From a virus (taxonomy: Duplodnaviria; Heunggongvirae; Uroviricota; Caudoviricetes), in the IMG/VR virus record IMGVR_UViG_2606217109_000004: a stretch of 37,894 bases of DNA. The stretch is one strand, 5' to 3'. The translations under genes were made by a program, and so were the position numbers. The notes under the pieces were generated by a model. The model searched no databases. It was not told the origin of the DNA and was given only the letters and a program-made list of their open reading frames with translations. Positions within the stretch are counted from its first letter, which is position 1, and each line of letters opens with the position of its first letter. Shown here piece after piece: positions 1 to 37,894 of this stretch.

Positions 1-1152
1 TCAATCTGTCAATGCAACACCCCTTTCAATTATCTCTTTCGGTGTTTTGAACTTCAGTGTCTTTCTCGGTCTGTTGTTTAGCTGAGCAGCAACCAGATCT
101 AGTTCATGTTGAGTATATTGGGCAAGACATGTCTTTTTAGGAAAGTACTGCCGAATTAGCCCATTTGTGTTCTCATTTGTTCCCCGCTGCCAAGGACTCT
201 GAGGATCGCAGAAGTAAACTTTAACGCCGGTGCTGACAGTAAATTCTAGATGTCTGGCCAGTTCCATTCCTCTGTCCCATGTCAGTGATTTTCTGAGTTC
301 TGACGGTAAACTCAGGAATTTGTCGGTAAGAGCCTGATTTACTGAGACAGAATCTTTGCCCCTGAGTCTAAGGATGATCGTATAACGTGATTTTCGGTCT
401 ACAAGTGTGGCTATATGAGAGTTTTTTGTACCTGAGACTAAATCGCCCTCCCAATGTCCCAGAGAGCGTCTGTTATCGATATTTCGGGAACGTTCGTGAA
501 TTGGTGTTCCGTTCACTATGTTAATCGTACCTCTTTCGCCTTTGCGGGTATGACGCCTGCCATGGCGAAGGCTATGCGACCGTCGCAGATGCTGTATATT
601 CAGGTGGTGTAGCGCTTCACGGCTACGAAAGTACAGCGTTTTATAAATTGTCTCAGGTGATATTCGCAGCGTTTTTTGACGTGGTTTTGTTCGCCTTAAC
701 CATCCTGATATTTGCTCTGGAGACCATTTCATCTCCAGCTTTTCCAGAACAAGCTTTCGCAATGGTAAATTTTGATCCAGTAAGCACGGTTTTGGCCTTT
801 TCGCCATTCTGTTGGCTCGGTTATTAGCATCAACAGCTTTGTAATAGCGTCTGCCCCGATTACGCTGAACTTCACGTGAGATCGTCGAAGGACTGCGATT
901 CAGCGCAGTAGCTATCGCACGAATGCTCATTTTGGCTGACAAACCAGCTCGTATCTCCTCGCGCTCAGACAGTGTCAGGTGAGCTACAGCCCGCTTACGC
1001 TCATGGGGTTTTATGCCGCCAGTATCCCTTAACATAGTGAAGATCGTTCCGGGTTTTGAACCCAGGATATTCGCTATTTCACTGAAGCCTGTTCCGTTCT
1101 TCCATAGTTCAAAAACAGAGGCTTTTTCCTCTGCTGTAAATGTTCGTCTCAT
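1..1152 (-). CDS. insI: IS30 transposase
   Basis: 383-aa ORF with N-terminal HTH and C-terminal DDE-type region; translation recognised as IS30 InsI. Confidence 0.92.
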   Translation of the reverse strand: MRRTFTAEEKASVFELWKNGTGFSEIANILGSKPGTIFTMLRDTGGIKPHERKRAVAHLTLSEREEIRAGLSAKMSIRAIATALNRSPSTISREVQRNRGRRYYKAVDANNRANRMAKRPKPCLLDQNLPLRKLVLEKLEMKWSPEQISGWLRRTKPRQKTLRISPETIYKTLYFRSREALHHLNIQHLRRSHSLRHGRRHTRKGERGTINIVNGTPIHERSRNIDNRRSLGHWEGDLVSGTKNSHIATLVDRKSRYTIILRLRGKDSVSVNQALTDKFLSLPSELRKSLTWDRGMELARHLEFTVSTGVKVYFCDPQSPWQRGTNENTNGLIRQYFPKKTCLAQYTQHELDLVAAQLNNRPRKTLKFKTPKEIIERGVALTD

Positions 1153-1214
1153 TCAAAAAACCTCCGCAACCCCATGTTTTCACATAACTGTTGCATTGAC
1201 CAATTGAATCTACA
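1..1214 (-). mobile_element. IS30 insertion sequence, nearly full length (cut by window start); terminal inverted repeat ends at about 1214
   Basis: 383-aa ORF matches IS30 transposase; sequence at 1170-1214 is the reverse complement of the IS30 terminal repeat as I remember it (TGTAGATTCAATTGGTCAATGCAACAG...); element abuts cII-homologous DNA at 1215. Confidence 0.9.
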
Positions 1215-1466
1215 AGTGCGTTGCTTAACAAAATCGCAATGCTTGGAACTGAGAAGACAGCGGAAGCTGTGGGAGTTGATAAGTCGCAGATCAGCAGGTG
1301 GAAGAGAGACTGGATTCCCAAGTTCTCAATGCTGCTTGCTGTTCTTGAATGGGGGGTCGTTGACGACGACATGGCTCGATTGGCGCGACAAGTTGCTGCG
1401 ATTCTCACCAATAAAAAACGCCCGGCGGCAACCGAGCGTTCTGAACAAATCCAGATGGAGTTCTGA
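1215..1466 (+). pseudogene. cII: cII transcriptional activator, 5'-truncated by the IS30 insertion
   Basis: Translation ...LLNKIAMLGTEKTAEAVGVDKSQISRWKRDWIPKFSMLLAVLEWGVVDDDMARLARQVAAILTNKKRPAATERSEQIQMEF matches lambda CII from about residue 16 onward; the first ~15 codons are replaced by the IS30 end. Confidence 0.85.
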
Positions 1467-1498
1467 GGTCATTACTGGATCTATCAACAGGAGTCATT

Positions 1499-2398
1499 AT
1501 GACAAATACAGCAAAAATACTCAACTTCGGCAGAGGTAACTTTGCCGGACAGGAGCGTAATGTGGCAGATCTCGATGATGGTTACGCCAGACTATCAAAT
1601 ATGCTGCTTGAGGCTTATTCGGGCGCAGATCTGACCAAGCGACAGTTTAAAGTGCTGCTTGCCATTCTGCGTAAAACCTATGGGTGGAATAAACCAATGG
1701 ACAGAATCACCGATTCTCAACTTAGCGAGATTACAAAGTTACCTGTCAAACGGTGCAATGAAGCCAAGTTAGAACTCGTCAGAATGAATATTATCAAGCA
1801 GCAAGGCGGCATGTTTGGACCAAATAAAAACATCTCAGAATGGTGTATCCCTCAAAACGAGGGAAAATCCCCTAAAACGAGGGATAAAACATCCCTCAAA
1901 TTGGGGGATTGCTATCCCTCAAAACAGGGGGACACAAAAGACACTATTACAAAAGAAAAAAGAAAAGATTATTCGTCCGAGAATTCTGGCGAATCCTCTG
2001 ACCAGCCAGAAAACGACCTTTCTGTGGTGAAACCGGATGCTGCAATTCAGAGCGGCAGCAAGTGGGGGACAGCAGAAGACCTGACCGCCGCAGAGTGGAT
2101 GTTTGACATGGTGAAGACCATCGCGCCATCAGCCAGAAAACCGAATTTTGCAGGGTGGGCTAACGATATCCGCCTGATGCGTGAACGTGACGGACGTAAC
2201 CACCGCGACATGTGCGTGCTGTTCCGCTGGGCATGCCAGGACAACTTCTGGTCCGGTAACGTGCTTAGCCCGGCCAAACTCCGCGACAAGTGGACCCAGC
2301 TCGAAATCAACCGTAACAAGCAACAGGCAGTCGTGACAGCCAGCAAACCAAAACTCGACCTGACAAACACAGACTGGATTTACGGGGTGGATCTATGA
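1499..2398 (+). CDS. O: Replication initiator protein O
   Basis: 299-aa translation matches lambda O; contains the ori iterons internally. Confidence 0.95.
   Translation: MTNTAKILNFGRGNFAGQERNVADLDDGYARLSNMLLEAYSGADLTKRQFKVLLAILRKTYGWNKPMDRITDSQLSEITKLPVKRCNEAKLELVRMNIIKQQGGMFGPNKNISEWCIPQNEGKSPKTRDKTSLKLGDCYPSKQGDTKDTITKEKRKDYSSENSGESSDQPENDLSVVKPDAAIQSGSKWGTAEDLTAAEWMFDMVKTIAPSARKPNFAGWANDIRLMRERDGRNHRDMCVLFRWACQDNFWSGNVLSPAKLRDKWTQLEINRNKQQAVVTASKPKLDLTNTDWIYGVDL
1846..1976. promoter_or_regulatory. Lambda-type origin of replication: four ~19-bp iterons (ATCCCTCAAAACGAGGG-like) followed by an A/T-rich region
   Basis: Four tandem imperfect repeats tccctcaaaacgaggg / tcccctaaaacgaggg / tccctcaaattggggg / tccctcaaaacaggggg, then cacaaaagacactattacaaaagaaaaaagaaaagatta, inside O. 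Confidence 0.8.
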
Positions 2399-3096
2399 AA
2401 AACATCGCCGCACAGATGGTTAACTTTGACCGTGAGCAGATGCGCCGGATCGCCAACAACATGCCGGAACAGTACGACGAAAAGCCGCAGGTACAGCAGG
2501 TAGCGCAGATCATCAACGGTGTGTTCAGCCAGTTACTGGCAACTTTCCCGGCGAGCCTGGCTAACCGTGACCAGAACGAAGTGAACGAAATCCGTCGCCA
2601 GTGGGTTCTGGCTTTTCGGGAAAACGGGATCACCACGATGGAACAGGTTAACGCAGGAATGCGCGTAGCCCGTCGGCAGAATCGACCATTTCTGCCATCA
2701 CCCGGGCAGTTTGTTGCATGGTGCCGGGAAGAAGCATCCGTTATCGCCGGACTGCCAAACGTCAGCGAGCTGGTTGATATGGTTTACGAGTATTGCCGGA
2801 AGCGAGGCCTGTATCCGGATGCGGAGTCTTATCCGTGGAAATCAAACGCGCACTACTGGCTGGTTACCAACCTGTATCAGAACATGCGGGCCAATGCGCT
2901 TACTGATGCGGAATTACGGCGCAAGGCTGCCGATGAACTGACCTGTATGACAGCGCGAATTAACCGTGGTGAGGCGATCCCTGAACCAGTAAAACAACTT
3001 CCTGTCATGGGCAGAAGACCTCTAAATCGTGCACAGGCTCTGGCGAAGATCGCAGAACTCAAAGCTAAGTTCGGACTGAAAGGAGCAAGTGTATGA
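2395..3096 (+). CDS. P: Replication protein P (DnaB helicase loader)
   Basis: 233-aa translation matches lambda P; start overlaps O stop (ATGA). Confidence 0.95.
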   Translation: MKNIAAQMVNFDREQMRRIANNMPEQYDEKPQVQQVAQIINGVFSQLLATFPASLANRDQNEVNEIRRQWVLAFRENGITTMEQVNAGMRVARRQNRPFLPSPGQFVAWCREEASVIAGLPNVSELVDMVYEYCRKRGLYPDAESYPWKSNAHYWLVTNLYQNMRANALTDAELRRKAADELTCMTARINRGEAIPEPVKQLPVMGRRPLNRAQALAKIAELKAKFGLKGASV

Positions 3097-3383
3097 CGGG
3101 CAAAGAGGCAATTATTCATTACCTGGGGACGCATAATAGCTTCTGTGCGCCGGACGTTGCCGCGCTAACAGGCGCAACAGTAACCAGCATAAATCAGGCC
3201 GCGGCTAAAATGGCACGGGCAGGTCTTCTGGTTATCGAAGGTAAGGTCTGGCGAACGGTGTATTACCGGTTTGCTACCAAGGAAGAACGGGAAGGAAAGA
3301 TGAGCACGAACCTGATTTTTAAGGAGTGTCGCCAGAGTGCCGCGATGAAACGGGTATTGGCGGTATATGGAGTTAAAAGATGA
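3093..3383 (+). CDS. ren: Ren protein
   Basis: 96-aa translation matches lambda Ren; overlaps P stop. Confidence 0.9.
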   Translation: MTGKEAIIHYLGTHNSFCAPDVAALTGATVTSINQAAAKMARAGLLVIEGKVWRTVYYRFATKEEREGKMSTNLIFKECRQSAAMKRVLAVYGVKR

Positions 3384-3456
3384 CCATCTACATCACTGAG
3401 CTAATAACAGGCCTGCTGGTAATCGCAGGCCTTTTTATTTGGGGGAGAGGGAAGTC

Positions 3457-3897
3457 ATGAAAAAACTAACCTTTGAAATTCGATCTCCAGCACATCAGCA
3501 GAACGCCATTCAAGCTATCCAGCAAATCCTTCCAGACCCAACCAAACCAATCGTAGTAACCATTCAGGAACGCAACCGCAGCTTAGACCAGAATCGAAAG
3601 CTTTGGGCTTGCCTTGGTGACGTCTCTCGTCAGGTTGAATGGCATGGTCGCTGGCTGGATGCAGAAAGCTGGAAGTGCGTTTTTACAGCAGCATTAAAGC
3701 AGCAGGACGTTGTTCCTAACCTTGCCGGGAATGGCTTTGTGGTAATAGGCCAGTCAACCAGCAGGATGCGTGTAAGCGAATTTGCGGAGCTATTAGAGCT
3801 TATACAGGCATTCGGTACAGAGCGTGGCGTTAAGTGGTCAGACGAAGCGCGACTAGCTCTCGAATGGAAAGCGCGATGGGGAGATCGGGCTGCATGA
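3457..3897 (+). CDS. ninB: NinB (Orf-family recombination mediator)
   Basis: Translation MKKLTFEIRSPAHQQNAIQ... matches lambda NinB; start chosen at MKKLT (the six-frame ORF begins 18 nt upstream). Confidence 0.9.
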   Translation: MKKLTFEIRSPAHQQNAIQAIQQILPDPTKPIVVTIQERNRSLDQNRKLWACLGDVSRQVEWHGRWLDAESWKCVFTAALKQQDVVPNLAGNGFVVIGQSTSRMRVSEFAELLELIQAFGTERGVKWSDEARLALEWKARWGDRAA

Positions 3898-4421
3898 CTA
3901 TCAAATCAAATACGCCAGCACACGACAAGGACTGCTGGCAAACGCCGCTTTGGCTTTTTGATGCACTGGATATTGAGTTTGGATTCTGGCTGGATTCGGC
4001 AGCGAGCGACAAAAATGCTCTGTGCGCTCACTGGTTAACTGAGGCCGACGACGCGCTAAATTCTGAGTGGATAAGCCACGGTGCAATCTGGAATAACCCA
4101 CCGTACAGCAATATCAGGCCGTGGGTGGAAAAAGCCGCTGAGCAGTGCATACAACAGCGACAGACGGTAGTGATGCTTGTGCCAGAGGATATGTCTGTCG
4201 GATGGTTCAGCAAGGCTCTGGAGAGTATTGACGAAGTTCGCATCATCACTGATGGACGGATTAATTTTATCGAACCATCGACAGGGCTGGAGAAGAAGGG
4301 AAACAGCAAAGGTTCCATGCTGCTGATTTGGCGACCGTTCATCAGTCCTCGACGGATGTTTACTACCGTATCCAAAGCGGCATTGATGGCGATCGGGCAG
4401 GGCGTCAGGAGGGCTGCATGA
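3894..4421 (+). CDS. Phage-type DNA N6-adenine methyltransferase (Dam-like), no visible partner restriction enzyme
   Basis: ~175-aa ORF with catalytic NPPY motif (IWNNPPYSN) and a CWQTP N-terminal motif typical of phage Dam-family methyltransferases; start overlaps ninB stop and stop overlaps ninE start. Confidence 0.8.
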
Positions 4422-4594
4422 GACGACAGCGGCGAAGTTTCACCGACATCATCTGCGAAAACTGCAAATACCTTCCAACGAAACGCTCCAGAAATAAACG
4501 CAAGCCAATCCCAAAAGAATCTGACGTAAAAACCTTCAACTACACGGCTCACCTGTGGGATATCCGGTGGCTAAGACATCGTGCGAGGAAATGA
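4418..4594 (+). CDS. ninE: NinE
   Basis: Translation [58 protein letters not shown] matches lambda NinE. Confidence 0.8.
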
Positions 4595-4596
4595 CA

Positions 4597-4938
4597 ATGG
4601 ATTATTCACAGTTAAGTGATTTTGAAATTAACCGAATGGTAGGAGACATAATTTTTAAAGGCCTTTGGGCATGTAAGCCTGAAACATCAGGGAATAACAC
4701 CAACAAATGGTATTACGGAAATGCCGATGTAAGTCTTGAGCCATTAAACCCTTTGCCTGACTACTGCAATGATCCGAGCGCTTCATGGCCGATTATTGAG
4801 AAATACAGGATTTCTATCTTAGACCAGTTAACTGAATGGTGTGTGGATGCAAAAGGCGTAAGCCCAATATTTGATACCAGACCTCTCCGCGCCGCCATGA
4901 TTGTCTTTCTCCTGATGCAGGAGGCCAATAATGCTTAG
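4597..4938 (+). CDS. Hypothetical nin-region protein (small phage protein, family not identified)
   Basis: ~113-aa ORF directly after ninE with AGGAAA ribosome-binding site; alternative start at 4555 or 4591. Confidence 0.5.
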
Positions 4939-5125
4939 CCCATCTCAATCCCTTCAATACCTGAAAGGAAGCATAGAGCGGGCTTCAATGTGCACAGAGT
5001 GGATTCTATCTAGGTTTAGCGCATACAGAAGATTGCCGGTAAAGGGCATGCCAAGCAAGTCGATGCTGCATATGCAAAAGAATGCGCGCTGGAAGGTATG
5101 GCGAGAACACAGGTTATCTGGCTGA
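4931..5125 (+). CDS. NinF-like small ORF, probably frameshifted or mosaic
   Basis: First ~20 aa ([21 protein letters not shown]) resemble lambda NinF, then diverge; the 3' region encodes a YbcO-like C-terminus ([23 protein letters not shown]) in another frame. Confidence 0.4.
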
Positions 5126-5144
5126 AAGAGGGGGTTATTAAGGC

Positions 5145-5507
5145 GTGAATACCTACAGCATCACATTACCCTGGCCTCCGAGCAATAATCGCTATTACCG
5201 CCATAATCGCGGGCGCACGCACGTCAGCGCAGAGGGGCAGGCATACCGCGATAACGTCGCCCGAATCATTAAAAACGCAATGCTGGATATCGGCCTGGCT
5301 ATGCCTGTGAAAATCCGCATTGAGTGCCACATGCCGGATCGCCGTCGCCGTGACCTGGATAATCTGCAAAAAGCCGCTTTTGACGCACTCACTAAAGCAG
5401 GTTTCTGGCTGGATGATGCTCAGGTCGTTGATTACCGCGTTGTGAAGATGCCTGTTACCAAAGGTGGGAGGCTGGAACTGACCATCACCGAAATGGGGAA
5501 TGAATGA
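5145..5507 (+). CDS. rusA: RusA Holliday-junction resolvase
   Basis: 120-aa translation matches E. coli DLP12 RusA ([18 protein letters not shown]...); apparent GTG start. Confidence 0.9.
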
Positions 5508-5644
5508 TGTTTGAGTTTAATATGGCAGAACTTCTTCGCCACCGCTGGGGGCGTCTGCGCTTATATCGTTTCCCCGGTTCTGTTTTGACCGATTACCGAA
5601 TACTGAAGAATTACGCCAAAACCCTGACAGGAGCAGGAGTATGA
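5504..5644 (+). CDS. ylcG: Small protein YlcG-like
   Basis: 46-codon [49 protein letters not shown] overlapping rusA stop; position matches DLP12 ylcG between rusA and quuD. Confidence 0.5.
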
Positions 5645-5729
5645 AGTCAGAGATAACAATCAACTAATACTGTTTTGTTGATTTTTGCTTGTAATTGGCG
5701 TTCTGGTCTGATTTTTGTGGAGTAAGTTG

Positions 5730-6113
5730 ATGCGTGATATTCAGATGGTTCTTGAGCGTTGGGGAGCGTGGGCGGCTAATAATCATGAAGATGTGACCTG
5801 GTCGTCCATTGCCGCCGGTTTTAAGGGATTAATTACTTCAAAAGTAAAATCTCGCCCGCAATGTTGTGACGATGACGCGATGATTATTTGCGGGTGCATG
5901 GCCCGTCTGAAAAAGAACAACAGCGATTTGCACGATTTATTAGTAGATTATTATGTAGTCGGTATGACATTCATGTCACTGGCAGGTAAGCATTGCTGCT
6001 CTGATGGTTATATCGGGAAAAGGTTACAGAAGGCTGAGGGCATAATTGAAGGGATGTTAATGGCATTAGATATCCGGTTAGAGATGGATATCGTTGTTAA
6101 TAACTCTAATTAA
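5730..6113 (+). CDS. quuD: Late-gene antiterminator Q (DLP12 QuuD-type)
   Basis: Translation [34 protein letters not shown]... matches E. coli QuuD (127 aa). Confidence 0.85.
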
Positions 6114-6146
6114 TATGCCAATTGTTTACTAAAAATTATTAAAAAT

Positions 6147-6164
6147 GGGGCGTTGCAACGCCCC
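6147..6164 (-). terminator. Candidate rho-independent terminator (perfect 18-bp palindrome) for minus-strand transcripts such as nmpC
   Basis: GGGGCGTTGCAACGCCCC, followed on the minus strand by a T-rich tract (ATTTTTAATAATTTTT). Confidence 0.45.
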
Positions 6165-6301
6165 CAAAAATAAAGGGTAATATATAACAGAAGGTTTATA
6201 TAGTTAGAAGCAAGGTTGTGCTCCTAAAGGAAGTGGCTTGAGGGAGCCACTTATATGTTGGGGAGGCAAAGCCTCCCGCAACATATCTTTTAGTAATCAA
6301 A

Positions 6302-7384
6302 TTAGAACTGGTAAACCATACCTACAGCAACGATATCATCGGTAGCAACGCCAGATGCTTTCGTGAAATCGCTCTTATCAATCAGGTTGATTTTGTAATC
6401 AACAAAAGTGGACATATTTTTGTTGAAGTAATAGGTTGCACCTACATCAATATATTCAACCAGGTCCTGATCACCCCACGCACCCAAGTCTTTTCCTTTA
6501 GATTGCAGGTAAGCAACGGACGGACGCAGACCGAAGTCGAACTGATATTGTGCAACTACTTCGAAGTTTTGTGCTTTGTTGGCAATATGGTTATTACCAA
6601 AAACAGTCATGTTCTGGGTTTCAGAATAGGTGGTAGCCAGATAGATGTTGTTCGCATCATATTTCAGACCAGCTGCCCATACTTCAGCATTTTGACCAGA
6701 TGCATTCAGGCTGTTGTTACCGTAGATAACCTGATTATTAGTGCGGTCAGATTTAGCATAGGTTGCACCTACACCGAATCCTTCATACTCATAAGTAGTG
6801 GAGAAACCGAAACCATCACCATTAGCTTCAGTTACGTCAGTGCGGTCATTTTTACCCTGATACTGAGCAGCAAAGTTCAGACCATCAACCAGACCAAAGA
6901 AGTCGTTGTTACGATAAGTTGCAACACCAGTGGTGCGACCAGTCATGAACACATCTGTTTGGGTCCAGGTATCGCCACCGAATTCTGGCAGAACGTCAGT
7001 CCACGCACCGATGTCGTATGCTACACCGTAGTTACGGCCGTAATCGATTGAGCCGTAGTCACCGAATTTCAGGCCTGCAAATGCAAGACGGGTTTTGTCT
7101 TTGGAGGAACCTTGAGATTCAGCGCGGTTGCCTTTGAATTCATATTCCCACTGACCGAAACCAGTCAGTTGATCGTTGATTTGGGTTTCACCTTTGAAGC
7201 CAAGACGGGCATAAGTAGTATCACCATCATCTGCATCATTAGAGGAGAAGTAGTGCTTAGCATTAACTTTCCCGTACAGATCCAGCTTGTTACTGTCTTT
7301 ATTATAAATTTCAGCTGCCTGAGCAGACATCGCCATCAGTACTGATGCAGCTACAGCAGAAATTGCCACTGTTAATTTTTTCAT
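6302..7384 (-). CDS. nmpC: Outer-membrane porin NmpC (OmpC/PhoE family), apparently intact
   Basis: Translation [23 protein letters not shown]|AEIYNKD... with signal peptide and C-terminal ...VYQF typical of general porins; start taken at MKKLT (7384). Confidence 0.9.
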
Positions 7385-7811
7385 CGTGAGCCCTTTTTTT
7401 GAACTATTATTAAAAAATGATGTCACTGCGCGATAAATATTCATCTAATCAATGTGATTATTTCAAGATGTAAGTTTTGGTTTCTCATTTGATTTGTGAA
7501 GTAGATCTCTATTTTTATCTGAACTTTTTCTATCGAATCCTATTCATGGCTCTTGGCTGAATAAAAATAAATCTATTAGCCAATTTATATTAATGGCTGT
7601 TATTTATAAGTGCTCTATAATTTGAAGGTTCAATTTAAATCGGCTAAAAATAACGCTGGAAATTATTTGTTGGTTATTTGTTGAGATTTGCTTATGTATT
7701 TGTAGTGGTGTTTTCAATACTCGGTAGCATTCTCGCAAATATCATTTAGTGGTTTACGTACGTAAAAAATTGGTTATGCTGTTAAGAGTGGTTACTTCGT
7801 CACACAGCTTA

Positions 7812-7843
7812 AACCCGCCGTCGAGCGGGTTTTTCCATTTTTT
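7812..7843 (+). terminator. Rho-independent terminator upstream of the lysis genes (candidate tR' of the late operon)
   Basis: Stem AACCCGC / GCGGGTT with CGTCGA loop, followed by TTTTTCCATTTTTT. Confidence 0.55.
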
Positions 7844-7955
7844 GAGTCTCGATATTAGCTGATAACCCAATACCTGAGTTATTCACTGACTCCGAGTCTG
7901 TTACGTTTCGTAGTATTCCCTCAATTTACACCCGCTTTGTCTGCGAGGTGGGGTT

Positions 7956-8171
7956 ATGAAATCCATGGATAAGTTAACAACGGGTGTCGCCTATGGCACC
8001 TCAGCAGGTAGTGCCGGGTACTGGTTTTTACAGCTGCTAGATAAAGTCACGCCCTCACAGTGGGCGGCAATTGGAGTGCTGGGTAGCCTGGTATTTGGCC
8101 TGCTGACGTACCTGACAAACCTTTATTTCAAGATTAAAGAAGATAAGCGCAAGGCTGCGAGAGGTGAATAA
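7956..8171 (+). CDS. essD: Holin (phage 21 S-type, DLP12 EssD)
   Basis: 71-aa membrane protein [26 protein letters not shown]... matches EssD; two hydrophobic segments. Confidence 0.85.
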
Positions 8172-8668
8172 TGCCTCCATCATTACGAAAAGCCGTTGCT
8201 GCTGCTATTGGTGGCGGAGCAATTGCTATAGCATCAGTGTTAATCACTGGCCCAAGTGGTAACGATGGTCTGGAAGGTGTCAGCTACATACCATACAAAG
8301 ATATTGTTGGTGTATGGACTGTATGTCACGGGCATACAGGAAAAGACATCATGCTCGGTAAAACGTATACCAAAGCAGAATGCAAAGCCCTCCTGAATAA
8401 AGACCTTGCCACGGTCGCCAGACAAATTAACCCGTACATCAAAGTCGATATACCGGAAACAATGCGCGGCGCTCTTTACTCATTCGTTTACAACGTGGGT
8501 GCTGGCAATTTCAGAACATCGACGCTTCTTCGCAAAATAAACCAGGGCGATATCAAAGGCGCATGTGATCAGCTACGTCGCTGGACATATGCTGGCGGTA
8601 AGCAATGGAAAGGTCTCATGACTCGTCGTGAGATTGAGCGTGAAGTCTGTTTGTGGGGGAAACAATGA
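8171..8668 (+). CDS. rrrD: Endolysin with N-terminal signal-anchor-release domain (T4-lysozyme fold, DLP12 RrrD)
   Basis: 165-aa ORF with Gly/Ala-rich N-terminal hydrophobic segment then lysozyme-like domain; start overlaps essD stop. Confidence 0.9.
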
Positions 8669-9123
8669 GCAGAGTAACCGCGATTATCTCCGCTCTGGTT
8701 ATCTGCATCATCGTCTGCCTGTCATTGGCTGTTAATCATTACCGTGATAACGCAATCGCCTACAAGGAGCAGCGCGATAACAAGGCCAGTGAACTGGAGA
8801 AGGCGAACGCCACCATCGCTGACATGCGGAAGCGTCAACGTGATGTAGCAGAACTCGACGCAAGATACACAAAGGAGCTTGCTGATGCTAACGCGACTAT
8901 CGAAAGTCTCCGTGCTGATGTTTCTGCTGGGCGTAAGCGCCTGCAAGTCGCCGCCACCTGTGCAAAGTCAACGACCGGAGCCAGCGGCATGGGCGATGGA
9001 GAAAGCCCAGGACTTACAGCAGATGCTGAACTCAATTATTACCGTCTCCGAAGTGGAATCGACAAGATAACCGCGCAGGTTAACTACCTGCAGGAATACA
9101 TCAGGACGCAATGCCTGAAATAA
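8665..9123 (+). CDS. rzpD: Inner-membrane spanin subunit Rz
   Basis: Translation [20 protein letters not shown]... with N-terminal transmembrane segment and coiled-coil; matches RzpD. Confidence 0.85.
8879..9070 (+). CDS. rzoD: Outer-membrane lipoprotein spanin subunit Rz1, embedded in the +1 frame of Rz
   Basis: 63-aa ORF entirely inside rzpD; signal peptide with lipobox LLGVSAC and proline-rich mature region. Confidence 0.7.
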
Positions 9124-9154
9124 TTTTTTTGCAAATCACAAAGTCCATTTAATG

Positions 9155-9210
9155 AGCCTCGCGATGCGGGGCTTTTTGCAATAAATGCGTACCGCAACGC
9201 ATGTTTTTTA
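9155..9210 (+). terminator. Tandem rho-independent terminators after the lysis cassette
   Basis: Imperfect hairpin plus T-run at 9156-9177 and hairpin ATGCGT-ACCGCA-ACGCAT followed by GTTTTTTA at 9185-9210. Confidence 0.6.
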
Positions 9211-9324
9211 CACCGAACCTGCCCCTTTGGAATGGGCCTTTGAGGATACCAGTTAGTGCTGGCGAGCCTCGGTGGGCTGGTTTCCTGTGCGGCAAAGGTT
9301 CATTTCAAAGAGTAGGTACACGCT

Positions 9325-9822
9325 ATGAAATCATTAACCCTCTTCAATCAACCAATTCGTATCGGTGAAGATGGCATGATCTGCCTCACTGATATGTGGA
9401 AAGCCAGTGGTAAAAGTGAATCTGAATCGCCTTACCACTACCTGCGAAACAAGCAGACCAAAGAGTTCTTAGCCGAGCTGGAGAAAAACCACGAATCTGT
9501 GGTTTTTACTGAGCGCGGTGTACACGGTGGAACATATGGCGGGAAGTTTGTTGCTTACGATTATGCGGCTTGGTTAAACCCCGGATTTAAATATGCAGCC
9601 TATAAAGTCCTGGATGACTACTTCACCGGAGAACTTCAGCATCGCAACAGCTTAAGTGCACAGCTCAATATGAAGTGTCATGAGTTTGATCAGAAAAAAG
9701 ATATGGCGAGCTTCTGCGGACAAGGGCTGGCGGCATGGCGCTATACGAAGCCAGTGTTGGTCGCTGAGATTAACTCCCTGGCTAACCAGCTGCAGATTAC
9801 GATCCCCGGGCTTCCGGGATGA
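9325..9822 (+). CDS. KilA-N domain protein (putative antirepressor-like or DNA-binding moron)
   Basis: 165-aa ORF whose N-terminal region resembles KilA-N domains (DNA-binding fold); own upstream region after the lysis terminators. Confidence 0.65.
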   Translation: MKSLTLFNQPIRIGEDGMICLTDMWKASGKSESESPYHYLRNKQTKEFLAELEKNHESVVFTERGVHGGTYGGKFVAYDYAAWLNPGFKYAAYKVLDDYFTGELQHRNSLSAQLNMKCHEFDQKKDMASFCGQGLAAWRYTKPVLVAEINSLANQLQITIPGLPG

Positions 9823-10076
9823 GTGATCGTGTCATTGAATGCGCCTCCAGAGCGGGGCGTGACTTCTCAGAGTTCATGAAAGGTGAGAAGGGCATGATGG
9901 AAGCATTGTCCTCGGTGGATGAGTTTGGCGAGCAGCTGCGCCTCAACGGCTGTGTCAATCATCACTTTGTTAGCTACATGATGCGGAACTCGATCATGCA
10001 GGCATTCATGGACATGGCAAAAGCCGAGAGGAAAGAAGAGCGCCGGCGTAAGCGAGCGGAAGCAAAAGCGAAGTAG
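9819..10076 (+). CDS. Hypothetical 85-aa protein translationally coupled to the KilA-N gene
   Basis: ATGA start/stop overlap with the preceding ORF; acidic/helical body with very basic C-terminal tail (RKEERRRKRAEAKAK); no family recognised. Confidence 0.5.
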   Translation: MSDRVIECASRAGRDFSEFMKGEKGMMEALSSVDEFGEQLRLNGCVNHHFVSYMMRNSIMQAFMDMAKAERKEERRRKRAEAKAK

Positions 10077-10362
10077 CCATTACAAAGCCTATCTACGGGT
10101 GGGCTTGATAATGGCTTATACCCTACACGGGATAACTTAACTGATATCCCTTTTAAAGGATAAAGGTATTCAAGCCTGACACATCATGCGCTGTATCGTC
10201 GCCGTATTCCCGTATTAACAGAGACCGTAGCCCGACGGGGAACTCCTTCTGCGCGAGTGTGTGGGAATAATCAAAAACGATGCACACCGGGGTTACCGGG
10301 TACACATATTTCATCATGCCAGCGAGTCCGGTTCTGGCACGGAAGAAACCGGACGTTATGAT

Positions 10363-10773
10363 TTAGTGCGGAAATATTTGTGTAGTGTTCTGAATGTTCT
10401 CAGTAAAGAGTAATGAATTATCAAAGGTATAGTAATACCTTTTGTTTTCGTGGATATTTGTAATCCATCTGAAAACCCCTGCAGTAGCAAGATTTTTCCT
10501 GTATTCGTAAAATGATAACTCTCCTGATTTGAATCCTTTTAAGGTGGCTTCTATAAGGCATTTATTTTTTGAAAATCTTACATTTACAACCTTACCCTGT
10601 CCTTTTATTAAAACCGTATTATCGTTTTCAAGAACAAGATGAATATTCTCTGTAGCTAAATAGTAAATGTAATGTGAGACATTGTGACGTTTTAGTTCAG
10701 AATAAAACCAGTGATAGTTTAAATTATTTCGCACTTTATCGAATATTTGTTTAAAAATGGCAACCTGAGCCAT
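10363..10773 (-). CDS. ybcV: YbcV-like protein (DUF1398 family), AT-rich moron
   Basis: Translation [18 protein letters not shown]...[35 protein letters not shown] resembles DLP12 YbcV; low GC. Confidence 0.7.
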
Positions 10774-10829
10774 TGTAGTACCTTCCATGTGATATGAGGG
10801 GCGTAGTCTGCACGATTATCTAAATTGCT

Positions 10830-11063
10830 TCAATCTGGTCTGATCTGTTTTCTGAGCAATTCAGTAATGTCACTCTTTTCTTTGTTTGCTTCAGGAGAAA
10901 CTCTTTTTTCTGAGCACAGTCTCCGGCGGCAGGCTTCAATGACCCAGGCTGAGAAATTCCCGGACCCTTTTTGATCAAGAGCGATGTTAATTTGTTCAAT
11001 CATTTGGTTAGGAAAGCGGATGTTGCGGATTGTTGTTCTGCGGGTTCTGTTCTTCGTTGACAT
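10830..11063 (-). CDS. ylcI: YlcI-like small protein (DUF3950-type)
   Basis: 77-aa ORF with conserved ...RNIRFPNQMIEQINIALDQKGSGNFSAWVIEACRRRL... resembling DLP12 YlcI. Confidence 0.6.
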   Translation of the reverse strand: MSTKNRTRRTTIRNIRFPNQMIEQINIALDQKGSGNFSAWVIEACRRRLCSEKRVSPEANKEKSDITELLRKQIRPD

Positions 11064-11099
11064 GAGGTTGTCCCGTATTCAGTGTCGCTGATTTGTATT

Positions 11100-11450
11100 G
11101 TCTGAAGTTGTTTTTACGTTAAGTTGATGCAGATCAATTAATATGATACCTGCGTCATAATTGATTATTTGACGTGGTTTGATGGCGTAGATGCACGTTG
11201 TGACATGCAGATGATAATTATTATCATTTTGCGGGTCCTTTCCGGCGATCCGACAGGTTACGGGGCGGCGACCTCGCGGGTTTTCGCTATTTATGAAAAT
11301 TTTCCGGTTTAAGGCGTTTCCGTTCTTCTTCGTTGTAACTTAATGTTTTTATTTAAAATACCCCCTGAAAAGAAAGGAAACGACAGGTGCTGAAAACGAG
11401 CTTTTGGGCCTCTGTCGTTTCCTTTCTCTGTTTTTGGCCGTGGAATGAAC
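11100..11450 (+). other. cos region: cohesive-end site cosN (about 11262-11274, GGGCGGCGACCT) with flanking cosQ and cosB terminase-binding region
   Basis: Sequence ...CCGACAGGTTACG|GGGCGGCGACCT|CGCGGGTTTTCGCTATTTATGAAAATTTTCCGG... matches the lambda cos junction; lies immediately upstream of Nu1. Confidence 0.85.
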
Positions 11451-11451
11451 A

Positions 11452-11971
11452 ATGGAAGTCAACAAAAAGCAGCTGGCTGACATTTTCGGTGCGAGTATCC
11501 GTACCATTCAGAACTGGCAGGAACAGGGAATGCCCGTTCTGCGAGGCGGTGGTAAGGGTAATGAGGTGCTTTATGACTCTGCCGCCGTTATAAGATGGTA
11601 TGCCGAAAGGGATGCTGAAATTGAGAACGAAAAGCTGCGCCGGGAAGTTGAAGAACTGCGGCAGGCCAGCGAGACAGATCTCCAGCCAGGGACTATTGAG
11701 TACGAACGCCATCGACTTACGCGTGCGCAGGCCGACGCACAGGAACTGAAGAATGCCAGAGACTCCGCTGAAGTGGTGGAAACCGCATTCTGTACTTTCG
11801 TGTTGTCGCGGATCGCAGGTGAAATTGCCAGTATTCTCGACGGGATCCCCCTGTCGGTGCAGCGGCGTTTTCCGGAACTGGAAAACCGACATGTTGATTT
11901 CCTGAAACGGGATATCATCAAAGCCATGAACAAAGCAGCCGCGCTGGATGAACTGATACCGGGGTTGCTGA

Positions 11972-11997
<26 letters not shown>
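11452..11997 (+). CDS. nu1: Terminase small subunit Nu1
   Basis: 181-aa translation matches lambda Nu1 (MEVNKKQLADIFGASIRTIQNWQEQGMPV...). Confidence 0.95.
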
Positions 11998-15678
<3,681 letters not shown>

Positions 15679-15698
<20 letters not shown>

Positions 15699-16998
15699 TC
15701 TCCCGCATATTGCCAGCATGGCCTTTAATGAGCCGCTGATGCTTGAACCCGCCTATGCGCGGGTTTTCTTTTGTGCGCTTGCAGGCCAGCTTGGGATCAG
15801 CCGCCTGACGGATGCGGTGTCCGGCGACAGCCTGACTGCCCAGGAGGCACTCGCGACGCTGGCATTATCCGGTGATGATGACGGACCACGACAGGCCCGC
15901 AGTTATCAGGTCATGAACGGCATCGCCGTGCTGCCGGTGTCCGGCACGCTGGTCAGCCGGACGCGGGCGCTGCAGCCGTACTCGGGGATGACCGGTTACA
16001 ACGGCATTATCGCCCGTCTGCAACAGGCTGCCAGCGACCCGATGGTGGACGGCATTCTGCTCGATATGGACACGCCAGGCGGAATGGTGGCGGGGGCATT
16101 TGACTGCGCTGACATCATCGCCCGTGTGCGAGACATAAAACCGGTATGGGCGCTGGCCAACGACATGAACTGCAGTGCAGGTCAGCTGCTTGCCAGTGCC
16201 GCCTCCCGGCGTCTGGTCACGCAGACCGCCCGGACAGGCTCCATCGGCGTCATGATGGCTCACAGTAATTACGGTGCTGCCCTGGAGAAACAGGGTGTGG
16301 AAATCACGCTGATTTACAGCGGCAGCCATAAGGTGGATGGCAATCCCTACAGCCATCTTCCGGATGACGTCCGGGAGACACTGCAGTCCCGGATGGACGC
16401 AACCCGCCAGATGTTTGCGCAGAAGGTGTCGGCATATACCGGCCTGTCTGTGCAGGCTGTGCTGGATACCGAGGCTGCAGTGTACAGCGGTCAGGAGGCC
16501 ATTGATGCCGGACTGGCTGATGAACTTGTTAACAGCACCGATGCGATCACCGTCATGCGTGATGCACTGGATGCGCGTAAATCCCGTCTCTCAGGAGGAC
16601 GAATGACCAAAGAGACTCAATCAACAACTGTTTCAGCCACTGCTTCGCAGACTGACGTTACTGACGTGGTGCCAGCGACGGAGGGCGAAAACGCCAGCGC
16701 GGCGCAGCCGGACGTGAACGCGCAGATCACCGCTGCGGTTGCGGCAGAAAATAGCCGCATTATGGGGATCCTCAACTGTGAGGAGGCTCACGGACGCGAA
16801 GAACAGGCCCGCGTGCTGGCAGAAACCCCCGGTATGACCGTGGAAACGGCCCGCCGCATTCTGGCAGCTGCACCACAGAGTGCACAGGCGCGCAGTGACA
16901 CTGCGCTGGATCGTCTGATGCAGGGGGCACCGGCACCGCTGGCTGCAGGTAACCCGGCATCTGATGCCGTTAACGATTTGCTGAACACACCAGTGTAA
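15679..16998 (+). CDS. C: Head maturation protease / scaffold C
   Basis: Translation from VTAELRNLPHIASMAFNEPLMLEPAYARVFF... matches lambda gpC (439 aa); GTG start overlapping B 3' end. Confidence 0.9.
16393..16998 (+). CDS. nu3: Scaffolding protein Nu3 (in-frame internal start within C)
   Basis: By lambda organisation Nu3 is the C-terminal ~200 codons of the C reading frame; in-frame Met at 16393. Confidence 0.6.
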   Translation: MDATRQMFAQKVSAYTGLSVQAVLDTEAAVYSGQEAIDAGLADELVNSTDAITVMRDALDARKSRLSGGRMTKETQSTTVSATASQTDVTDVVPATEGENASAAQPDVNAQITAAVAAENSRIMGILNCEEAHGREEQARVLAETPGMTVETARRILAAAPQSAQARSDTALDRLMQGAPAPLAAGNPASDAVNDLLNTPV

Positions 16999-17007
16999 GG
17001 GATGTTT

Positions 17008-17340
17008 ATGACGAGCAAAGAAACCTTTACCCATTACCAGCCGCTGGGCAACAGTGACCCGGCACATACGGCAACCGCGCCCGGCGGATTGAGTGCGAAA
17101 GCGCCTGCAATGACCCCGCTGATGCTGGACACCTCCACCCGTAAGCTGGTTGCGTGGGATGGCACCACCGACGGTACTGCCGTTGGCATTCTGGCGGTTG
17201 ATGCTGACCAGACCAGCACCACGCTGACGTTCTACAAGTCCGGCACGTTCCGTTATGAGGATGTGCTCTGGCCGGAGGCTGCCAGCGACGAGACGAAAAA
17301 ACGGACCGCGTTTGCCGGAACGGCAATCAGCATCGTTTAA
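17008..17340 (+). CDS. D: Head decoration protein D
   Basis: Translation [52 protein letters not shown]... matches lambda gpD. Confidence 0.95.
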
Positions 17341-17395
17341 CCTTACCCTTCATCACTAAAGGCCGCCTGTGCGGCTTTTTTTACGGGATTTTTTT

Positions 17396-18421
17396 ATGTC
17401 GATGTACACAACCGCCCAGCTGCTGGCGGCAAATGAGAAGAAATTTAAGTTTGATCCGCTGTTTCTGCGTCTCTTTTTCCGTGAGAGCTATCCCTTCACC
17501 ACGGAGAAAGTCTATCTCTCACAAATTCCGGGACTGGTAAACATGGCGCTGTACGTTTCGCCGATTGTTTCCGGTGAGGTTATCCGCTCCCGTGGCGGCT
17601 CCACCTCTGAATTTACACCGGGATATGTCAAGCCGAAGCATGAGGTGAATCCGCAGATGACCCTGCGTCGCCTGCCGGATGAAGATCCGCAGAATCTGGC
17701 GGACCCGGCTTACCGCCGCCGTCGCATCATCATGCAGAACATGCGAGACGAAGAGCTGGCCATTGCTCAGGTCGAAGAGATGCAGGCAGTTTCTGCTGTG
17801 CTTAAGGGCAAATACACCATGACCGGTGAAGCCTTCGATCCGGTTGAGGTGGATATGGGCCGCAGTGCGGCGAACAACATCACACAGTCCGGTGGTACGG
17901 AGTGGAGCAAGCGTGACAAGTCCACGTATGACCCGACCGACGATATCGAAGCCTATGCGCTGAACGCCAGCGGAGTGGTGAATATCATCGTGTTTGATCC
18001 GAAAGGCTGGGCGCTGTTCCGTTCCTTCAAAGCCGTCAAGGAGAAGCTGGATACCCGTCGCGGCTCTAATTCCGAGCTGGAGACAGCGGTAAAAGACCTG
18101 GGCGAAGCGGTGTCCTATAAGGGGATGTATGGCGATACGGCGATCGTCGTGTATTCCGGACAGTACGTGGAAAACGACGTCAAAAAGAACTTCCTTCCGG
18201 ACAACACGATGGTGCTGGGGAACACTCAGGCACGCGGTCTGCGCACCTATGGCTGCATTCAGGATGCGGACGCACAGCGCGAAGGTATTAACGCCTCTGC
18301 CCGCTACCCGAAAAACTGGGTGACCACCGGCGATCCGGCGCGTGAGTTCACCATGATTCAGTCAGCACCGCTGATGCTGCTGGCTGACCCTGATGCGTTC
18401 GTGTCCGTACAACTGGCGTAA
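17396..18421 (+). CDS. E: Major capsid protein E
   Basis: Translation MSMYTTAQLLAANEKKFKFDPLFLRLFFRESYPFTTEKVYLSQIPGL... matches lambda gpE (341 aa). Confidence 0.95.
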   Translation: MSMYTTAQLLAANEKKFKFDPLFLRLFFRESYPFTTEKVYLSQIPGLVNMALYVSPIVSGEVIRSRGGSTSEFTPGYVKPKHEVNPQMTLRRLPDEDPQNLADPAYRRRRIIMQNMRDEELAIAQVEEMQAVSAVLKGKYTMTGEAFDPVEVDMGRSAANNITQSGGTEWSKRDKSTYDPTDDIEAYALNASGVVNIIVFDPKGWALFRSFKAVKEKLDTRRGSNSELETAVKDLGEAVSYKGMYGDTAIVVYSGQYVENDVKKNFLPDNTMVLGNTQARGLRTYGCIQDADAQREGINASARYPKNWVTTGDPAREFTMIQSAPLMLLADPDAFVSVQLA

Positions 18422-18459
18422 TCATGGCCCTTCGGGGCCATTTTCTCTCTGTGGAGGAG

Positions 18460-18858
18460 TCCATGACGAAAGATGAACTGATTGCCCGTCTTCAGGTGCT
18501 GGGTGAGCAACTGAACCGTGATGTCAGCCTGACGGGGACGAAAGAAGAACTGGTGCTCCGTGTGGCAGAGCTGGAAGAGGAGCTTGATGACACGGATGAC
18601 GCTGCCGGTCAGGACACATCTGTCAGCCCGGAAAATGCGCTGACCGGACATGAAAATGAGGTTGTATCAGCGCAGCCGGATACCGTGACTGATACGGCTG
18701 ATCTGGTCACGGTTGTGGCACTGGTGACGCTGCATACTGATGCACTTCACGCCACGCGGGATGAGGCTGTGGCATTTGTGCTGCCGGGAACGGCGTTCCG
18801 TGTCTCTGCCGGTGTGTCAGCTGAAATGACAGAGCGCGGCCTGGCCAGAATGCAATAA
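18460..18858 (+). CDS. FI: DNA packaging protein FI
   Basis: Translation MTKDELIARLQVLGEQLNRDVSLTGTKEEL... matches lambda gpFI. Confidence 0.9.
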   Translation, partial: SMTKDELIARLQVLGEQLNRDVSLTGTKEELVLRVAELEEELDDTDDAAGQDTSVSPENALTGHENEVVSAQPDTVTDTADLVTVVALVTLHTDALHATRDEAVAFVLPGTAFRVSAGVSAEMTERGLARMQ

Positions 18859-18869
18859 CGGGAGGCGCT

Positions 18870-19223
18870 GTGGCTGATTTCGATAACCTGTTCGATGCTG
18901 CCATTGCCCGCGCCGATGAAACGATACGCGGGTACATGGGAACGTCAGCCACCATGACATCCGGTGAGCAGTCCGGTGCTGTGATACGTGGTGTTTTTGA
19001 TGACCCTGAAAATATCAGCTATGCCGGACAGGGCGTGCGCGTTGAAGGCTCCAGCCCGTCCCTGTTTGTCCGGACTGATGATGTGCGGCAGCTGCGGCGC
19101 GGCGACACGCTGACCATCGGTGAGGAAAACTTCTGGATAGACCGGATTTCGCCGGATGATGGCGGAAGCTGTCATCTCTGGCTTGGGCGGGGCGTACCGC
19201 CTGCCGTTAACCGTCGCCGCTGA
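18870..19223 (+). CDS. FII: Head-tail connector protein FII
   Basis: 117-aa translation matches lambda gpFII; apparent GTG start. Confidence 0.9.
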   Translation: MADFDNLFDAAIARADETIRGYMGTSATMTSGEQSGAVIRGVFDDPENISYAGQGVRVEGSSPSLFVRTDDVRQLRRGDTLTIGEENFWIDRISPDDGGSCHLWLGRGVPPAVNRRR

Positions 19224-19234
19224 AAGGGGGATGT

Positions 19235-19813
19235 ATGGCCATAAAAGGTCTTGAGCAGGCCGTTGAAAACCTCAGTCGTATCAGCAGAGCGGCGGTGCCC
19301 GGTGCCGCCGCAATGGCCATTAACCGCGTTGCTTCATCCGCGATATCGCAGTCGGCGTCACAGGTTGCCCGTGAGACAAAGGTACGCCGGAAACTGGTAA
19401 AGGAAAGGGCCAGGCTGAAAAGGGCCACGGTCAAAAATCCGCAGGCCAGAATCAAGGTTAACCGGGGGGATTTGCCCGTAATAAAGCTGGGTAACGCGCG
19501 GATTGTCCTGTCCCGACGCAGGCGTCGTAAAAAGGGGCAGCGTTCAGCCCTGAAAGGTGGCGGCAGCGTGCTTGTGGTGGGAAACCGTCGTATTCCCGGC
19601 GCGTTTATTCAGCAACTGAAACATGGCCGCTGGCATGTCATGCAGCGTGTGGCCGGGAAAAACCGTTACCCCATTGATGTGGTGAAAATCCCGATGGCGG
19701 TGCCGCTGACCACGGCGTTTAAACAGAATATTGAGCGGATACGGCGTGAGCGTCTTCCGAAAGAGCTGGGCTATGCGCTGCAGCATCAACTGAGAATGGT
19801 AATAAAGCGATGA
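19235..19813 (+). CDS. Z: Tail completion protein Z
   Basis: 192-aa translation matches lambda gpZ. Confidence 0.9.
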   Translation: MAIKGLEQAVENLSRISRAAVPGAAAMAINRVASSAISQSASQVARETKVRRKLVKERARLKRATVKNPQARIKVNRGDLPVIKLGNARIVLSRRRRRKKGQRSALKGGGSVLVVGNRRIPGAFIQQLKHGRWHVMQRVAGKNRYPIDVVKIPMAVPLTTAFKQNIERIRRERLPKELGYALQHQLRMVIKR

Positions 19814-20205
19814 AACATACTGAACTCCGTGCAGCCGTACTGGATGCACTGGAGAAGCATGACACCGGGGCGACGCTTTTTGATGGTCGCCCCGCTGTTT
19901 TTGATGAGGCGGATTTTCCGGCAATTGCCGTTTATCTCACCGGCGCTGAATACACGGGCGAAGAGCTGGACAGTGATACCTGGCAGGCGGAGCTGCATAT
20001 TGAAGTTTTCCTGCCTGCTCAGGTGCCGGATTCAGAGCTGGATGCGTGGATGGAGTCCCGGATTTATCCGGTGATGAGCGATATCCCGGCACTGTCAGAT
20101 TTGATCACCAGTATGGTGGCCAGTGGCTATGACTACCGGCGCGACGATGATGCGGGCCTGTGGAGTTCAGCCGATCTGACTTATGTCATTACCTATGAAA
20201 TGTGA
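19810..20205 (+). CDS. U: Tail terminator protein U
   Basis: 131-aa translation matches lambda gpU. Confidence 0.9.
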
Positions 20206-20212
20206 GGACGCT

Positions 20213-20953
20213 ATGCCTGTACCAAATCCTACAATGCCGGTGAAAGGTGCCGGGACCACCCTGTGGGTTTATAAGGGGAGCGGTGACCCTTATGCGAACC
20301 CGCTTTCAGACGTTGACTGGTCGCGTCTGGCTAAAGTTAAAGACCTGACGCCCGGCGAACTGACCGCTGAGTCCTATGACGACAGCTATCTCGATGATGA
20401 AGATGCGGACTGGACTGCGACCGGGCAGGGGCAGAAATCTGCCGGAGATACCAGCTTCACGCTGGCGTGGATGCCCGGAGAGCAGGGGCAGCAGGCGCTG
20501 CTGGCGTGGTTTAATGAAGGGGATACCCGTGCCTATAAAATCCGCTTCCCGAACGGCACGGTCGATGTGTTCCGCGGCTGGGTCAGCAGTATCGGTAAGG
20601 CGGTGACGGCGAAGGAAGTGATCACCCGCACGGTGAAAGTCACCAACGTGGGACGTCCGTCGATGGCAGAAGATCGCAGCACGGTAACAGCGGCAACCGG
20701 CATGACCGTGACGCCTGCCAGCACTTCGGTGGTGAAAGGGCAGAGCACCACGCTGACCGTGGCATTCCAGCCGGAGGGCGCAACCGACAAGAGCTTCCGT
20801 GCGGTGTCTGCGGATAAAACAAAAGCCACCGTGTCGGTCAGTGGTATGACCATCACCGTGAAAGGTGTTGCTGCAGGCAAGGTCAACATTCCGGTTGTAT
20901 CCGGTAATGGTGAGTTTGCTGCGGTTGCAGAAATTACCGTCACCGCCAGTTAA
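20213..20953 (+). CDS. V: Major tail tube protein V
   Basis: Translation [36 protein letters not shown]... matches lambda gpV including the C-terminal Ig-like domain. Confidence 0.95.
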
Positions 20954-20968
20954 TCCGGAGAGTCAGCG

Positions 20969-21391
20969 ATGTTCCTGAAAACCGAATCATTTGAACATAA
21001 CGGTGTGACCGTCACGCTTTCTGAACTGTCAGCCCTGCAGCGAATTGAGCATCTCGCCCTGCTGAAACGACAGGCAGAACAGGCGGGATCCAGTCTCAAT
21101 CGACAGGTGAGCGTGGAAGATCTCGTCAGAACCGGTGCTTTTCTGGTGGCGATGTCCCTGTGGCATAGCCATCCGCAGAAGACAAAGATGCCGTCCATGA
21201 ATGAAGCCGTTAAACAGATTGAGCAGGAAGTGCTTACCACCTGGCCCACAGAGGCAATTGCTCAGGCTGAAAATGTGGTAATGCGTCTGTCCGGTATGTC
21301 TGAGTTTGTTGTGAATGATGCACCTGAACAGGCAGATGACGCCGGGCCAGCAGAGCCTGTTTCTGCGGGAAAGTGTTCGACGGTGAGCTGA
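20969..21391 (+). CDS. G: Tail assembly chaperone G
   Basis: 140-aa translation matches lambda gpG. Confidence 0.9.
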   Translation: MFLKTESFEHNGVTVTLSELSALQRIEHLALLKRQAEQAGSSLNRQVSVEDLVRTGAFLVAMSLWHSHPQKTKMPSMNEAVKQIEQEVLTTWPTEAIAQAENVVMRLSGMSEFVVNDAPEQADDAGPAEPVSAGKCSTVS

Positions 21392-21807
21392 GTTTTGCCC
21401 TGAAACTGGCGCGTGAGATGGGGCGACCCGACTGGCGCGCCATGCTTGCCGGGATGTCATCCACGGAGTATGCCGACTGGCACCGCTTTTACAGTACCCA
21501 TTATTTTCATGATGTTCTGCTGGATATGCACTTTTCCGGGCTGACGTACACCGTACTCAGCCTGTTTTTCAGCGATCCGGATATGCATCCGCTGGATTTC
21601 AGTCTGCTGAACCGGCGCGAGGCTGACGAAGAGCCTGAAGATGATGTGCTGATGCAGAAAGCGGCAGGGCTTGCCGGAGGCGTCCGCTTTGGCCCGGACG
21701 GGAATGAAGTTATCCCCGCTTCCCCGGATGTGGCGGACATGACGGAGGATGACGTAATGCTGATGACAGTATCAGAAGGGATCGCAGGAGGAGTCCGGTA
21801 TGGCTGA
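21373..21807 (+). CDS. T: Tail assembly protein T reading frame (expressed as G-T fusion by programmed -1 frameshift)
   Basis: ORF in the -1 frame relative to G, overlapping its 3' end; slippery heptamer GGGAAAG at about 21368-21374. Confidence 0.85.
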   Translation: MFDGELSFALKLAREMGRPDWRAMLAGMSSTEYADWHRFYSTHYFHDVLLDMHFSGLTYTVLSLFFSDPDMHPLDFSLLNRREADEEPEDDVLMQKAAGLAGGVRFGPDGNEVIPASPDVADMTEDDVMLMTVSEGIAGGVRYG

Positions 21808-24361
21808 ACCGGTAGGCGATCTGGTCGTTGATTTGAGTCTGGATGCGGCCAGATTTGACGAGCAGATGGCCAGAGTCAGGCGTCATTTTTCCGGTACGGA
21901 AAGTGATGCGAAAAAAACAGCGGCAGTCGTTGAACAGTCGATGAACCGGCAGGCGCTGGCTGCACAGAAAGCGGGAATTTCCGTCGGGCAGTATAAAGCC
22001 GCCATGCGTATGCTGCCTGCGCAGTTCACTGACGTGGCCACGCAGCTTGCAGGCGGGCAAAGTCCGTGGCTGATCCTGCTGCAACAGGGGGGTCAGGTGA
22101 AGGACTCCTTCGGCGGGATGATCCCCATGTTCCGGGGGCTTGCCGGTGCGATCACCCTGCCGATGGTGGGGGCCACCTCGCTGGCGGTGGCGACCGGAGC
22201 GCTGGCGTATGCCTGGTATCAGGGCAACTCAACCCTGTCCGATTTCAACAAAACGCTGGTCCTTTCCGGCAATCAGGCGGGACTGACGGCAGATCGTATG
22301 CTGGTCCTGTCCAGAGCCGGGCAGGCGGCAGGGCTGACGTTTAACCAGACCAGCGAGTCACTCAGCGCACTGGTTAAGGCGGGGGTAAGCGGTGAGGCTC
22401 AGATTGCGTCCATCAGCCAGAGTGTGGCGCGTTTCTCCTCTGCATCCGGCGTGGAGGTGGACAAGGTCGCTGAAGCCTTCGGGAAGCTGACCACAGACCC
22501 GACGTCGGGGCTGACGGCGATGGCACGCCAGTTCCATAACGTGACGGCGGAGCAGATTGCGTATGTTGCTCAGTTGCAGCGTTCCGGCGATGAAGCCGGG
22601 GCATTGCAGGCGGCGAACGAGGCCGCAACGAAAGGGTTTGATGACCAGACCCGACGCCTGAAAGAGAACATGGGCACGCTGGAAACCTGGGCAGACAGGA
22701 CAGCACGGGCATTCAAATCCATGTGGGATGCGGTGCTGGATATTGGTCGTCCTGATACCGCTCAGGAGATGCTGATTAAGGCAGAGGCTGCGTTTAAGAA
22801 AGCAGACGACATCTGGAATCTGCGCAAGGATGATTATTTTGTTAACGATGAAGCGCGGGCGCGTTACTGGGATGATCGTGAAAAGGCCCGTCTTGCGCTT
22901 GAAGCCGCCCGAAAGAAGGCTGAGCAGCAGACTCAACAGGACAAAAATGCGCAGCAGCAGAGCGATACTGAAGCGTCACAGCTGAAATATACCGAAGAGG
23001 CGCAGAAGGCTTACGAACGGCTGCAGACGCCGCTGGAGAAATATACCGCCCGTCAGGAAGAACTGAACAAGGCACTGAAAGACGGGAAAATCCTGCAGAC
23101 GGATTACAACACGCTGATGGCGGCGGCGAAAAAGGATTATGAAGCGACGCTGAAAAAGCCGAAACAGTCCGGCGTGAAGGTGTCTGCGGGCGATCGTCAG
23201 GAAGACAGTGCTCATGCTGCCCTGCTGATGCTTCAGGCAGAACTCCGGACGCTGGAGAAGCATGCCGGAGCAAATGAGAAAATCAGCCAGCAGCGCCGGG
23301 ATTTGTGGAAGGCGGAGAGTCAGTTCGCGGTACTGGAGGAGGCGGCGCAACGTCGCCAGCTGTCTGCACAGGAGAAATCCCTGCTGGCGCATAAAGATGA
23401 GACGCTGGAGTACAAACGCCAGCTGGCTGCACTTGGCGACAAGGTTACGTATCAGGAGCGCCTGAACGCGCTGGCGCAGCAGGCGGATAAATTCGCACAG
23501 CAGCAACGGGCAAAACGGGCCGCCATTGATGCGAAAAGCCGGGGGCTGACTGACCGGCAGGCAGAACGGGAAGCCACGGAACAGCGCCTGAAGGAACAGT
23601 ATGGCGATAATCCGCTGGCGCTGAATAACGTCATGTCAGAGCAGAAAAAGACCTGGGCGGCTGAAGACCAGCTTCGCGGGAGCTGGATGGCAGGCCTGAA
23701 GTCCGGCTGGAGTGAGTGGGAAGAGAGCGCCACGGACAGTATGTCGCAGGTAAAAAGTGCAGCCACGCAGACCTTTGATGGTATTGCACAGAATATGGCG
23801 GCGATGCTGACCGGCAGTGAGCAGAACTGGCGCAGCTTCACCCGTTCCGTGCTGTCCATGATGACAGAAATTCTGCTTAAGCAGGCAATGGTGGGGATTG
23901 TCGGGAGTATCGGCAGCGCCATTGGCGGGGCTGTTGGTGGCGGCGCATCCGCGTCAGGCGGTACAGCCATTCAGGCCGCTGCGGCGAAATTCCATTTTGC
24001 AACCGGAGGATTTACGGGAACCGGCGGCAAATATGAGCCAGCGGGGATTGTTCACCGTGGTGAATTTGTCTTCACGAAGGAGGCAACCAGCCGGATTGGC
24101 GTGGGGAATCTTTACCGGCTGATGCGCGGCTATGCCACCGGCGGTTATGTCGGTACACCGGGCAGCATGGCAGACAGCCGGTCGCAGGCGTCCGGGACGT
24201 TTGAGCAGAATAACCATGTGGTGATTAACAACGACGGCACGAACGGGCAGATAGGTCCGGCTGCTCTGAAGGCGGTGTATGACATGGCCCGCAAGGGTGC
24301 CCGTGATGAAATTCAGACACAGATGCGTGATGGTGGCCTGTTCTCCGGAGGTGGACGATGA
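21800..24361 (+). CDS. H: Tail tape-measure protein H
   Basis: 853-aa translation matches lambda gpH. Confidence 0.95.
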   Translation: MAEPVGDLVVDLSLDAARFDEQMARVRRHFSGTESDAKKTAAVVEQSMNRQALAAQKAGISVGQYKAAMRMLPAQFTDVATQLAGGQSPWLILLQQGGQVKDSFGGMIPMFRGLAGAITLPMVGATSLAVATGALAYAWYQGNSTLSDFNKTLVLSGNQAGLTADRMLVLSRAGQAAGLTFNQTSESLSALVKAGVSGEAQIASISQSVARFSSASGVEVDKVAEAFGKLTTDPTSGLTAMARQFHNVTAEQIAYVAQLQRSGDEAGALQAANEAATKGFDDQTRRLKENMGTLETWADRTARAFKSMWDAVLDIGRPDTAQEMLIKAEAAFKKADDIWNLRKDDYFVNDEARARYWDDREKARLALEAARKKAEQQTQQDKNAQQQSDTEASQLKYTEEAQKAYERLQTPLEKYTARQEELNKALKDGKILQTDYNTLMAAAKKDYEATLKKPKQSGVKVSAGDRQEDSAHAALLMLQAELRTLEKHAGANEKISQQRRDLWKAESQFAVLEEAAQRRQLSAQEKSLLAHKDETLEYKRQLAALGDKVTYQERLNALAQQADKFAQQQRAKRAAIDAKSRGLTDRQAEREATEQRLKEQYGDNPLALNNVMSEQKKTWAAEDQLRGSWMAGLKSGWSEWEESATDSMSQVKSAATQTFDGIAQNMAAMLTGSEQNWRSFTRSVLSMMTEILLKQAMVGIVGSIGSAIGGAVGGGASASGGTAIQAAAAKFHFATGGFTGTGGKYEPAGIVHRGEFVFTKEATSRIGVGNLYRLMRGYATGGYVGTPGSMADSRSQASGTFEQNNHVVINNDGTNGQIGPAALKAVYDMARKGARDEIQTQMRDGGLFSGGGR

Positions 24362-24687
24362 AGACCTTCCGCTGGAAAGTGAAACCCGGTATGGATGTGG
24401 CTTCGGTCCCTTCTGTAAGAAAGGTGCGCTTTGGTGATGGCTATTCTCAGCGAGCGCCTGCCGGGCTGAATGCCAACCTGAAAACGTACAGCGTGACGCT
24501 TTCTGTCCCCCGTGAGGAGGCCACGGTACTGGAGTCGTTTCTGGAAGAGCACGGGGGCTGGAAATCCTTTCTGTGGACGCCGCCTTATGAGTGGCGGCAG
24601 ATAAAGGTGACCTGCGCAAAATGGTCGTCGCGGGTCAGTATGTTGCGTGTTGAGTTCAGCGCAGAGTTTGAACAGGTGGTGAACTGA
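24358..24687 (+). CDS. M: Minor tail protein M
   Basis: 109-aa translation matches lambda gpM. Confidence 0.9.
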   Translation: MKTFRWKVKPGMDVASVPSVRKVRFGDGYSQRAPAGLNANLKTYSVTLSVPREEATVLESFLEEHGGWKSFLWTPPYEWRQIKVTCAKWSSRVSMLRVEFSAEFEQVVN

Positions 24688-25385
24688 TGCAGGATATCCG
24701 GCAGGAAACACTGAATGAATGCACCCGTGCGGAGCAGTCGGCCAGCGTGGTGCTCTGGGAAATCGACCTGACAGAGGTCGGTGGAGAACGTTATTTTTTC
24801 TGTAATGAGCAGAACGAAAAAGGTGAGCCGGTCACCTGGCAGGGGCGACAGTATCAGCCGTATCCCATTCAGGGGAGCGGTTTTGAACTGAATGGCAAAG
24901 GCACCAGTATGCGCCCCACGCTGACGGTTTCTAACCTGTACGGTATGGTCACCGGGATGGCGGAAGATATGCAGAGTCTGGTCGGCGGAACGGTGGTCCG
25001 GCGTAAGGTTTACGCCCGTTTTCTGGATGCGGTGAACTTCGTCAACGGAAACAGTTACGCCGATCCGGAGCAGGAGGTGATCAGCCGCTGGCGCATTGAG
25101 CAGTGCAGCGAACTGAGCGCGGTGAGTGCCTCCTTTGTACTGTCCACGCCGACGGAAACGGATGGCGCTGTTTTTCCGGGACGTATCATGCTGGCCAACA
25201 CCTGCACCTGGACCTATCGCGGTGACGAGTGCGGTTATAGCGGTCCGGCTGTCGCGGATGAATATGACCAGCCAACGTCCGATATCACGAAGGATAAATG
25301 CAGCAAATGCCTGAGCGGTTGTAAGTTCCGCAATAACGTCGGCAACTTTGGCGGCTTCCTTTCCATTAACAAACTTTCGCAGTAA
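24687..25385 (+). CDS. L: Minor tail protein L
   Basis: 232-aa translation matches lambda gpL. Confidence 0.9.
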   Translation: MQDIRQETLNECTRAEQSASVVLWEIDLTEVGGERYFFCNEQNEKGEPVTWQGRQYQPYPIQGSGFELNGKGTSMRPTLTVSNLYGMVTGMAEDMQSLVGGTVVRRKVYARFLDAVNFVNGNSYADPEQEVISRWRIEQCSELSAVSASFVLSTPTETDGAVFPGRIMLANTCTWTYRGDECGYSGPAVADEYDQPTSDITKDKCSKCLSGCKFRNNVGNFGGFLSINKLSQ

Positions 25386-25390
25386 ATCCC

Positions 25391-26134
25391 ATGACACAGA
25401 CAGAATCAGCGATTCTGGCGCACGCCCGGCGATGTGCGCCAGCGGAGTCGTGCGGCTTCGTGGTAAGCACGCCGGAGGGGGAAAGATATTTTCCCTGCGT
25501 GAATATCTCCGGTGAGCCGGAGGCGTATTTCCGTATGTCGCCGGAAGACTGGCTGCAGGCAGAAATGCAGGGTGAGATTGTGGCGCTGGTCCACAGCCAC
25601 CCCGGTGGTCTGCCCTGGCTGAGTGAGGCCGACCGGCGGCTGCAGGTGCAGAGTGATTTGCCGTGGTGGCTGGTCTGCCGGGGGACGATTCATAAGTTCC
25701 GCTGTGTGCCGCATCTCACCGGGCGGCGCTTTGAGCACGGTGTGACGGACTGTTACACACTGTTCCGGGATGCTTATCATCTGGCGGGGATTGAGATGCC
25801 GGACTTTTATCGTGAGGATGACTGGTGGCGTAACGGCCAGAATCTCTATCTGGATAATCTGGAGGCGACGGGGCTGTATCAGGTGCCGTTGTCAGCGGCA
25901 CAGCCGGGCGATGTGCTGCTGTGCTGTTTTGGTTCATCAGTGCCGAATCACGCCGCAATTTACTGCGGCGACGGCGAGCTGCTGCACCATATTCCTGAAC
26001 AACTGAGCAAACGAGAGAGGTACACCGACAAATGGCAGCGACGCACACACTCCCTCTGGCGTCACCGGGCATGGCGCGCATCTGCCTTTACGGGGATTTA
26101 CAACGATTTGGTCGCCGCATCGACCTTCGTGTGA
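25391..26134 (+). CDS. K: Tail tip assembly protein K (JAMM/MPN plus NlpC/P60-like domains)
   Basis: 247-aa ORF matching lambda gpK; HSHP metalloprotease-like motif; 48 codons longer at the N-terminus than the classical 199-aa annotation (internal Met at 25535). Confidence 0.85.
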   Translation: MTQTESAILAHARRCAPAESCGFVVSTPEGERYFPCVNISGEPEAYFRMSPEDWLQAEMQGEIVALVHSHPGGLPWLSEADRRLQVQSDLPWWLVCRGTIHKFRCVPHLTGRRFEHGVTDCYTLFRDAYHLAGIEMPDFYREDDWWRNGQNLYLDNLEATGLYQVPLSAAQPGDVLLCCFGSSVPNHAAIYCGDGELLHHIPEQLSKRERYTDKWQRRTHSLWRHRAWRASAFTGIYNDLVAASTFV

Positions 26135-26703
26135 AAACGGGGGCTGAAGCCATCCGGGCACTGGCCACACAGCTCCCGGCGTTTCGTCAGAAACTGAGCG
26201 ACGGCTGGTATCAGGTACGGATTGCCGGGCGGGACGTCAGCACGTCCGGGTTAACGGCGCAGTTACATGAGACTCTGCCTGATGGCGCTGTGATTCATAT
26301 TGTTCCCAGAGTCGCCGGGGCCAAGTCAGGTGGCGTATTCCAGATTGTCCTGGGGGCTGCCGCCATTGCCGGATCATTCTTTACCGCCGGAGCCACCCTT
26401 GCAGCATGGGGGGCAGCCATTGGGACCGGTGGTATGACCGGCATCCTGTTTTCTCTCGGTGCCAGTATGGTGCTCGGTGGTGTGGCGCAGATGCTGGCAC
26501 CGAAAGCCAGAACTCCCCGTACACAGACAACGGATAACGGTAAGCAGAACACCTATTTCTCCTCACTGGATAACATGGTTGCCCAGGGCAATGTTCTGCC
26601 TGTTCTGTACGGGGAAATGCGCGTGGGGTCTCGCGTGGTTTCTCAGGAGATCAGCACGGCAGACGAAGGGGACGGTGGTCAGGTTGTGGTGATTGGTCGC
26701 TGA
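26032..26703 (+). CDS. I: Tail tip assembly protein I
   Basis: 223-aa translation matches lambda gpI; overlaps K 3' end. Confidence 0.9.
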   Translation: MAATHTLPLASPGMARICLYGDLQRFGRRIDLRVKTGAEAIRALATQLPAFRQKLSDGWYQVRIAGRDVSTSGLTAQLHETLPDGAVIHIVPRVAGAKSGGVFQIVLGAAAIAGSFFTAGATLAAWGAAIGTGGMTGILFSLGASMVLGGVAQMLAPKARTPRTQTTDNGKQNTYFSSLDNMVAQGNVLPVLYGEMRVGSRVVSQEISTADEGDGGQVVVIGR

Positions 26704-26760
26704 TGCAAAATGTTTTATGTGAAACCGCCTGCGGGCGGTTTTGTCATTTATGGAGCGTGA

Positions 26761-30162
<3,402 letters not shown>

Positions 30163-30228
30163 ATTTTATAACCCAGAACGGGCGTCAGAAATGACGCCTT
30201 TTTTATTGCAGAAAAGCGAGAGGTAATT

Positions 30229-30828
30229 ATGCGTAAACTTTATGCCGCCATTTTGTCCGCAGCCATTTGTCTGGCCGTATCCGGTGCGCCTGCATGGGCG
30301 TCTGAACATCAGTCCACGCTGAGCGCGGGGTATCTTCATGCCTTGACGAACGTTCCCGGCAGCGATGATCTTAACGGGATTAACGTGAAATACCGTTATG
30401 AGTTTACGGACACACTGGGGCTGGTGACGTCATTCAGCTATGCAGGAGACAAGAATCGCCAGCTTACCCGTTACAGCGATACCCGCTGGCATGAAGATTC
30501 AGTGCGTAACCGCTGGTTCAGCGTGATGGCGGGGCCGTCTGTGCGCGTGAATGAATGGTTCAGCGCGTATGCGATGGCGGGTATGGCTTACAGCCGTGTT
30601 TCGACTTTCTCCGGGAATTATCTCCGCGTAACTGACAACAAGGGGAAAACGCACGACGTGCTGACCGGAAGTGATGACGGTCGCCACAGCAACACGTCTC
30701 TGGCGTGGGGGGCTGGCGTGCAGTTTAACCCGACCGAATCCGTGGCCATTGATATTGCTTATGAAGGCTCCGGCAGTGGTGACTGGCGCACTGACGGTTT
30801 CATCGTGGGTGTCGGTTATAAATTCTGA
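30229..30828 (+). CDS. lom: Lom outer-membrane protein (Ail/Lom family beta-barrel)
   Basis: 199-aa ORF with signal peptide ([24 protein letters not shown]) and C-terminal ...GVGYKF; matches lambda Lom. Confidence 0.9.
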
Positions 30829-30886
30829 TTAGCCAGGTAACACAGTGTTATGACAGCCCGCCGGTTCAGGCGGGCTTTTTTGTGGG

Positions 30887-33800
30887 GTGAATATGGCAGT
30901 AAAGATTTCAGGTGTACTGAAAGACGGCACAGGAAAACCGGTACAGAACTGCACAATCCAGCTGAAAGCAAAACGTAACAGCACCACGGTGGTGGTGAAC
31001 ACGCTGGCCTCAGAAAATCCGGATGAAGCCGGGCGTTACAGCATGGACGTTGAGTACGGGCAGTACAGCGTTATTCTGTTGGTGGAGGGATTCCCGCCGT
31101 CACATGCCGGGACCATCACCGTGTATGAAGATTCCCGACCCGGTACGCTGAATGATTTTCTCGGTGCCATGACGGAGGATGATGCCCGTCCTGAGGCACT
31201 GCGCCGTTTTGAACTGATGGTGGAAGAGGTGGCGCGTAACGCGTCCGCGGTGGCACAGAACACGGCAGCCGCGAAGAAGTCAGCCAGCGATGCCGGCACA
31301 TCAGCCCGTGAGGCGGCAACCCATGCGACTGATGCTGCAGGCTCAGCAAGCGCAGCCAGCACGTCAGCCGGACAGGCCGCGTCGTCGGCTCAGTCAGCAT
31401 CTTCCAGCGCAGGAACGGCATCAACAAAGGCCAGTGAAGCATCGAAAAGTGCTGCTGCTGCAGAGTCCTCAAAAAGCGCGGCAGCTACCAGTGCCGCTGC
31501 GGCGAAAACGTCAGAAACGAATGCGGCAGCGTCACAACAATCAGCAGCCACTTCTGCATCCGCCGCGACCACGAAGGCGTCAGAAGCAGCCACCTCAGCC
31601 CGGGATGCGGCGGCCTCAAAAGAGGCAGCGAAATCATCAGAAACGAACGCATCCTCGAGCGCCAGTAGTGCCGCTTCCTCGGCAACGGCGGCAGGCAATT
31701 CCGCGAAGGCGGCAAAGACGTCTGAGACAAACGCCAGGTCTTCTGAAACGGCAGCGGAACAGAGTGCCTCAGCTGCGGCAGGCTCAAAAACAGCGGCTGC
31801 GTCGTCTGCCAGTGCAGCGTCAACAAGTGCCGGGCAGGCCTCAGCCAGTGCCACCGCCGCCGGAAAATCGGCAGAAAGCGCCGCATCGTCTGCTTCAACA
31901 GCCACAACGAAGGCTGGCGAAGCCACTGAACAGGCCAGCGCAGCAGCGAGGTCTGCTTCCGCAGCGAAGACATCCGAAACGAACGCGAAAGCGTCGGAAA
32001 CCAGCGCAGAATCCTCAAAAACGGCTGCCGCATCGTCAGCCAGTTCGGCGGCGTCATCGGCATCATCGGCGTCTGCTTCAAAAGATGAGGCGACCAGACA
32101 AGCGTCAGCAGCGAAGAGCAGCGCCACGACGGCATCCACGAAGGCGACAGAGGCTGCTGGCAGTGCGACGGCGGCAGCTCAGAGCAAAAGTACGGCGGAA
32201 TCCGCGGCAACGCGCGCCGAGACAGCAGCTAAACGGGCAGAGGATATTGCATCCGCCGTGGCGCTTGAGGATGCAAGTACGACGAAAAAGGGGATAGTAC
32301 AGCTCAGCAGTGCGACCAACAGTACGTCTGAAACGCTGGCGGCAACGCCAAAGGCAGTAAAATCAGCCTATGACAATGCAGAGAAACGTCTGCAGAAAGA
32401 CCAGAACGGCGCTGATATACCCGATAAGGGATGCTTCCTGAACAACATTAACGCGGTCAGTAAAACAGACTTTGCTGATAAGCGTGGTATGCGTTATGTG
32501 CGGGTTAACGCTCCTGCAGGTGCAACATCTGGAAAATATTACCCTGTTGTTGTTATGCGTTCTGCTGGCTCAGTAAGCGAACTGGCATCAAGAGTCATTA
32601 TCACCACGGCAACGCGAACCGCAGGCGATCCGATGAATAACTGCGAGTTTAACGGATTTGTTATGCCTGGTGGCTGGACTGACAGGGGGCGTTATGCTTA
32701 TGGAATGTTCTGGCAATATCAAAACAATGAACGAGCCATTCACTCAATAATGATGAGTAATAAGGGCGATGATTTGCGCTCTGTGTTCTATGTTGATGGC
32801 GCTGCTTTCCCTGTTTTTGCGTTTATTGAAGATGGCCTGTCAATATCCGCACCTGGTGCTGATCTCGTTGTTAATGATACGACCTATAAGTTTGGGGCAA
32901 CAAATCCGGCGACTGAATGTATCGCGGCGGACGTTATCCTTGATTTTAAGAGTGGGCGTGGTTTTTATGAGTCTCATTCGTTAATCGTTAACGATAACTT
33001 GTCGTGCAAAAAACTTTTTGCCACAGACGAAATTGTAGCGCGTGGTGGTAATCAGATTCGAATGATAGGTGGGGAGTATGGGGCATTATGGCGTAATGAT
33101 GGCGCTAAAACTTACCTGCTGCTTACCAATCAAGGTGATGCTTATGGTGGCTGGAATACATTAAGACCGTTTGCTATTGATAACGCAACCGGCGAACTGG
33201 TTATTGGAACCAAACTGTCCGCAAGTCTGAACGGTAATGCATTAACAGCAACAAAGCTGCAAACGCCAAGACGGGTTTCTGGTGTTGAGTTTGATGGTTC
33301 CAAAGATATTACTTTAACCGCCGCGCATGTGGCTGCTTTTGCCAGAAGGGCAACGGATACATATGCCGATGCGGATGGGGGCGTTCCCTGGAATGCCGAA
33401 TCAGGCGCTTATAAGGTCACCCGCTCTGGCGACAGCTATATTCTGGTTAACTTCTATACCGGAGTCGGAAGTTGCCGGACCTTGCAGATGAAGGCGCATT
33501 ACAGAAATGGTGGTCTGTTCTACCGTTCTTCAAGAGACGGTTATGGTTTTGAGGAAGACTGGGCAGAAGTTTATACCTCGAAAAATCTTCCACCAGAAAG
33601 CTACCCAGTCGGTGCACCAATCCCGTGGCCATCAGATACCGTTCCGTCTGGTTATGCCCTGATGCAGGGGCAGACTTTTGACAAATCTGCTTACCCGAAA
33701 CTTGCAGTTGCTTATCCGTCAGGCGTGATCCCTGATATGCGTGGCTGGACGATTAAGGGCAAACCTGCCAGTGGTCGGGCCGTATTGTCTCAGGAACAGG

Positions 33801-34291
33801 ACGGCATTAAATCGCATACCCACAGCGCCAGCGCATCCAGTACGGATTTGGGGACGAAAACCACATCGTCGTTTGATTACGGCACTAAATCCACGAATAA
33901 CACTGGTGCGCATACCCATAGTTTAAGTGGCAGCACGAATGCAGCTGGTAATCACAGCCATAGAGATGGCCGTCGATTTAACCCCAGTGTTTTTAAAGAT
34001 ACTTATCAATATGGTTATACAAGCTCAGGTCAAAATACCTGGGGTGTACAAGGCTCAGTAGGTATGTCTACGGGGTGGTTAGCTAATACCAGTACAGATG
34101 GTAATCATAGCCACTCACTGTCCGGCACAGCAGCATCTGCAGGTGCACACGCGCATACTGTCGGTATTGGTGCTCATACGCACTCCGTTGCGATTGGTTC
34201 ACATGGACACACCATCACCGTTAACGCTGCTGGTAACGCGGAAAACACCGTCAAAAACATCGCATTTAACTATATTGTGAGGCTTGCATAA
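30887..34291 (+). CDS. stf: Side tail fibre protein Stf, enlarged mosaic form
   Basis: N-terminus ([29 protein letters not shown]...) and C-terminal His-rich receptor-binding region match lambda Stf; central part is a long Ala/Ser/Thr-rich repeat tract plus a divergent lower-GC domain. Confidence 0.9.
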
Positions 34292-34872
34292 TGGCATTCA
34301 GAATGAGTGAACAACCACGGACCATAAAAATTTATAATCTGCTGGCCGGAACTAATGAATTTATTGGTGAAGGTGACGCATATATTCCGCCTCATACAGG
34401 TCTGCCAGCAAACAGTACCGATATTGCACCGCCAGATATTCCGGCTGGCTTTGTGGCTGTTTTCAACAGTGATGAGGCATCGTGGCATCTCGTTGAAGAT
34501 CATCGGGGAAAAACCGTCTATGACGTGGCTTCCGGCGACGCGTTATTTATTTCTGAACTTGGCTCGTTACCGGAAAATGTCACCTGGTTATCGCCGGAAG
34601 GGGAATATCAGAAGTGGAACGGCACAGCCTGGGTGAAGGATACGGAAGCAGAAAAACTGTTCCGGATCCGGGAGGCGGAAGAAACAAAAAACAACCTGAT
34701 GCAGGTAGCCAGTGAGCATATTGCGCCACTTCAGGATGCTGCAGATCTGGAAATCGCAACGGAGGAAGAAAACTCGTTGCTGGAATCCTGGAAAAAGTAT
34801 CGGGTGTTGCTGAACCGTGTTAATACAACAACTGCACCGGATATTGAATGGCCAGTAGCACCTATAGGGTAA
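34291..34872 (+). CDS. tfa: Tail fibre assembly protein Tfa
   Basis: 193-aa translation matches lambda Tfa ([37 protein letters not shown]...). Confidence 0.9.
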
Positions 34873-34965
34873 ATTCGTAATGATTACCTAAATACGTTAT
34901 TCTTTTGTTCAAAAAGTGATTTTGCTATAGGTAAGGAGTATGTTCTTGGATTAAGAATAAAAAAT

Positions 34966-34988
34966 CGCCATGAAAGAGCTTCATGGCG
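34966..34988 (-). terminator. Rho-independent terminator for a leftward transcript coming from the AT-rich spacer
   Basis: Perfect 9-bp stem CGCCATGAA / TTCATGGCG with 5-nt loop; on the minus strand it is followed by ATTTTTTATT. Confidence 0.5.
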
Positions 34989-35731
34989 AGTACATAAACG
35001 TACAAAATGTGATGAAAGTAGAGTGGCGTAAGCCACTATATTAAGATATGACAATAGCGAAGAAAAGTAAATAACATTTTATGGACGTTTAATTGTTAAT
35101 TATAAAAACTAGAGTGCCCGATATTGTTTATCTTGCTTTAAAATAATGTACTCAAACCAAATTTTTGAGCTAAAAGCTCAAATAATATAAATGCAATGAT
35201 AATGTTTAATAAGACAATTAGCTTGCTTTGTATTTTCATTTCGGAATACTGTTAAGTAACTTTGATGACCCTAACAATAGATCGGAATTTTCTTAGAGTC
35301 AATGGTCACTGTTTTTGCTTGCAAAGCAAATGTTTTGGTGGTTATAAGTTGTCTTAATATAGTCACGCATGCAACTTGTTCCATGCGGAGATTAAAGATT
35401 GGAATATAACGCGAAGATGGAATTAAATTACATTTGCAATAATCAATTTATTATTACTCAATAATTACCGATATTATTATTGTAAATTAATCATTAGAGT
35501 GCAAAAAGAAATGTAACGGCAAAATAAGAGGACGATAGCTGAGAAAAAAGCGTGCTTTCCCAATCTGGGGCAAATCACGTCTGAATGACACCTGAAAACA
35601 GGTGGTAGCCTCAAGAAGGCTTGGAATATTCTTCTTTAATGTTATGTAATTCATTGATTTTTCGTGTACGATTTTAAGACATTTATTCCAAGAAAAATTT
35701 TTAACTCTTTGATTTTTAGACTCTGTATCAT

Positions 35732-35793
35732 CGGTCTCGAAAACCGGAGTGGGGGCAACTCTACCGGGGGTTCAAATCCCCCTCTCTCCGCCA
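35732..35793 (+). other. 3' fragment (anticodon loop to CCA) of a tRNA-Ser(CGA) gene: candidate att core / prophage boundary
   Basis: CGGTCTCGAAAACCGGAGTGGGGGCAACTCTACCGGGGGTTCAAATCCCCCTCTCTCCGCCA equals the 3' ~62 nt of E. coli serU-type tRNA-Ser as I remember it (one mismatch); the 5' half of the tRNA is absent and replaced by AT-rich DNA. Confidence 0.75.
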
Positions 35794-36377
35794 CTTTATC
35801 AATGACTTATCTCCCGACTTCCCGCCTTGCTTTTCCTAAACAGAACAATCGTAGAATATTCTTGAAGGGTTAGATCGTCACTGTTTTCTGTTCGATACTG
35901 TGACATTCAGCACTTGATTCGCTATGGATCTGACAGGAAGGTTTTGAGCGAAAATTTGCAGTTATTCAGTCGTTTTCTTATCGGTCACCATTATTCTTTT
36001 AGACATTGATCCTACAAAGCTGCCGCAAAGTTGGTGGTGGGAACTGAAGTTGCGTAGAGAAGGGGTCAATACCCGGAGGCAAACATGGGCTGGCAAAAGT
36101 GTAGCGGTATTAGGCGCAGCTATTTAGCCTAGTTATGTTTTATGAAAACTTGATATCATATAAGTGTCTTACTTATTGGCTGTAAATAAGTTTTTCCTAA
36201 GGAATTGTTTCTTGAGTATCATTTGTAACTGTAACGGAATTTATAATCCTTTGCTTTATTGTTACGGTATTTTTTATCACACCCTATTTTTTATGTGGTT
36301 TTTTATACTGAAGTTTGGCAAAGTGAACTTTATATGCATATACTTCATCCTGGTTTCAGTTAAGTTGGGTGGATGAT

Positions 36378-37121
36378 ATGGCAACTACATGTTCAGTTAT
36401 ATTGATTTTGGAGTCCTTTGATGTTTATTTCGGAAAAGAGAGTGTGTTTCTGGAGAGAGGTTCATCTGTACTTGTCGACTCTAGCTCTAGAGATTTTTTC
36501 CTGACATATCCTGAAAGAGTGATAGTGGCGGATTTTGGCGCTGAGTTTATTAGTCGCTATTTGAAAGCTAATAACTTAAGGGATATTTCTGATTGTAGGG
36601 AATATCCATCTTATTTAAAAATAAACTTTGCTGACTTCAGTTTAATTAAAGGATTAATTAGTTGGGCTAATCACTGTGCTGAATACATAGAAATTTTTGA
36701 TGAGTCTATTGCTTTTACATGTCTCTCTGCATTTTCTTCTGAAAAACAATTTGGAGTATTTCTGTTTGAATGTTTGAAAAGCACAGGGGCTAAAGTTAAA
36801 ACGATTATTCATACGGATTTATCTGCACCATGGCGTCTTAAGGATATATCATCAAGATTATATCTCAGCGAAAGTTTACTAAAGAGGAAATTGAAAGAAG
36901 AGGGGGTATCATTCAGTAAGATCATACTTGATGAGAGGATGCAAATGGCTGAATATTTACTCAGCACTCGTTGTTATCCTATTAGTAAAGTAGCTAAGGT
37001 CTGTGGTTATGCCAGTGTCTCATACTTTACTTATGTATTTAGACGTTATTTTGGTGTTTCTCCAAGTCAATACTCTCAGAGCAGTTCAGAAAGTAAAATT
37101 CTTACTCACCAGGGAATCTGA
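36378..37121 (+). CDS. AraC/XylS-family transcriptional regulator (AppY/YdeO/GadX-like subgroup), AT-rich acquired gene
   Basis: 247-aa ORF with C-terminal double-HTH AraC signature (...SKVAKVCGYASVSYFTYVFRRYFGVSPSQY); GGTGGA ribosome-binding site before ATG at 36378; GC well below the phage genes. Confidence 0.8.
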   Translation: MATTCSVILILESFDVYFGKESVFLERGSSVLVDSSSRDFFLTYPERVIVADFGAEFISRYLKANNLRDISDCREYPSYLKINFADFSLIKGLISWANHCAEYIEIFDESIAFTCLSAFSSEKQFGVFLFECLKSTGAKVKTIIHTDLSAPWRLKDISSRLYLSESLLKRKLKEEGVSFSKIILDERMQMAEYLLSTRCYPISKVAKVCGYASVSYFTYVFRRYFGVSPSQYSQSSSESKILTHQGI

Positions 37122-37630
37122 TCATTGTTCTTGCCCCCTTATTTCCAGACAGGGGGTGTATCTTAAGTTAACGTTACCCGCTGACGTCGATATTCTCGCG
37201 GAGAGCGATAACCCAGCGCACTGTGCGGATGGTTTTCATTGTAATGTTCGATCGCCACTGCAAGATTATGCAATGCCGTTCTTACATTCGGTTTCGGCAT
37301 GAACGCGGTGTAGTCTTCCTTCATCGTTTTCACGAACCTTTCTGCCATTCCATTACTCTGAGGACTGCTGATTGCCGTTGTGCAGGGCTCCAGATTCAAC
37401 TCTCTGGCGAACTGCCATGTTTCATGCGCTCTATACGCTGAACCGTTATCTGTCAGCCACTGGATGGACTGTTCCGGTACTTTATCGCCAAAGCGTTTTT
37501 CTATCGCTCCTAACATGACATCCTGCACTGTCGCTTTATCGTAACCTCCCGTGCTTGCGGCCCAGTCTATGGCTTCACGATCGCAACAGTCCAGGGCGAA
37601 CGTAACACGCAGTTTTGAATCGCCACGGGT
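37122..37630 (-). mobile_element. IS3-family (IS2-like) element fragment: terminal inverted repeat plus 3' part of the orfB transposase; 5' part missing
   Basis: Minus-strand frame open from about 37630 to stop at 37163 encodes ...[38 protein letters not shown]...WLTDNGSAY...[11 protein letters not shown]...[19 protein letters not shown] (second D and E of the DDE triad); IS2-like end TTGCCCCCTTATTTCCAGACA at 37128-37150. Confidence 0.7.
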
Positions 37631-37678
37631 TTAACAGACACCTCAGAGTCATTTAAGATGGCTTAAAGAGAGGTGCCC

Positions 37679-37894
37679 ATGAGCGGTAAGCGTTATCCCG
37701 AAGAGTTTAAAACTGAAGCAGTCAAACAGGTTGTTGATCGCGGTTATTCTGTTGCCAGCGTTGCAACACGTCTCGATATCACCACCCACAGCCTTTATGC
37801 CTGGATAAAGAAGTACGGTCCGGATTACTCCACTTTTTCATCAAGCCAATCCGCCCACCACTGCATCATTTCTCTGCGCTTATCGAGATACTGA
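37679..37894 (+). CDS. IS3-family transposase OrfA (HTH protein), second IS copy, possibly frameshifted; cut by window end
   Basis: Translation MSGKRYPEEFKTEAVKQVVDRGYSVASVATRLDITTHSLYAWIKKYGPD... is a typical IS3-family OrfA N-terminus; RBS AGAGGTG upstream; C-terminal 20 aa atypical. Confidence 0.65.
   Translation: MSGKRYPEEFKTEAVKQVVDRGYSVASVATRLDITTHSLYAWIKKYGPDYSTFSSSQSAHHCIISLRLSRY

Follow-up and report, generated by a model that had tools for sequence, protein, structure and literature searches.

Does an insertion sequence lodged in a regulatory gene reduce a lambda-like prophage to a replication-dead remnant, or does it leave an inducible phage without CII? This question is raised by the left end of a 37,894-nucleotide stretch of Caudoviricetes DNA (IMG/VR record IMGVR_UViG_2606217109_000004; hereafter, the window), where a copy of IS30 adjoins a fragment of cII next to the replication genes O and P. 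The initial annotation described a domesticating lesion, in which IS30 would both abolish CII and, through polarity, attenuate O and P in a prophage with an intact late region. The joint reading proposed here, which is considered fairly probable, is that IS30 made a target-driven hop into codon 15 of cII, and that the result would be a CII-null allele, a polarity relieved by the phage N protein and an inducible prophage of the clear-plaque type.

The element at the left end is recognizable both by its coding content and by its terminus. The minus-strand ORF combines, in Pfam, an N-terminal helix-turn-helix with a DDE (rve) core, the combination that characterizes the IS30 family, and IS30 ends at window position 1214, where its left inverted repeat (IRL) reads …GACCAATTGAATCTACA; position 1195 within this repeat is the K-12-type A, most natural IS30 copies having a G there. 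On the other side of the boundary, tblastn aligns residues 15–97 of lambda CII to positions 1215–1463 with 100% identity and no gaps, the stop codon ending at 1466, and the Pfam profile Phage_CII (PF05269, 5.9e-42) is matched at profile positions 15–91, with positions 1–14 absent. The boundary is a specific insertion junction and chance similarity is excluded. The arrangement agrees with the initial annotation in that IS30 disrupts cII with its transposase gene in the opposite orientation and truncates the 5′ part of the gene, although not at about codon 16 with the start and first 15 codons gone, as had been proposed: the break falls in codon 15, and codons 1–14 are missing. Codon 15 (AGT) stands whole on the window side because of the 2-bp target duplication. 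The coordinates of these features, and of those that follow them in the replication region, are collected in Table 1.

Table 1. Features of the IS30–cII junction and of the adjoining replication region, in window coordinates.
Feature	Position	Strand	Basis or remark
IS30 copy	1..1214	-	Right inverted repeat truncated at its tip, by 7 bp in the window and by 5 bp in the source contig
IS30 transposase ORF, 383 aa, intact	1..1152	-	ORF list; Pfam HTH_38 (1.6e-23) and rve (4.1e-14)
C-rich, G-poor stretch (C/G 1.6-2.3), candidate Rho-loading region	1081..1200	+ (pR transcript strand)	Composition; inference
IS30 left inverted repeat (IRL), tip adjoining cII	1189..1214	-	Sequence reading
AG, right copy of the 2-bp target-site duplication (lambda 38402-38403)	1215..1216	+	STLEFF_47 flanks, lambda coordinates
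cII 3′ fragment, codons 15-97 and stop	1215..1466	+	tblastn; Pfam Phage_CII
oop antisense RNA unit (promoter pO, oop, terminator), intact	1410..1524	-	Promoter-like site 1524->1496, terminator 1442->1415; collinear with lambda
Gene O, 299 aa, 99.7% to lambda O, own GGAG ribosome-binding site	1499..2398	+	ORF list, tblastn
Gene P, 233 aa, 97.9% to lambda P, intact	2395..3096	+	ORF list, tblastn

In the source genome, the window begins at base 3 of contig JNRY01000029.1 (GCA_000704945.1), which in turn lacks the outermost 5 bp of the right IS30 tip; as the contig starts within the element, the left junction is not assembled there. Relatives carrying the same junction were searched for with an 87-aa PGAP-style junction ORF that starts in the IRL, which matched four contigs, the source contig and three relatives. 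Among 5426 complete E. coli genomes, the junction is present in a single one, STLEFF_47 (NZ_CP058874.1), and an insertion in the opposite orientation at this site is present in none; the junction pattern was not found in GTDB representative genomes nor in phage records. The O protein of the window is too widespread to serve as a marker (5062 blocks are indexed for it, and IS30 is absent from all 10 matches listed), and the 81-aa and 75-aa forms of the cII fragment, used as queries, matched solely mis-called lambda genes or contigs starting at cII codon 24. Several unrelated draft or metagenome contigs (L026–L032) begin at, or one base before, the ATG of that codon, which is probably a repeat or mosaic boundary of co-resident lambdoid prophages unconnected to IS30.

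A full 1221-bp IS30, bounded by imperfect terminal inverted repeats of about 26 bp, with both TGTAGATTCAAT tips occupies the identical junction in contig LM996403.1 (L017) and in the STLEFF_47 locus (L016), where RefSeq labels the element 'IS30-like element IS30 family transposase'. On the left of the element in STLEFF_47, the sequence runs from cro through nutR to the cII start, reading ATG to GAG AG and ending …ATCGAGAG, and is followed by the right inverted repeat (IRR) of IS30; on the right, the IRL is followed by AGTGCG…. The AG duplicated at lambda 38402-38403 is the 2-bp target duplication expected of IS30. The second IS30 end, the duplication and the cro-proximal piece of cII, which the initial annotation had looked for to the left of the contig, are thus all present in this proxy, and its order cro, nutR, cII 5′ part, IS30, cII 3′ part, O and P bears out the position of cII in the pR operon, after cro and ahead of O-P; of this operon, the window itself has the O-P side alone. 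The STLEFF_47 prophage lies at att-lambda, with ybhC on one side and ybhB-bioA on the other, and is annotated with int, xis, exo-bet-gam, cIII, N, a lambda-type cI and cro; the closest complete relative is a lambda-immunity prophage. Its right end, composed of tfa, an AraC-family regulator, IS3-family fragments and attR, has the same order as window positions 34291–37894. In the window, this cargo is situated in the interval from the tail-fibre assembly gene to the expected attR, with the AraC-family regulator at 36369–37121 (plus strand; Pfam HTH_AraC/HTH_18) and the IS3-family transposase fragments at 37163–37528 (minus strand) and 37673–37894 (plus strand). The cII-resident IS30 of STLEFF_47 carries, in turn, a nested IS2 (L001 12627-13957) with a 5-bp AGTGT duplication, by which the annotated IS30 transposase is cut to 370 aa.

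The first consequence of the insertion, the loss of CII, stands as initially claimed. The fragment is not a complete ORF, the window having neither codons 1–14 nor the ribosome-binding site; an in-frame stop lies just upstream of it, at 1197–1199 within the IRL, and sequence reading revealed no Shine-Dalgarno motif ahead of its internal TTG (1221) or ATG (1239). Since the start, the ribosome-binding site and codons 1–14 are cut off from codons 15–97, no functional CII is possible, and the insertion demonstrably knocks out CII as far as can be judged from the sequence. The course of events would begin with a resident 1221-bp IS30 hopping into codon 15 of cII in a lambda-like prophage and duplicating the AG; the 5′ part of cII (start, ribosome-binding site and codons 1–14) would stay on the side of cro and nutR, as would the CII-binding box of the promoter pRE. 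This box, at cII codons 3–8, remains on the cro side, along with the 5′ 44 bp of cII and the ribosome-binding site. CII is needed just to establish lysogeny and is dispensable for prophage maintenance, induction and lytic growth. Because CII acts solely while lysogeny is established, a lysogen that already exists should bear the lesion at almost no cost.

Whether the prophage has been disabled in its lytic functions is a separate matter, and the genes of the window point to the contrary. Positions 1215–3897 are collinear with lambda 38402–41084, gap-free and with 97.8% identity, from which it follows that O, P, ren and NinB are intact, and the four ori-lambda iterons, mapped from lambda 39034–39118 through this ungapped alignment, are intact at about 1847–1931. 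ORFs for a Q-family antiterminator (5715–6113), holin, lysozyme and Rz are present, as are ren and nin; all the lambda head and tail proteins from Nu1 through J, together with Lom and Tfa, give full-length, stop-free alignments, in agreement with the late region having been called fully intact, and cos is contiguous in the window. The integration functions int/xis/att and the contiguity of the arms are intact in STLEFF_47 and possibly broken in LM996403.1. If the left arm resembles that of STLEFF_47, genome size with IS30 is estimated at about 48.7 kb, which falls within the lambda packaging range of about 38–51 kb. Among the genes checked, none for replication, lysis or morphogenesis is lost or disrupted, whereas a defective prophage would display such a loss or disruption. 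As every lytic function checked is intact, including O, P and ori, and neither induction nor lytic growth requires cII, the sequence gives no support to the term "domesticating lesion". The side tail fibre ORF (30887–34291, plus strand) is full length, with 1134 aa, where the lambda reference record annotates two tail-fibre ORFs, orf-401 and orf-314. A Gram-negative porin gene (6302–7444, minus strand; Porin_1, 3.7e-153) is located between the Q antiterminator and the lysis genes, as an opposite-strand moron.

The alternative closest to the initial annotation is that IS30 is so strongly polar that O and P are too low for replication, the prophage being effectively domesticated despite its intact late genes. 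Transcripts from pR that enter IS30 carry a CII′-IS30 read-through ORF of 43 codons and then about 1.13 kb of untranslated RNA, with the C-rich, G-poor stretch of Table 1 just before the cII fragment and O; IS elements are classically polar, and terminators and polarity of IS30 itself are said to have been described by Dalrymple and Arber in 1986. A Rho-dependent polarity on O-P is, then, plausible if N is lacking. Nevertheless, a simple consensus scan of positions 1–1600, of a kind that could miss IS30 terminators, returned no intrinsic-terminator-like site on the plus strand of IS30, which is the strand traversed, and O has a ribosome-binding site of its own. In addition, nutR, with boxA and boxB intact, lies upstream of the insertion in STLEFF_47, where the N gene is annotated, and N-modified RNA polymerase is processive and resists both Rho-dependent and intrinsic termination (PMC12360218). 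With nutR and N upstream, as in STLEFF_47, N antitermination should suppress the polarity, and O and P would presumably still be expressed once N is loaded at nutR, the adjacency of nutR and N in the source being assumed from that relative. Suppression of IS polarity by N can be incomplete, and Rho-dependent polarity is not reliably predictable from sequence. Taken together, a polarity on O-P strong enough to domesticate the prophage, as initially annotated, is unsupported and on balance unlikely, and the corresponding alternative is rated improbable as a whole. A promoter within IS30 reading into O was also considered, and the scan revealed none on the plus strand.

The behaviour predicted under the joint reading can be laid out from these elements. 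After induction, pR transcripts would cross IS30 antisense to the transposase gene, and translation would end after the 43-codon CII′-IS30 peptide; given the long untranslated run beyond it, Rho-dependent polarity on O-P is expected only if N is absent or weak, and with N loaded at the upstream nutR, both O and P would be made despite IS30. The most likely phenotype is that of an inducible prophage that would release clear-plaque, cII-null phage, and not that of a replication-dead remnant. The nearest precedents are the lambda mutations r14 (IS1) and r32 (IS2), reportedly described by Brachet et al. in 1970 and Fiandt et al. in 1972: in each, an IS lies in the cII region and exerts polarity on O-P, yet plaques are said to form given good N function. 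As in r14 and r32, an E. coli IS interrupts the pR operon after cro/nutR and ahead of O-P, with cII inactivated and a transcriptional barrier set before the replication genes. The present case differs in that the element is IS30, at codon 15, in natural prophages and not in laboratory phage stocks, and in that its polarity is putative. With regard to what defines insertions of this type, an IS lies between pR/cro and O-P in STLEFF_47, but no terminator was found in the traversed orientation in the scan.

A second alternative places the defect elsewhere, in the continuity of the genome: IS30 would be a rearrangement breakpoint in the source, the arm from the cII fragment through O-P to the late genes being parted from int-xis-N-cI-cro, and the prophage would be split and defective thereby, not by polarity. 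The source contig does end within IS30, and LM996403.1 provides a possible example, since on the other side of its IS30-cII junction (L017 8520-10003) lie an IS911-type orfA (…ILKKAT) and nrdA-nrdB-yfaE-inaA, with no matching 2-bp duplication. The left flank of this contig is exactly the commonest IS30 target half-site of the flank set described below, and its IS30 is unlike the other cII-resident copies solely in the IRR-proximal 464 bp, a pattern that may reflect recombination between two IS30 copies or, as well, an assembly chimera across the 1.2-kb repeat. On the opposite side, both arms are contiguous in STLEFF_47, with a perfect AG duplication, and the right end of the window matches the att-lambda prophage of that strain, so that a split prophage in the source seems unlikely. 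Within the joint reading, rearrangement belongs to the later fate of the insertion, its main long-term cost being that IS30 would act as portable homology for more IS insertions and rearrangements; IS30-mediated rearrangement would be a likelier route of decay than polarity, and LM996403.1 may be one relative to display it. The O gene of LM996403.1 also has a 44-bp iteron-like insertion and is split into ORFs of 209 and 124 aa.

That the insertion was selected, either by lessening O/P-dependent killing on spontaneous derepression or by stabilizing lysogeny through leftward transcription reaching anti-cro and cI, is very improbable: the transposase gene does point the same way as pRE, the orientation is the same in the four junction contigs out of four, three different right-arm backbones share the junction, and IS insertions in P have been recovered among survivors of lambda replicative killing (PMC4926192), but the rarity of the junction among complete E. 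coli genomes speaks against strong selection, a shared orientation is equally explained by single descent or an asymmetric target, and the outward TTGACA in the IRR has no usable -10 at 16–18 bp in the STLEFF_47 flank, on which ground a hybrid outward promoter from the IRR into cro/cI was discarded.

The position of the insertion, codon 15, is accounted for by the element itself. Lambda DNA has a known IS30 hot spot, LHS, located at 33244–33498 with its centre at about 33290, according to a passage of PMC9333248 that cites Olasz et al. 1998; LHS as such is ruled out as the explanation of the site, since it does not lie in cII. A position weight matrix was constructed from 64 unique IS30 half-site flanks, drawn from 120 metagenome contigs (L033–L152) that contain the IRL tip, and represents redundant natural sites; flanks from viral contigs and GTDB genomes, with too few or contaminant matches, were left out. 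Read outward from the tip, the half-site consensus is R-Y-N-G-C-N-T-T-N-T-T-N-A. When the matrix was applied to the 48,462 scored dinucleotide positions of lambda, LHS (33290), serving as a positive control, ranked 4th and the cII site (38402) ranked 5th; across 11 variants of the matrix, the ranks ranged from 2 to 59 for LHS and from 1 to 52 for the cII site. The two halves of the cII target are uneven, the right one (AGTGCGTTGCTTAA) being strong, with 9.3 bits, and the left one weak, with 1.7 bits. As the cII site lies near the top of the matrix, the target preference of IS30 itself explains the point of insertion, which is set, on the matrix prediction, by this long and degenerate preference. 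The matrix scores the two sites about equally, and at both the target in lambda is long, degenerate and partly palindromic, with 2 bp duplicated on IS30 insertion. LHS, in the kil/cIII region of the pL operon, was defined by experiment, whereas the cII site, at a distance of 5.1 kb, is matrix-predicted and combines a strong half-site with a weak one. Position 27414 of lambda, in the b region near attP, outscores both LHS and the cII site in most matrix variants and is a further predicted IS30 target.

The four junctions could go back to one event or to several. The STLEFF_47 locus (L016) and contig L019 are identical across 10 kb, and the window is identical to both up to position 1864, bar one IRL base, past which mosaic blocks diverge by 1–3%; LM996403.1 diverges from 93 bp past the junction and at three IS30 positions. 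The A or G at IRL position 1195 was dropped as a marker of shared descent, the G form being that of the majority of natural IS30 copies. A single old insertion followed by lambdoid mosaic recombination, or independent hits on a hot spot, would both fit these patterns, and the rarity of the junction and the lack of the opposite orientation among complete genomes are likewise compatible with either. The stronger proposal, that codon 15 of cII is a second natural IS30 hot spot similar to LHS, hit repeatedly and independently in one orientation in different lambdoid prophages, and that wild lysogens keep making cII-null prophages in this way, is offered tentatively, as possible although rather doubtful. 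If true, cII-null prophages would, on induction, release phage that almost never lysogenise, of the clear-plaque type. A matrix derived from natural flanks that recovers the published LHS and predicts cII as an equally good target would, in that case, explain recurrent cII-null alleles in lambda-like prophages.

In general terms, the locus is an ordinary and well-precedented mutation, a target-directed IS30 insertion producing a cII-null allele in a near-lambda prophage. Lambdoid prophages riddled with IS elements are exemplified by the K-12 cryptic prophages and, as Asadulghani et al. are said to have reported in 2009, by the prophage pool of O157 Sakai. The locus resembles them in the build-up of host IS elements, in nested IS copies and in IS-mediated rearrangements, and differs from them in that IS30 at cII is the one IS seen within the 37.9 kb of the window and all the lytic genes checked are intact, which would correspond to an early stage of decay, if to decay at all. 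What is new is limited to another example of a well-known type of mutation and to a testable prediction, that of a cII codon 15 hot spot comparable to LHS, and the significance beyond annotation is small. For annotation, when an IS is found in a regulatory gene of a prophage, the prophage should be called "domesticated" only once the lost function has been identified and upstream antitermination by the phage has been considered. The flank set yielded two further observations on IS30 in nature. In the metagenome contigs L033–L152, the commonest natural target is the orfA of IS3-family elements, at the sequence coding for …ILKKA(T), with GGCTAC|ACCGCGCTCTTGATGTC and variants of it, and the two flanks of one IS30 are often mismatched, as might result if copies are often exchanged or assemblies are chimeric.

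Follow-up and report, generated by a model that had tools for sequence, protein, structure and literature searches.

An orphan Dam-type N6-adenine methyltransferase gene in the nin region of a lambda-like prophage: a known lambdoid-phage enzyme most likely directed at GATC

The window, i.e. the whole stretch of 37,894 nucleotides of caudoviricete DNA that was analysed, carries a phage methyltransferase gene, here called dam, in a typical lambdoid setting. Read along the plus strand, the order is IS30, a truncated cII, O, P, ren, a terminator, ninB, dam, ninE, ninX, a DUF1364 remnant, rusA, ylcG and Q (QuuD-type). The dam reading frame comprises 175 codons (175 aa) plus the stop, and it is joined to both of its neighbours by the tetranucleotide ATGA: the dam ATG (3894-3896) overlaps the ninB stop TGA (3895-3897) within ATGA at 3894-3897, and the dam stop TGA (4419-4421) overlaps the ninE ATG (4418-4420) within ATGA at 4418-4421. 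The Shine-Dalgarno sequence AGGAGG at 4407-4412 is located 5 nt before the ATG of ninE. A methyltransferase with an NPPY motif, placed between ninB and ninE and sharing start and stop codons with both, had already been proposed in the preliminary description of this DNA. This proposal is borne out by the coordinates (Table 1), with NPPY at residues 68-71, and by the matches of the two neighbours to PF05772 and PF05322.

Two competing reading frames were considered and rejected. An upstream GTG start for dam at 3834 (195 aa) would add 20 residues beyond the Pfam model and overlap ninB, and all annotated orthologues use the ATG. An antisense reading frame of 174 aa (4028-4552, minus strand), which runs across most of dam and ninE, has no family match; its sub-threshold Tat match has an E-value of 0.024, and we regard it as a shadow ORF, probably without a coding function.

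Table 1. Location of dam, its neighbours and associated sequence features in the window
Feature	Position	Strand	Basis or remark
Terminator of the lambda tR2 type, intrinsic, between ren and ninB	3409..3442	+	8-pair stem (6 GC), then TTTTATTT
ninB (orf), recombination mediator gene, upstream neighbour of dam	3457..3897	+	PF05772, E 9e-55
Upstream junction GGGCTGCATGA, ninB stop and dam start (ATGA)	3887..3897	+	same 11-mer ends lambda ninB
dam, CDS of phage Dam, orphan N6-adenine DNA methyltransferase (PF05869 / TIGR01712)	3894..4421	+	ORF, profile matches, identity to relatives
DCWQTP, codons D13-P18, N-terminal motif X-like segment	3930..3947	+	conserved residues
LDSAAS, codons L33-S38, motif I-like, putative AdoMet-binding segment with invariant D34	3990..4007	+	D34 invariant in both alignments
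NPPY, catalytic motif IV, codons N68-P69-P70-Y71	4095..4106	+	invariant in both family alignments
Downstream junction GGGCTGCATGA, dam stop and ninE start (ATGA)	4411..4421	+	direct repeat of upstream junction
ninE, downstream neighbour of dam	4418..4594	+	PF05322, E 4.2e-43

The assignment of the protein to a family is unambiguous at the level of curated profiles. It matches PF05869 'DNA N-6-adenine-methyltransferase (Dam)' with an E-value of 1.8e-64 (216.9 bits at a cutoff of 28.1, profile positions 1-167 of 169) and the NCBIfam equivalog TIGR01712 'phage N-6-adenine-methyltransferase' with an E-value of 3.3e-79 (264.2 bits at a cutoff of 97.05, profile positions 1-165 of 165). Its best PHROG is PHROG 111 'DNA methyltransferase', and the best PADLOC models are those of orphan methyltransferases ('oMTase'). 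PF05869 was the sole match in the Pfam scan, which detected neither the D12 class PF02086, comprising the Dam proteins of E. coli and T4 and DpnM, nor N6_N4_Mtase, N6_Mtase or MT-A70. Of the Pfam families N6_Mtase and Dam, which the preliminary description had named for a profile assignment, the protein matches Dam, in the form of PF05869, but not N6_Mtase. The term 'Dam-like' needs a distinction: it is appropriate for the reported target site GATC, but the protein does not belong to the alpha-class D12 family of E. coli Dam. The alpha-class enzymes of PF02086, i.e. DpnM and the Dam proteins of E. coli and T4, nevertheless resemble the phage Dam: the reported target is N6 of adenine in GATC, the catalytic motif is (D/N)PPY, and the fold is that of class I AdoMet methyltransferases.

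The residues that characterize the family are completely retained. The window Dam retains all 16 columns that are invariant among eight diverse phage homologues (30-43% identity; the phages include those of Proteus, Vibrio, T1-like Shigella, Lactococcus and Gordonia) and all 44 columns that are invariant among 40 enterobacterial homologues. The eight phage homologues have D13, W15, T17 and P18 as invariant residues; in the alignment of 40 sequences this applies to T17, P18, D34 and N68-P69-P70-Y71 and nearly so to D13 and W15. The segments DxWxTP, LD-AAS with D34, NPPY and GR..F are all intact. The preliminary description had left room for inactivating substitutions in the catalytic motif; with every invariant family residue kept in both alignments, no such substitution is present. 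The LDSAAS segment presumably takes part in AdoMet binding, and by analogy with gamma-class enzymes the DCWQTP segment might correspond to motif X.

Sequence searches of the PDB, either with the single protein or with a profile of eight sequences, revealed no solved relative and only chance matches with E-values of at least 0.16, including a 'CNPPYS' stretch in Mediator Med31, which is a coincidence. An AlphaFold2 model of the window Dam, built from the alignment of 40 sequences, is of moderate confidence (pLDDT 75.9, pTM 0.77), and confidence is low at residues 30-70. The figures recorded beside this model are 7.5 for PCIF1, 7.3 for M.TaqI, 7.2 for both M.BseCI and CamA, 7.0 for Type I HsdM, 6.6 for MmeI, 5.9 for E. 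coli Dam, 5.4 for DpnM and 5.1 for T4 Dam. The predicted core of the phage Dam is most similar to that of gamma-class N6-adenine enzymes, represented by M.TaqI and also by M.BseCI, CamA and type I HsdM.

The dam gene of the window is already known. It is routinely annotated by NCBI PGAP as "phage N-6-adenine-methyltransferase", and the characterisation of an enzyme with 99% identity to its product dates from 2001. On the amino acid level, the window Dam is 100% identical to the methyltransferase of phage mEp043, 99% identical to HK97 gp62 and identical in 173 of 175 positions (99%) to the Dam protein of VT2-Sakai (M.EcoVT2Dam, BAA94133). The substitutions I60V and I112V, both conservative and situated in non-invariant columns, are the sole differences from the latter. 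The VT2-Sakai record names the orthologue 'dam' and lists it as similar to 933W L0094, HP1 Orf13 and T1 M.T1. M.EcoVT2Dam and its orthologues (HK97 gp62, 933W L0094, the dam products of Phi24B and SfI, and the methyltransferases of mEp043 and mEp213) resemble the window Dam in their length of 175 aa, in being encoded between ninB and ninE, in the ATGA overlaps and in family membership, with 99-100% amino acid identity. The gene itself shows no difference beyond such substitutions; as for the prophage that carries it in the window, this is lambda-like (Nu1/A terminase and lambda-type tail) and has an IS30 copy in cII. A more distant relative is the T1-type Dam (M.EcoT1Dam in phage T1), here represented by the 'putative Dam methylase' of the T1-like Shigella phage Shfl1. 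It shares 33% identity with the window Dam as well as the elements DxWxTP, LD-AAS, NPPY and GR..F, but it is longer (237 aa), being extended at the N-terminus and carrying an insertion further inside, and is encoded by a virulent siphovirus, not in a nin region.

At a nucleotide identity of more than 95%, dam occurs in 244 phage records, including those of SfI, mEp043, mEp213, HK97, VT2-Sakai, Min27 and many Stx1 and Stx2 phages. Among 5426 complete genomes of E. coli, 1566 (approximately 29%) contain the gene at this level of identity, with up to five copies per genome. The copies in E. coli are nearly always annotated as 'phage N-6-adenine-methyltransferase' and flanked by NinB and NinE.

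The borders of the gene are formed by an 11-mer, GGGCTGCATGA, which is present at both junctions and gives NinB and Dam the same ending, R-A-A-stop. In lambda, ninB closes with GGGCTGCATGA before ninC (675-685 in the lambda segment compared), and the ninC/ninD junction carries GCTGCATGA, which closes ninC (1546-1554 in the lambda segment compared). The gene that follows dam is ninC in phage Oslo and in E. coli 3CM, and other genes are found elsewhere. The junction looks like a short conserved boundary at which nin cassettes are exchanged, and the arrangement of dam is in line with the mosaic exchange of nin genes that is known to take place at such sites. An 'empty-site' query, in which ninB was fused to ninE so as to detect phages without dam, gave no clean junction among the matches listed; those at the top were all composed of two pieces and still contained dam.

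The operon context gives an indication of when the gene would be expressed. The terminator between ren and ninB (3409-3432, or 3409-3442 as in Table 1), which we take to be lambda tR2, precedes dam, and no sigma-70-like promoter site was found on the plus strand between 2300 and 5160. Since dam is located behind a tR2-type terminator and there is no promoter-like site upstream, it should be one of the delayed-early genes of the pR operon, the transcription of which depends on N. It has the features of a nin-region gene: it lies between the replication genes plus tR2 on one side and Q on the other, on the same strand, tightly packed and with ATGA overlaps. Such overlaps also occur in the same operon at O/P, P/ren and rusA/ylcG, and they have been described as typical of the nin regions of lambdoid phages in general (PMC8022706). 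The previously suggested co-translation of dam with early genes can therefore be upheld, as the coupling to ninB and ninE by ATGA overlaps is real, but it is generic to nin regions. Indirect support for induction-linked transcription comes from the dam gene of the Stx phage Phi24B (CM2), the product of which is 100% identical to that of VT2-Sakai and 99% identical to HK97 gp62 (PMC3342100). CM2 is one of the four CMAT genes with lytic-cycle-linked expression as determined by qPCR, and its level changed significantly on induction (PMC3342100). In view of the terminator and of the Phi24B data, dam is unlikely to be expressed from a quiescent prophage.

The IS30-family element at the left end (1-1214; transposase at 1-1152 on the minus strand, with HTH_38 and rve domains, 383 aa) has integrated within the 5' end of a lambda-type cII gene. 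The remnant of cII (1221-1466) has lost approximately its first 16 codons to IS30, and the window starts inside the IS element. In the complete genome of E. coli STLEFF_47, IS30 is present at the same cII site together with IS2, and cro, cI and N are still found upstream. As it is situated between pR and the O-P-nin operon, IS30 may exert a polar effect that reduces or abolishes the expression of dam, and the prophage may be defective.

With regard to the target site, Dam-like proteins are encoded by several phages including VT-2 (PMC7556043). One study (PMC6602927), with reference to Radlinska & Bujnicki 2001 (Acta Microbiol Pol 50:161), counts M.EcoVT2Dam among the orphan methyltransferases and states that it is 'known to target 5'-GATC-3'', and papers citing that work describe the enzyme, which is 99% identical to the window Dam, as cloned and characterised. 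On the basis of this identity, the adenine in GATC is most likely the target of the window Dam as well. In E. coli, approximately 99.9% of the GATC sites are already methylated by the host Dam, and Dam homologues cannot be distinguished from the host enzyme in SMRT methylomes (PMC6602927). The lack of an additional m6A motif in a methylome, which had been put forward as evidence against the phage enzyme, is therefore not informative about its activity, because the motif is that of the host Dam. For methylome work in general, this means that the activity of the phage Dam is invisible against that of the host, both being directed at GATC.

In our view, the reading frame is very probably the standard 'Dam' of lambdoid phages, a minimal stand-alone AdoMet-dependent enzyme which most likely methylates the adenine in GATC, is orthologous to M.EcoVT2Dam and HK97 gp62, is encoded by an optional cassette of the nin region and is expressed in the delayed-early phase. 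Its likely role would be to top up GATC methylation during lytic growth. The virion DNA of lambda and P22 is under-methylated by the host Dam, possibly since replication outruns modification (PMC8022706). In this reading, dam would be transcribed together with the other delayed-early genes of the pR operon only once N allows transcription to pass tR2, and its translation would be coupled to that of ninB and ninE via the ATGA overlaps, so that the enzyme would be made during lytic growth or induction and not in the quiescent prophage. It could then plausibly complete GATC methylation on the rapidly replicating phage DNA, which is insufficiently methylated by the host Dam. The genomes of the progeny would be packaged fully methylated, which might guard them in the next host from methylation-sensitive restriction enzymes cutting at GATC and perhaps from nicking by MutH. 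One observation counts against this top-up role: the window as a whole has moderately fewer GATC sites than expected, 99 compared to 144 +/- 11 (approximately 30% depletion), with at least 99 sites in all 100 dinucleotide-preserving shuffles, and such a depletion is not predicted by the model. In the 'Lula' paper, dam appears as a host genotype only, and phage methylases are not dealt with.

It has also been suggested that orphan methyltransferases of this kind alter host gene regulation when expressed from a prophage. The corresponding alternative, that a resident prophage makes the enzyme as an epigenetic regulator of the host chromosome or as a supplement to the host Dam that stabilises lysogeny, can draw on the detection of the Phi24B dam product in lysogen cultures, for which the authors speculated about such a supplement (PMC3342100), and on the requirement of host Dam for stable 933W lysogeny, as reported by Murphy et al. 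2008 according to PMC3342100. However, the qPCR data of that study show lytic-cycle-linked expression of Phi24B CM2, attributable to spontaneously induced cells (PMC3342100), the tR2-type terminator stands upstream of dam without a promoter-like site, and the host Dam already methylates nearly all copies of the motif (PMC6602927). The suggestion of host regulation from the prophage is thus disfavoured, and we regard this alternative as very unlikely. It is still somewhat less probable that the window Dam is inactive or has a relaxed or otherwise different specificity. The specificity of methyltransferases can shift with small changes, as a general point, and the prophage adenine methyltransferases M.EcoGI and M.EcoGII are non-specific (PMC6602927); in addition, phage Dam proteins of the PF05869 type have no recognisable target-recognition domain. 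Against this stand the two substitutions outside invariant columns as the only separation from M.EcoVT2Dam (there is none from the mEp043 enzyme), the intact reading frame with full-length matches to both curated profiles, and the fact that over 1500 genomes retain the allele with a nucleotide identity above 95%.

The least probable of the alternatives, and an extremely improbable one, is that dam represents the modification half of a restriction-modification (R-M) or other defence system with the nuclease partner located elsewhere in the prophage. Complete R-M systems do exist in some Stx prophages, for instance the PstI-like EcoGIII (PMC6602927), and in phage phi419 an HNH endonuclease gene adjoins the homologue of dam. 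However, dam is flanked by the genes for NinB and NinE both in the window and in hundreds of other phages and prophages, and this orphan layout in the window and its relatives is not that of a type II R-M system. Moreover, dam forms a single-gene cassette, the downstream neighbour of which varies (ninE, ninC or others). No restriction endonuclease domain was detected in the neighbouring or the other non-structural ORFs of the window that were tested, which included those for the IS30 transposase, O, P, the KilA-N/ORF11CD3 protein, DUF1398, lysozyme, the porin, Nu1, the AraC regulator and the IS3-type fragment, and the annotation of two near-identical prophages contains no restriction partner either. 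Together with the preference for orphan-methyltransferase models in PADLOC, this agrees with the initial impression that dam has no visible restriction partner.

Beside the preferred reading of dam as a lytic-phase GATC methylase, there are family-wide questions which are not specific to this locus, namely why the lambdoid phages of Dam-positive hosts keep a GATC methylase of their own and how 175 residues without a recognition domain read the site. It is conceivable, although unlikely, that Dam proteins of the PF05869 type, lacking a recognition domain, read GATC by an unusual mechanism, e.g. by means of a conserved beta-hairpin at about residues 121-146 or by dimerisation, and/or that their selective value lies not in anti-restriction but, for instance, in evading a host defence that senses methylation or in controlling the stability of the phage or lysogen. 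This would apply to the family as a whole and not to the window in particular.

Some observations concern other parts of the prophage. Between Q and the lysis genes there is a full-length gene for a general porin of the OmpC/NmpC type (6302-7444, minus strand; Porin_1, E 3.7e-153), a moron of the DLP12 nmpC / PA-2 lc type. The prophage of strain CE0021a is otherwise 98-99% identical, but the segment 9178-10064 of the window does not align to it, and a GIY-YIG nuclease gene takes that place there; the segment, which lies downstream of the lysis genes, appears to have been exchanged as an accessory cassette. It contains an ORF (9325-9822, plus strand) with KilA-N and ORF11CD3 domains and a weak match to the PADLOC model PDC-S22 (E 1.2e-8). 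The encoded protein was considered as a cryptic R-M partner of dam and rejected, since this PADLOC match is short and no nuclease domain is present. The right end of the window, past the gene for tail-fibre assembly, carries a gene for an AraC-family regulator (36369-37121, plus strand) and an IS3-type integrase-core fragment (37163-37528, minus strand). In strain CE0021a the right-end sequence is followed by ybhB and bioA, and the prophage is therefore located at the lambda attachment region. The window itself resembles a contig from a draft assembly, delimited by copies of IS elements. Finally, the region from the C-terminus of the tail-tip protein J to the side tail fibres (29223-34094) is only 91-94% identical to the CE0021a prophage, in patches with gaps, compared to 98-99% elsewhere, and this divergence is the usual host-range mosaic.

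Follow-up and report, generated by a model that had tools for sequence, protein, structure and literature searches.

The two open reading frames that lie between the Rz gene and cos in this lambda-like prophage, referred to below as A (165 aa) and B (85 aa), form a conserved two-gene cassette that is horizontally mobile among enterobacterial phages. The window, i.e. the whole stretch of 37,894 nt that was analyzed, carries a sequence that is not new: the pair is already catalogued in the classic phages HK620 (as hkbK/hkbL), HK97 and HK022, and is also found in mEp235, 2851 and 1717, while B corresponds to PHROG 875. A sequence-only reading of the same DNA had taken this to be the most plausible place in the window for something undescribed, which does not hold for the sequence of the pair. 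A literature search found no functional study of the hkbK/hkbL pair. As for its role, we lean, tentatively and with somewhat less than even confidence, toward a non-essential, late-expressed DNA-binding accessory module carried on a mobile late-operon cassette. The elements of the locus are the following.

9154-9178, plus strand: terminator-like hairpin GAGCCTCGCGATGCGGGGC with a T-run (RNA fold), the conserved left boundary of the cassette
9185-9208, plus strand: second terminator-like hairpin ATGCGTACCGCAACGCAT (9185-9202) followed by TTTTTT, present only in the window/2851 version of the leader
9209-9324, plus strand: leader 5' of A with a weak ribosome-binding site, GAGTAGG; partly conserved
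9325-9822, plus strand: ORF A, 165 aa, KilA-N + ORF11CD3 (Pfam, PHROG, AlphaFold)
9819-9822, plus strand: ATGA overlap of the A stop (TGA) and the B start (ATG), no Shine-Dalgarno sequence before B
9819-10076, plus strand: ORF B, 85 aa, predicted three-helix protein with a basic end of the C-terminal helix (PHROG 875, AlphaFold)
9837-9866, plus strand: codons 7-16 of B, GAA TGC GCC TCC AGA GCG GGG CGT GAC TTC, with near-invariant nucleotides across clades
10075-10116, plus strand: strong stem-loop just 3' of the B stop (-25.6 kcal/mol, z = -4.9), the right boundary of the cassette
10363-10788, minus strand: DUF1398/YbcV-like gene (Pfam E 3.3e-43, GC 31.5%), a neighbor outside the cassette
10830-11063, minus strand: DUF3950/YlcI-YnfO family gene (GC 43.6%), a neighbor outside the cassette
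11263-11274: lambda cohesive-end sequence GGGCGGCGACCT

The position of the pair between Rz and cos was confirmed in the sequence, as was the coupling of a 165-aa KilA-N protein to an 85-aa frame through ATGA that the sequence-only reading had described. The antiterminator Q is encoded upstream in the window prophage, and Nu1 starts at 11452. An identical prophage of E. coli has the pair annotated at the same positions in RefSeq; together with the dN/dS of B and a gene order that recurs in hundreds of loci, this annotation establishes that A/B is not a chance arrangement of open reading frames. The DUF1398 and DUF3950 genes both lie on the minus strand and are therefore convergent on A/B. They had been described as an AT-rich convergent pair, which is correct for their orientation and for the base composition of the YbcV-like gene, but not for that of the YlcI-like gene. 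Many loci with A and B have no DUF1398 gene. A 54-aa minus-strand frame at 10153-10317, annotated in PhiR49_1, was rejected as non-coding, with a pN/pS of ~1 in every frame and no family match. An Rfam search of positions 8600-11500 returned chance-level matches only.

The cassette does follow its own terminators, as had been proposed, in the form of the hairpins at 9154-9178 and 9185-9202. The first of these was kept in all five contexts aligned (the window, HK620, phage 2851, a tail operon of Klebsiella phage RAH1 and Erwinia phage phiEt88), and a terminator scan picked up its equivalent in HK620 and RAH1. At the other end, the core of the stem-loop at 10075-10116 is retained in HK620, 2851, mEp235 and RAH1, and the RAH1 counterpart scores as a minus-strand terminator; this structure is probably a terminator or a barrier to the convergent leftward transcript. 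A sigma-70-like promoter was absent from the leader in the three contexts scanned (window, HK620 and RAH1), using a simple, crude consensus scan that a weak or non-sigma-70 promoter would escape. In every locus examined A and B point in the direction of the late genes. Because there are terminators upstream, no detectable promoter and late-gene orientation, the cassette would most likely be silent in the lysogen and depend on Q for late transcription. Late-only expression of A and B is thus what the consensus scan, read together with lambda biology, suggests, and the cassette appears to ride in the late operon as a passenger, insulated by terminators. The orientation and the upstream terminators, together with the fact that no named PADLOC system model was matched by A or B, disfavor the earlier suggestion of a small anti-phage system expressed in the lysogen.

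The distribution of the cassette shows its mobility. It was present in 521 of 5426 complete E. coli genomes (~10%), and its carriers include HK620, the Stx2 phages 2851 and 1717, PhiR49_1, ECP1 and Klebsiella phage tail operons. The unit of hairpin, A, B and hairpin occurs in at least four virion backgrounds: between Rz and cos in the lambda-like one, before an HNH gene in the HK97-like one, between Rz and terS in the P22-like HK620, and between a tube or chaperone gene and the tape-measure gene in siphovirus and myovirus tail operons. In the sense of Juhala and Hendrix, a moron is inserted as a discrete unit between genes that are neighbors in related phages, with its own promoter and a downstream terminator, expression from the prophage and often a deviant base composition. 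Otherwise related phages either have or lack the cassette at the sites between Rz and the packaging genes or between tail genes, its hairpin boundaries are kept, and a hairpin does follow B. However, its GC content is ordinary (A 47.6%, B 52.7%, window 51.7%), and the crude scan of three leaders detected no promoter of its own. The designation as a moron therefore stands for the discrete insertion and fails for the promoter and the base composition.

The pairs of HK620, 2851, 1717, PhiR49_1 and ECP1 are the same cassette as that in the window. Their A proteins are 96-100% identical to A; for B, identity is 98.5% across residues 1-66, the 78% of its length covered by the BLAST alignment, in which the basic tail is masked as low complexity. 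They share the ATGA overlap and the slot after Rz with the window pair and differ only in the genes on the right, which are hkbM and terS in HK620 and an HNH gene in 2851, compared with DUF1398, YlcI and cos in the window. In HK97 (p60/p61), mEp235 (gp59/gp60) and HK022 (an unannotated pair), the gene immediately before B is again a KilA-N gene, the location after Rz and the late orientation are the same, and B is 86-94% identical over the BLAST-aligned part (residues 1-54 for HK97, 1-66 for the others). The upstream protein in these phages is, in contrast, a different KilA-N protein, only 23% identical to A, which carries P63C rather than ORF11CD3 and is separated from B by a 2-nt gap instead of an overlap. 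The B gene of HK97 is frameshifted. More distant are orf11 of Pseudomonas phage D3 and hkbK of phiEt88, which are full-length KilA-N + ORF11CD3 proteins (27% and 51% identity, respectively) encoded within late/structural operons. No B gene follows either of them, which makes B an addition peculiar to cassettes of the Enterobacteriaceae type.

A, the product of hkbK in HK620 and a full-length homologue of the D3 orf11 product, which we take to be the protein behind the name ORF11CD3, contains two Pfam domains. KilA-N (PF04383) spans residues 9-101 (E 1.3e-15, 57.6 bits versus a gathering cut-off of 23.8) and ORF11CD3 (PF10549) spans residues 109-161 (E 2.4e-13, 50.5 bits versus a cut-off of 25). 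The protein matches PHROG 129 and 10441, and its median dN/dS, as a rough estimate, is about 0.045. From its domain content we infer that A is a member of the Bro/KilA-N network that binds DNA through its KilA-N domain. The AlphaFold model (pLDDT 84.5) consists of an alpha/beta domain of mixed strands and helices (1-84) and a helical hairpin (86-130 and 132-156); judging from this model, the long hairpin of ORF11CD3 probably serves in oligomerization. A search of the model against PDB folds gave nothing significant, Mbp1 (APSES domain) appearing weakly at E 0.79, and PDB sequence searches gave zero matches for A or for B. Profile and structure searches placed neither protein in a phage housekeeping family. 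In relatives, KilA-N, pRha and P22_AR_N heads exchange the ORF11CD3 module. Bro-network proteins (pRha, Bro-N, Ant), such as Rha of P22 and phi80, are comparable to A in that this module also stands behind pRha and P22_AR_N heads, and differ from it in the N-terminal DNA-binding domain. The slot between lysis and terminase genes is also where P22 carries rha, a gene whose own function is poorly defined.

B corresponds to hkbL of HK620, p61 of HK97 and PHROG 875, whose profile covers residues 1-85 of 85 (E 5.6e-54); it matches no Pfam or NCBIfam family. An acidic body and a strongly basic tail had been noted earlier. The tail (residues 67-85, pI 11.0) is indeed strongly basic, but the body (residues 1-66, pI 5.2) is only mildly acidic. 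The AlphaFold model (pLDDT 93.2) has helices at 3-20, 26-42 and 48-84. Fold searches against PDB and BFVD gave designed helical bundles as the best matches (E > 0.1), nothing usable, and the predicted fold resembles no known DNA-binding protein in these databases. The median pairwise dN/dS, 0.116 over 113 distinct nucleotide sequences, indicates purifying selection, and B is a genuine gene with strong conservation. Full-length relatives are at least about 56-64% identical, with 18 invariant positions in the family alignment, and B is by a wide margin more conserved than its upstream partner. Searches of 5.8 billion and 1.8 billion sequences, which gave 138 clusters and 21 representatives respectively, placed the family in Enterobacterales only.

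The distant relatives of B are N-terminal domains of T5orf172 (GIY-YIG-superfamily) phage proteins; no other distant kin were found. A profile search of 1.84 billion proteins recovered P0131 (E 2e-5) and P0135 (E 9e-4), both with T5orf172/MUG113 C-terminal domains, and B matched PHROG 4284, the N-terminal domain of T5orf172 proteins, at E 7.6e-6. Two or three distant sequences thus carry this link, at 27-31% identity and with invariant Gly, Ala, Phe and Leu positions in common. Genes that fuse a B-like N-terminal domain to T5orf172/MUG113 occur at the same genomic hot spots as the cassette. One lies in the lysis-to-terminase slot and another in a tail operon directly 5' of a KilA-N-P63C gene. 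The gene of this type at locus L246 adjoins Arc/Mnt-like genes and an Ant remnant in an arrangement that resembles an immI region. A parallel exists in phage ICP1 and its satellite PLE, which have T5orf172 homing-endonuclease-like proteins: CapR, a free-standing N-terminal domain of T5orf172-type proteins, represses late genes by binding DNA in a sequence-specific manner (Netter et al. 2021, PMC8096241). Like CapR, B is a small free-standing protein matching the N-terminal domain of T5orf172/GIY-YIG-superfamily phage proteins; the likeness is one of logic, and no sequence kinship is claimed. CapR is cysteine-dependent; in B, by contrast, conservation of the Cys and His residues does not extend to the distant relatives. 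A candidate zinc site in B (C8, C45, H48 and H49) was accordingly rejected: it is kept in close relatives and replaced in P0122, P0131, P0135, P0113, P0116 and P0117.

The linkage of B to the upstream gene was analyzed in 239 B loci from IMG/VR, duplicates included, since a scan of species-representative genomes gave 5 loci, too few for statistics. An intact KilA-N gene abuts B in 228 of them; in 5 the KilA-N gene is frameshifted within A or at the junction, and in 6, all in tail operons, only a 3' remnant of the KilA-N gene precedes an intact B, A having been deleted. B thus lies directly behind a gene of the Bro/KilA network in ~97% of these loci, and the pair does recur across prophages. 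The ATGA junction was kept in 153 A1-type loci, while 75 A2-type loci have the 2-nt gap instead, and a Shine-Dalgarno sequence is missing before B at both types of junction. Having no ribosome-binding site of its own, B depends on A for its synthesis. The partnership is nevertheless separable, because each gene is also found alone; A-type genes without B occur in phiEt88, D3 and phage cdtI. Three architectures precede B, namely KilA-N-ORF11CD3, pRha-ORF11CD3 and KilA-N-P63C. Kinship between ORF11CD3 and P63C, as an explanation for B following both, was rejected at an hhalign probability of 2%. Two candidate Rosetta-stone fusions of A and B were likewise set aside. P0001 joins a partial ORF11CD3 domain to B by a frameshift, and P0136 joins the first 80 residues of an A2-type KilA-N domain in frame with B in a myovirus tail operon; both look like products of deletion or frameshift. 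Even where the upstream KilA-N proteins match each other at only 23% and end in unrelated C-terminal domains, B stays near-identical (94%), which argues against a tightly co-evolved A-B interface.

The accessory role that we favor builds on the observed anatomy, conservation, mobility, linkage, domain relationships and predicted folds. A self-contained cassette of terminator hairpin, leader, A, B and closing hairpin would travel in late operons of temperate phages of enterobacteria. It would give no transcript in the lysogen and be read only late in lytic growth, by Q-antiterminated polymerase. A would bind DNA through KilA-N and oligomerize through ORF11CD3. B, kin to what is probably a targeting or DNA-binding domain, would be made by termination-reinitiation as ribosomes finish A, and the two proteins would therefore appear together and in linked amounts. 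Cooperating physically or functionally, A and B would act late and on DNA, either as a regulator of, or as an interference factor against, the DNA of co-resident or competing phages or satellites. Both would be dispensable for virion production, as the frameshifted B of HK97 and the lack of B in phiEt88, D3 and cdtI suggest.

That the same B accompanies divergent KilA-N partners fits equally well with B alone acting on a conserved host or DNA target. B could be a small protein made late that targets a host protein or nucleic acid of a conserved kind, perhaps in anti-defense or host takeover, and that has no more than transcript and translation in common with A. Its greater conservation compared with its partner, its confinement to Enterobacterales, its occurrence after three partner architectures and the six tail-operon loci with B alone all agree with such independence. 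We nevertheless consider it unlikely, since a KilA-N gene is still immediately 5' in about 97% of B loci, the synthesis of B is tied to A, and the distant kin of B are domains of DNA-acting T5orf172 proteins, one of them again beside a KilA-N gene.

The family resemblance of A raises the alternative of an antirepressor module, in which A, with B as a helper or specificity factor, would inactivate the repressor of a co-resident prophage or satellite and so spread induction. The Bro/KilA network also holds P22 Ant-type proteins, and an ORF11CD3 module identical to that of A stands behind a P22_AR_N head at Salmonella locus L255. A has weak PHROG 'anti-repressor' matches (E 5.7e-4 and 2.4e-3) through the shared C-terminal module, its homologue in RAH1 is annotated 'antirepressor', and the B-like/T5orf172 gene of L246 has immI-like surroundings. 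However, Pfam found no Ant-family domain (ANT, P22_AR_N or P22_AR_C) in A or B, which separates the pair from P22-type antirepressors, and the 'antirepressor' labels are annotation only. Characterized antirepressors are usually controlled by LexA or by their own repressor, but no LexA- or repressor-controlled promoter or operator was visible in the leaders scanned, and a late operon behind terminators would be too late for the phage's own induction. The antirepressor module of the sequence-only reading thus retains a family resemblance and gains no specific support, and we regard it as rather unlikely.

A short stretch at the 5' end of B also requires explanation. At 9837-9866 the fraction of synonymous differences is 0.16, compared with a mean of 0.345 (permutation p = 0.006). 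The stretch is predicted to be able to form a 7-bp RNA hairpin, a 20-mer taken from it occurs only once in the window, and it marks recombination junctions: chimeras that lack the rest of B always keep the first 14-22 B codons, including these 30 nt. P1 KilA is lethal on expression, and A might by analogy be a toxic DNA-binding effector to which B or the 30-nt element, always retained with A, provides self-immunity, as in a toxin/antitoxin-like pair or an abortive infection or exclusion system. For BstA, a KilA-N-like prophage abortive-infection protein, self-immunity comes from a short DNA element lying across a coding-sequence start (Owen et al. 2021, PMC8585504). The locus is alike in having a prophage accessory protein, a KilA-N-type domain and a short conserved DNA at the start of a coding sequence. 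However, BstA is a two-domain protein of about 300 aa that is encoded beside the repressor rather than in a late operon and is expressed in the lysogen (PMC8585504), while A has 165 aa, another C-terminal domain, a protein partner and a place in a late operon behind terminators, with no lysogen promoter found in the scan. A is not a member of the BstA family, its PADLOC result being a partial match to the unvalidated candidate PDC-S22 (E 1.2e-8, residues 60-90 only). Nor does the pair resemble a type II toxin-antitoxin system: its partners are not obligate, Pfam and PADLOC found no toxin or antitoxin domain, the leader scan detected no promoter that could be autoregulated, and, in contrast to cognate immunity pairs, one and the same B allele goes with KilA-N proteins of 23% identity. 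Immunity pairing of this kind, including the toxin/antitoxin-like pair proposed earlier, is therefore improbable. It is most improbable of all that 9837-9866 is a cis-acting element with a functional link to the Bro/KilA protein encoded upstream, serving A and/or B as a recognition site in DNA or RNA, which would make the cassette a late-expressed DNA-interference system with self-recognition against competing phages or satellites, for which BstA and its aba element would be the analogue, differing in the protein partner found here and in the action during lytic growth.

Genes for proteins of the Bro/KilA-N network rank with the most common accessory genes in temperate phages, and few have a known role. 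The cassette described here is abundant, both in complete E. coli genomes and in the Stx2-converting phages of O157:H7, and several of its carriers, among them HK620, HK97, HK022 and the mEp series, are amenable to genetics. Comparison shows two partners that can be separated, insulation within the late operon, a small partner with kinship to the N-terminal domains of T5orf172 proteins and a stretch conserved at the nucleotide level. If the pair is only a minor late regulator, it would be an ordinary pair of accessory genes. If it acts on the DNA of competing phages or satellites, or induces co-resident prophages, it would bear on the ecology of Stx phages in polylysogens.

In the sequence-only reading, the interval from Rz to cos was a moron cluster in which, behind terminators, a KilA-N gene (ORF A, encoding A) overlaps an 85-aa ORF (ORF B, encoding B) by ATGA, and B was given an acidic body and a basic tail. 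Both the ORF list and the sequence itself show this arrangement, two terminator-like hairpins were indeed found after Rz, and B has a pI of 5.2 over residues 1-66 and of 11 over residues 67-85. The features of this region, with the Q antiterminator gene as placed in the matching Escherichia coli AR_0077 prophage, are as follows.

4475-4852, Q antiterminator gene (AR_0077 prophage)
9154-9178 and 9185-9202, two terminator-like hairpins downstream of Rz
9325-9822, plus strand, ORF A, 165 aa (ORF list and raw sequence)
9819-9822, plus strand, ATGA overlap of the A stop and the B start (raw sequence)
9819-10076, plus strand, ORF B, 85 aa (ORF list and raw sequence)
10363-10788, minus strand, DUF1398/YbcV gene downstream of B, GC 31.5%
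minus strand, DUF3950 YlcI/YnfO gene downstream of B
11263-11274, lambda cohesive-end sequence (raw sequence)
11452, start of Nu1 (raw sequence)

The lambda-like prophage of AR_0077 is 100% identical to the window and adjoins appY-ompT-envY; RefSeq names its A 'KilA-N domain-containing protein' and its B 'hypothetical protein'. In Pfam, A has a KilA-N match (residues 9-101, E 1.3e-15) followed by ORF11CD3 (residues 109-161, E 2.4e-13). For B neither Pfam nor NCBIfam gave a family; it is a full-length match to PHROG 875 (E 5.6e-54; labelled 'unknown function').

Whether B is conserved at all, a point on which the sequence-only reading depended, was examined using 113 distinct nucleotide sequences, taken from about 240 loci in phages and IMG/VR. 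Pairwise dN/dS had a median of 0.116 for B, which is therefore under constraint, and roughly 0.045 for A. The family is narrow, with 138 clusters among 5.8 billion sequences and 21 representatives among 1.84 billion, and its named members are from Enterobacterales throughout. An intact KilA-N ORF abuts B in 228 of 239 B-matching loci (duplicates counted in): 153 are of the KilA-N-ORF11CD3 type seen in the window, joined by the ATGA overlap; the remaining 75, of the KilA-N-P63C type, have a 2-nt gap. Five loci have a frameshift, either in A or where A meets B. In the other six B is alone in a tail operon, where a 3' remnant of the P63C-type gene just upstream indicates that A was deleted. Co-occurrence of the pair thus held for most loci, but each gene is also found by itself; A-type genes without B include Erwinia phiEt88 hkbK, Pseudomonas D3 orf11 and one Cronobacter homologue. 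Enterobacter homologues without B have the KilA-N head of A and a different C-terminus, and on one contig pRha-ORF11CD3 is followed by an identical B. Since ORF11CD3 and P63C showed no relationship in a profile-profile comparison (probability 2%), B is not tied to a single partner domain. A Shine-Dalgarno sequence ahead of B is absent at both junction types, so B probably relies for its translation on ribosomes that have just completed the upstream gene. B is a genuine gene, tightly yet not obligately linked to a gene of the Bro/KilA network.

The pair occurs widely. In HK620 it is hkbK/hkbL, between Rz and terS, and it was also found in Stx2 phages 2851 (where A is named 'kilA'), 1717 and the WGPS series, in PhiR49_1, ECP1 and Ss-VASD, and in several Salmonella phages. 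Among 5426 complete E. coli genomes, 521 had a match to the pair, which covered at least 80% of it in 389. BLAST aligned residues 1-54 of B in HK97, and residues 1-66 in HK022 and mEp235-type phages, at 86-94% identity; in all of these B follows, after 2 nt, a KilA-N protein that is 23% identical to A and ends in P63C. The HK97 protein (p61; 2501-2734 of our locus) is frameshifted beyond residue 54, which removes its basic tail; the HK022 RefSeq record has both genes without annotation (2501-2698 of our locus). That B is far better conserved than its partners, and that it survives alone at some loci, would suit a role for B that is independent of A and directed at a conserved host target, although we rate this rather unlikely.

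In the tail operon of Klebsiella phage RAH1 the pair separates the major tail and tape-measure genes, and an E217-like myovirus has a B-containing derivative between the tube and tape-measure genes. Flank alignments place the left edge of the cassette at the first terminator hairpin and the right edge at a strong stem-loop just past B (10075-10116; -25.6 kcal/mol, z = -4.9), both kept in every context examined. From its recurrence in lambdoid, HK97-type, Klebsiella tail-operon and E217-like contexts, the cassette therefore travels as a unit among unrelated virion modules. The sequence GCTTATACCCTACACGGGATAACTTAACTGATATCCCTTTTAA(A/C)GGATAAA (10117-10170) abuts the post-B hairpin in the window and phage 2851, and in HK620 and mEp235 is found about 300 nt farther downstream, just 5' of hkbM or an HNH gene (about 3040-3110 in both L004 and L005, two of the compared loci); this could be a conserved sequence at module boundaries. 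The presence of cassette DNA nearly identical to that of E. coli (A 96-99% identical) in a 'Candidatus Nanosynbacter' MAG contig (Patescibacteria bin; L009) and in 'Actinobacillus' phage vB_Apl-pPE4 (L250) likely reflects mis-binning or mis-attributed hosts.

Other genes were noted in passing. A 54-aa minus-strand ORF at 10153-10317, annotated as hypothetical in PhiR49_1 and absent from RefSeq, has pN/pS of about 1 in all frames and no family match, and is therefore probably non-coding; in many lambda-like prophages its DNA nevertheless accompanies the cassette on its right side. PHROG 413 calls the DUF1398/YbcV product a 'head protein', which looks like an annotation artefact because of the position, the minus-strand orientation and the AT-rich insertion. 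A second Bro-network gene, with a P22AR C-terminal domain, lies at 1437-2045 in the early/nin region. The Q-holin interval (5008-7767) holds as cargo a minus-strand lipocalin-family gene, a YbgA-family gene and a helix-turn-helix gene; PhiR49_1 has an OmpD porin gene in this slot.

The AlphaFold model of B (pLDDT 93.2) has three helices (3-20, 26-42 and 48-84), the last running into the basic tail, and Foldseek gave no significant match in PDB or BFVD. B thus stayed without a Pfam, NCBIfam or fold match in profile and structure searches of the kind that the sequence-only reading had proposed; A resolved into KilA-N and ORF11CD3. The model of A (pLDDT 84.5) has an alpha/beta KilA-N domain and, after it, a long hairpin of two helices (86-130, 132-156), as would fit a head that binds DNA and a stalk that oligomerises; a PDB search gave no significant match. 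T5orf172 and MUG113 domains belong to the GIY-YIG superfamily, and profile searches found B similar to the N-terminal 60-70 residues of proteins ending in these domains (PHROG 4284, E 7.6e-6; distant relatives P0131, E 2e-5, and P0135, E 9e-4). Such B-like/T5orf172 genes occupy the same two hot spots as the cassette. One is flanked by the lysis genes and terS; a second, between a tail chaperone gene and a long gene that is probably the tape measure, is directly upstream of a KilA-N-P63C gene, with Arc-like, Ant-remnant and Bro-N genes beside it. That insertion (L246, 5001-9327), with its P22_AR_N remnant, two Arc-family genes and Bro-N gene, resembles an immI-like accessory island. A striking local cluster of Bro-network genes was seen on a Salmonella Kottbus contig (L255, 560-4034), where three ORF11CD3 genes with swapped heads (two KilA-N, one P22_AR_N) and an additional KilA-N gene surround one lysis cassette. 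T5orf172, Bro-N and KilA-N are counted as one domain-shuffling network (PMC8096241; PMC10111431), and CapR of the ICP1/PLE phage-satellite system, a free-standing T5orf172-type N-terminal domain, is a sequence-specific DNA-binding repressor (PMC8096241).

Codons 7-16 of B (9837-9866, ECASRAGRDF), which include a rare AGA codon, are almost invariant in nucleotides across 18 clade representatives; the synonymous-difference fraction averages 0.345 and falls to 0.16 in this stretch (permutation p = 0.006). In several distinct chimeras, B is reduced to exactly its first 14-22 codons behind a KilA-N gene (14 in Salmonella L255, 15-16 in L166-169 and L306, 22 in 'Actinobacillus' phage pPE4), and their mosaic junctions fall just 3' of the stretch. 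Its 20-mer was seen in IMG/VR in this context only, among loci with enough upstream sequence to judge, and it can fold into a 7-bp RNA hairpin. Either a joint for homologous recombination between modules or a cis element linked to the upstream gene could account for this stretch.

The cassette, of ordinary GC content, is always oriented with the late genes and preceded by conserved intrinsic-terminator hairpins, and no sigma-70-like promoter was found in the leader in the window, HK620 or RAH1. In lambda only Q-modified polymerase is expected to read past such terminators, and by this analogy A and B would be expressed late in the lytic cycle and not in the lysogen. This expected timing sets the cassette apart from bor, lom and other classical morons, and also from BstA, a protein made in the lysogen from a gene beside the repressor locus. 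We tentatively propose, with less than even confidence, a dispensable, late-expressed accessory module acting on DNA: A would bind DNA, B would be a small co-translated partner drawn from the same Bro/T5orf172 domain pool, and the role would probably be regulatory or in mobile-element conflict. A putative antirepressor acting on other prophages has family resemblance as the one point in its favour and is unlikely, since A lacks an Ant domain and the expected timing is wrong for the phage to promote its own induction. A BstA-like abortive infection system or toxin/antitoxin pair is quite improbable, as no named PADLOC system matched, no lysogenic promoter was seen, A and B are separable, and one B allele serves KilA-N proteins that are 23% identical.

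Of the sequence-only reading as a whole, the pair anatomy and the reality of B stood; its suggestion of something undescribed did not hold for the sequence, as the cassette is a member of the Bro/KilA-N accessory network previously catalogued in classic phages. It is very tractable for experiment.

Follow-up and report, generated by a model that had tools for sequence, protein, structure and literature searches.

Gene content of the stf locus

The window, that is, the whole 37,894-nt stretch of DNA analysed here, contains the late-operon gene order of lambdoid phages, J - lom - stf - tfa, with the tfa start overlapping the stf stop codon:

26764-30162, J, first gene of the series
30229-30828, lom (Ail_Lom, E=5e-119)
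30855..30886, plus strand, terminator-like hairpin and T-run after lom, followed by GGGGTG (putative function)
30887..34291, plus strand, CDS of stf, a StfR-type side tail fibre (intact ORF, 1134 aa from GTG)
34291..34872, plus strand, tfa, tail fibre assembly chaperone (Pfam Caudo_TAP, E=7.6e-42)

The 1134-aa stf ORF is present and intact, as first annotated, although its true start is probably not GTG 30887 but ATG 30893 (MAVKISG, 1132 aa), the start in lambda, in RefSeq homologues and in the lambda StfN chain of PDB 9e7m. In the hairpin 3' of lom, 7 of the 8 stem pairs are G-C and the tail is TTTTTTG, and the GGGGTG that follows is likely to be the ribosome-binding site, here putative, serving ATG 30893.

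At the DNA level, stf is 99.1% identical, without gaps, to the stfR genes of more than 100 complete Escherichia coli genomes, and it is near-identical to stf of the isolated phages PhiR34_1 and Kati. In relatives that have the same right end, this region adjoins ybhB-bioA, the lambda attachment locus. The gene is, with little doubt, an ordinary one: the StfR-type side tail fibre, common and previously described, of a lambda-like E. coli prophage. The initial annotation described an enlarged fibre with an insertion; the arrangement is instead that of StfR in the Rac prophage of K-12, found with at least 80% of the gene covered in 1231 of 5426 complete genomes. The short form of lambda is the minority, its junction being detected in 97 genomes, many of them laboratory lysogens.

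Domain architecture of the side tail fibre

Searches against Pfam and the PDB, together with allele comparison, divide the protein into the following segments, from the N-terminus to the C-terminus:

30893..31174, plus strand, N-terminal tail-attachment (collar) domain, aa 3-96 (PDB 9e7m)
31196..32287, plus strand, predicted coiled-coil rod of 52 heptads, aa 104-467 (heptad table, AlphaFold2, lambda homologue)
32288..32421, plus strand, conserved linker common to the Mu tail fibre S, aa 468-511 (5' recombination junction)
32422..33286, plus strand, central shaft module B1, aa 512-800, GC3 0.39 (allele comparison, Pfam, PDB)
32879-33178, plus strand, T4 gp34-like trimerisation domain within B1, aa 665-764 (Pfam Gp34_trimer, E=1.2e-27)
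33287..33569, plus strand, central shaft module B2, aa 801-894 (Mu S-like, weakly gp37_C-like)
33570..33930, plus strand, Collar domain and proximal half of a gp37-like needle, aa 895-1014, with HxH motifs 1-2
33931..34106, plus strand, variable tip cassette, aa 1015-1074, containing HxH motif 3 (allele comparison)
34107..34288, plus strand, returning half of the needle and C-terminus, with HxH motifs 4-7, conserved

The N-terminal domain matches the lambda tail fibre protein of PDB 9e7m (aa 3-96, E=2e-51) and the Pfam family phage_tail_N (PF08400, lambda StfN fold; aa 3-136, E=1.6e-71). A cryo-EM study of Ur-lambda assigns this domain a role in tail docking and describes Stf as a trimer on virions that speeds adsorption (PMC12617516). 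Across the linker, aa 442-523 match residues 90-172 of Mu S (PDB 5yvq/8ju3).

The domain search proposed in the initial annotation for residues ~505-900 was informative for part of that range. Besides Gp34_trimer, the C-terminal region of T4 gp34 (PDB 4uxe/5nxf) matches aa 708-779 (E~1e-11), Mu S residues 322-415 (PDB 8ju3) match aa 815-909 in B2, and B2 also yields a Pfam gp37_C match (E=1.2e-5). A Pfam search of aa 497-700 alone returned no family even at E<=1, and in PHROG, B1 matches tail-fibre families or families without an assigned function. An AlphaFold2 monomer model of aa 497-905, built from a 10-sequence alignment, had a mean pLDDT of 41.7, a low value that is expected because a single chain of an intertwined trimer was modelled. 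Given this poor model and a Foldseek search of it against the PDB with 0 matches at E<=0.001, no fold was assigned to the central module; for aa ~524-665, the putative shaft fold and role are read from tail-fibre family membership only.

The distal end is clearer. It contains a Pfam Collar match (E=4.7e-11), and aa 904-1134 align with T4 gp37 in PDB 2xgf (E=1.4e-85). The seven HxH motifs lie at H977, 1009, 1023, 1074, 1088, 1097 and 1106, in agreement with the His-rich C-terminal domain described initially, which had, however, been taken as conserved throughout and so had included the variable tip cassette. The segment 34107..34288 is 92-100% identical in all alleles examined and aligns with the gp37 C-terminus.

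The Ala/Ser/Thr tract as a predicted coiled-coil rod

Windows with at least 60% A+S+T cover aa 115-466 (31229-32284), and aa 121-465 consist of 38% A, 25% S and 12% T. The tract comprises 52 uninterrupted heptads (aa 104-467) with the pattern S-A-[S/T]-x-A-x-[T/S], in which Ala occupies the two core positions (90% of positions 5 and 67% of positions 2), and Ser 71% of positions 1. The autocorrelation of Ala is highest at lags 7/14/21/28 (0.32-0.43), and the observed value was reached in 0 of 2000 shuffles. AlphaFold2 run on the single sequence predicts helices at aa 100-390 and 398-483 (mean pLDDT 69.9), and residues 102-393 of the lambda homologue have been modelled as a trimeric coiled coil (PMC12617516). 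The tract is best interpreted as a structural, probably trimeric coiled-coil rod and not as unstable DNA. At 0.148 nm per residue, such a rod would be ~54 nm long, ~15 heptads (~16 nm) longer than that of lambda.

The low-complexity repeat reported initially holds at the protein level, where the composition bears it out, and fails at the DNA level. The longest exact direct repeat in stf is 12 nt, the internal repeats extend over at most 37 nt with 69-88% identity, and Tandem Repeats Finder detects only a 22-nt, period-9 array at 32049-32070. Thus, the tract is periodic as protein, in heptads, but not repetitive as DNA.

The initial annotation also expected the tract to vary in length or to be prone to assembly error. 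On a reading of this kind, the tract would be repetitive and unstable as DNA, whether a contingency-type locus of variable length or an artefact of assembly. Shorter in-register variants do exist, 1-nt frameshifts occur in or near the tract in mEp332 (gene nt 558) and PhiR30_1 (nt 1408), and many proteins from draft assemblies are incomplete, the contig ending within stf. Nevertheless, we consider this reading highly improbable: the longest exact repeat is far shorter than a read, and the whole gene aligns without gaps to more than 100 complete genomes. Of 60 rows taken from the whole ranking, nearly all have a tract of 1128 nt free of indels, and 3635 of the 5426 genomes (~2/3 of E. coli) contain it at >=80% coverage. 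A better explanation of draft fragmentation is that several prophages reside in one genome and have the conserved 5' 1.5 kb in common; the whole stf matches at up to 16 places per genome (median 3), and the tract at up to 8.

Within the rod-encoding tract, shorter forms are rare, discrete and differ by whole heptads, lacking either 15 (-315 nt, in lambda) or 16 (-336 nt, in L016 and O104:H4-type alleles). The latter deletion can be related to an internal repeat, D1:

31625..31650, plus strand, D1, left copy, 26 nt
31961..31986, plus strand, D1, right copy, 26 nt, 88% identical to the left copy

The spacing of the copies, 336 nt, equals 16 heptads, and in L016 (CP148269) they are fused, with exactly 336 nt lost in frame. 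Tract length changes only rarely and, in at least one case, through recombination between diverged 26-nt internal repeats. In a search with the 36-heptad junction, pieces 336 nt apart are joined, which makes the count at >=80% coverage (1394 genomes) unspecific; only single-piece matches are reliable, and these made up 9 of the 10 matches listed, with 9 records at >=99% identity. A candidate longer form in H125 (+132 nt) proved to be a duplication of the linker motif downstream, the tract itself being unchanged.

Open alternative frames across the tract

Both alternative frames noted initially are indeed open across the tract:

31290..32297, plus strand, open alternative frame of 335 codons, composition by-product
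31390-32139, minus strand, open alternative frame of 249 aa, composition by-product
31485-32210, minus strand, open alternative frame of 241 aa, composition by-product

That these frames are overlapping genes could be argued from three alternative frames that lack stops over 247-356 codons, from a -3 frame run longer than 99.7% of codon shuffles, and from the annotation of such ORFs in lambda (orf206b) and phi458 (Orf45). However, in four of the five alternative frames, codon shuffles produce stop-free runs of comparable length, and the excess in the -3 frame arises because T|A is avoided at codon junctions (7 observed against 16.4 expected). Among alleles, ~70-80% of substitutions affect third positions of stf codons and the lengths of the alternative ORFs range from 189 to 370 codons (48-290 in lambda), and the predicted products are Arg/Pro/Gln-rich or Ala/Asp/Phe-rich low-complexity strings. 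The probability that any of them is a gene is, in our judgement, very small; the alternative frames are by-products of composition.

Mosaic structure and base composition

Comparison of alleles places junctions at 32374/32421, ~33286, 33569, ~33930 and ~34106. Homology to mEp460, PhiR68_2 and Res13 stops at gene nt 1488 (32374) and that to PhiR29_1 at nt 1535 (32421); a further allele breakpoint lies at nt 2683 (33569). The boundaries of the lower-GC segment seen initially, ~32400 and ~33580, lie within ~25 nt of the breakpoints 32374/32421 and 33569.

The modules differ in their distribution. B1 is 99-100% identical in K-12 StfR, ~60% identical in Turner and PhiR30_1, and unrelated in mEp460, PhiR29_1 and lambda, whereas B2 is at least 91% identical in Turner and PhiR30_1 and replaced in mEp460 and PhiR29_1. 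At 95-100% identity, the central module is present in 1316 of the 5426 genomes. The segment 33570..33930 shares 93-97% identity with mEp460, PhiR68_2 and PhiR29_1, and the tfa DNA has 94-96% identity with that of lambda, of Rac and of all phage alleles, whatever their tip type. Three central types (1, 1' and 2) and two tip types (a and b) can be distinguished, and all six combinations were sampled:

central type 1 with tip a, window
central type 1 with tip b, K-12
central type 1' with tip a, PhiR30_1
central type 1' with tip b, Turner
central type 2 with tip a, mEp460
central type 2-like with tip b, PhiR29_1

The presence of all six requires recombination, which the initial annotation had proposed. 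The stf gene is a recombinational mosaic in which central type and tip type combine independently. Recombination between lambda and Rac within stf/tfa has been demonstrated experimentally (PMC3945230), and an engineered lambda-P2 Stf chimera works (bioRxiv 10.1101/2022.09.30.509847).

Over aa 505-900 the GC content is 0.47, against 0.62 in the tract, in line with the drop first reported. The high value of the tract is due to amino-acid composition, with GC2 at 0.79 and GC3 only 0.52-0.53. At third positions, the low-GC segment (0.39) differs from the upstream J, lom and stf-N (0.65; p=9e-17) but not from the downstream region (aa 801-1134 and tfa, 0.44; p=0.14), and the claim that it is unlike both flanks did not survive. 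There is therefore a persistent step-down in GC3 to the end of tfa and not an island: GC3 goes from ~0.65 upstream to 0.28-0.48 from 32422 onward, the tip cassette being the lowest in stf (0.28). This step fits a scenario in which the distal half of stf and tfa would originate in a gene pool that low-GC phages also draw on; it suggests different gene pools, although GC3 differences do not prove them.

A relic DNA-invertase crossover site was considered at the Mu S-like junction near 32426. The crossover core AAACCNNGGTTT has no match in stf or tfa, and no recombinase ORF was found downstream in the window, where an AraC-family gene and an IS remnant are all that is present; the candidate was rejected. 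In some relatives, pin adjoins tfa.

The tip cassette as the probable receptor determinant

The tip cassette is 99-100% identical to those of mEp460 and PhiR30_1, only 41-68% identical to those of K-12 StfR, 2H10, Turner and PhiR29_1, and present in 1136 of the 5426 genomes. Its protein sequence is 88.7% identical to a tail fibre of P896, a T4-sized phage of 170 kb. In T4, specificity maps to the gp37-type tip (PMC6957217, PMC9659904) and the gp37 needle holds seven iron sites (PMC6957217); in the T4/lambda family of receptor-binding proteins, as described by Magaziner and Salmond, a variable tip of 30-70 aa lies between conserved flanks (PMC9659904). The cassette of the window aligns opposite the gp37 tip, after H929/H931. 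The OmpC/LPS-contacting residues of T4 that follow H929/H931 are absent here, and the 2xgf alignment fails between HxH 3 and HxH 4, that is, over aa 1026-1073 within the cassette. The receptor determinant is probably this cassette (33931-34106) and not the central module. A literature search for receptor data on the PhiR and mEp phage collection found none.

The initial annotation had instead placed receptor specificity in the lower-GC centre (~32400-33580), viewed as an inserted binding domain whose swapping changes the host. The centre is flanked by real recombination junctions and replaced in other alleles, AlphaFold2 gives a moderately confident beta-rich domain at residues ~536-686 (pLDDT 50-82), domains related to the segment occur in lateral fibres of unrelated phages, and a secondary binding function, for example, of a glycan, is possible. 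Yet every recognisable match in the centre is to a shaft or trimerisation module (T4 gp34 C-terminal, Mu S shaft, PHROG tail-fibre families), the fibre already has a complete collar-needle-tip end of the gp37 type, which is the specificity site in T4 (PMC6957217, PMC9659904), and exchange of the tip does not depend on the centre. Moreover, the central segment is a replacement of the 178-aa centre of lambda and not an insertion, and K-12 Rac has the same arrangement. A receptor-binding centre is accordingly rated as unlikely.

With the tip cassette as the preferred determinant, the fibre can be pictured as a homotrimer, the trimeric state being carried over from homologues. Residues 3-96 would form the collar that docks on the tail, and residues ~104-467 the 52-heptad Ala/Ser coiled-coil rod, followed by the conserved linker of the Mu S type. 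The distal half would consist of beta-structured shaft modules common to T4 gp34, T4 gp37 and Mu S, ending in a collar and needle like those of gp37, with seven putative metal-binding HxH motifs and the variable tip; Tfa, encoded next to stf, would assist folding. We infer trimerisation, metal binding and rod length from homologues.

Implications for annotation and engineering

This allele and its architecture have been documented before, as has the exchange of tail-fibre modules, and the discovery value of the locus is small; its practical use lies in annotation and engineering. For annotation, the Ala/Ser tract is to be treated as a predicted 52-heptad coiled-coil rod and not as low-complexity or unstable sequence, and any ORF annotated in another frame of the tract is spurious. 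For engineering, the natural junctions listed above are splice points for chimeric fibres, and the cassette to type or swap for receptor choice is probably the tip, of ~176 nt, rather than the large block at the centre.

Rod length falls into discrete classes: most E. coli prophages have 52 heptads, and lambda, like a small number of others, has 36-37. It is conceivable, though we would not expect it, that these classes are non-neutral and set the reach of the fibre to the thickness of the O-antigen or capsule or, as a second possibility, that B1 carries a secondary glycan site. If so, new rod lengths would arise in heptad register through recombination of diverged 26-nt repeats, and the glycan site would make the fibre a two-receptor adhesin.

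Comparison with known systems

Contingency loci combine near-identical tandem DNA repeats with frequent length polymorphism; the stf tract has neither. The Mu G, P1 C and e14 P segments are switched by invertases, whereas the window is without an invertible segment, crossover site or invertase. With Mu S (PDB 5YVQ, 8JU3) and T4 gp34 (PDB 4UXE, 5NXF), the window stf has only local modules in common. The similarity to the T4 gp37 tip (PDB 2XGF) is more extensive and includes the collar and the needle, with seven HxH motifs at matching positions, but the critical tip residues of T4 are replaced by an unrelated, longer segment (48 aa against ~34 aa), the T4 chaperone is gp38 and not of the Tfa type, and the rest of the window Stf is unrelated to gp37.

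Stf of Ur-lambda (774 aa) matches at both ends, as first noted, with 80% identity over aa 3-354 and 72% over aa 906-1134 of the window protein. The two fibres have in common the collar, a rod in the same register, the conserved linker, a gp37-like HxH needle and Tfa. They differ in the rod (37 heptads in lambda, -315 nt, against 52), in the centre (an unrelated 178 aa in lambda against ~550 aa), in the number of HxH motifs (eight against seven) and in the tips, which are 46.7% identical. The lambda Stf receptor, OmpC, is not transferable to the window stf, whose tip is unlike that of lambda or T4.

The closest relatives are StfR-type fibres. StfR of K-12 Rac (b1372, 1120 aa) has the same architecture and modules, seven HxH motifs and tfa downstream, with gapless nucleotide identity of 97.9% over nt 1-3045 and 96.8% identity over nt 3220-3405. 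It differs only in the tip cassette (176 nt, aa 1015-1074; 55-64% identity in bins), where HxH 3 and 4 are 36 residues apart against 48 in the window. The Rac prophage lies elsewhere than the window prophage, at ttcC, and its pinR is absent from the window. Finally, PhiR34_1 (PV340559; 99.0% DNA identity), Kati (PP925833; 98.5%) and E. coli stfR (99.1%) align with the window gene over its full length without gaps; the ~31 point differences are mostly synonymous, and 18 fall in the coiled-coil tract.

Gene and genomic context

The side tail fibre gene stf belongs to the end of the late operon in a lambda-like prophage, arranged as follows:

26764-30162: J
30229-30828: lom, between J and stf
30887-34291 (+): stf, a GTG-initiated ORF of 1134 codons
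33931-34106: swapped tip cassette of stf, containing the stretch from the third to the fourth HxH motif, from allele comparison
34291-34872: tfa, the 3' neighbour of stf

Because GTG 30887 falls inside a GGGGTG ribosome-binding site, the true start is most likely 6 nt downstream, giving a product of 1132 aa. Lambda Stf, the RefSeq homologues and the solved chain of lambda StfN begin with MAVKISG, which here corresponds to ATG 30893, with GGGGTG in front of it. Residue numbers follow the 1134-aa ORF, and gene nucleotides are counted from 30887. The lom/stf gap (30855-30895) contains a strong terminator-like hairpin (8 pairs, 7 of them G-C, followed by a T-run) directly 5' of this ribosome-binding site and ATG 30893, and a second, similar hairpin lies 3' of J (30180-30199).

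In relatives with the same tfa-proximal right end, this region is adjoined by ybhB-bioA, the lambda attachment locus. Downstream of tfa come a stretch of low GC (~34900-36400; GC 0.28-0.44) with no ORF of at least 80 aa, then an AraC-family regulator gene (36369-37121) and, on the minus strand, an integrase-core (rve) transposase remnant (37163-37528). The same layout adjoins ybhB-bioA in 162 complete E. coli genomes, and the region 34873-37528 looks like prophage-end cargo.

A common StfR-type allele

Genes named stfR by RefSeq in many complete E. coli genomes align with stf over the whole gene without gaps at 99.1% identity, and two phage side tail fibre genes, those of PhiR34_1 and Kati, are 99.0% and 98.5% identical to it. 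K-12 Rac stfR differs only between nt 3045 and 3220, matching without gaps across nt 1-3045 (97.9%) and again across nt 3220-3405 (96.8%). The gene is therefore the familiar StfR-type allele rather than an unusually enlarged version of the lambda gene. Although the initial annotation had called it enlarged, a match spanning at least 80% of the gene is present in 1231 of 5426 genomes, whereas the Ur-lambda form (774 aa) is the minority one, its tract junction being found in 97 genomes, many of them laboratory lysogens. Identity of at least 99% to the whole gene was found in 125 of 5486 matching records, and the gene occurs at a median of 3 places per genome (maximum, 16).

The segment 31337-31786 (gene nt 450-900) is just 91-94% identical to K-12 stfR, compared with 97-100% for the rest of the 5' half. 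The best genome match differs from stf at 31 points, 18 of them inside the Ala/Ser/Thr-rich tract. This pattern hints at patchy gene conversion between co-resident prophages. In public records, Stf fragments and fusions (for example, P0026, P0027, P0031, P0034 and P0093) carry names such as 'short-chain fatty acid transporter', 'terminase large subunit' and 'ATP-dependent Clp protease proteolytic subunit 1', which look like annotation errors or gene-call fusions.

The Ala/Ser/Thr-rich tract is a predicted coiled-coil rod

The tract (38% A, 25% S and 12% T over aa 121-465) has the composition originally noticed. From residue 104, it consists of 52 uninterrupted heptads with the consensus S-A-[S/T]-x-A-x-[T/S], where Ala occupies 90% of positions 5 and 67% of positions 2, and Ser 71% of positions 1. 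Ala autocorrelation peaks at lags 7, 14, 21 and 28, the observed value being matched by none of 2000 shuffles. The single-sequence AlphaFold2 model is a near-continuous helix (aa 100-390 and 398-483; mean pLDDT 69.9), and the homologous residues 102-393 of Ur-lambda Stf form the trimeric proximal coiled coil of the side fibre in a published model built from cryo-EM, cryo-ET and AlphaFold3 (PMC12617516). Taken together, the heptads, their periodicity, the predicted helix and the homologue model identify the tract as a putative structural rod. With the textbook rise of 0.148 nm per residue, the rod would be roughly 54 nm long.

Contrary to the original reading, the tract is not repetitive DNA. 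Tandem Repeats Finder returned nothing in it but one 22-nt array of period 9, exact direct repeats reach at most 12 nt anywhere in the gene, and the internal repeat families are at most 37 nt long and 69-88% identical, with all tract-family spacings in multiples of 21 nt. The GC content of the tract (0.62) derives from the second codon position (GC2 0.79), GC3 being just 0.52-0.53.

That the tract would probably vary in length and be prone to misassembly was an overstatement. At least 80% of the tract is present in 3635 of 5426 genomes, nearly all full-coverage matches span exactly 1128 nt (60 rows sampled over the entire E. coli ranking), and seven directly aligned alleles show no gaps across nt 1-1488. 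Length variants are rare and discrete: the lambda tract is shorter by exactly 315 nt, or 15 heptads, with the register kept, and a further variant, an allele of CP148269, O104:H4 strain 2009EL-2071 and other records, is 336 nt (16 heptads) shorter, with a junction inside fused copies of D1, a 26-nt internal repeat (31625, 31961). Strain EC5 has its coiled coil fused in register, at gene nt 848, to an unrelated S74-peptidase/pyocin-knob fibre, forming a continuous 1259-aa ORF. Draft assemblies contain many partial Stf proteins on contigs of about 1-2 kb; this fragmentation would be better explained by the several co-resident prophages that share the conserved 5' 1.5 kb.

Several records carry altered or broken alleles. 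The 1259-aa ORF of NZ_CP060969 (3147-6926), comprising the Stf N-terminus, a shortened coiled coil and the pyocin-knob/S74-peptidase fibre (junction at nt 848), appears in RefSeq as a pseudogene fragment and a separate CDS, and its truncation point recurs in about 5 of 60 sampled records. The CP148269 allele is decayed, combining the 16-heptad deletion with a 340-nt frameshifting one; between the stf remnant and tfa, it has a 296-aa ORF (5192-6082) with a Macro domain (Pfam E=8.6e-19) and HxH-like strings in the C-terminal part. Single-base deletions split stf in mEp332 (nt 558) and PhiR30_1 (nt 1408, within an A5G4 run, and nt 3159). They resemble the stf frameshift of laboratory lambda PaPa and could reflect either real side-fibre loss during propagation or sequencing errors. 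In draft assemblies, stf is often broken, with many partial entries on contigs of 1.1-2.1 kb.

The open alternative frames across the tract are real but are a by-product of composition. When the codons of the tract were shuffled, open runs of similar length arose in all but one of the five alternative frames; in the remaining one, -3, the excess is explained by avoidance of T followed by A at codon junctions (7 observed vs 16.4 expected). That these frames are genes is very unlikely in view of the shuffles, of allele substitutions lying mostly at third positions of stf codons (for example, 15/18, 26/36 and 53/70) and of alternative ORF lengths varying from 189 to 370 codons among alleles. Antisense ORFs are annotated on the tract in phi458 (Orf45, 4004-4741, minus strand) and lambda J02459 (orf206b); these are almost certainly misannotated composition-driven open frames, not genes.

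Central module and mosaic junctions

Upstream of the centre, GC3 is 0.67 (J), 0.61 (lom), 0.59 (stf N-terminus) and 0.53 (tract); it then falls to 0.39 over aa 512-800 and stays lower from there on, at 0.48 (aa 801-1014), 0.28 (tip), 0.45 (C-terminal end) and 0.44 (tfa). The centre (aa 512-800 in this test) differs strongly from upstream sequence (p=9e-17) but not from downstream (p=0.14), so the pattern is a step down, not an island. The low-GC insert proposed initially has boundaries that match real breakpoints, but the lower GC3 persists downstream. Homology to mEp460, PhiR68_2 and Res13 ends at gene nt 1488 (32374) and that to PhiR29_1 at nt 1535 (32421), resuming at nt 2684 (33570). The sliding comparison splits the centre further near nt 2400 (33286), before which Turner and PhiR30_1 show ~60% identity and after which at least 91%. 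The 5' junction lies within a conserved linker, containing NGADIPDKG, that recurs in Mu tail fibre S.

Pfam detected the T4 gp34 C-terminal trimerisation domain at aa 665-764 (E=1.2e-27), together with a weak gp37_C match, and PDB sequence search matched aa 708-779 to T4 gp34 and two stretches, aa 442-523 and aa 815-909, to Mu S. PHROG matches of the centre were to families of tail fibres or of unknown function, and tblastn found pieces of it in fibres of T4-like, P2-like, Felix O1-like, Seuratvirus and other phages. The AlphaFold2 monomer model of the centre was poor (pLDDT 41.7), and a fold search with it gave no significant match. Of 5426 genomes, 1316, K-12 among them, carry the centre at 95-100% identity. 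Judging by these matches, we read it as shaft, not adhesin.

The variable tip

Residues 904-1134 match the T4 gp37 tip crystal-structure sequence (E=1.4e-85) and are closer to it than to lambda (72%). By sequence, the likeness extends to seven HxH motifs, compared with seven iron sites in the T4 needle (PMC6957217). The T4 alignment breaks down from HxH 3 (H1023/H1025, equivalent to T4 H929/H931) to HxH 4 (H1074), the stretch that holds receptor-contact residues in T4 gp37 (PMC6957217) and forms a 30-70-aa variable cassette in the T4/lambda receptor-binding-protein family (PMC9659904). The cassette is 41-68% identical to those of K-12 StfR, 2H10, Turner and PhiR29_1, 99-100% identical to those of mEp460 and PhiR30_1, and, at the protein level, 88.7% identical to a tail fibre of the 170-kb phage P896; it was found in 1136 of 5426 genomes. 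Allele comparison points to the tip cassette, at the T4 receptor-contact position, as the real variable element and probable receptor determinant of the gene, rather than the central segment to which specificity had been assigned. Identity of tfa is 94-96% over all alleles, irrespective of tip.

Recombination and comparison with known fibres

Central types 1, 1' and 2 and tip types a and b were sampled in all six combinations, a distribution that, as judged from the alleles, requires recombination of centre and tip. No invertase or crossover site was found in this window, so homologous exchange at conserved linkers is the simplest route. The earlier observation is largely borne out: its recombination reading was right in kind, although mistaken about the nature of the insert, the part that sets specificity and the stability of the tract. 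The stf of this window offers little new, its gene type and mosaicism being already known. In agreement with the recombination reading, lambda x Rac recombinants within stf/tfa have been obtained experimentally (PMC3945230, which also cites classical papers on horizontal transfer of tail-fibre segments), and engineered lambda-P2 Stf chimeras are functional (bioRxiv 10.1101/2022.09.30.509847). Everything found here fits StfR, an established gene type, and an evolutionary pattern described before.

Follow-up and report, generated by a model that had tools for sequence, protein, structure and literature searches.

The window analysed here, a stretch of 37,894 nucleotides from a Caudoviricetes virus, contains near its right end a very AT-rich region (positions 34873-35731) that lies between tfa and a tRNA gene fragment and has a G+C content of 30.7%, compared to 52.8% in positions 1-34872 of the window and 47.9% in tfa. 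The longest ORFs that lie fully within this region have 56 aa (34884..35054) and 55 aa (35487..35654), both on the minus strand, and a 69-aa ORF on the plus strand that begins with GTG (35664..35873) is spurious, as it crosses the right edge and runs through the tRNA fragment. A sequence-only reading had described the region as AT-rich and devoid of ORFs of 60 aa or more, which is confirmed, but it had also called it non-coding, and this does not hold, as a conserved 33-codon ORF is present. The region is not a single element but a mosaic of several parts (Table 1). Its left-most part is 96-100% identical to the window in copies with the same tfa end and 63-65% identical in those with a different tfa end (L007, L009, L033). 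The adjoining cassette (34945-35450; 34873-35450 as a module) has its right edge near 35440-35450, and copies of the Qin type and the sit type depart from the window at about 35450. Prophages of the serU type start to match at 35537, and the module 35537-35731 is found separately from the cassette, at the junctions of serU-site prophages. The region is an ordinary kind of phage cargo DNA.

Table 1. Features in and beside the AT-rich region, in window positions
Feature	Position	Strand	Basis or remark
Flank 3' of tfa	34873..34958		Co-varies with the tfa allele
Intrinsic terminator of the leftward unit	34959..34989	-	Stem 34965-34989, U-tract 34959-34964
Conserved structured 3'UTR end (block 1)	34965..35041	-	Fold z = -6.8, inter-lineage conservation
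Variable 3'UTR spacer	35042..35137	-	71-72% identity and three indels versus the L007/L033 lineage
33-codon ORF, YncL-like small membrane peptide (predicted), MKIQSKLIVLLNIIIAFILFELLAQKFGLSTLF	35138..35239	-	HMM match and dN/dS
Sigma-70-like promoter, TTGACT-17-TATTGT	35274..35302	-	Predicted start near 35266-35269
Conserved upstream block (block 2)	35345..35395		Few differing positions by eye
AT-rich linker, 25.6% G+C	35451..35536		Only in this phage lineage
Relic P arm of a serU-type attachment site	35537..35731		Matches serU-site prophage junctions
tRNA-Ser(CGA) serU, 3' 62 nt, att core	35732..35793	+	Alignment with K-12 serU, one mismatch
Captured host DNA, serU-yodB intergenic flank, 278 bp	35794..36071		97-99% to K-12 and strain XJ6.1

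The cassette is found in 831 of 5426 complete E. coli genomes (about 15%), where it always directly follows a tfa gene or a tfa remnant, and its right-hand neighbours differ, being ydfJ at the Qin site, the sitDCBA operon, or the linker of this phage. The whole 859 bp are present at 99% identity in the phages ev099, mEp332 and PhiR70_1. Two scans of species-representative genomes found no cassette, which is absent also from K-12, and a metagenome scan returned the same three alleles plus chance matches, so that in these scans the family is limited to phages of E. coli. Three DNA patterns and one peptide pattern found essentially the same 48 contigs in IMG/VR, and the ORF and the 3' block co-occur there, with one contig differing between their lists. 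Among the E. coli matches listed of 1538 matching genomes, RefSeq annotates nothing in the region, and a literature search by sequence, by the phage name mEp332 or by topic gave no earlier description of the cassette.

It had been proposed from the sequence that a leftward transcript starts inside the region and ends before tfa. A putative transcription unit of this kind is supported, as a promoter-like site, the ORF and the terminator follow each other in order on the minus strand and keep their positions in three lineages. The promoter-like site matches the consensus in nine of twelve positions and is the only one whose offset is identical in all three lineages, the -10 hexamer being TATCGT in L007; the -35 hexamer and its flanks are invariant, and the spacer is variable. 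The recommended scan for sigma-70 promoters on the minus strand thus yielded one candidate that is kept across lineages (35302-35274), but promoter-like matches in the region are as a class not enriched (7 found versus 6.7 expected from shuffled sequence). Antisense or internal promoters conserved across the three lineages were not found. Upstream of the predicted start, the segment 35345-35440, which encloses block 2, is still 86% identical in the most divergent lineage, and no RNA-structure signal was detected in this block (z = -0.35 and -1.5). An inverted repeat around the ORF (35022-35046 and 35352-35376) was discarded, its left arm not being conserved.

The terminator consists of two hairpin arms of 10 nt (34965-34974 and 34980-34989) that are 100% complementary and 5 nt apart, and the terminator scan counts 11 pairs in this hairpin with a G.U pair included. 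On the minus strand, UUUUUUAUUC comes after the stem and corresponds to the plus-strand A-run 34959-34964 (U6). In 859 bp of the same composition, only about 0.019 perfect 10-bp inverted repeats with loops of 3-8 nt are expected by chance, and the 91-nt 3' segment folds with -27.1 kcal/mol (z = -6.8), which was reached by none of 200 shuffled sequences. A generic terminator scan of the region gave no enrichment (3 found versus 1.8 +/- 1.4 expected), and it is therefore the specific hairpin that is non-random, not the entirety of terminator-scan matches. The stem is retained in all lineages with the exchange of a G.U for an A-U pair as its sole change, and the U-tract is broken up (UUUCUUAUU) in the sit-type and L007-type lineages. 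The strong leftward hairpin terminator is thus real, and the 9 bp at 34966-34988 that had been assigned to it were correct to within 1-2 nt. A role of the hairpin as a sib/tI-like retroregulator was rejected, as it travels with the cassette into contexts without a nearby att site.

Between promoter-like site and terminator lies the 33-codon ORF, and the similarity of its product to YncL, a stress-response small membrane protein of 31 aa, is specific. The NCBIfam model NF000537 (YncL) matches the three alleles with 25.0, 23.5 and 22.5 bits (E-values 1.3e-5 to 7.5e-5), covering residues 1-28 of the 30 model positions, and no other NCBIfam model was matched; none of ten shuffled or reversed control peptides matched anything. 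NF000537 is an equivalog model with a curated cutoff of 35 bits, and K-12 YncL scores 68.6 bits. All three alleles fall below this cutoff, and the peptide is therefore termed YncL-like and not an equivalog. It shares 35% identity with K-12 YncL, with ten invariant columns (M1, S5, L10, N12, A16, L19, F20, L22, F27, G28), and it has the size, the single hydrophobic helix and the conserved positions of the YncL family (33 aa, GRAVY 1.5). The two are similar in length (33 versus 31 aa), and in both of them a short polar N-terminus precedes the helix. Unlike yncL of K-12 (b4598), which is positioned between patD and ortT, the ORF is phage-borne and always located after the phage tfa, its G+C content is 31%, its 3'UTR would have about 180 nt, and there is no Shine-Dalgarno sequence upstream of its ATG in any lineage, whereas K-12 yncL has AAGGTGG. 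Similarity at DNA level between yncL and the ORF or cassette is not detectable. A phmmer search of 1.84 billion representatives found only the cluster of the ORF itself and one frameshifted copy, PHROGs and PADLOC gave no match to the 33-aa peptide, a tblastn search of phage records with it was likewise empty, probably owing to the low-complexity filter, and the exact peptide is present only twice, unnamed, among about 15 billion predicted proteins.

The substitution pattern indicates that the ORF is under purifying selection. In comparison to L007, there are 19 nucleotide differences, distributed 7:1:11 over the codon positions 1, 2 and 3, of which 12 are synonymous and 7 non-synonymous (dN/dS about 0.07, P = 5e-5; there are only three lineages for such tests and hence few substitutions). 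No indel occurs in the ORF across the lineages, as compared to several in its non-coding flanks, and polymorphism in the cassette is at its minimum in the ORF and the promoter, with about 3 per 100 nt versus 6-9 elsewhere. Degenerate copies exist, with a frameshift in P0018 and an ATG-to-ATA exchange in L113. Other ORFs of the region did not withstand the same comparison: the 37-aa ORF 35271..35384, which is annotated in PhiR70_1, has a frameshift or lacks the ATG in other copies, the 55-aa ORF, which is annotated in ev099, sits in lineage-specific linker and relic-arm DNA, the 56-aa ORF has gained stop codons in L007, and a plus-strand ORF of 24 codons (34971-35045) shows mainly non-synonymous changes. 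None of these four has a match in Pfam, NCBIfam or PHROGs. Of the three contents that the sequence-only reading had suggested for the region, a small RNA, a short peptide gene, or an attP arm, the short peptide gene is thus the best supported, by the YncL-like HMM match and the dN/dS ratio.

At the 3' end of the predicted transcript, block 1 comprises a stem-loop, AGUGGC-UUAC-GCCACU (35022-35037), then 18 nt of single strand and a weak hairpin of 4 bp, and finally the terminator stem. Its strong conservation between lineages is not accounted for by a model in which only a protein is encoded. An Hfq-type sRNA with host or phage mRNAs as targets might be formed by the last about 85 nt of the leftward transcript (35041-34959), either through release from the 3'UTR or from a promoter of its own, with the ORF being secondary or incidental. 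In favour of this, the segment has a stem-loop, a U-rich single strand and a terminator and folds far better than shuffled sequences, only 3-4 of its 77 nt differ between lineages whose adjoining ORF is synonymously saturated (dS about 1.26), the edges of conservation are the edges of the structure, and all substitutions are found in loops or single strands or preserve the pairing (G-C to G.U, G.U to A-U). Against this, Rfam 15 gave no match at gathering score, the best ones being MicC (22.8 bits versus 90, E = 2) and Aar (19.6 versus 60, E = 7.8) in a scan that covered 34200-36400 for the E-values; both share only an sRNA-like architecture with the segment, and in the L007 lineage the MicC-like 5' motif has not been conserved. 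There is also no internal promoter that is conserved across lineages, the U-tract is interrupted in two of them, the single strand has no complement of 10 nt or more elsewhere in the window, and the pairing of the block with the K-12 yncL mRNA is no better than with shuffled sequences. Moreover, the block shows no reduced polymorphism in the main lineage (7.2 per 100 nt versus 7.0-9.4 in the flanks), and as the recombinant GF130 has its crossover inside the block, the inter-lineage conservation could reflect exchange. With a dN/dS of 0.07 it is the peptide itself that is selected, and an sRNA as the principal product is unlikely.

CpxQ and SroC are Hfq-dependent sRNAs derived from 3'UTRs, and like the segment described here, they combine at the mRNA end a conserved stem-loop with a U-rich single strand and an intrinsic terminator. 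The same applies to KilS, an sRNA from the 3'UTR of the prophage gene kilR (Rac) that has been reported to pair with yncL (PMC8175672). In contrast to these three, the segment has no Rfam match and its polymorphism within the lineage is unreduced, and the sRNA is only putative; judged from the sequence, a regulatory RNA in the 3' block is possible but unsupported. A locus with two functions can also be envisaged, in which a YncL-like peptide would protect the lysogen, by superinfection exclusion or by abortive infection through controlled depolarisation, and the near-invariant 3' end of 85 nt would be set free as a trans-acting sRNA. This is a rather improbable combination, which, if true, would represent a hitherto unrecognised peptide-plus-sRNA moron in about 15% of E. 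coli.

The whole cassette could also be decaying filler, that is, AT-rich horizontally acquired DNA in which the small ORF and the hairpins are leftovers without present function. The blank RefSeq annotation among the E. coli matches listed of the 1538 genomes, the lack of a Shine-Dalgarno sequence, the degenerate copies, the IS1 insertions and deletions in the region, and the restriction of the family to E. coli phages would all be compatible with this. However, leftovers would not be expected to combine a dN/dS of 0.07 and an ORF free of indels beside non-coding neighbours with several of them, promoter hexamers and a terminator that are conserved, a specific YncL match with clean shuffle controls, and a cassette that is kept in 831 genomes and in viable phages. 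It is thus quite improbable that the cassette is mere debris.

Still less can be said for a type I toxin-antitoxin system, in which a hydrophobic, depolarising toxin would be held by an antisense or divergent small RNA from the region. It is true that the cassette encodes a small hydrophobic peptide whose relative YncL depolarises the membrane on production, that the UTR is long and structured and the translation start weak, and that such systems are common in prophages, with hokD in the neighbouring Qin-type prophage as an example. Yet there is no plus-strand promoter-like site that is conserved in the three lineages, the best direct repeat that could provide a trans-antisense RNA matches in 13 of 16 nt, and shuffled sequences pair just as well as do the 5' region and the 3'UTR (fraction 0.27). 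A cognate antisense or divergent small RNA did not emerge from these sequence scans, outside the reach of which an unconventional antitoxin would lie. PADLOC found no match and NCBIfam none but YncL, and YncL itself is not counted among the toxins that have an antitoxin. A system of this kind is therefore very unlikely.

The right part of the region has a different origin. In prophages at the serU site, the DNA immediately inside the right junction shares 96-99% identity with positions 35537-35731, and phage SerU-LTIIb shares 90-95% over the stretch from 35616 that it has in common with them. The tRNA fragment that follows is annotated as a pseudo tRNA-Ser in SerU-LTIIb, and ARAGORN found no complete tRNA in the window. 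Beyond it, homology to the host DNA downstream of serU (K-12, XJ6.1) extends to 36071, and over 35537-36071 the window is 98.7% identical to the serU junction of XJ6.1, host flank included. All four IHF-consensus matches of the window are within 35441-35809; two of them (35647-35659 and 35702-35714, minus strand) are part of a 55-bp-spaced direct repeat in the relic P arm, and another one (35441-35453) lies at the cassette/linker edge. As P arm, tRNA-Ser fragment and 278 bp of host flank succeed one another inside a phage genome, this serU-type site is read as a fossil, and by its sequence 35537-36071 is a dead attR from a serU-integrating prophage. It resembles the lambda-type attR (P-O-B') of tRNA-targeting integrases such as that of SerU-LTIIb in having a P arm with IHF sites, a core of 62 nt from the 3' end of a tRNA gene, and a host flank, but differs in being located inside a genome that uses the lambda attP and int, without an adjacent cognate integrase and without a terminal position.

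In ev099, the fossil site is followed on the right by an AraC regulator, IS2 remnants and, after about 2.4 kb, the canonical lambda core GCTTTTTTATACTAA next to int/xis, a core that is absent from the window itself; in the annotation of PhiR70_1, the same AraC and IS2 genes lie on the right. Although the right part abuts a tRNA-Ser 3' fragment and has two IHF-consensus sites, the earlier suggestion that it is the working phage arm of this phage's own attP or attR is largely refuted already and hardly tenable, as the DNA is internal in ev099 with the lambda core beside int/xis, one prophage copy ends at ybhB-bioA, the lambda attB locus, host serU flank is found beyond the tRNA fragment and still within the phage genome, and one prophage has lost 35622-36364 to IS1. 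What stands of it is an attachment-site arm with IHF sites in the 195 bp of 35537-35731, but this is the P arm of a serU-type att and not the phage's own site. The fossil attR takes no part in the integration of this phage, the working attP of which is, by sequence, the lambda core next to int. The phage probably owes the fossil to imprecise excision or to recombination between prophages.

Taken together, it is reasonably likely that the AT-rich stretch represents mosaic cargo in the "b region" of a lambdoid, lambda-att phage, with a moron in its left two-thirds and a dead attR formed by its right quarter and the neighbouring DNA. Morons have been characterized by a deviant base composition, their own promoter and terminator, a patchy presence, and expression from the repressed prophage (Juhala et al. 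2000, summarised in PMC3594210). The cassette has a G+C content of 30.6% as opposed to 52.8% in the phage, and it ends with its own terminator (10-bp stem and U6, z = -6.8). Its right-hand context varies, with at least three versions among the 831 of 5426 genomes that have it, and a candidate promoter is found at the same offset in three lineages, although such matches are not enriched over shuffled sequences. Other lambdoid morons (lambda bor and lom, phi80 cor) and gp15 of HK97 are likewise self-contained, with a promoter-like site, a terminator and a deviant composition, and they also reside among late or tail genes and are patchy among related phages. A close parallel is HK97 gp15, a moron-encoded, diverged YebO that excludes superinfecting phages (PMC3594210). 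In both cases, a small inner-membrane protein, predicted as such here, is a diverged copy of a small host protein, but the peptide described here belongs to the YncL-like and not to the YebO family, and its gene follows tfa and is not inside the tail operon.

In the proposed moron, the sigma-70-type promoter at 35302-35274 would start a leftward mRNA of about 310 nt near 35267, opposing the late operon. This mRNA would encode the single-helix YncL-like inner-membrane peptide (35239..35138), continue with a 3'UTR of about 180 nt, and stop at the terminator 34989-34959, some 90 nt before running antisense into tfa. By analogy to known morons, expression of the cassette from the repressed prophage is probable, and in lytic growth it would probably be overridden by late transcription running antisense to it. 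For the peptide, insertion in the inner membrane is probable, and there it may lower the membrane potential, as does YncL, or block the entry of incoming phage DNA, as does HK97 gp15. Production of YncL has been found to depolarise the membrane and to condense the nucleoid (PMC12542507), and membrane depolarisation is the only known YncL activity.

For phage genomics, the fossil attR with its host flank in a lambda-att phage is a clear record of how cargo is assembled by imprecise excision and recombination, and also a warning that a tRNA fragment need not mark the end of a prophage. The left part of the region contributes a small-protein gene under purifying selection that is unannotated in every copy inspected, although it is carried by more than 800 complete E. 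coli genomes and several cultured lambdoid phages, and as ev099, mEp332 and PhiR70_1 grow on laboratory strains, it is easy to test. With this gene, the precedent of HK97 gp15 and YebO, in which a phage has borrowed a small membrane protein of its host, would be extended to the YncL family.

Directly 3' of the stop codon of tfa (34291-34872), which in this lambdoid phage follows J, lom and the side tail fibre gene (30887-34291), the G+C content drops to 30.7% in 34873-35731, compared with 52.8% in the rest of the phage. The sequence-only reading had described this region as AT-rich DNA without any ORF of 60 aa or more, and this is borne out, as the longest ORFs wholly within it have 56 and 55 aa; a 69-aa GTG ORF crosses the right edge, passing through the tRNA fragment. 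Within the tfa coding sequence lies the whole of a match to Rfam IS009 (RF02111; 34634-34832 (+), 224.8 bits, E 2e-56), a family that probably models conserved tfa coding DNA and not a separate RNA gene.

The region is a mosaic. Its entire 859 bp are found with at least 99% identity in 272 complete E. coli genomes and also in three phage records (ev099, mEp332 and PhiR70_1), and partial matches in 1538 genomes sort into clean blocks (see table). Block A, the tfa-side cassette, always directly adjoins a tfa gene or tfa remnant on its left, and its right neighbour is a Qin-type prophage end beside ydfJ, the sitDCBA operon, or the linker of this phage. Prophages of the Qin and Sx181 types have the cassette flanked by a tfa gene on one side and by another tfa fragment, a C-terminal one, on the other (3587-3686 in copy L007; just right of 5579 in copy L004), an arrangement that suggests insertion into duplicated tfa ends or recombination between them. 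Several prophages have IS1 insertions within or beside the region (copy L006, 4805-5501; matches H42 and H61).

Features of the region and its right flank
Feature	Position	Strand	Remarks
Block A	34873 to ~35450		831 genomes, 941 places
Promoter-like site TTGACT-17-TATTGT	35302-35274	-	first element of the leftward unit
33-codon ORF, MKIQSKLIVLLNIIIAFILFELLAQKFGLSTLF	35239..35138	-	between promoter-like site and 3'UTR
3'UTR	between ORF and terminator	-	~180 nt
3' block	35041-34965	-	last ~77 nt of the 3'UTR: 6-bp stem-loop, 18-nt single strand, terminator stem
Terminator hairpin	arms 34965-34974 / 34980-34989	-	10 nt each, perfectly complementary, 5 nt apart
Block B	35537-35731		alone at right junction of serU-integrated prophages
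tRNA-Ser(CGA) serU fragment	35732-35793		3' 62 nt, one mismatch in alignment with K-12
Captured host DNA, serU-yodB intergenic	35794-36071		278 bp, 97-99% identical to K-12, directly after the tRNA-Ser fragment

The perfect-stem hairpin that had been proposed to end a leftward transcript is real, with only ~0.019 such perfect stems expected by chance at this base composition. Its stem has 11 pairs if one G.U pair is counted and is directly followed on the minus strand by UUUUUUAUUC, and the 91-nt 3' segment folds with -27.1 kcal/mol (z = -6.8). As there is no U-run after the stem on the plus strand, it terminates leftward transcription only. Searches of IMG/VR, metagenomes and E. coli genomes gave only three sequence lineages of the cassette: the window/Qin type (~99% identical), the sit type beside the sitDCBA operon (94-97%), and a divergent type (copies L007, L033, L108, L119 and L135), which is 63-89% identical, depending on the segment. 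ORF and 3' block co-occur in essentially the same 48 viral contigs, the lists differing by one contig. Among the promoter-like sites, that of the leftward unit is the sole one at equal offset in all three lineages, with an invariant -35 hexamer and a variable spacer, but this AT-rich DNA shows no general excess of such matches. The cassette probably carries its own promoter.

The ORF is intact, at 33 codons, in all three lineages. It differs from the divergent lineage at 19 nt (7:1:11 over the codon positions) with 5 amino-acid changes, and by the Nei-Gojobori method 12 synonymous changes on 19.7 sites stand against 7 non-synonymous changes on 79.3 sites, giving dS 1.26, dN 0.094 and dN/dS 0.07 (binomial P = 5e-5 for at least 12 of 19 changes being synonymous). 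Indels are absent from the ORF and occur several times in the flanking non-coding DNA on both sides, and in the main lineage polymorphic sites are fewest in the ORF and the promoter/5'UTR (~3 per 100 nt versus 6-9 elsewhere). Degenerate copies include one frameshift and one ATG-to-ATA change. All three alleles match a single NCBIfam model, NF000537 ('stress response membrane protein YncL'), over residues 1-28 of its 30 positions (22.5-25 bits, E 1e-5 to 7e-5), while nine shuffles and the reversed sequence gave no NCBIfam match even at E <=10. Since the curated cutoff is 35 bits and K-12 YncL scores 68.6, the ORF is YncL-like and does not count as an equivalog. YncL itself has 31 aa and resides in the inner membrane, and heat shock and minimal medium induce it; an alignment of the new peptide with the K-12 protein has ten invariant columns, and both peptides are very hydrophobic (GRAVY 1.5, and 1.3 for YncL). 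The region thus holds a conserved, YncL-like small-protein gene, and the chief weakness of this account is that none of the lineages has a Shine-Dalgarno sequence before the ORF, where K-12 yncL carries AAGGTGG. The exact peptide has been seen only twice, unnamed, among ~15 billion predicted proteins, and RefSeq has no annotation at the region among the E. coli matches listed. Another link between prophages and YncL comes from the Rac prophage, where the 3'UTR of kilR gives rise to the sRNA KilS, reported from RIL-seq to pair with host yncL mRNA (PMC8175672).

It would also fit the pattern of the 3' block if this part worked at the nucleotide level, as a 3'UTR-derived sRNA or an mRNA-stability element: it has just 3-4 differences between lineages in which the synonymous sites of the ORF are saturated, and the few changes sit in loops or keep the pairing. 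However, no Rfam family matches the block, no internal promoter is conserved, polymorphism within the lineage is not reduced, the phage has no complement of at least 10 nt to its single-stranded stretch, and pairing with the 5' region of the unit itself or with K-12 yncL mRNA is not significant. Moreover, strain GF130 has arisen by recombination at a crossover that falls within the block, and the conservation may thus reflect exchange between phages and not constraint. Also within the block, a plus-strand ORF of 24 codons (34971-35045, MKELHGEYINVQNVMKVEWRKPLY) is probably not coding, as 4 of the 5 changes that separate the lineages in it are non-synonymous. Further upstream, another conserved block (35345-35395) gave no RNA structure signal. 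An imperfect 25-nt inverted repeat (35022-35046 / 35352-35376, 76% complementary, core CTATATTAAGA / TCTTAATATAG) flanks promoter and ORF on both sides, but the divergent lineage does not keep its left arm, and it may be a chance match.

The right-hand part has a different origin. The stretch 35537-36071 is 98.7% identical to the serU prophage junction in strain XJ6.1, and this match and the K-12 alignment identify it as a complete attR (phage arm, core and host flank) of a serU-type phage, located inside the phage genome and not at its end. Further rightward, ev099 has an AraC-family regulator, IS2 remnants and then the canonical lambda core GCTTTTTTATACTAA adjoining int and xis; in PhiR70_1, the annotation right of the match shows these AraC and IS2 genes too, and one prophage copy ends at ybhB-bioA, the lambda attB locus. 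The att fragment beside the region is a fossil of another phage's site, and its host flank records a past imprecise excision or recombination between prophages. The IHF consensus WATCAANNNNTTR has four matches in the 37.9-kb window (1.19 expected), all within 35441-35809: two inside a 55-bp-spaced direct repeat of block B, one where the cassette meets the linker (35441), and one in the host flank just past the tRNA fragment (35797). The earlier interpretation is thus supported in part: a leftward unit with a small gene is probable, and an attachment-arm origin with IHF sites is correct for the right-hand 195 bp, but the arm is internal, followed by host DNA after the core, and not part of this phage's att. 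In prophage L006, IS1 replaces 35622-36364 including the fossil attR, which fits dispensability. The AraC-family regulator (36369-37121 (+), 250 aa) is phage cargo with best similarity to YdeO (E 2e-43) and GadX (E 2e-31), below both cutoffs; 36072-37121 is AT-rich (34.8% G+C), and the IS2 remnants come next at 37163-37894.

With its deviant composition, own terminator, probable own promoter and patchy occurrence among related phages, the cassette fits the definition of a moron (PMC3594210). Its nearest parallel is HK97 gp15, with which morons were first described: this phage carries a diverged copy of YebO, a small membrane protein of the host, and the copy blocks DNA entry by superinfecting phages (PMC3594210). 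By analogy, the cassette would be transcribed leftward in the lysogen, and its peptide would insert into the inner membrane, where it may alter the membrane potential or act against incoming phage; the terminator would stop the transcript before it reads into tfa in antisense, and late transcription of the opposite strand may silence the cassette in lytic growth. Region 34873-35731 is a phage cargo zone of an ordinary kind in which a moron is joined to a fossil attachment site, with a conserved small-protein gene that is missing from the annotation in every copy inspected, and it would be of greater interest if the peptide were an exclusion or depolarisation factor, or the 3' block an sRNA.

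Follow-up and report, generated by a model that had tools for sequence, protein, structure and literature searches.

The window analysed here is a stretch of 37,894 nucleotides from a virus of the class Caudoviricetes (IMG/VR record IMGVR_UViG_2606217109_000004). The region of interest lies near its right end, where the 3′ part of a serine tRNA gene is set between phage DNA on the left and chromosomal DNA on the right, followed by a regulatory gene and the remains of several mobile elements. The features of this region are as follows, with positions numbered from the first base of the window.

34873–35731, + strand: phage-side arm of a serU-type attachment site (hereafter, P arm), an AT-rich spacer running from the tail-fibre assembly gene to the tRNA half
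35732–35793, + strand: 3′-terminal part of serU, 62 nt long; common core of the serU attachment site (61/62 identity to K-12 serU 29–90)
35794–36071, + strand: captured chromosomal DNA of the serU-to-yodB stretch (B′ side), 278 bp (identity to native serU loci)
36072–36126, + strand: right-end scrap of an IS630-family element, 55 bp (match on plasmid pJNE23-001_1)
36378–37121, + strand: cargo gene for an AraC-family regulator, YdeO/GadX-like, of the PatE/Psr kind (NCBIfam match and identity to O157:H7)
37163–37528, − strand: scrap of an IS2-like (IS3 family) transposase, C-terminal part (matching positions 172–289 of 301 in the NCBIfam profile for IS2 TnpB)
37673–37825, + strand: N-terminal scrap of an IS3-family OrfA, ISEhe3-like (annotated in strain 181.1 as 'transposase, missing C-terminus')
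37825–37894, − strand: scrap of an integrase gene of the IntS/HK620 type, C-terminal part, truncated where the window stops (its counterpart in strain 181.1 is annotated as an incomplete CDS)

The sequence at 35732–35793, CGGTCTCGAAAACCGGAGTGGGGGCAACTCTACCGGGGGTTCAAATCCCCCTCTCTCCGCCA, aligns without gaps to positions 29–90 of the 90-nt serU gene of K-12 and departs from it at a single base (G for A at 35751). Its first base corresponds to the second base of the anticodon stem; it takes in the CGA anticodon, the variable arm, the T arm and the 3′ strand of the acceptor and ends with CCA, and the anticodon stem-loop (CGGT-CTCGAAA-ACCG) is intact. The first 28 nt of serU are missing, and unrelated AT-rich DNA is found in their place. 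Identity to the K-12 serU locus runs for 340 bp in all (35732–36071, 97%, E = 6e-164), into the DNA that follows serU, and the core match is for this reason far beyond chance. The original prediction had described a 62-nt half of tRNA-Ser(CGA), reaching from the anticodon loop to CCA, with AT-rich phage-side DNA in place of the 5′ half. The alignment to K-12 serU bears this out, coordinates included, and the G+C content of the DNA to the left of the core amounts to 28–36%.

A search of the whole window with ARAGORN returned no tRNA, and no tRNA match in the window attains the Rfam gathering score. A permissive Rfam scan of positions 35600–35900 gave only sub-threshold look-alikes (an antisense plastid psbI-rps4 element, a tmRNA T arm and sX4), as expected for a partial tRNA. 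Assignment as a functional serU gene was considered and set aside: the part that is present matches (61/62), but the complete cloverleaf is absent. The 62-nt stretch is a gene fragment and makes no tRNA. Scanning positions 34800–36500 for promoters and terminators gave a background level of hits and no role for the fragment. Two substitutions, at 35726 and 35751, are private to the window. At the latter position, A is present in all other junction copies examined (10 loci and 30 viral contigs), and the only other G occurs in the intact, phage-donated serU at the attL of strain 492 (locus L009), described below.

The DNA on the left of the core is phage DNA. Positions 34873–36071 match E. coli strain 492 in one unbroken block of 98.7% identity, where they form the right end of a lambdoid prophage located at serU, and the last ~120 bp of the P arm (about 35612–35731) are kept in all type-A serU attR junctions, including those of strain A20 and phage SerU-LTIIb. 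This segment carries two copies of the direct repeat TAAyTCwTTGATTTTT together with an inverted pair, CTTGGAATATTC/TTTATTCCAAG; the presence of both direct and inverted repeats within an arm of ~120 bp is of the kind that would be expected for integrase arm sites. Further to the left, a full-length match to the Rfam family IS009 was seen at 34634–34832 (+ strand, 224.8 bits against a gathering threshold of 117). It falls wholly inside the 3′ end of the tail-fibre assembly gene (34291–34872), and this 'sRNA' family may simply be conserved prophage coding sequence.

On the right of the core, the 278-bp flank matches native serU loci at 97–98.8% identity. Of 5,426 complete E. coli genomes, 5,423 contain the match, a count that refers to the 340 bp as a whole, with the native serU position seen in the inspected records. 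K-12, which carries no prophage at serU, is among these genomes, and since 35732–36071 matches its serU locus and that of nearly all E. coli, the right flank is host DNA and not phage DNA. Among the matches listed, the nearest native flank is that of strain M160133 (98.8%), which indicates that the donor was an ordinary E. coli. The host homology ends between 36071 and 36072, with no yodB beyond it, and is joined to the last 55 bp of an IS630-family element, comprising the last 34 nt of the transposase gene and 22 nt beyond it as seen on pJNE23-001_1. The 36071/36072 junction is identical in all captured copies. These share the haplotype C, A and G at 36015, 36016 and 36019, where the native copies have T, G and A, and the common junction and single flank haplotype point to one capture event.

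The regulator gene beyond the IS630 scrap has YdeO as its best NCBIfam match (2.1e-43, below the equivalog cut-off), and a promoter-like site lies upstream of it at 36315–36344. Its product is identical at 245 of 247 positions to that of the gene found beside the same module in O157:H7 strain Z1626, at ~0.31 Mb in O157:H7 genomes (an OI-8-like locus). PatE (z0321, OI-8) and the Psr proteins have been described as regulators that are encoded on prophages and switch on the GAD system of acid resistance, with gadE/hdeA as targets, and regulators of this group have been linked to both acid resistance and type III secretion (PMC10877973). The likeness of the window protein to PatE, PsrA and PsrB of EHEC O157:H7 is one of YdeO/GadX-like sequence class, and of sequence class only, together with the prophage location; it belongs to the neighbour of the serU fragment and not to the fragment itself. 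Probably, the gene is the orthologue of PatE in a viable lambda-like phage.

The three scraps that follow are all truncated. The counterpart of 37163–37528 is marked incomplete in the annotation of strain 181.1, and the last 74 nt of the window (37821–37894, − strand) are 94–96% identical to the int genes of HK620, CUS-3 and IME10. In relatives of the window, this integrase scrap lies directly before the lambda P arm and core. Judged by its sequence, it is a second relic of an earlier integration module.

Taken together, the segment around 35732–35793 has the full layout of an attR site, with a phage arm, a core and a host arm, the match to the native right flank holding only up to 36071. The same layout is seen in an extant prophage of strain 492. 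The prophage there is ~40 kb, and the gene order is mtfA, intact serU, a tyrosine integrase whose gene starts 27 bp after the tRNA, phage genes, J-lom-stf-tfa, 860 bp, the tRNA half and yodB-zinT. This is exactly the arrangement that integrase-mediated insertion into the 3′ end of serU is expected to leave, and it supports the original reading of the fragment as the signature of such an event. In strain 492, the two copies of the tRNA half differ in the variable arm, where attL has a compensated base pair, G...C in place of A...T, and attR the host version (L009 14779–14868 versus L007 6860–6921). The difference confines the crossover to the first 19 nt of the core, in the anticodon stem-loop, and as serU is rebuilt by the prophage with this change, the lysogen expresses a phage-donated variant of the tRNA. 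Both serU (Sp14 of Sakai) and ybhC (Sp3) are documented prophage sites (PMC8190617). The window shares with the attR of serU prophages (Sakai Sp14/CP-933U type, SerU-LTIIb and strain 492) the 62-nt core, the ~120-bp arm and the first 278 bp of the flank. It differs in that the junction is internal: chromosomal DNA gives way to phage cargo after 278 bp, and the relatives use lambda attachment sites.

The internal position is evident from phage genomes. Positions 34873–37894 are found wholly inside the genomes of ev099, mEp332 and PhiR70_1 at 99.2–99.5% identity, with the tail-fibre assembly gene on one side and a lambda-type attP and int on the other. Of these, mEp332 is a plaque-forming lambdoid phage with lambda immunity that has been kept as an MG1655 lysogen (PMC3442831); a particle origin is taken from the literature for mEp332 only, and ev099 and PhiR70_1 are taken as phages from their database records. 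The ev099 record is written from cos and has the stretch at 23.7–26.7 kb of 47.2 kb, followed by the integrase and excisionase, and the PhiR70_1 record is written from int to the end of the same stretch. In ev099, the lambda core GCTTTTTTATACTAA and lambda P′ arm are located at 26949, 223 bp past the equivalent of the window end, and are followed by int and xis.

A chromosomal counterpart is provided by strain 181.1, in which the same prophage lies between ybhC and ybhB-bioA, that is, at lambda attB. The attR core of this prophage (L001, 12122) is 228 bp past the equivalent of the window end and leads into ybhB-bioA; at the far end, lambda-type xis-int adjoins ybhC, and there is no tRNA-Ser. 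The window itself starts in the early region and ends ~228 bp short of the position expected for the core, and the 15-bp lambda core GCTTTTTTATACTAA is absent from it. We infer from these relatives that the present copy would belong to the lambda attB group.

Colinearity with ev099 extends over nearly the full length of the window, and that with PhiR70_1 over most of it. Homology to ev099 starts only at 1215, and the left edge of the window is occupied by a complete IS30-family transposase gene (1–1152, − strand, 383 aa, 3e-82), which indicates that the IS30-family element sits where the relatives have the immunity region. Two outer-membrane genes were noted along the shared backbone: a porin gene downstream of Q (6302–7444, − strand), OmpD/NmpC-like by its position in ev099 and PhiR70_1, and a Lom/Ail gene (30229–30828, + strand) after the tail-tip gene J (26764–30162). 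Both are typical lysogenic-conversion cargo of DLP12/lambda-like phages. An open reading frame of 674 aa (27364–29388, − strand), antisense inside J, is probably an artefact of composition.

With these comparisons in hand, the fragment can be weighed as a boundary. It had been proposed to mark the end of this prophage, which would then sit at a tRNA-Ser site rather than at lambda attB and have an intact tRNA-Ser and integrase at its other end. As a working attR of this kind, the anatomy would be perfect and the P arm is intact, and the window, stopping short of its own right end, gives no direct exclusion. However, the rightward DNA departs from the serU-yodB chromosome after 278 bp, and from there to the last base of the window it remains 99% identical to the internal b region of three phage genomes. 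All close relatives examined carry a lambda attP or attR and a lambda-type int. The relative in strain 181.1 contradicts both the proposed site, being placed at ybhC/ybhB-bioA, and the proposed far end, having int-xis there with no tRNA-Ser. A second copy of the core, which had been suggested as a check, was not found within the window when up to four mismatches were allowed. In every close relative, alignment sets the fragment apart from the present prophage ends, the end of the window's own prophage being beyond view. A working attR at serU, with chromosome or another island to the right, is very unlikely on this evidence.

The other proposal, that the fragment begins a second island extending rightwards in tandem (the AraC islet plus IS elements), draws on the cargo-like genes and IS scraps in that direction and fails on orientation. 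When an island inserts into the 3′ end of a tRNA gene, the intact tRNA stays beside the integrase, and the 3′ half comes at the opposite end, after the island DNA. In the window, genuine chromosomal DNA from downstream of serU comes after the half, which means that the element lies on its left. Moreover, the only trace of an integrase to the right within the window is the one 70-nt scrap, among transposase scraps, and the AraC/IS stretch travels inside phage genome records. We regard this arrangement as extremely improbable. The attP sites of tRNA-targeting phages also carry the 3′ part of the tRNA, and several phage records match the core alone (77–84 nt); the fragment could conceivably be such an attP, with phage DNA on both flanks and serU still usable. 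Against this, the right flank is what lies at serU in prophage-free K-12 and in ~5,400 genomes, and is a B′ arm rather than a P′ arm. Nor does a serU-type integrase follow, when on the true P′ side, as seen in strain 492, the integrase gene comes 27 bp after the tRNA. The likelihood of an attP is close to nil.

We consider instead that the 62-nt half is very probably the core of a fossil attR which, together with captured host DNA, is now internal cargo of a lambda-like phage and not a prophage boundary. A fossil attR of this sort is an ordinary evolutionary relic of a known kind. Its distribution bears on how the relic has behaved since capture. The captured module, taken as the core, the IS630 junction and the DNA up to the AraC start (35732–36368), is present as an unbroken stretch in 524 of the 5,426 complete E. 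coli genomes (~10%). It is found at the right ends of prophages at differing sites, namely at lambda attB in strain 181.1, beside a yagP fragment and paoD in strains PI24 and DS26-1, and in O157:H7. The junction between host DNA and IS630 was matched exactly in 30 viral contigs, and in none of the species representatives when one genome per species was scanned.

Two unrelated left arms abut the module exactly at the edge of the core. The arm seen in the window, of the tail-fibre-assembly type (P_A), is present in 8 of the 30 viral loci, and a GIY-YIG type (P_B) in the other 22. In some of the GIY-YIG-type arms, the last four bases ahead of the core are GGAC, and identity to serU is thereby lengthened to 66 nt (viral loci L014–L043). 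With a chimeric query, the P_B arm was found in strains MB15 and RMDEC332 as well, at genuine serU junctions that lead into yodB. As both arms are seen at the same captured module and at genuine serU junctions, an exchange of the arm has taken place at or within the 340-bp patch. SNPs are nearly lacking in the first 209 nt of this patch, for which reason the crossover is not placeable and exchange by integrase is not separable from homologous exchange.

Within the core, the first 38 nt, including the anticodon stem-loop, are unchanged in all 30 viral loci. The T arm is more variable: the T loop of the captured copies reads GGC instead of TTC in 8 of the 30 and GTC in two more, and two loci have a deletion and one an IS insertion, a T-arm deletion being seen in L014 and L016 and an insertion of ~1.35 kb inside the tRNA half in L020. 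The decay of the T arm, the deletions, the IS insertion and the private substitutions of the window fit DNA that is free of tRNA-like constraint, and we infer that the fragment has no present function.

Alternatively, the relic may still be used, with the core and P arm serving serU-type integrases, or the 340-bp chromosomal patch serving RecA, as a docking point for phages. A docking point could let unrelated serU phages gain a PatE-like regulator of acid resistance and virulence or enter resident prophages. Several observations would agree with such activity, including the meeting of two unrelated arms with the same captured junction exactly at the core edge, the presence of both arms at genuine serU attR junctions next to yodB, the constancy of the first 38 nt of the core in the viral loci while the T arm decays, and the intact P arm and anticodon stem-loop in every copy seen. 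There is also a precedent in STEC O121, for which att sites inside prophages have been reported (PMC8767318). However, homologous recombination among mosaic lambdoid phages accounts for the arm switch without site-specific activity, the SNP pattern cannot place the crossover, and the conservation of the 38 nt rests on few independent lineages. Among the loci examined, which are short, none contains a prophage inserted in the fossil site or the second core copy that would mark one. We therefore consider continued use of the relic as a docking point to be unlikely, and hold the same doubt over the transfer of regulators that would follow from it.

The history that best accommodates a passive fossil attR would begin with an ancestral lambdoid prophage inserted by its tyrosine integrase into the part of serU between the anticodon loop and the 3′ end. 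The right junction, with at least 278 bp of the adjoining chromosome, would later have joined a phage genome, either through imprecise excision of the lambda bio kind or through recombination of the serU prophage with another lambdoid phage. An insertion of an IS630-family element and a deletion may then have shortened the host segment to 278 bp and joined it with the AraC regulator. Simple imprecise excision would give a joint between host and phage DNA, and the joint here is between host DNA and the last 55 bp of the IS630-family element; the original host-phage joint, if any, is in this scheme overwritten by that element. The IS2 and IS3 scraps would have been added after capture, and the integration module would have been replaced at least twice, leaving first the IntS scrap and then the lambda attP and int. 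Today the relic occupies the non-essential 'b region', with the tail-fibre assembly gene on one side and the lambda-type attP/int on the other, where it would be packaged and inherited as passive cargo, and the working attachment site would be the lambda core just past the right end of the window.

Two known systems offer comparisons. In lambda bio phages, host DNA contiguous with attR is carried in a viable phage, to the right of the tail genes and b region, where bio sits. The window resembles these transducing phages in having attR-contiguous host DNA inside a packaged genome, mEp332 being plaque-forming, and in the position of this DNA in the genome. In contrast to lambda bio, only 278 bp of non-coding host DNA are left, the joint is to an IS scrap and not to phage early genes, and the integration module has since been replaced, as a result of which the phage is not defective; the capture route by which the likeness arose would be one of the two given above. 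The tRNA pseudogenes of K-12 cryptic prophages, ptwF (CP4-6), pawZ (CPS-53) and pauD (DLP12), are likewise displaced 3′ parts of tRNA genes that result from integrase-mediated insertion. Whereas those mark real chromosomal prophage ends, the fragment in the window is internal and is carried within phage genomes. Our incomplete coverage of the literature turned up papers on the serU site and on PatE/Psr, and no prior description of a serU fragment inside phage genomes.

The finding corrects a call of a prophage boundary, as a boundary drawn from the tRNA fragment alone would cost the prophage ~2.3 kb and place it at a wrong attachment site. It also provides a clean natural case of a temperate phage that bears a piece of an earlier host locus. 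In the relatives, three remnants of integration modules stand in a row at the right end, comprising the serU attR, the scrap of an integrase of the IntS type and the lambda attP that is in use. A cargo module with a PatE/Psr-like regulator, shared by about a tenth of complete E. coli genomes, can be conveniently tracked by the relic, and, if the relic were recombinationally active, it would offer a mechanism for the movement of this regulator between prophages.

Follow-up and report, generated by a model that had tools for sequence, protein, structure and literature searches.

The locus and its regulator gene

The window, that is, the whole stretch of 37,894 nucleotides analysed here, is a near-complete lambda-like prophage. 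An IS30 transposase gene at positions 1–1152 is followed by O, P, rusA, Q, an OmpC-type porin gene, the lysis genes, the terminase, head and tail genes and tfa. The porin gene is located between Q and the lysis genes, and J, lom and the side tail fibre gene stf are among the head and tail genes. Past tfa, fragments of phage, host and insertion-sequence (IS) DNA surround a single intact gene for an AraC/XylS regulator, which is called patE here on the grounds given below. The features are listed in Table 1.

Table 1. Features from the last structural gene of the prophage to the end of the window
Feature	Position	Strand	Description
tfa, tail fibre assembly gene	34291–34872	+	Last of the structural genes of the lambda-like prophage; its stop is followed by the accessory region
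AT-rich spacer	34873–35608		No convincing gene; 31% GC; within the phage b region
Right arm of a serU-integrating lambdoid prophage	35609–35731		Phage side of a fossil attR
serU tRNA-Ser(CGA), 3' 62 nt	35732–35793	+	Anticodon stem to CCA; att core of the fossil attR; from alignment with K-12 serU
yodB-serU intergenic core-genome DNA, 278 bp	35794–36071		Carried together with the serU fragment; alignment with K-12 stops at 36071
IS630-family right terminal 55 bp	36072–36126	+	Left breakpoint of the regulator segment
patE upstream region	36127–36377	+	30% GC; candidate promoter TTGGCA-18-TATACT at 36315–36344; GGTGGA 7 nt 5' of the ATG
patE	36378–37121	+	Intact gene for a 247-aa AraC/XylS regulator of the YdeO/GadW/AppY group; allele with E131 and S235
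ISEc48 (IS3 family, IS2-like), truncated right end	37126–37616	-	Terminal inverted repeat and 3' part of the transposase gene, 491 bp
Second IS3-family element, truncated	37617–37834	+	Left end and first ~50 codons of orfA; Pfam HTH_Tnp_1, E = 1.2e-14
IntS-type integrase gene, 3' fragment	37821–37894	-	Runs off the window end; 90–97% matches to the intS 3' end elsewhere

In the list of open reading frames, patE runs from an ATG at 36378 to a TGA at 37119–37121 and encodes 247 residues. This ATG was favoured over a GTG three codons 5' because the relatives of patE begin with MAT or MAI. In RefSeq, identical DNA in many E. coli genomes carries the same gene of 744 bp in its annotation. The GC content is 35.1% for the gene and 29.9% for the 251-bp upstream region, against 51.7% for the window; the adjoining IS fragment has 50.1%. 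The first-pass annotation had described an AT-rich islet here, and these values agree with it. The gene is also horizontally acquired, a property ascribed there to its family. The islet had been drawn as far as 37162, a position within the IS terminal repeat.

The promoter-like site in the upstream region is a consensus match only, and the scan yielded fewer such sites than shuffled sequences did. About 240 bp 5' of patE, this site included, are kept 5' of P0007 (L023), a relative with 84% identity. No RNA family was found in an Rfam search of the regulator segment, and its below-threshold matches (a weak tmRNA-like one and a plastid 3'-UTR) both fell on the serU fragment. ARAGORN found no complete tRNA in the window.

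Family membership and comparison with PatE

The protein possesses the C-terminal DNA-binding domain of about 100 residues with two helix-turn-helix motifs that characterises the AraC/XylS family. Both Pfam models of this domain exceeded their gathering scores, HTH_AraC with 60.7 bits (cut-off 26.6, E = 1.3e-16) and HTH_18 with 57.9 bits over residues 158–234 (cut-off 33.6, E = 1.3e-15). The nearest solved structure is the DNA-binding domain of GadX (3MKL, E = 2e-23). The first-pass annotation had recognised an AraC/XylS regulator of the AppY/YdeO type and had suggested BLASTP against several members of the family. In pairwise BLASTP, full-length alignments were obtained with YdeO (35%, E = 4e-48), GadW (33%, E = 3e-46) and AppY (29%, E = 4e-35), and those with GadX and EnvY were confined to the C-terminal half. 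The identities in the multiple alignment were 33% for YdeO, 33% for GadW, 28% for AppY and 36% for PsrA. Therefore, the assignment to this type was correct. The subgroup of YdeO, GadW, AppY, PatE and the Psr proteins is marked by full-length similarity and a size of about 240–255 residues, and the BLASTP alignments of the window protein span residues 1–233 or more. An N-terminal motif, M-x-x-x-C-S-V-I, is common to the subgroup, and its M1 and C5 are invariant in the multiple alignment.

At first pass the protein had also been set clearly apart from AppY and YdeO while its relationship to both was recognised, and this description is accurate. The best NCBIfam model was that of YdeO (NF007407), but its score of 148.8 bits is far below the cut-off of 348, and an identity as YdeO was rejected on this score and on the 33–35% identity. 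YdeO and GadW resemble PatE in full-length similarity (33–35%), CSVI motif and size. However, they are chromosomal genes in fixed loci, and the identity is too low for orthology. AppY, encoded by the DLP12 cryptic prophage of K-12 (b0564), is likewise a prophage-borne AraC regulator located just after tfa at the right end of its prophage. It differs from PatE by an identity of 28–29% and by unrelated DNA downstream of tfa: the homology to the K-12 DLP12 tfaX stops at the tfa stop, and K-12 then has appY. Orthology with AppY was thus rejected in spite of the analogous place. The EHEC prophage-encoded secretion regulators PsrA and PsrB belong to the same subgroup. PsrA (ecs1087, Sp4) is 36% identical to the window protein over a 237-aa ORF, and its gene is located downstream of the Q antiterminator gene beside tRNA genes, whereas patE here is located in the b region. 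PatE is an orthologue of none of these regulators but works in a similar way. YdeO, GadW and PatE act on gadE and the acid fitness island (PMC10877973, PMC10057817), AppY activates acid-resistance genes including gadE (PMC10057817), and PsrA and PsrB raise GadE and lower type III secretion, PsrB binding the hdeA promoter region that PatE binds (PMC10877973).

Apart from PatE alleles, the closest relatives are four proteins of 243–244 residues, namely P0007 (84%), P0011 (54%), and P0013 and P0016 (51% each). Their genes are located directly after Q and before a holin gene in lambdoid prophages. No functional study of these Q-to-holin relatives was found. P0013 and P0016 were considered as PsrA or PsrB and rejected, P0013 being only 47% identical to the Sakai PsrA; they form a separate unnamed group.

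The closest match is found in E. coli O157:H7. The window protein and ECs_0287 of strain Sakai are of equal length and identical in 245 of 247 residues. ECs_0287 is a 744-bp gene annotated as 'transcription regulator' in the thrW-integrated prophage Sp1, and an AraC-family gene of EDL933 (WP_000246059.1) has the same record coordinates. It is the only AraC-family gene in CP-933H/Sp1 (O-island 8) and the 15th gene after thrW, which is consistent with the tag z0321. PatE was reportedly named and characterised in EHEC in 2012, and its gene was reported by Bender et al. (2012) to lie in CP-933H. A 2024 review describes PatE as an AraC/XylS regulator encoded by z0321 on O-island 8 of EDL933 (PMC10877973). 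The same review names gadB, gadC, gadE and hdeAB as genes that PatE activates and places its action at hdeA between -132 and -45; it also reports that PatE is more highly expressed in stationary phase and reduces the expression of six LEE genes (PMC10877973). A further paper cites PatE and PsrB as AraC-type regulators from prophages that control the AR2 acid-resistance system (PMC10057817). From the review's 'z0321, OI-8', the island membership and the gene order after thrW, we infer, and strongly, that z0321 is this gene.

In the window protein, E131 replaces G131 of the O157 PatE, and S235 replaces R235. Both residues lie outside the HTH_18 match (158–234), and the HTH_18 region is the same as in the O157 PatE. 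G131 is conserved in the closer homologues and PsrA in the multiple alignment. Since E131 replaces a conserved glycine, the activity of this allele could differ.

The DNA surrounding the gene is shared as well. From 35732 to about 37598, the window is almost identical to the Sakai Sp1, from which it differs by a small number of substitutions and one 2-bp indel. Breakpoints identical to those of O157 delimit the serU fragment, the adjoining host DNA, the region 5' of patE and the ISEc48 end 4 nt after the stop codon. The common cassette begins exactly at the serU fragment, and the left flank 5' of it differs between the window and O157. In addition, the carrier is a near-complete lambda-like prophage here and a decayed thrW prophage in O157, and the ISEc48 remnant, which ends at 37616 in the window, ends about 18 bp earlier in Sakai. 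Taken together, the window ORF is very probably the orthologue of PatE, the prophage-encoded AraC-like acid-resistance activator described in EHEC O157:H7 EDL933. The regulator is already known, having been named and studied under this name. The first-pass annotation had considered that the ORF might prove nearly identical to a well-characterised core-genome regulator. The near-identity exists, but the partner is an accessory prophage gene and not part of the core genome.

The name also appears in a preprint in which a 'PatE' from E. coli Nissle, CIW80_12240, is overexpressed. This tag could not be mapped to patE, so the preprint was set aside as evidence. In the Nissle RefSeq annotation, CIW80_RS12240 is bcsZ, and gadW and gadX are about 17–18 tags (~25 kb) away.

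Flanking DNA, carrier prophage and distribution

The region upstream of patE is a mosaic. The tfa gene is annotated as 'tail fiber assembly protein' in matching genomes and phages. The spacer that follows is 99.2–99.6% identical in the phages PhiR70_1, ev099 and mEp332. Only one of its ORFs, of 55 aa (35487–35654, minus strand), is annotated, as hypothetical in ev099, and no NCBIfam match was obtained for it. The right end of the serU-integrated phage SerU-LTIIb matches the window at 94.8% over 35609–36071, and the record of this phage shows side tail fibre genes, a pseudo tRNA-Ser and yodB in this order. An upstream tRNA fragment had been noticed at first pass and is now recognised as the 3' 62 nt of serU. 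The adjoining DNA belongs to the host: 5423 of the 5426 complete E. coli genomes match 35731–36071, which is about 97% identical to the serU locus. The serU attR with its 278 bp of host DNA points to a capture by aberrant excision. The IS630-family end before the regulator segment rests on one short match of 55 bp (92.9%, E = 2e-11) to plasmid pJNE23-001_1, which takes in the final 34 bp of a transposase gene of the IS630 family and 22 bp past the gene.

On the downstream side, alignment with a full ISEc48 copy places the terminus of the element at 37126 (TGTTCTTGCCCCC...), only 4 nt (TCAT) past the patE stop. The 491-bp fragment is 96.6–98.8% identical to plasmid copies of ISEc48 up to the terminal nucleotide, and at the same offset the Sakai annotation reads 'ISEc48 Family: IS3 partial'. 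A terminal inverted repeat and a match to a DDE transposase gene, the marks of ISEc48 and the IS3 family, are thus present in fragment form; the Pfam rve_3 score of 59.9 bits is below the cut-off. IS2 itself was rejected, as NCBIfam IS2 TnpB scored 177.8 bits against a cut-off of 597. The IS2-like terminal repeat that had been reported to abut the regulator is therefore real and belongs to the IS3-family ISEc48. The remnant cannot transpose because only about one third of the element is left; orfA, its first transposase gene, and the left end are missing. The second IS3-family fragment is annotated as 'transposase, incomplete' in matching genomes, and a 208-bp match to it occurs widely on both chromosomes and plasmids of E. 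coli. In STEC409, this IS fragment is followed by a full intS.

The locus of the 84%-identical relative P0007 gives a view of the 3' side free of IS debris. Its homology to the window stops at the stop codon, and it then has an intrinsic, rho-independent terminator (GCCAGCATTATTGCTGG followed by T8) and a holin gene, whereas ISEc48 starts at that point in the window. The proposal that the 3' context of the regulator has been rearranged is supported by this comparison. The accompanying idea of a displaced downstream target gene is not supported: PatE acts in trans on gadE and hdeA, and its relatives precede phage lysis genes. No downstream target gene is implied, the published targets being distant host genes. 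The junction between the gene and the IS is old because it is common to O157, about 645 complete genomes and ev099. The IS debris is thus part of the phage genome and predates the split of these phages and the O157 prophage. The cuts in the ISEc48 remnant came later, at different points in the window and in Sakai.

The integration site was approached through identical DNA elsewhere, as the window ends before the att core. The sequence expected at the lambda site is ACTTTTTTATACTAA or similar. The window from 37100 to 37894 equals ev099 apart from two substitutions, and ev099 has the lambda att core GCTTTTTTATACTAA about 225 bp past the equivalent of the window end. In RM10410, an intS remnant is followed by the attR core and then ybhB, and in ev099, too, only a remnant precedes the att core. 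Therefore, the window prophage most likely sits at the lambda attachment site. The patE gene is located in the b region, after tfa and about 1 kb from the lambda att core. Collinearity of the window with the DLP12-like cryptic prophage of RM10410 was rejected, as only 34095–37894 is shared in a whole-window BLAST.

The cassette is widespread. The gene and its IS junction were found in 645 of 5426 complete E. coli genomes (~12%) from many hosts, and the version linked to the serU fragment in 542. More than 20 complete genomes are identical at the DNA level over the gene region, and the exact protein occurs on at least 1000 contigs. Among the genomes inspected outside O157, lambda-site prophages are complete-looking in 214-4 and Eco_24-2013 and decayed in RM10410 and Res13; SZQ1 has an Sp1-like prophage and STEC409 an IS1-rearranged copy. 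Sequenced phages contain it too. A 2.25-kb segment that begins at the tfa stop and ends 4 nt beyond the stop of patE is 99.2–99.6% identical in PhiR70_1, mEp332 and Lambda_ev099. The order in ev099 is tfa, patE, two transposase fragments, int and xis, with the att core between the fragments and int; in mEp332, tfa and patE are followed by the same two fragments and then by the end of the record. The presence of this segment in phage genome records means that it travels with the phage. Protein-cluster names and public annotation give only a generic 'AraC family transcriptional regulator'; thus, scans will keep flagging patE.

Proposed function, history and significance

If this copy behaves as described in the literature, PatE would be made from its own promoter, mainly in stationary phase. 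The C-terminal domain with its two helix-turn-helix motifs would bind AT-rich promoter DNA, the hdeA site lying between -132 and -45. Transcription of gadE, gadBC and hdeAB would be raised, in EHEC together with a lowering of the LEE, and lysogens would survive low pH better. The same activity is predicted for this allele in this host.

It is unlikely that the gene is PatE by descent only and is now silent or impaired cargo as a result of G131E, the loss of the terminator to the IS, or H-NS silencing of AT-rich DNA. The glutamate stands where the closer homologues and PsrA conserve glycine, ISEc48 occupies the place of the terminator of the 84% relative, the gene and its upstream region have only 30–35% GC, and frameshifted or truncated copies exist elsewhere, such as P0006 and partial cluster members. 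However, the ORF here is intact and of full length, and a decayed gene is difficult to reconcile with the exact protein on at least 1000 contigs, with the more than 20 complete genomes at 100% DNA identity over the gene region, or with the intact patE kept in phage genome records. The O157 PatE, which is reported to be active, also has the same IS junction.

A role of PatE mainly in phage functions (late genes or the lysis-lysogeny decision), with a secondary effect on acid resistance, is much less probable still. It would fit the location of the closest non-PatE relatives between Q and a holin gene, inside the late transcription unit, and that of PsrA downstream of the Q antiterminator gene in Sp4. 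However, the Q-to-holin interval is the usual position for accessory cargo in lambdoid phages and holds stx in Stx phages; in the window prophage it holds the porin gene. In addition, patE here is in the b region, which is dispensable in lambda. For PatE, PsrA/PsrB and AppY, the targets described in the literature are genes that belong to the acid fitness island of the host (PMC10877973, PMC10057817). A previously undescribed member of the AppY/YdeO group with a regulon of its own is hardly credible. Taken by themselves, the 28–35% identity to AppY, YdeO and GadW, the YdeO score in NCBIfam (148.8 bits against 348) and the generic annotation would suggest one, but the protein is 99% identical to the product of the EDL933/Sakai gene named PatE in the literature, with flanks in common. 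The reading as the orthologue of PatE is therefore preferred.

The history of the cassette can be reconstructed in outline. A regulator gene that is normally located between Q and a holin gene would have been transferred to the b region together with some 250 bp of the DNA 5' of it. This relocation, presumably IS-mediated, would have placed patE between the IS630-family end and ISEc48 with the loss of its own terminator. It is proposed because the relatives sit in the Q-to-holin interval, homology is kept 5' of the gene, and on the 3' side it goes no further than the stop codon. A relocation from that interval is likewise indicated by the IS630 and ISEc48 ends.

As a discovery the locus carries little weight because the regulator has already been named and characterised in EHEC. 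What is added to the knowledge of PatE is limited to how widely it is distributed, its presence in sequenced phages and the reconstructed cassette. PatE is not a peculiarity of O157: roughly one complete E. coli genome in eight carries it, with birds, livestock and people among the sources, and so do lambda-like phages that have been sequenced. The flanks are a clear worked example of the assembly of prophage cargo from att-site and IS debris. It is a tentative proposal, to which we give somewhat less than even weight, that lysogeny by a patE phage alone might raise the acid resistance of E. coli and that the cassette may record the assembly of such cargo. If so, commensal or laboratory E. coli would undergo a lysogenic conversion that favours passage of the host, and thereby of the phage, through the stomach.

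The fossil serU attachment site and its flanks

The window prophage harbours, internally, a fossil serU attR of another lambdoid prophage. The window prophage itself most likely uses the lambda site. The makeup of the fossil attR, in which host DNA follows the phage arm and the serU fragment, suggests an origin by aberrant-excision capture. The cassette was compared with Sp1, the thrW prophage of E. coli O157:H7 Sakai that also carries patE. The two share it only from the tRNA fragment's first base onward, and this starting point is a hint of att-core recombination. The patE segment's left breakpoint is an IS630-family end, assigned from a single short match (92.9%, E=2e-11).

The 736-bp spacer is conserved at more than 99% in three phage genomes, despite having no convincing gene. 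A 55-aa hypothetical ORF is annotated in the lambda-like phage ev099, equivalent to window 35487-35654 (-), and no NCBIfam match was obtained for it. A strong Rfam match to IS009 falls within tfa, at its 3′ end.

Coordinates of the features (window, unless another locus is named)
Feature	Position	Strand	Details
IS30-family transposase gene	1-1152	-	full-length; directly left of phage O gene
OmpC/NmpC-type porin gene	6302-7444	-	518 bits to OmpC subfamily model
Rfam family IS009 match	34634-34832	+	224.8 bits; gathering score 117
AT-rich spacer	34873-35608		31% GC
Fossil attR of serU-integrating lambdoid prophage	35609-36071		123-bp phage arm, 62-nt serU 3′ fragment, 278 bp host DNA toward yodB
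IS630-family element, last 55 bp	36072-36126
IntS-type integrase gene remnant	37821-37894	-	between IS debris and lambda att core
PatE-like regulator gene	L020 7283-8014; L013-L016 6001-6732 (related lambda-site prophages)		between Q and holin gene
psrA (ECs_1087)	L017 18678-19391 (Sakai)		annotated 195 aa; 237 aa with upstream extension of ORF
ISEc48 direct repeat	L012 642-656 and just beyond IS right end (plasmid pP136-4)

Related regulators and the Q-to-holin interval

Related lambda-site prophages encode a second regulator from PatE's subgroup, a protein of 243 aa with 51% identity to PatE. Its gene comes after those for a lipocalin and a YbgA-family protein. In Eco_24-2013, it is present together with patE in one prophage. 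No functional study of this regulator was found in the literature. In the window, a porin gene sits between Q and the lysis genes, where the relatives have the 243-aa regulator. K-12 DLP12 has nmpC at the equivalent position, and stx or PatE-like relatives occupy it in other phages.

The annotated start of Sakai psrA is probably too far downstream, because the extended ORF begins with MVVVCSVI, the N-terminal motif common to the whole subgroup.

Insertion sequences and the prophage ends

The complete ISEc48 on pP136-4 is bordered in the alignment by a 15-bp direct repeat, GATGTGGAGTTTAAT. Target duplications of 3-5 bp are expected for the IS3 family, and the repeat exceeds this length. At the left end, where the window begins at the IS30 gene, the immunity and early-left region of the prophage may be interrupted or missing, since the transposase gene lies directly left of O. 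At the right end, the intS remnant has a full counterpart in STEC409 (L010 10654-11811), where intS adjoins the same IS fragment beside a tRNA-Arg gene. This arrangement suggests that DNA was once exchanged with a tRNA-Arg-integrated element.
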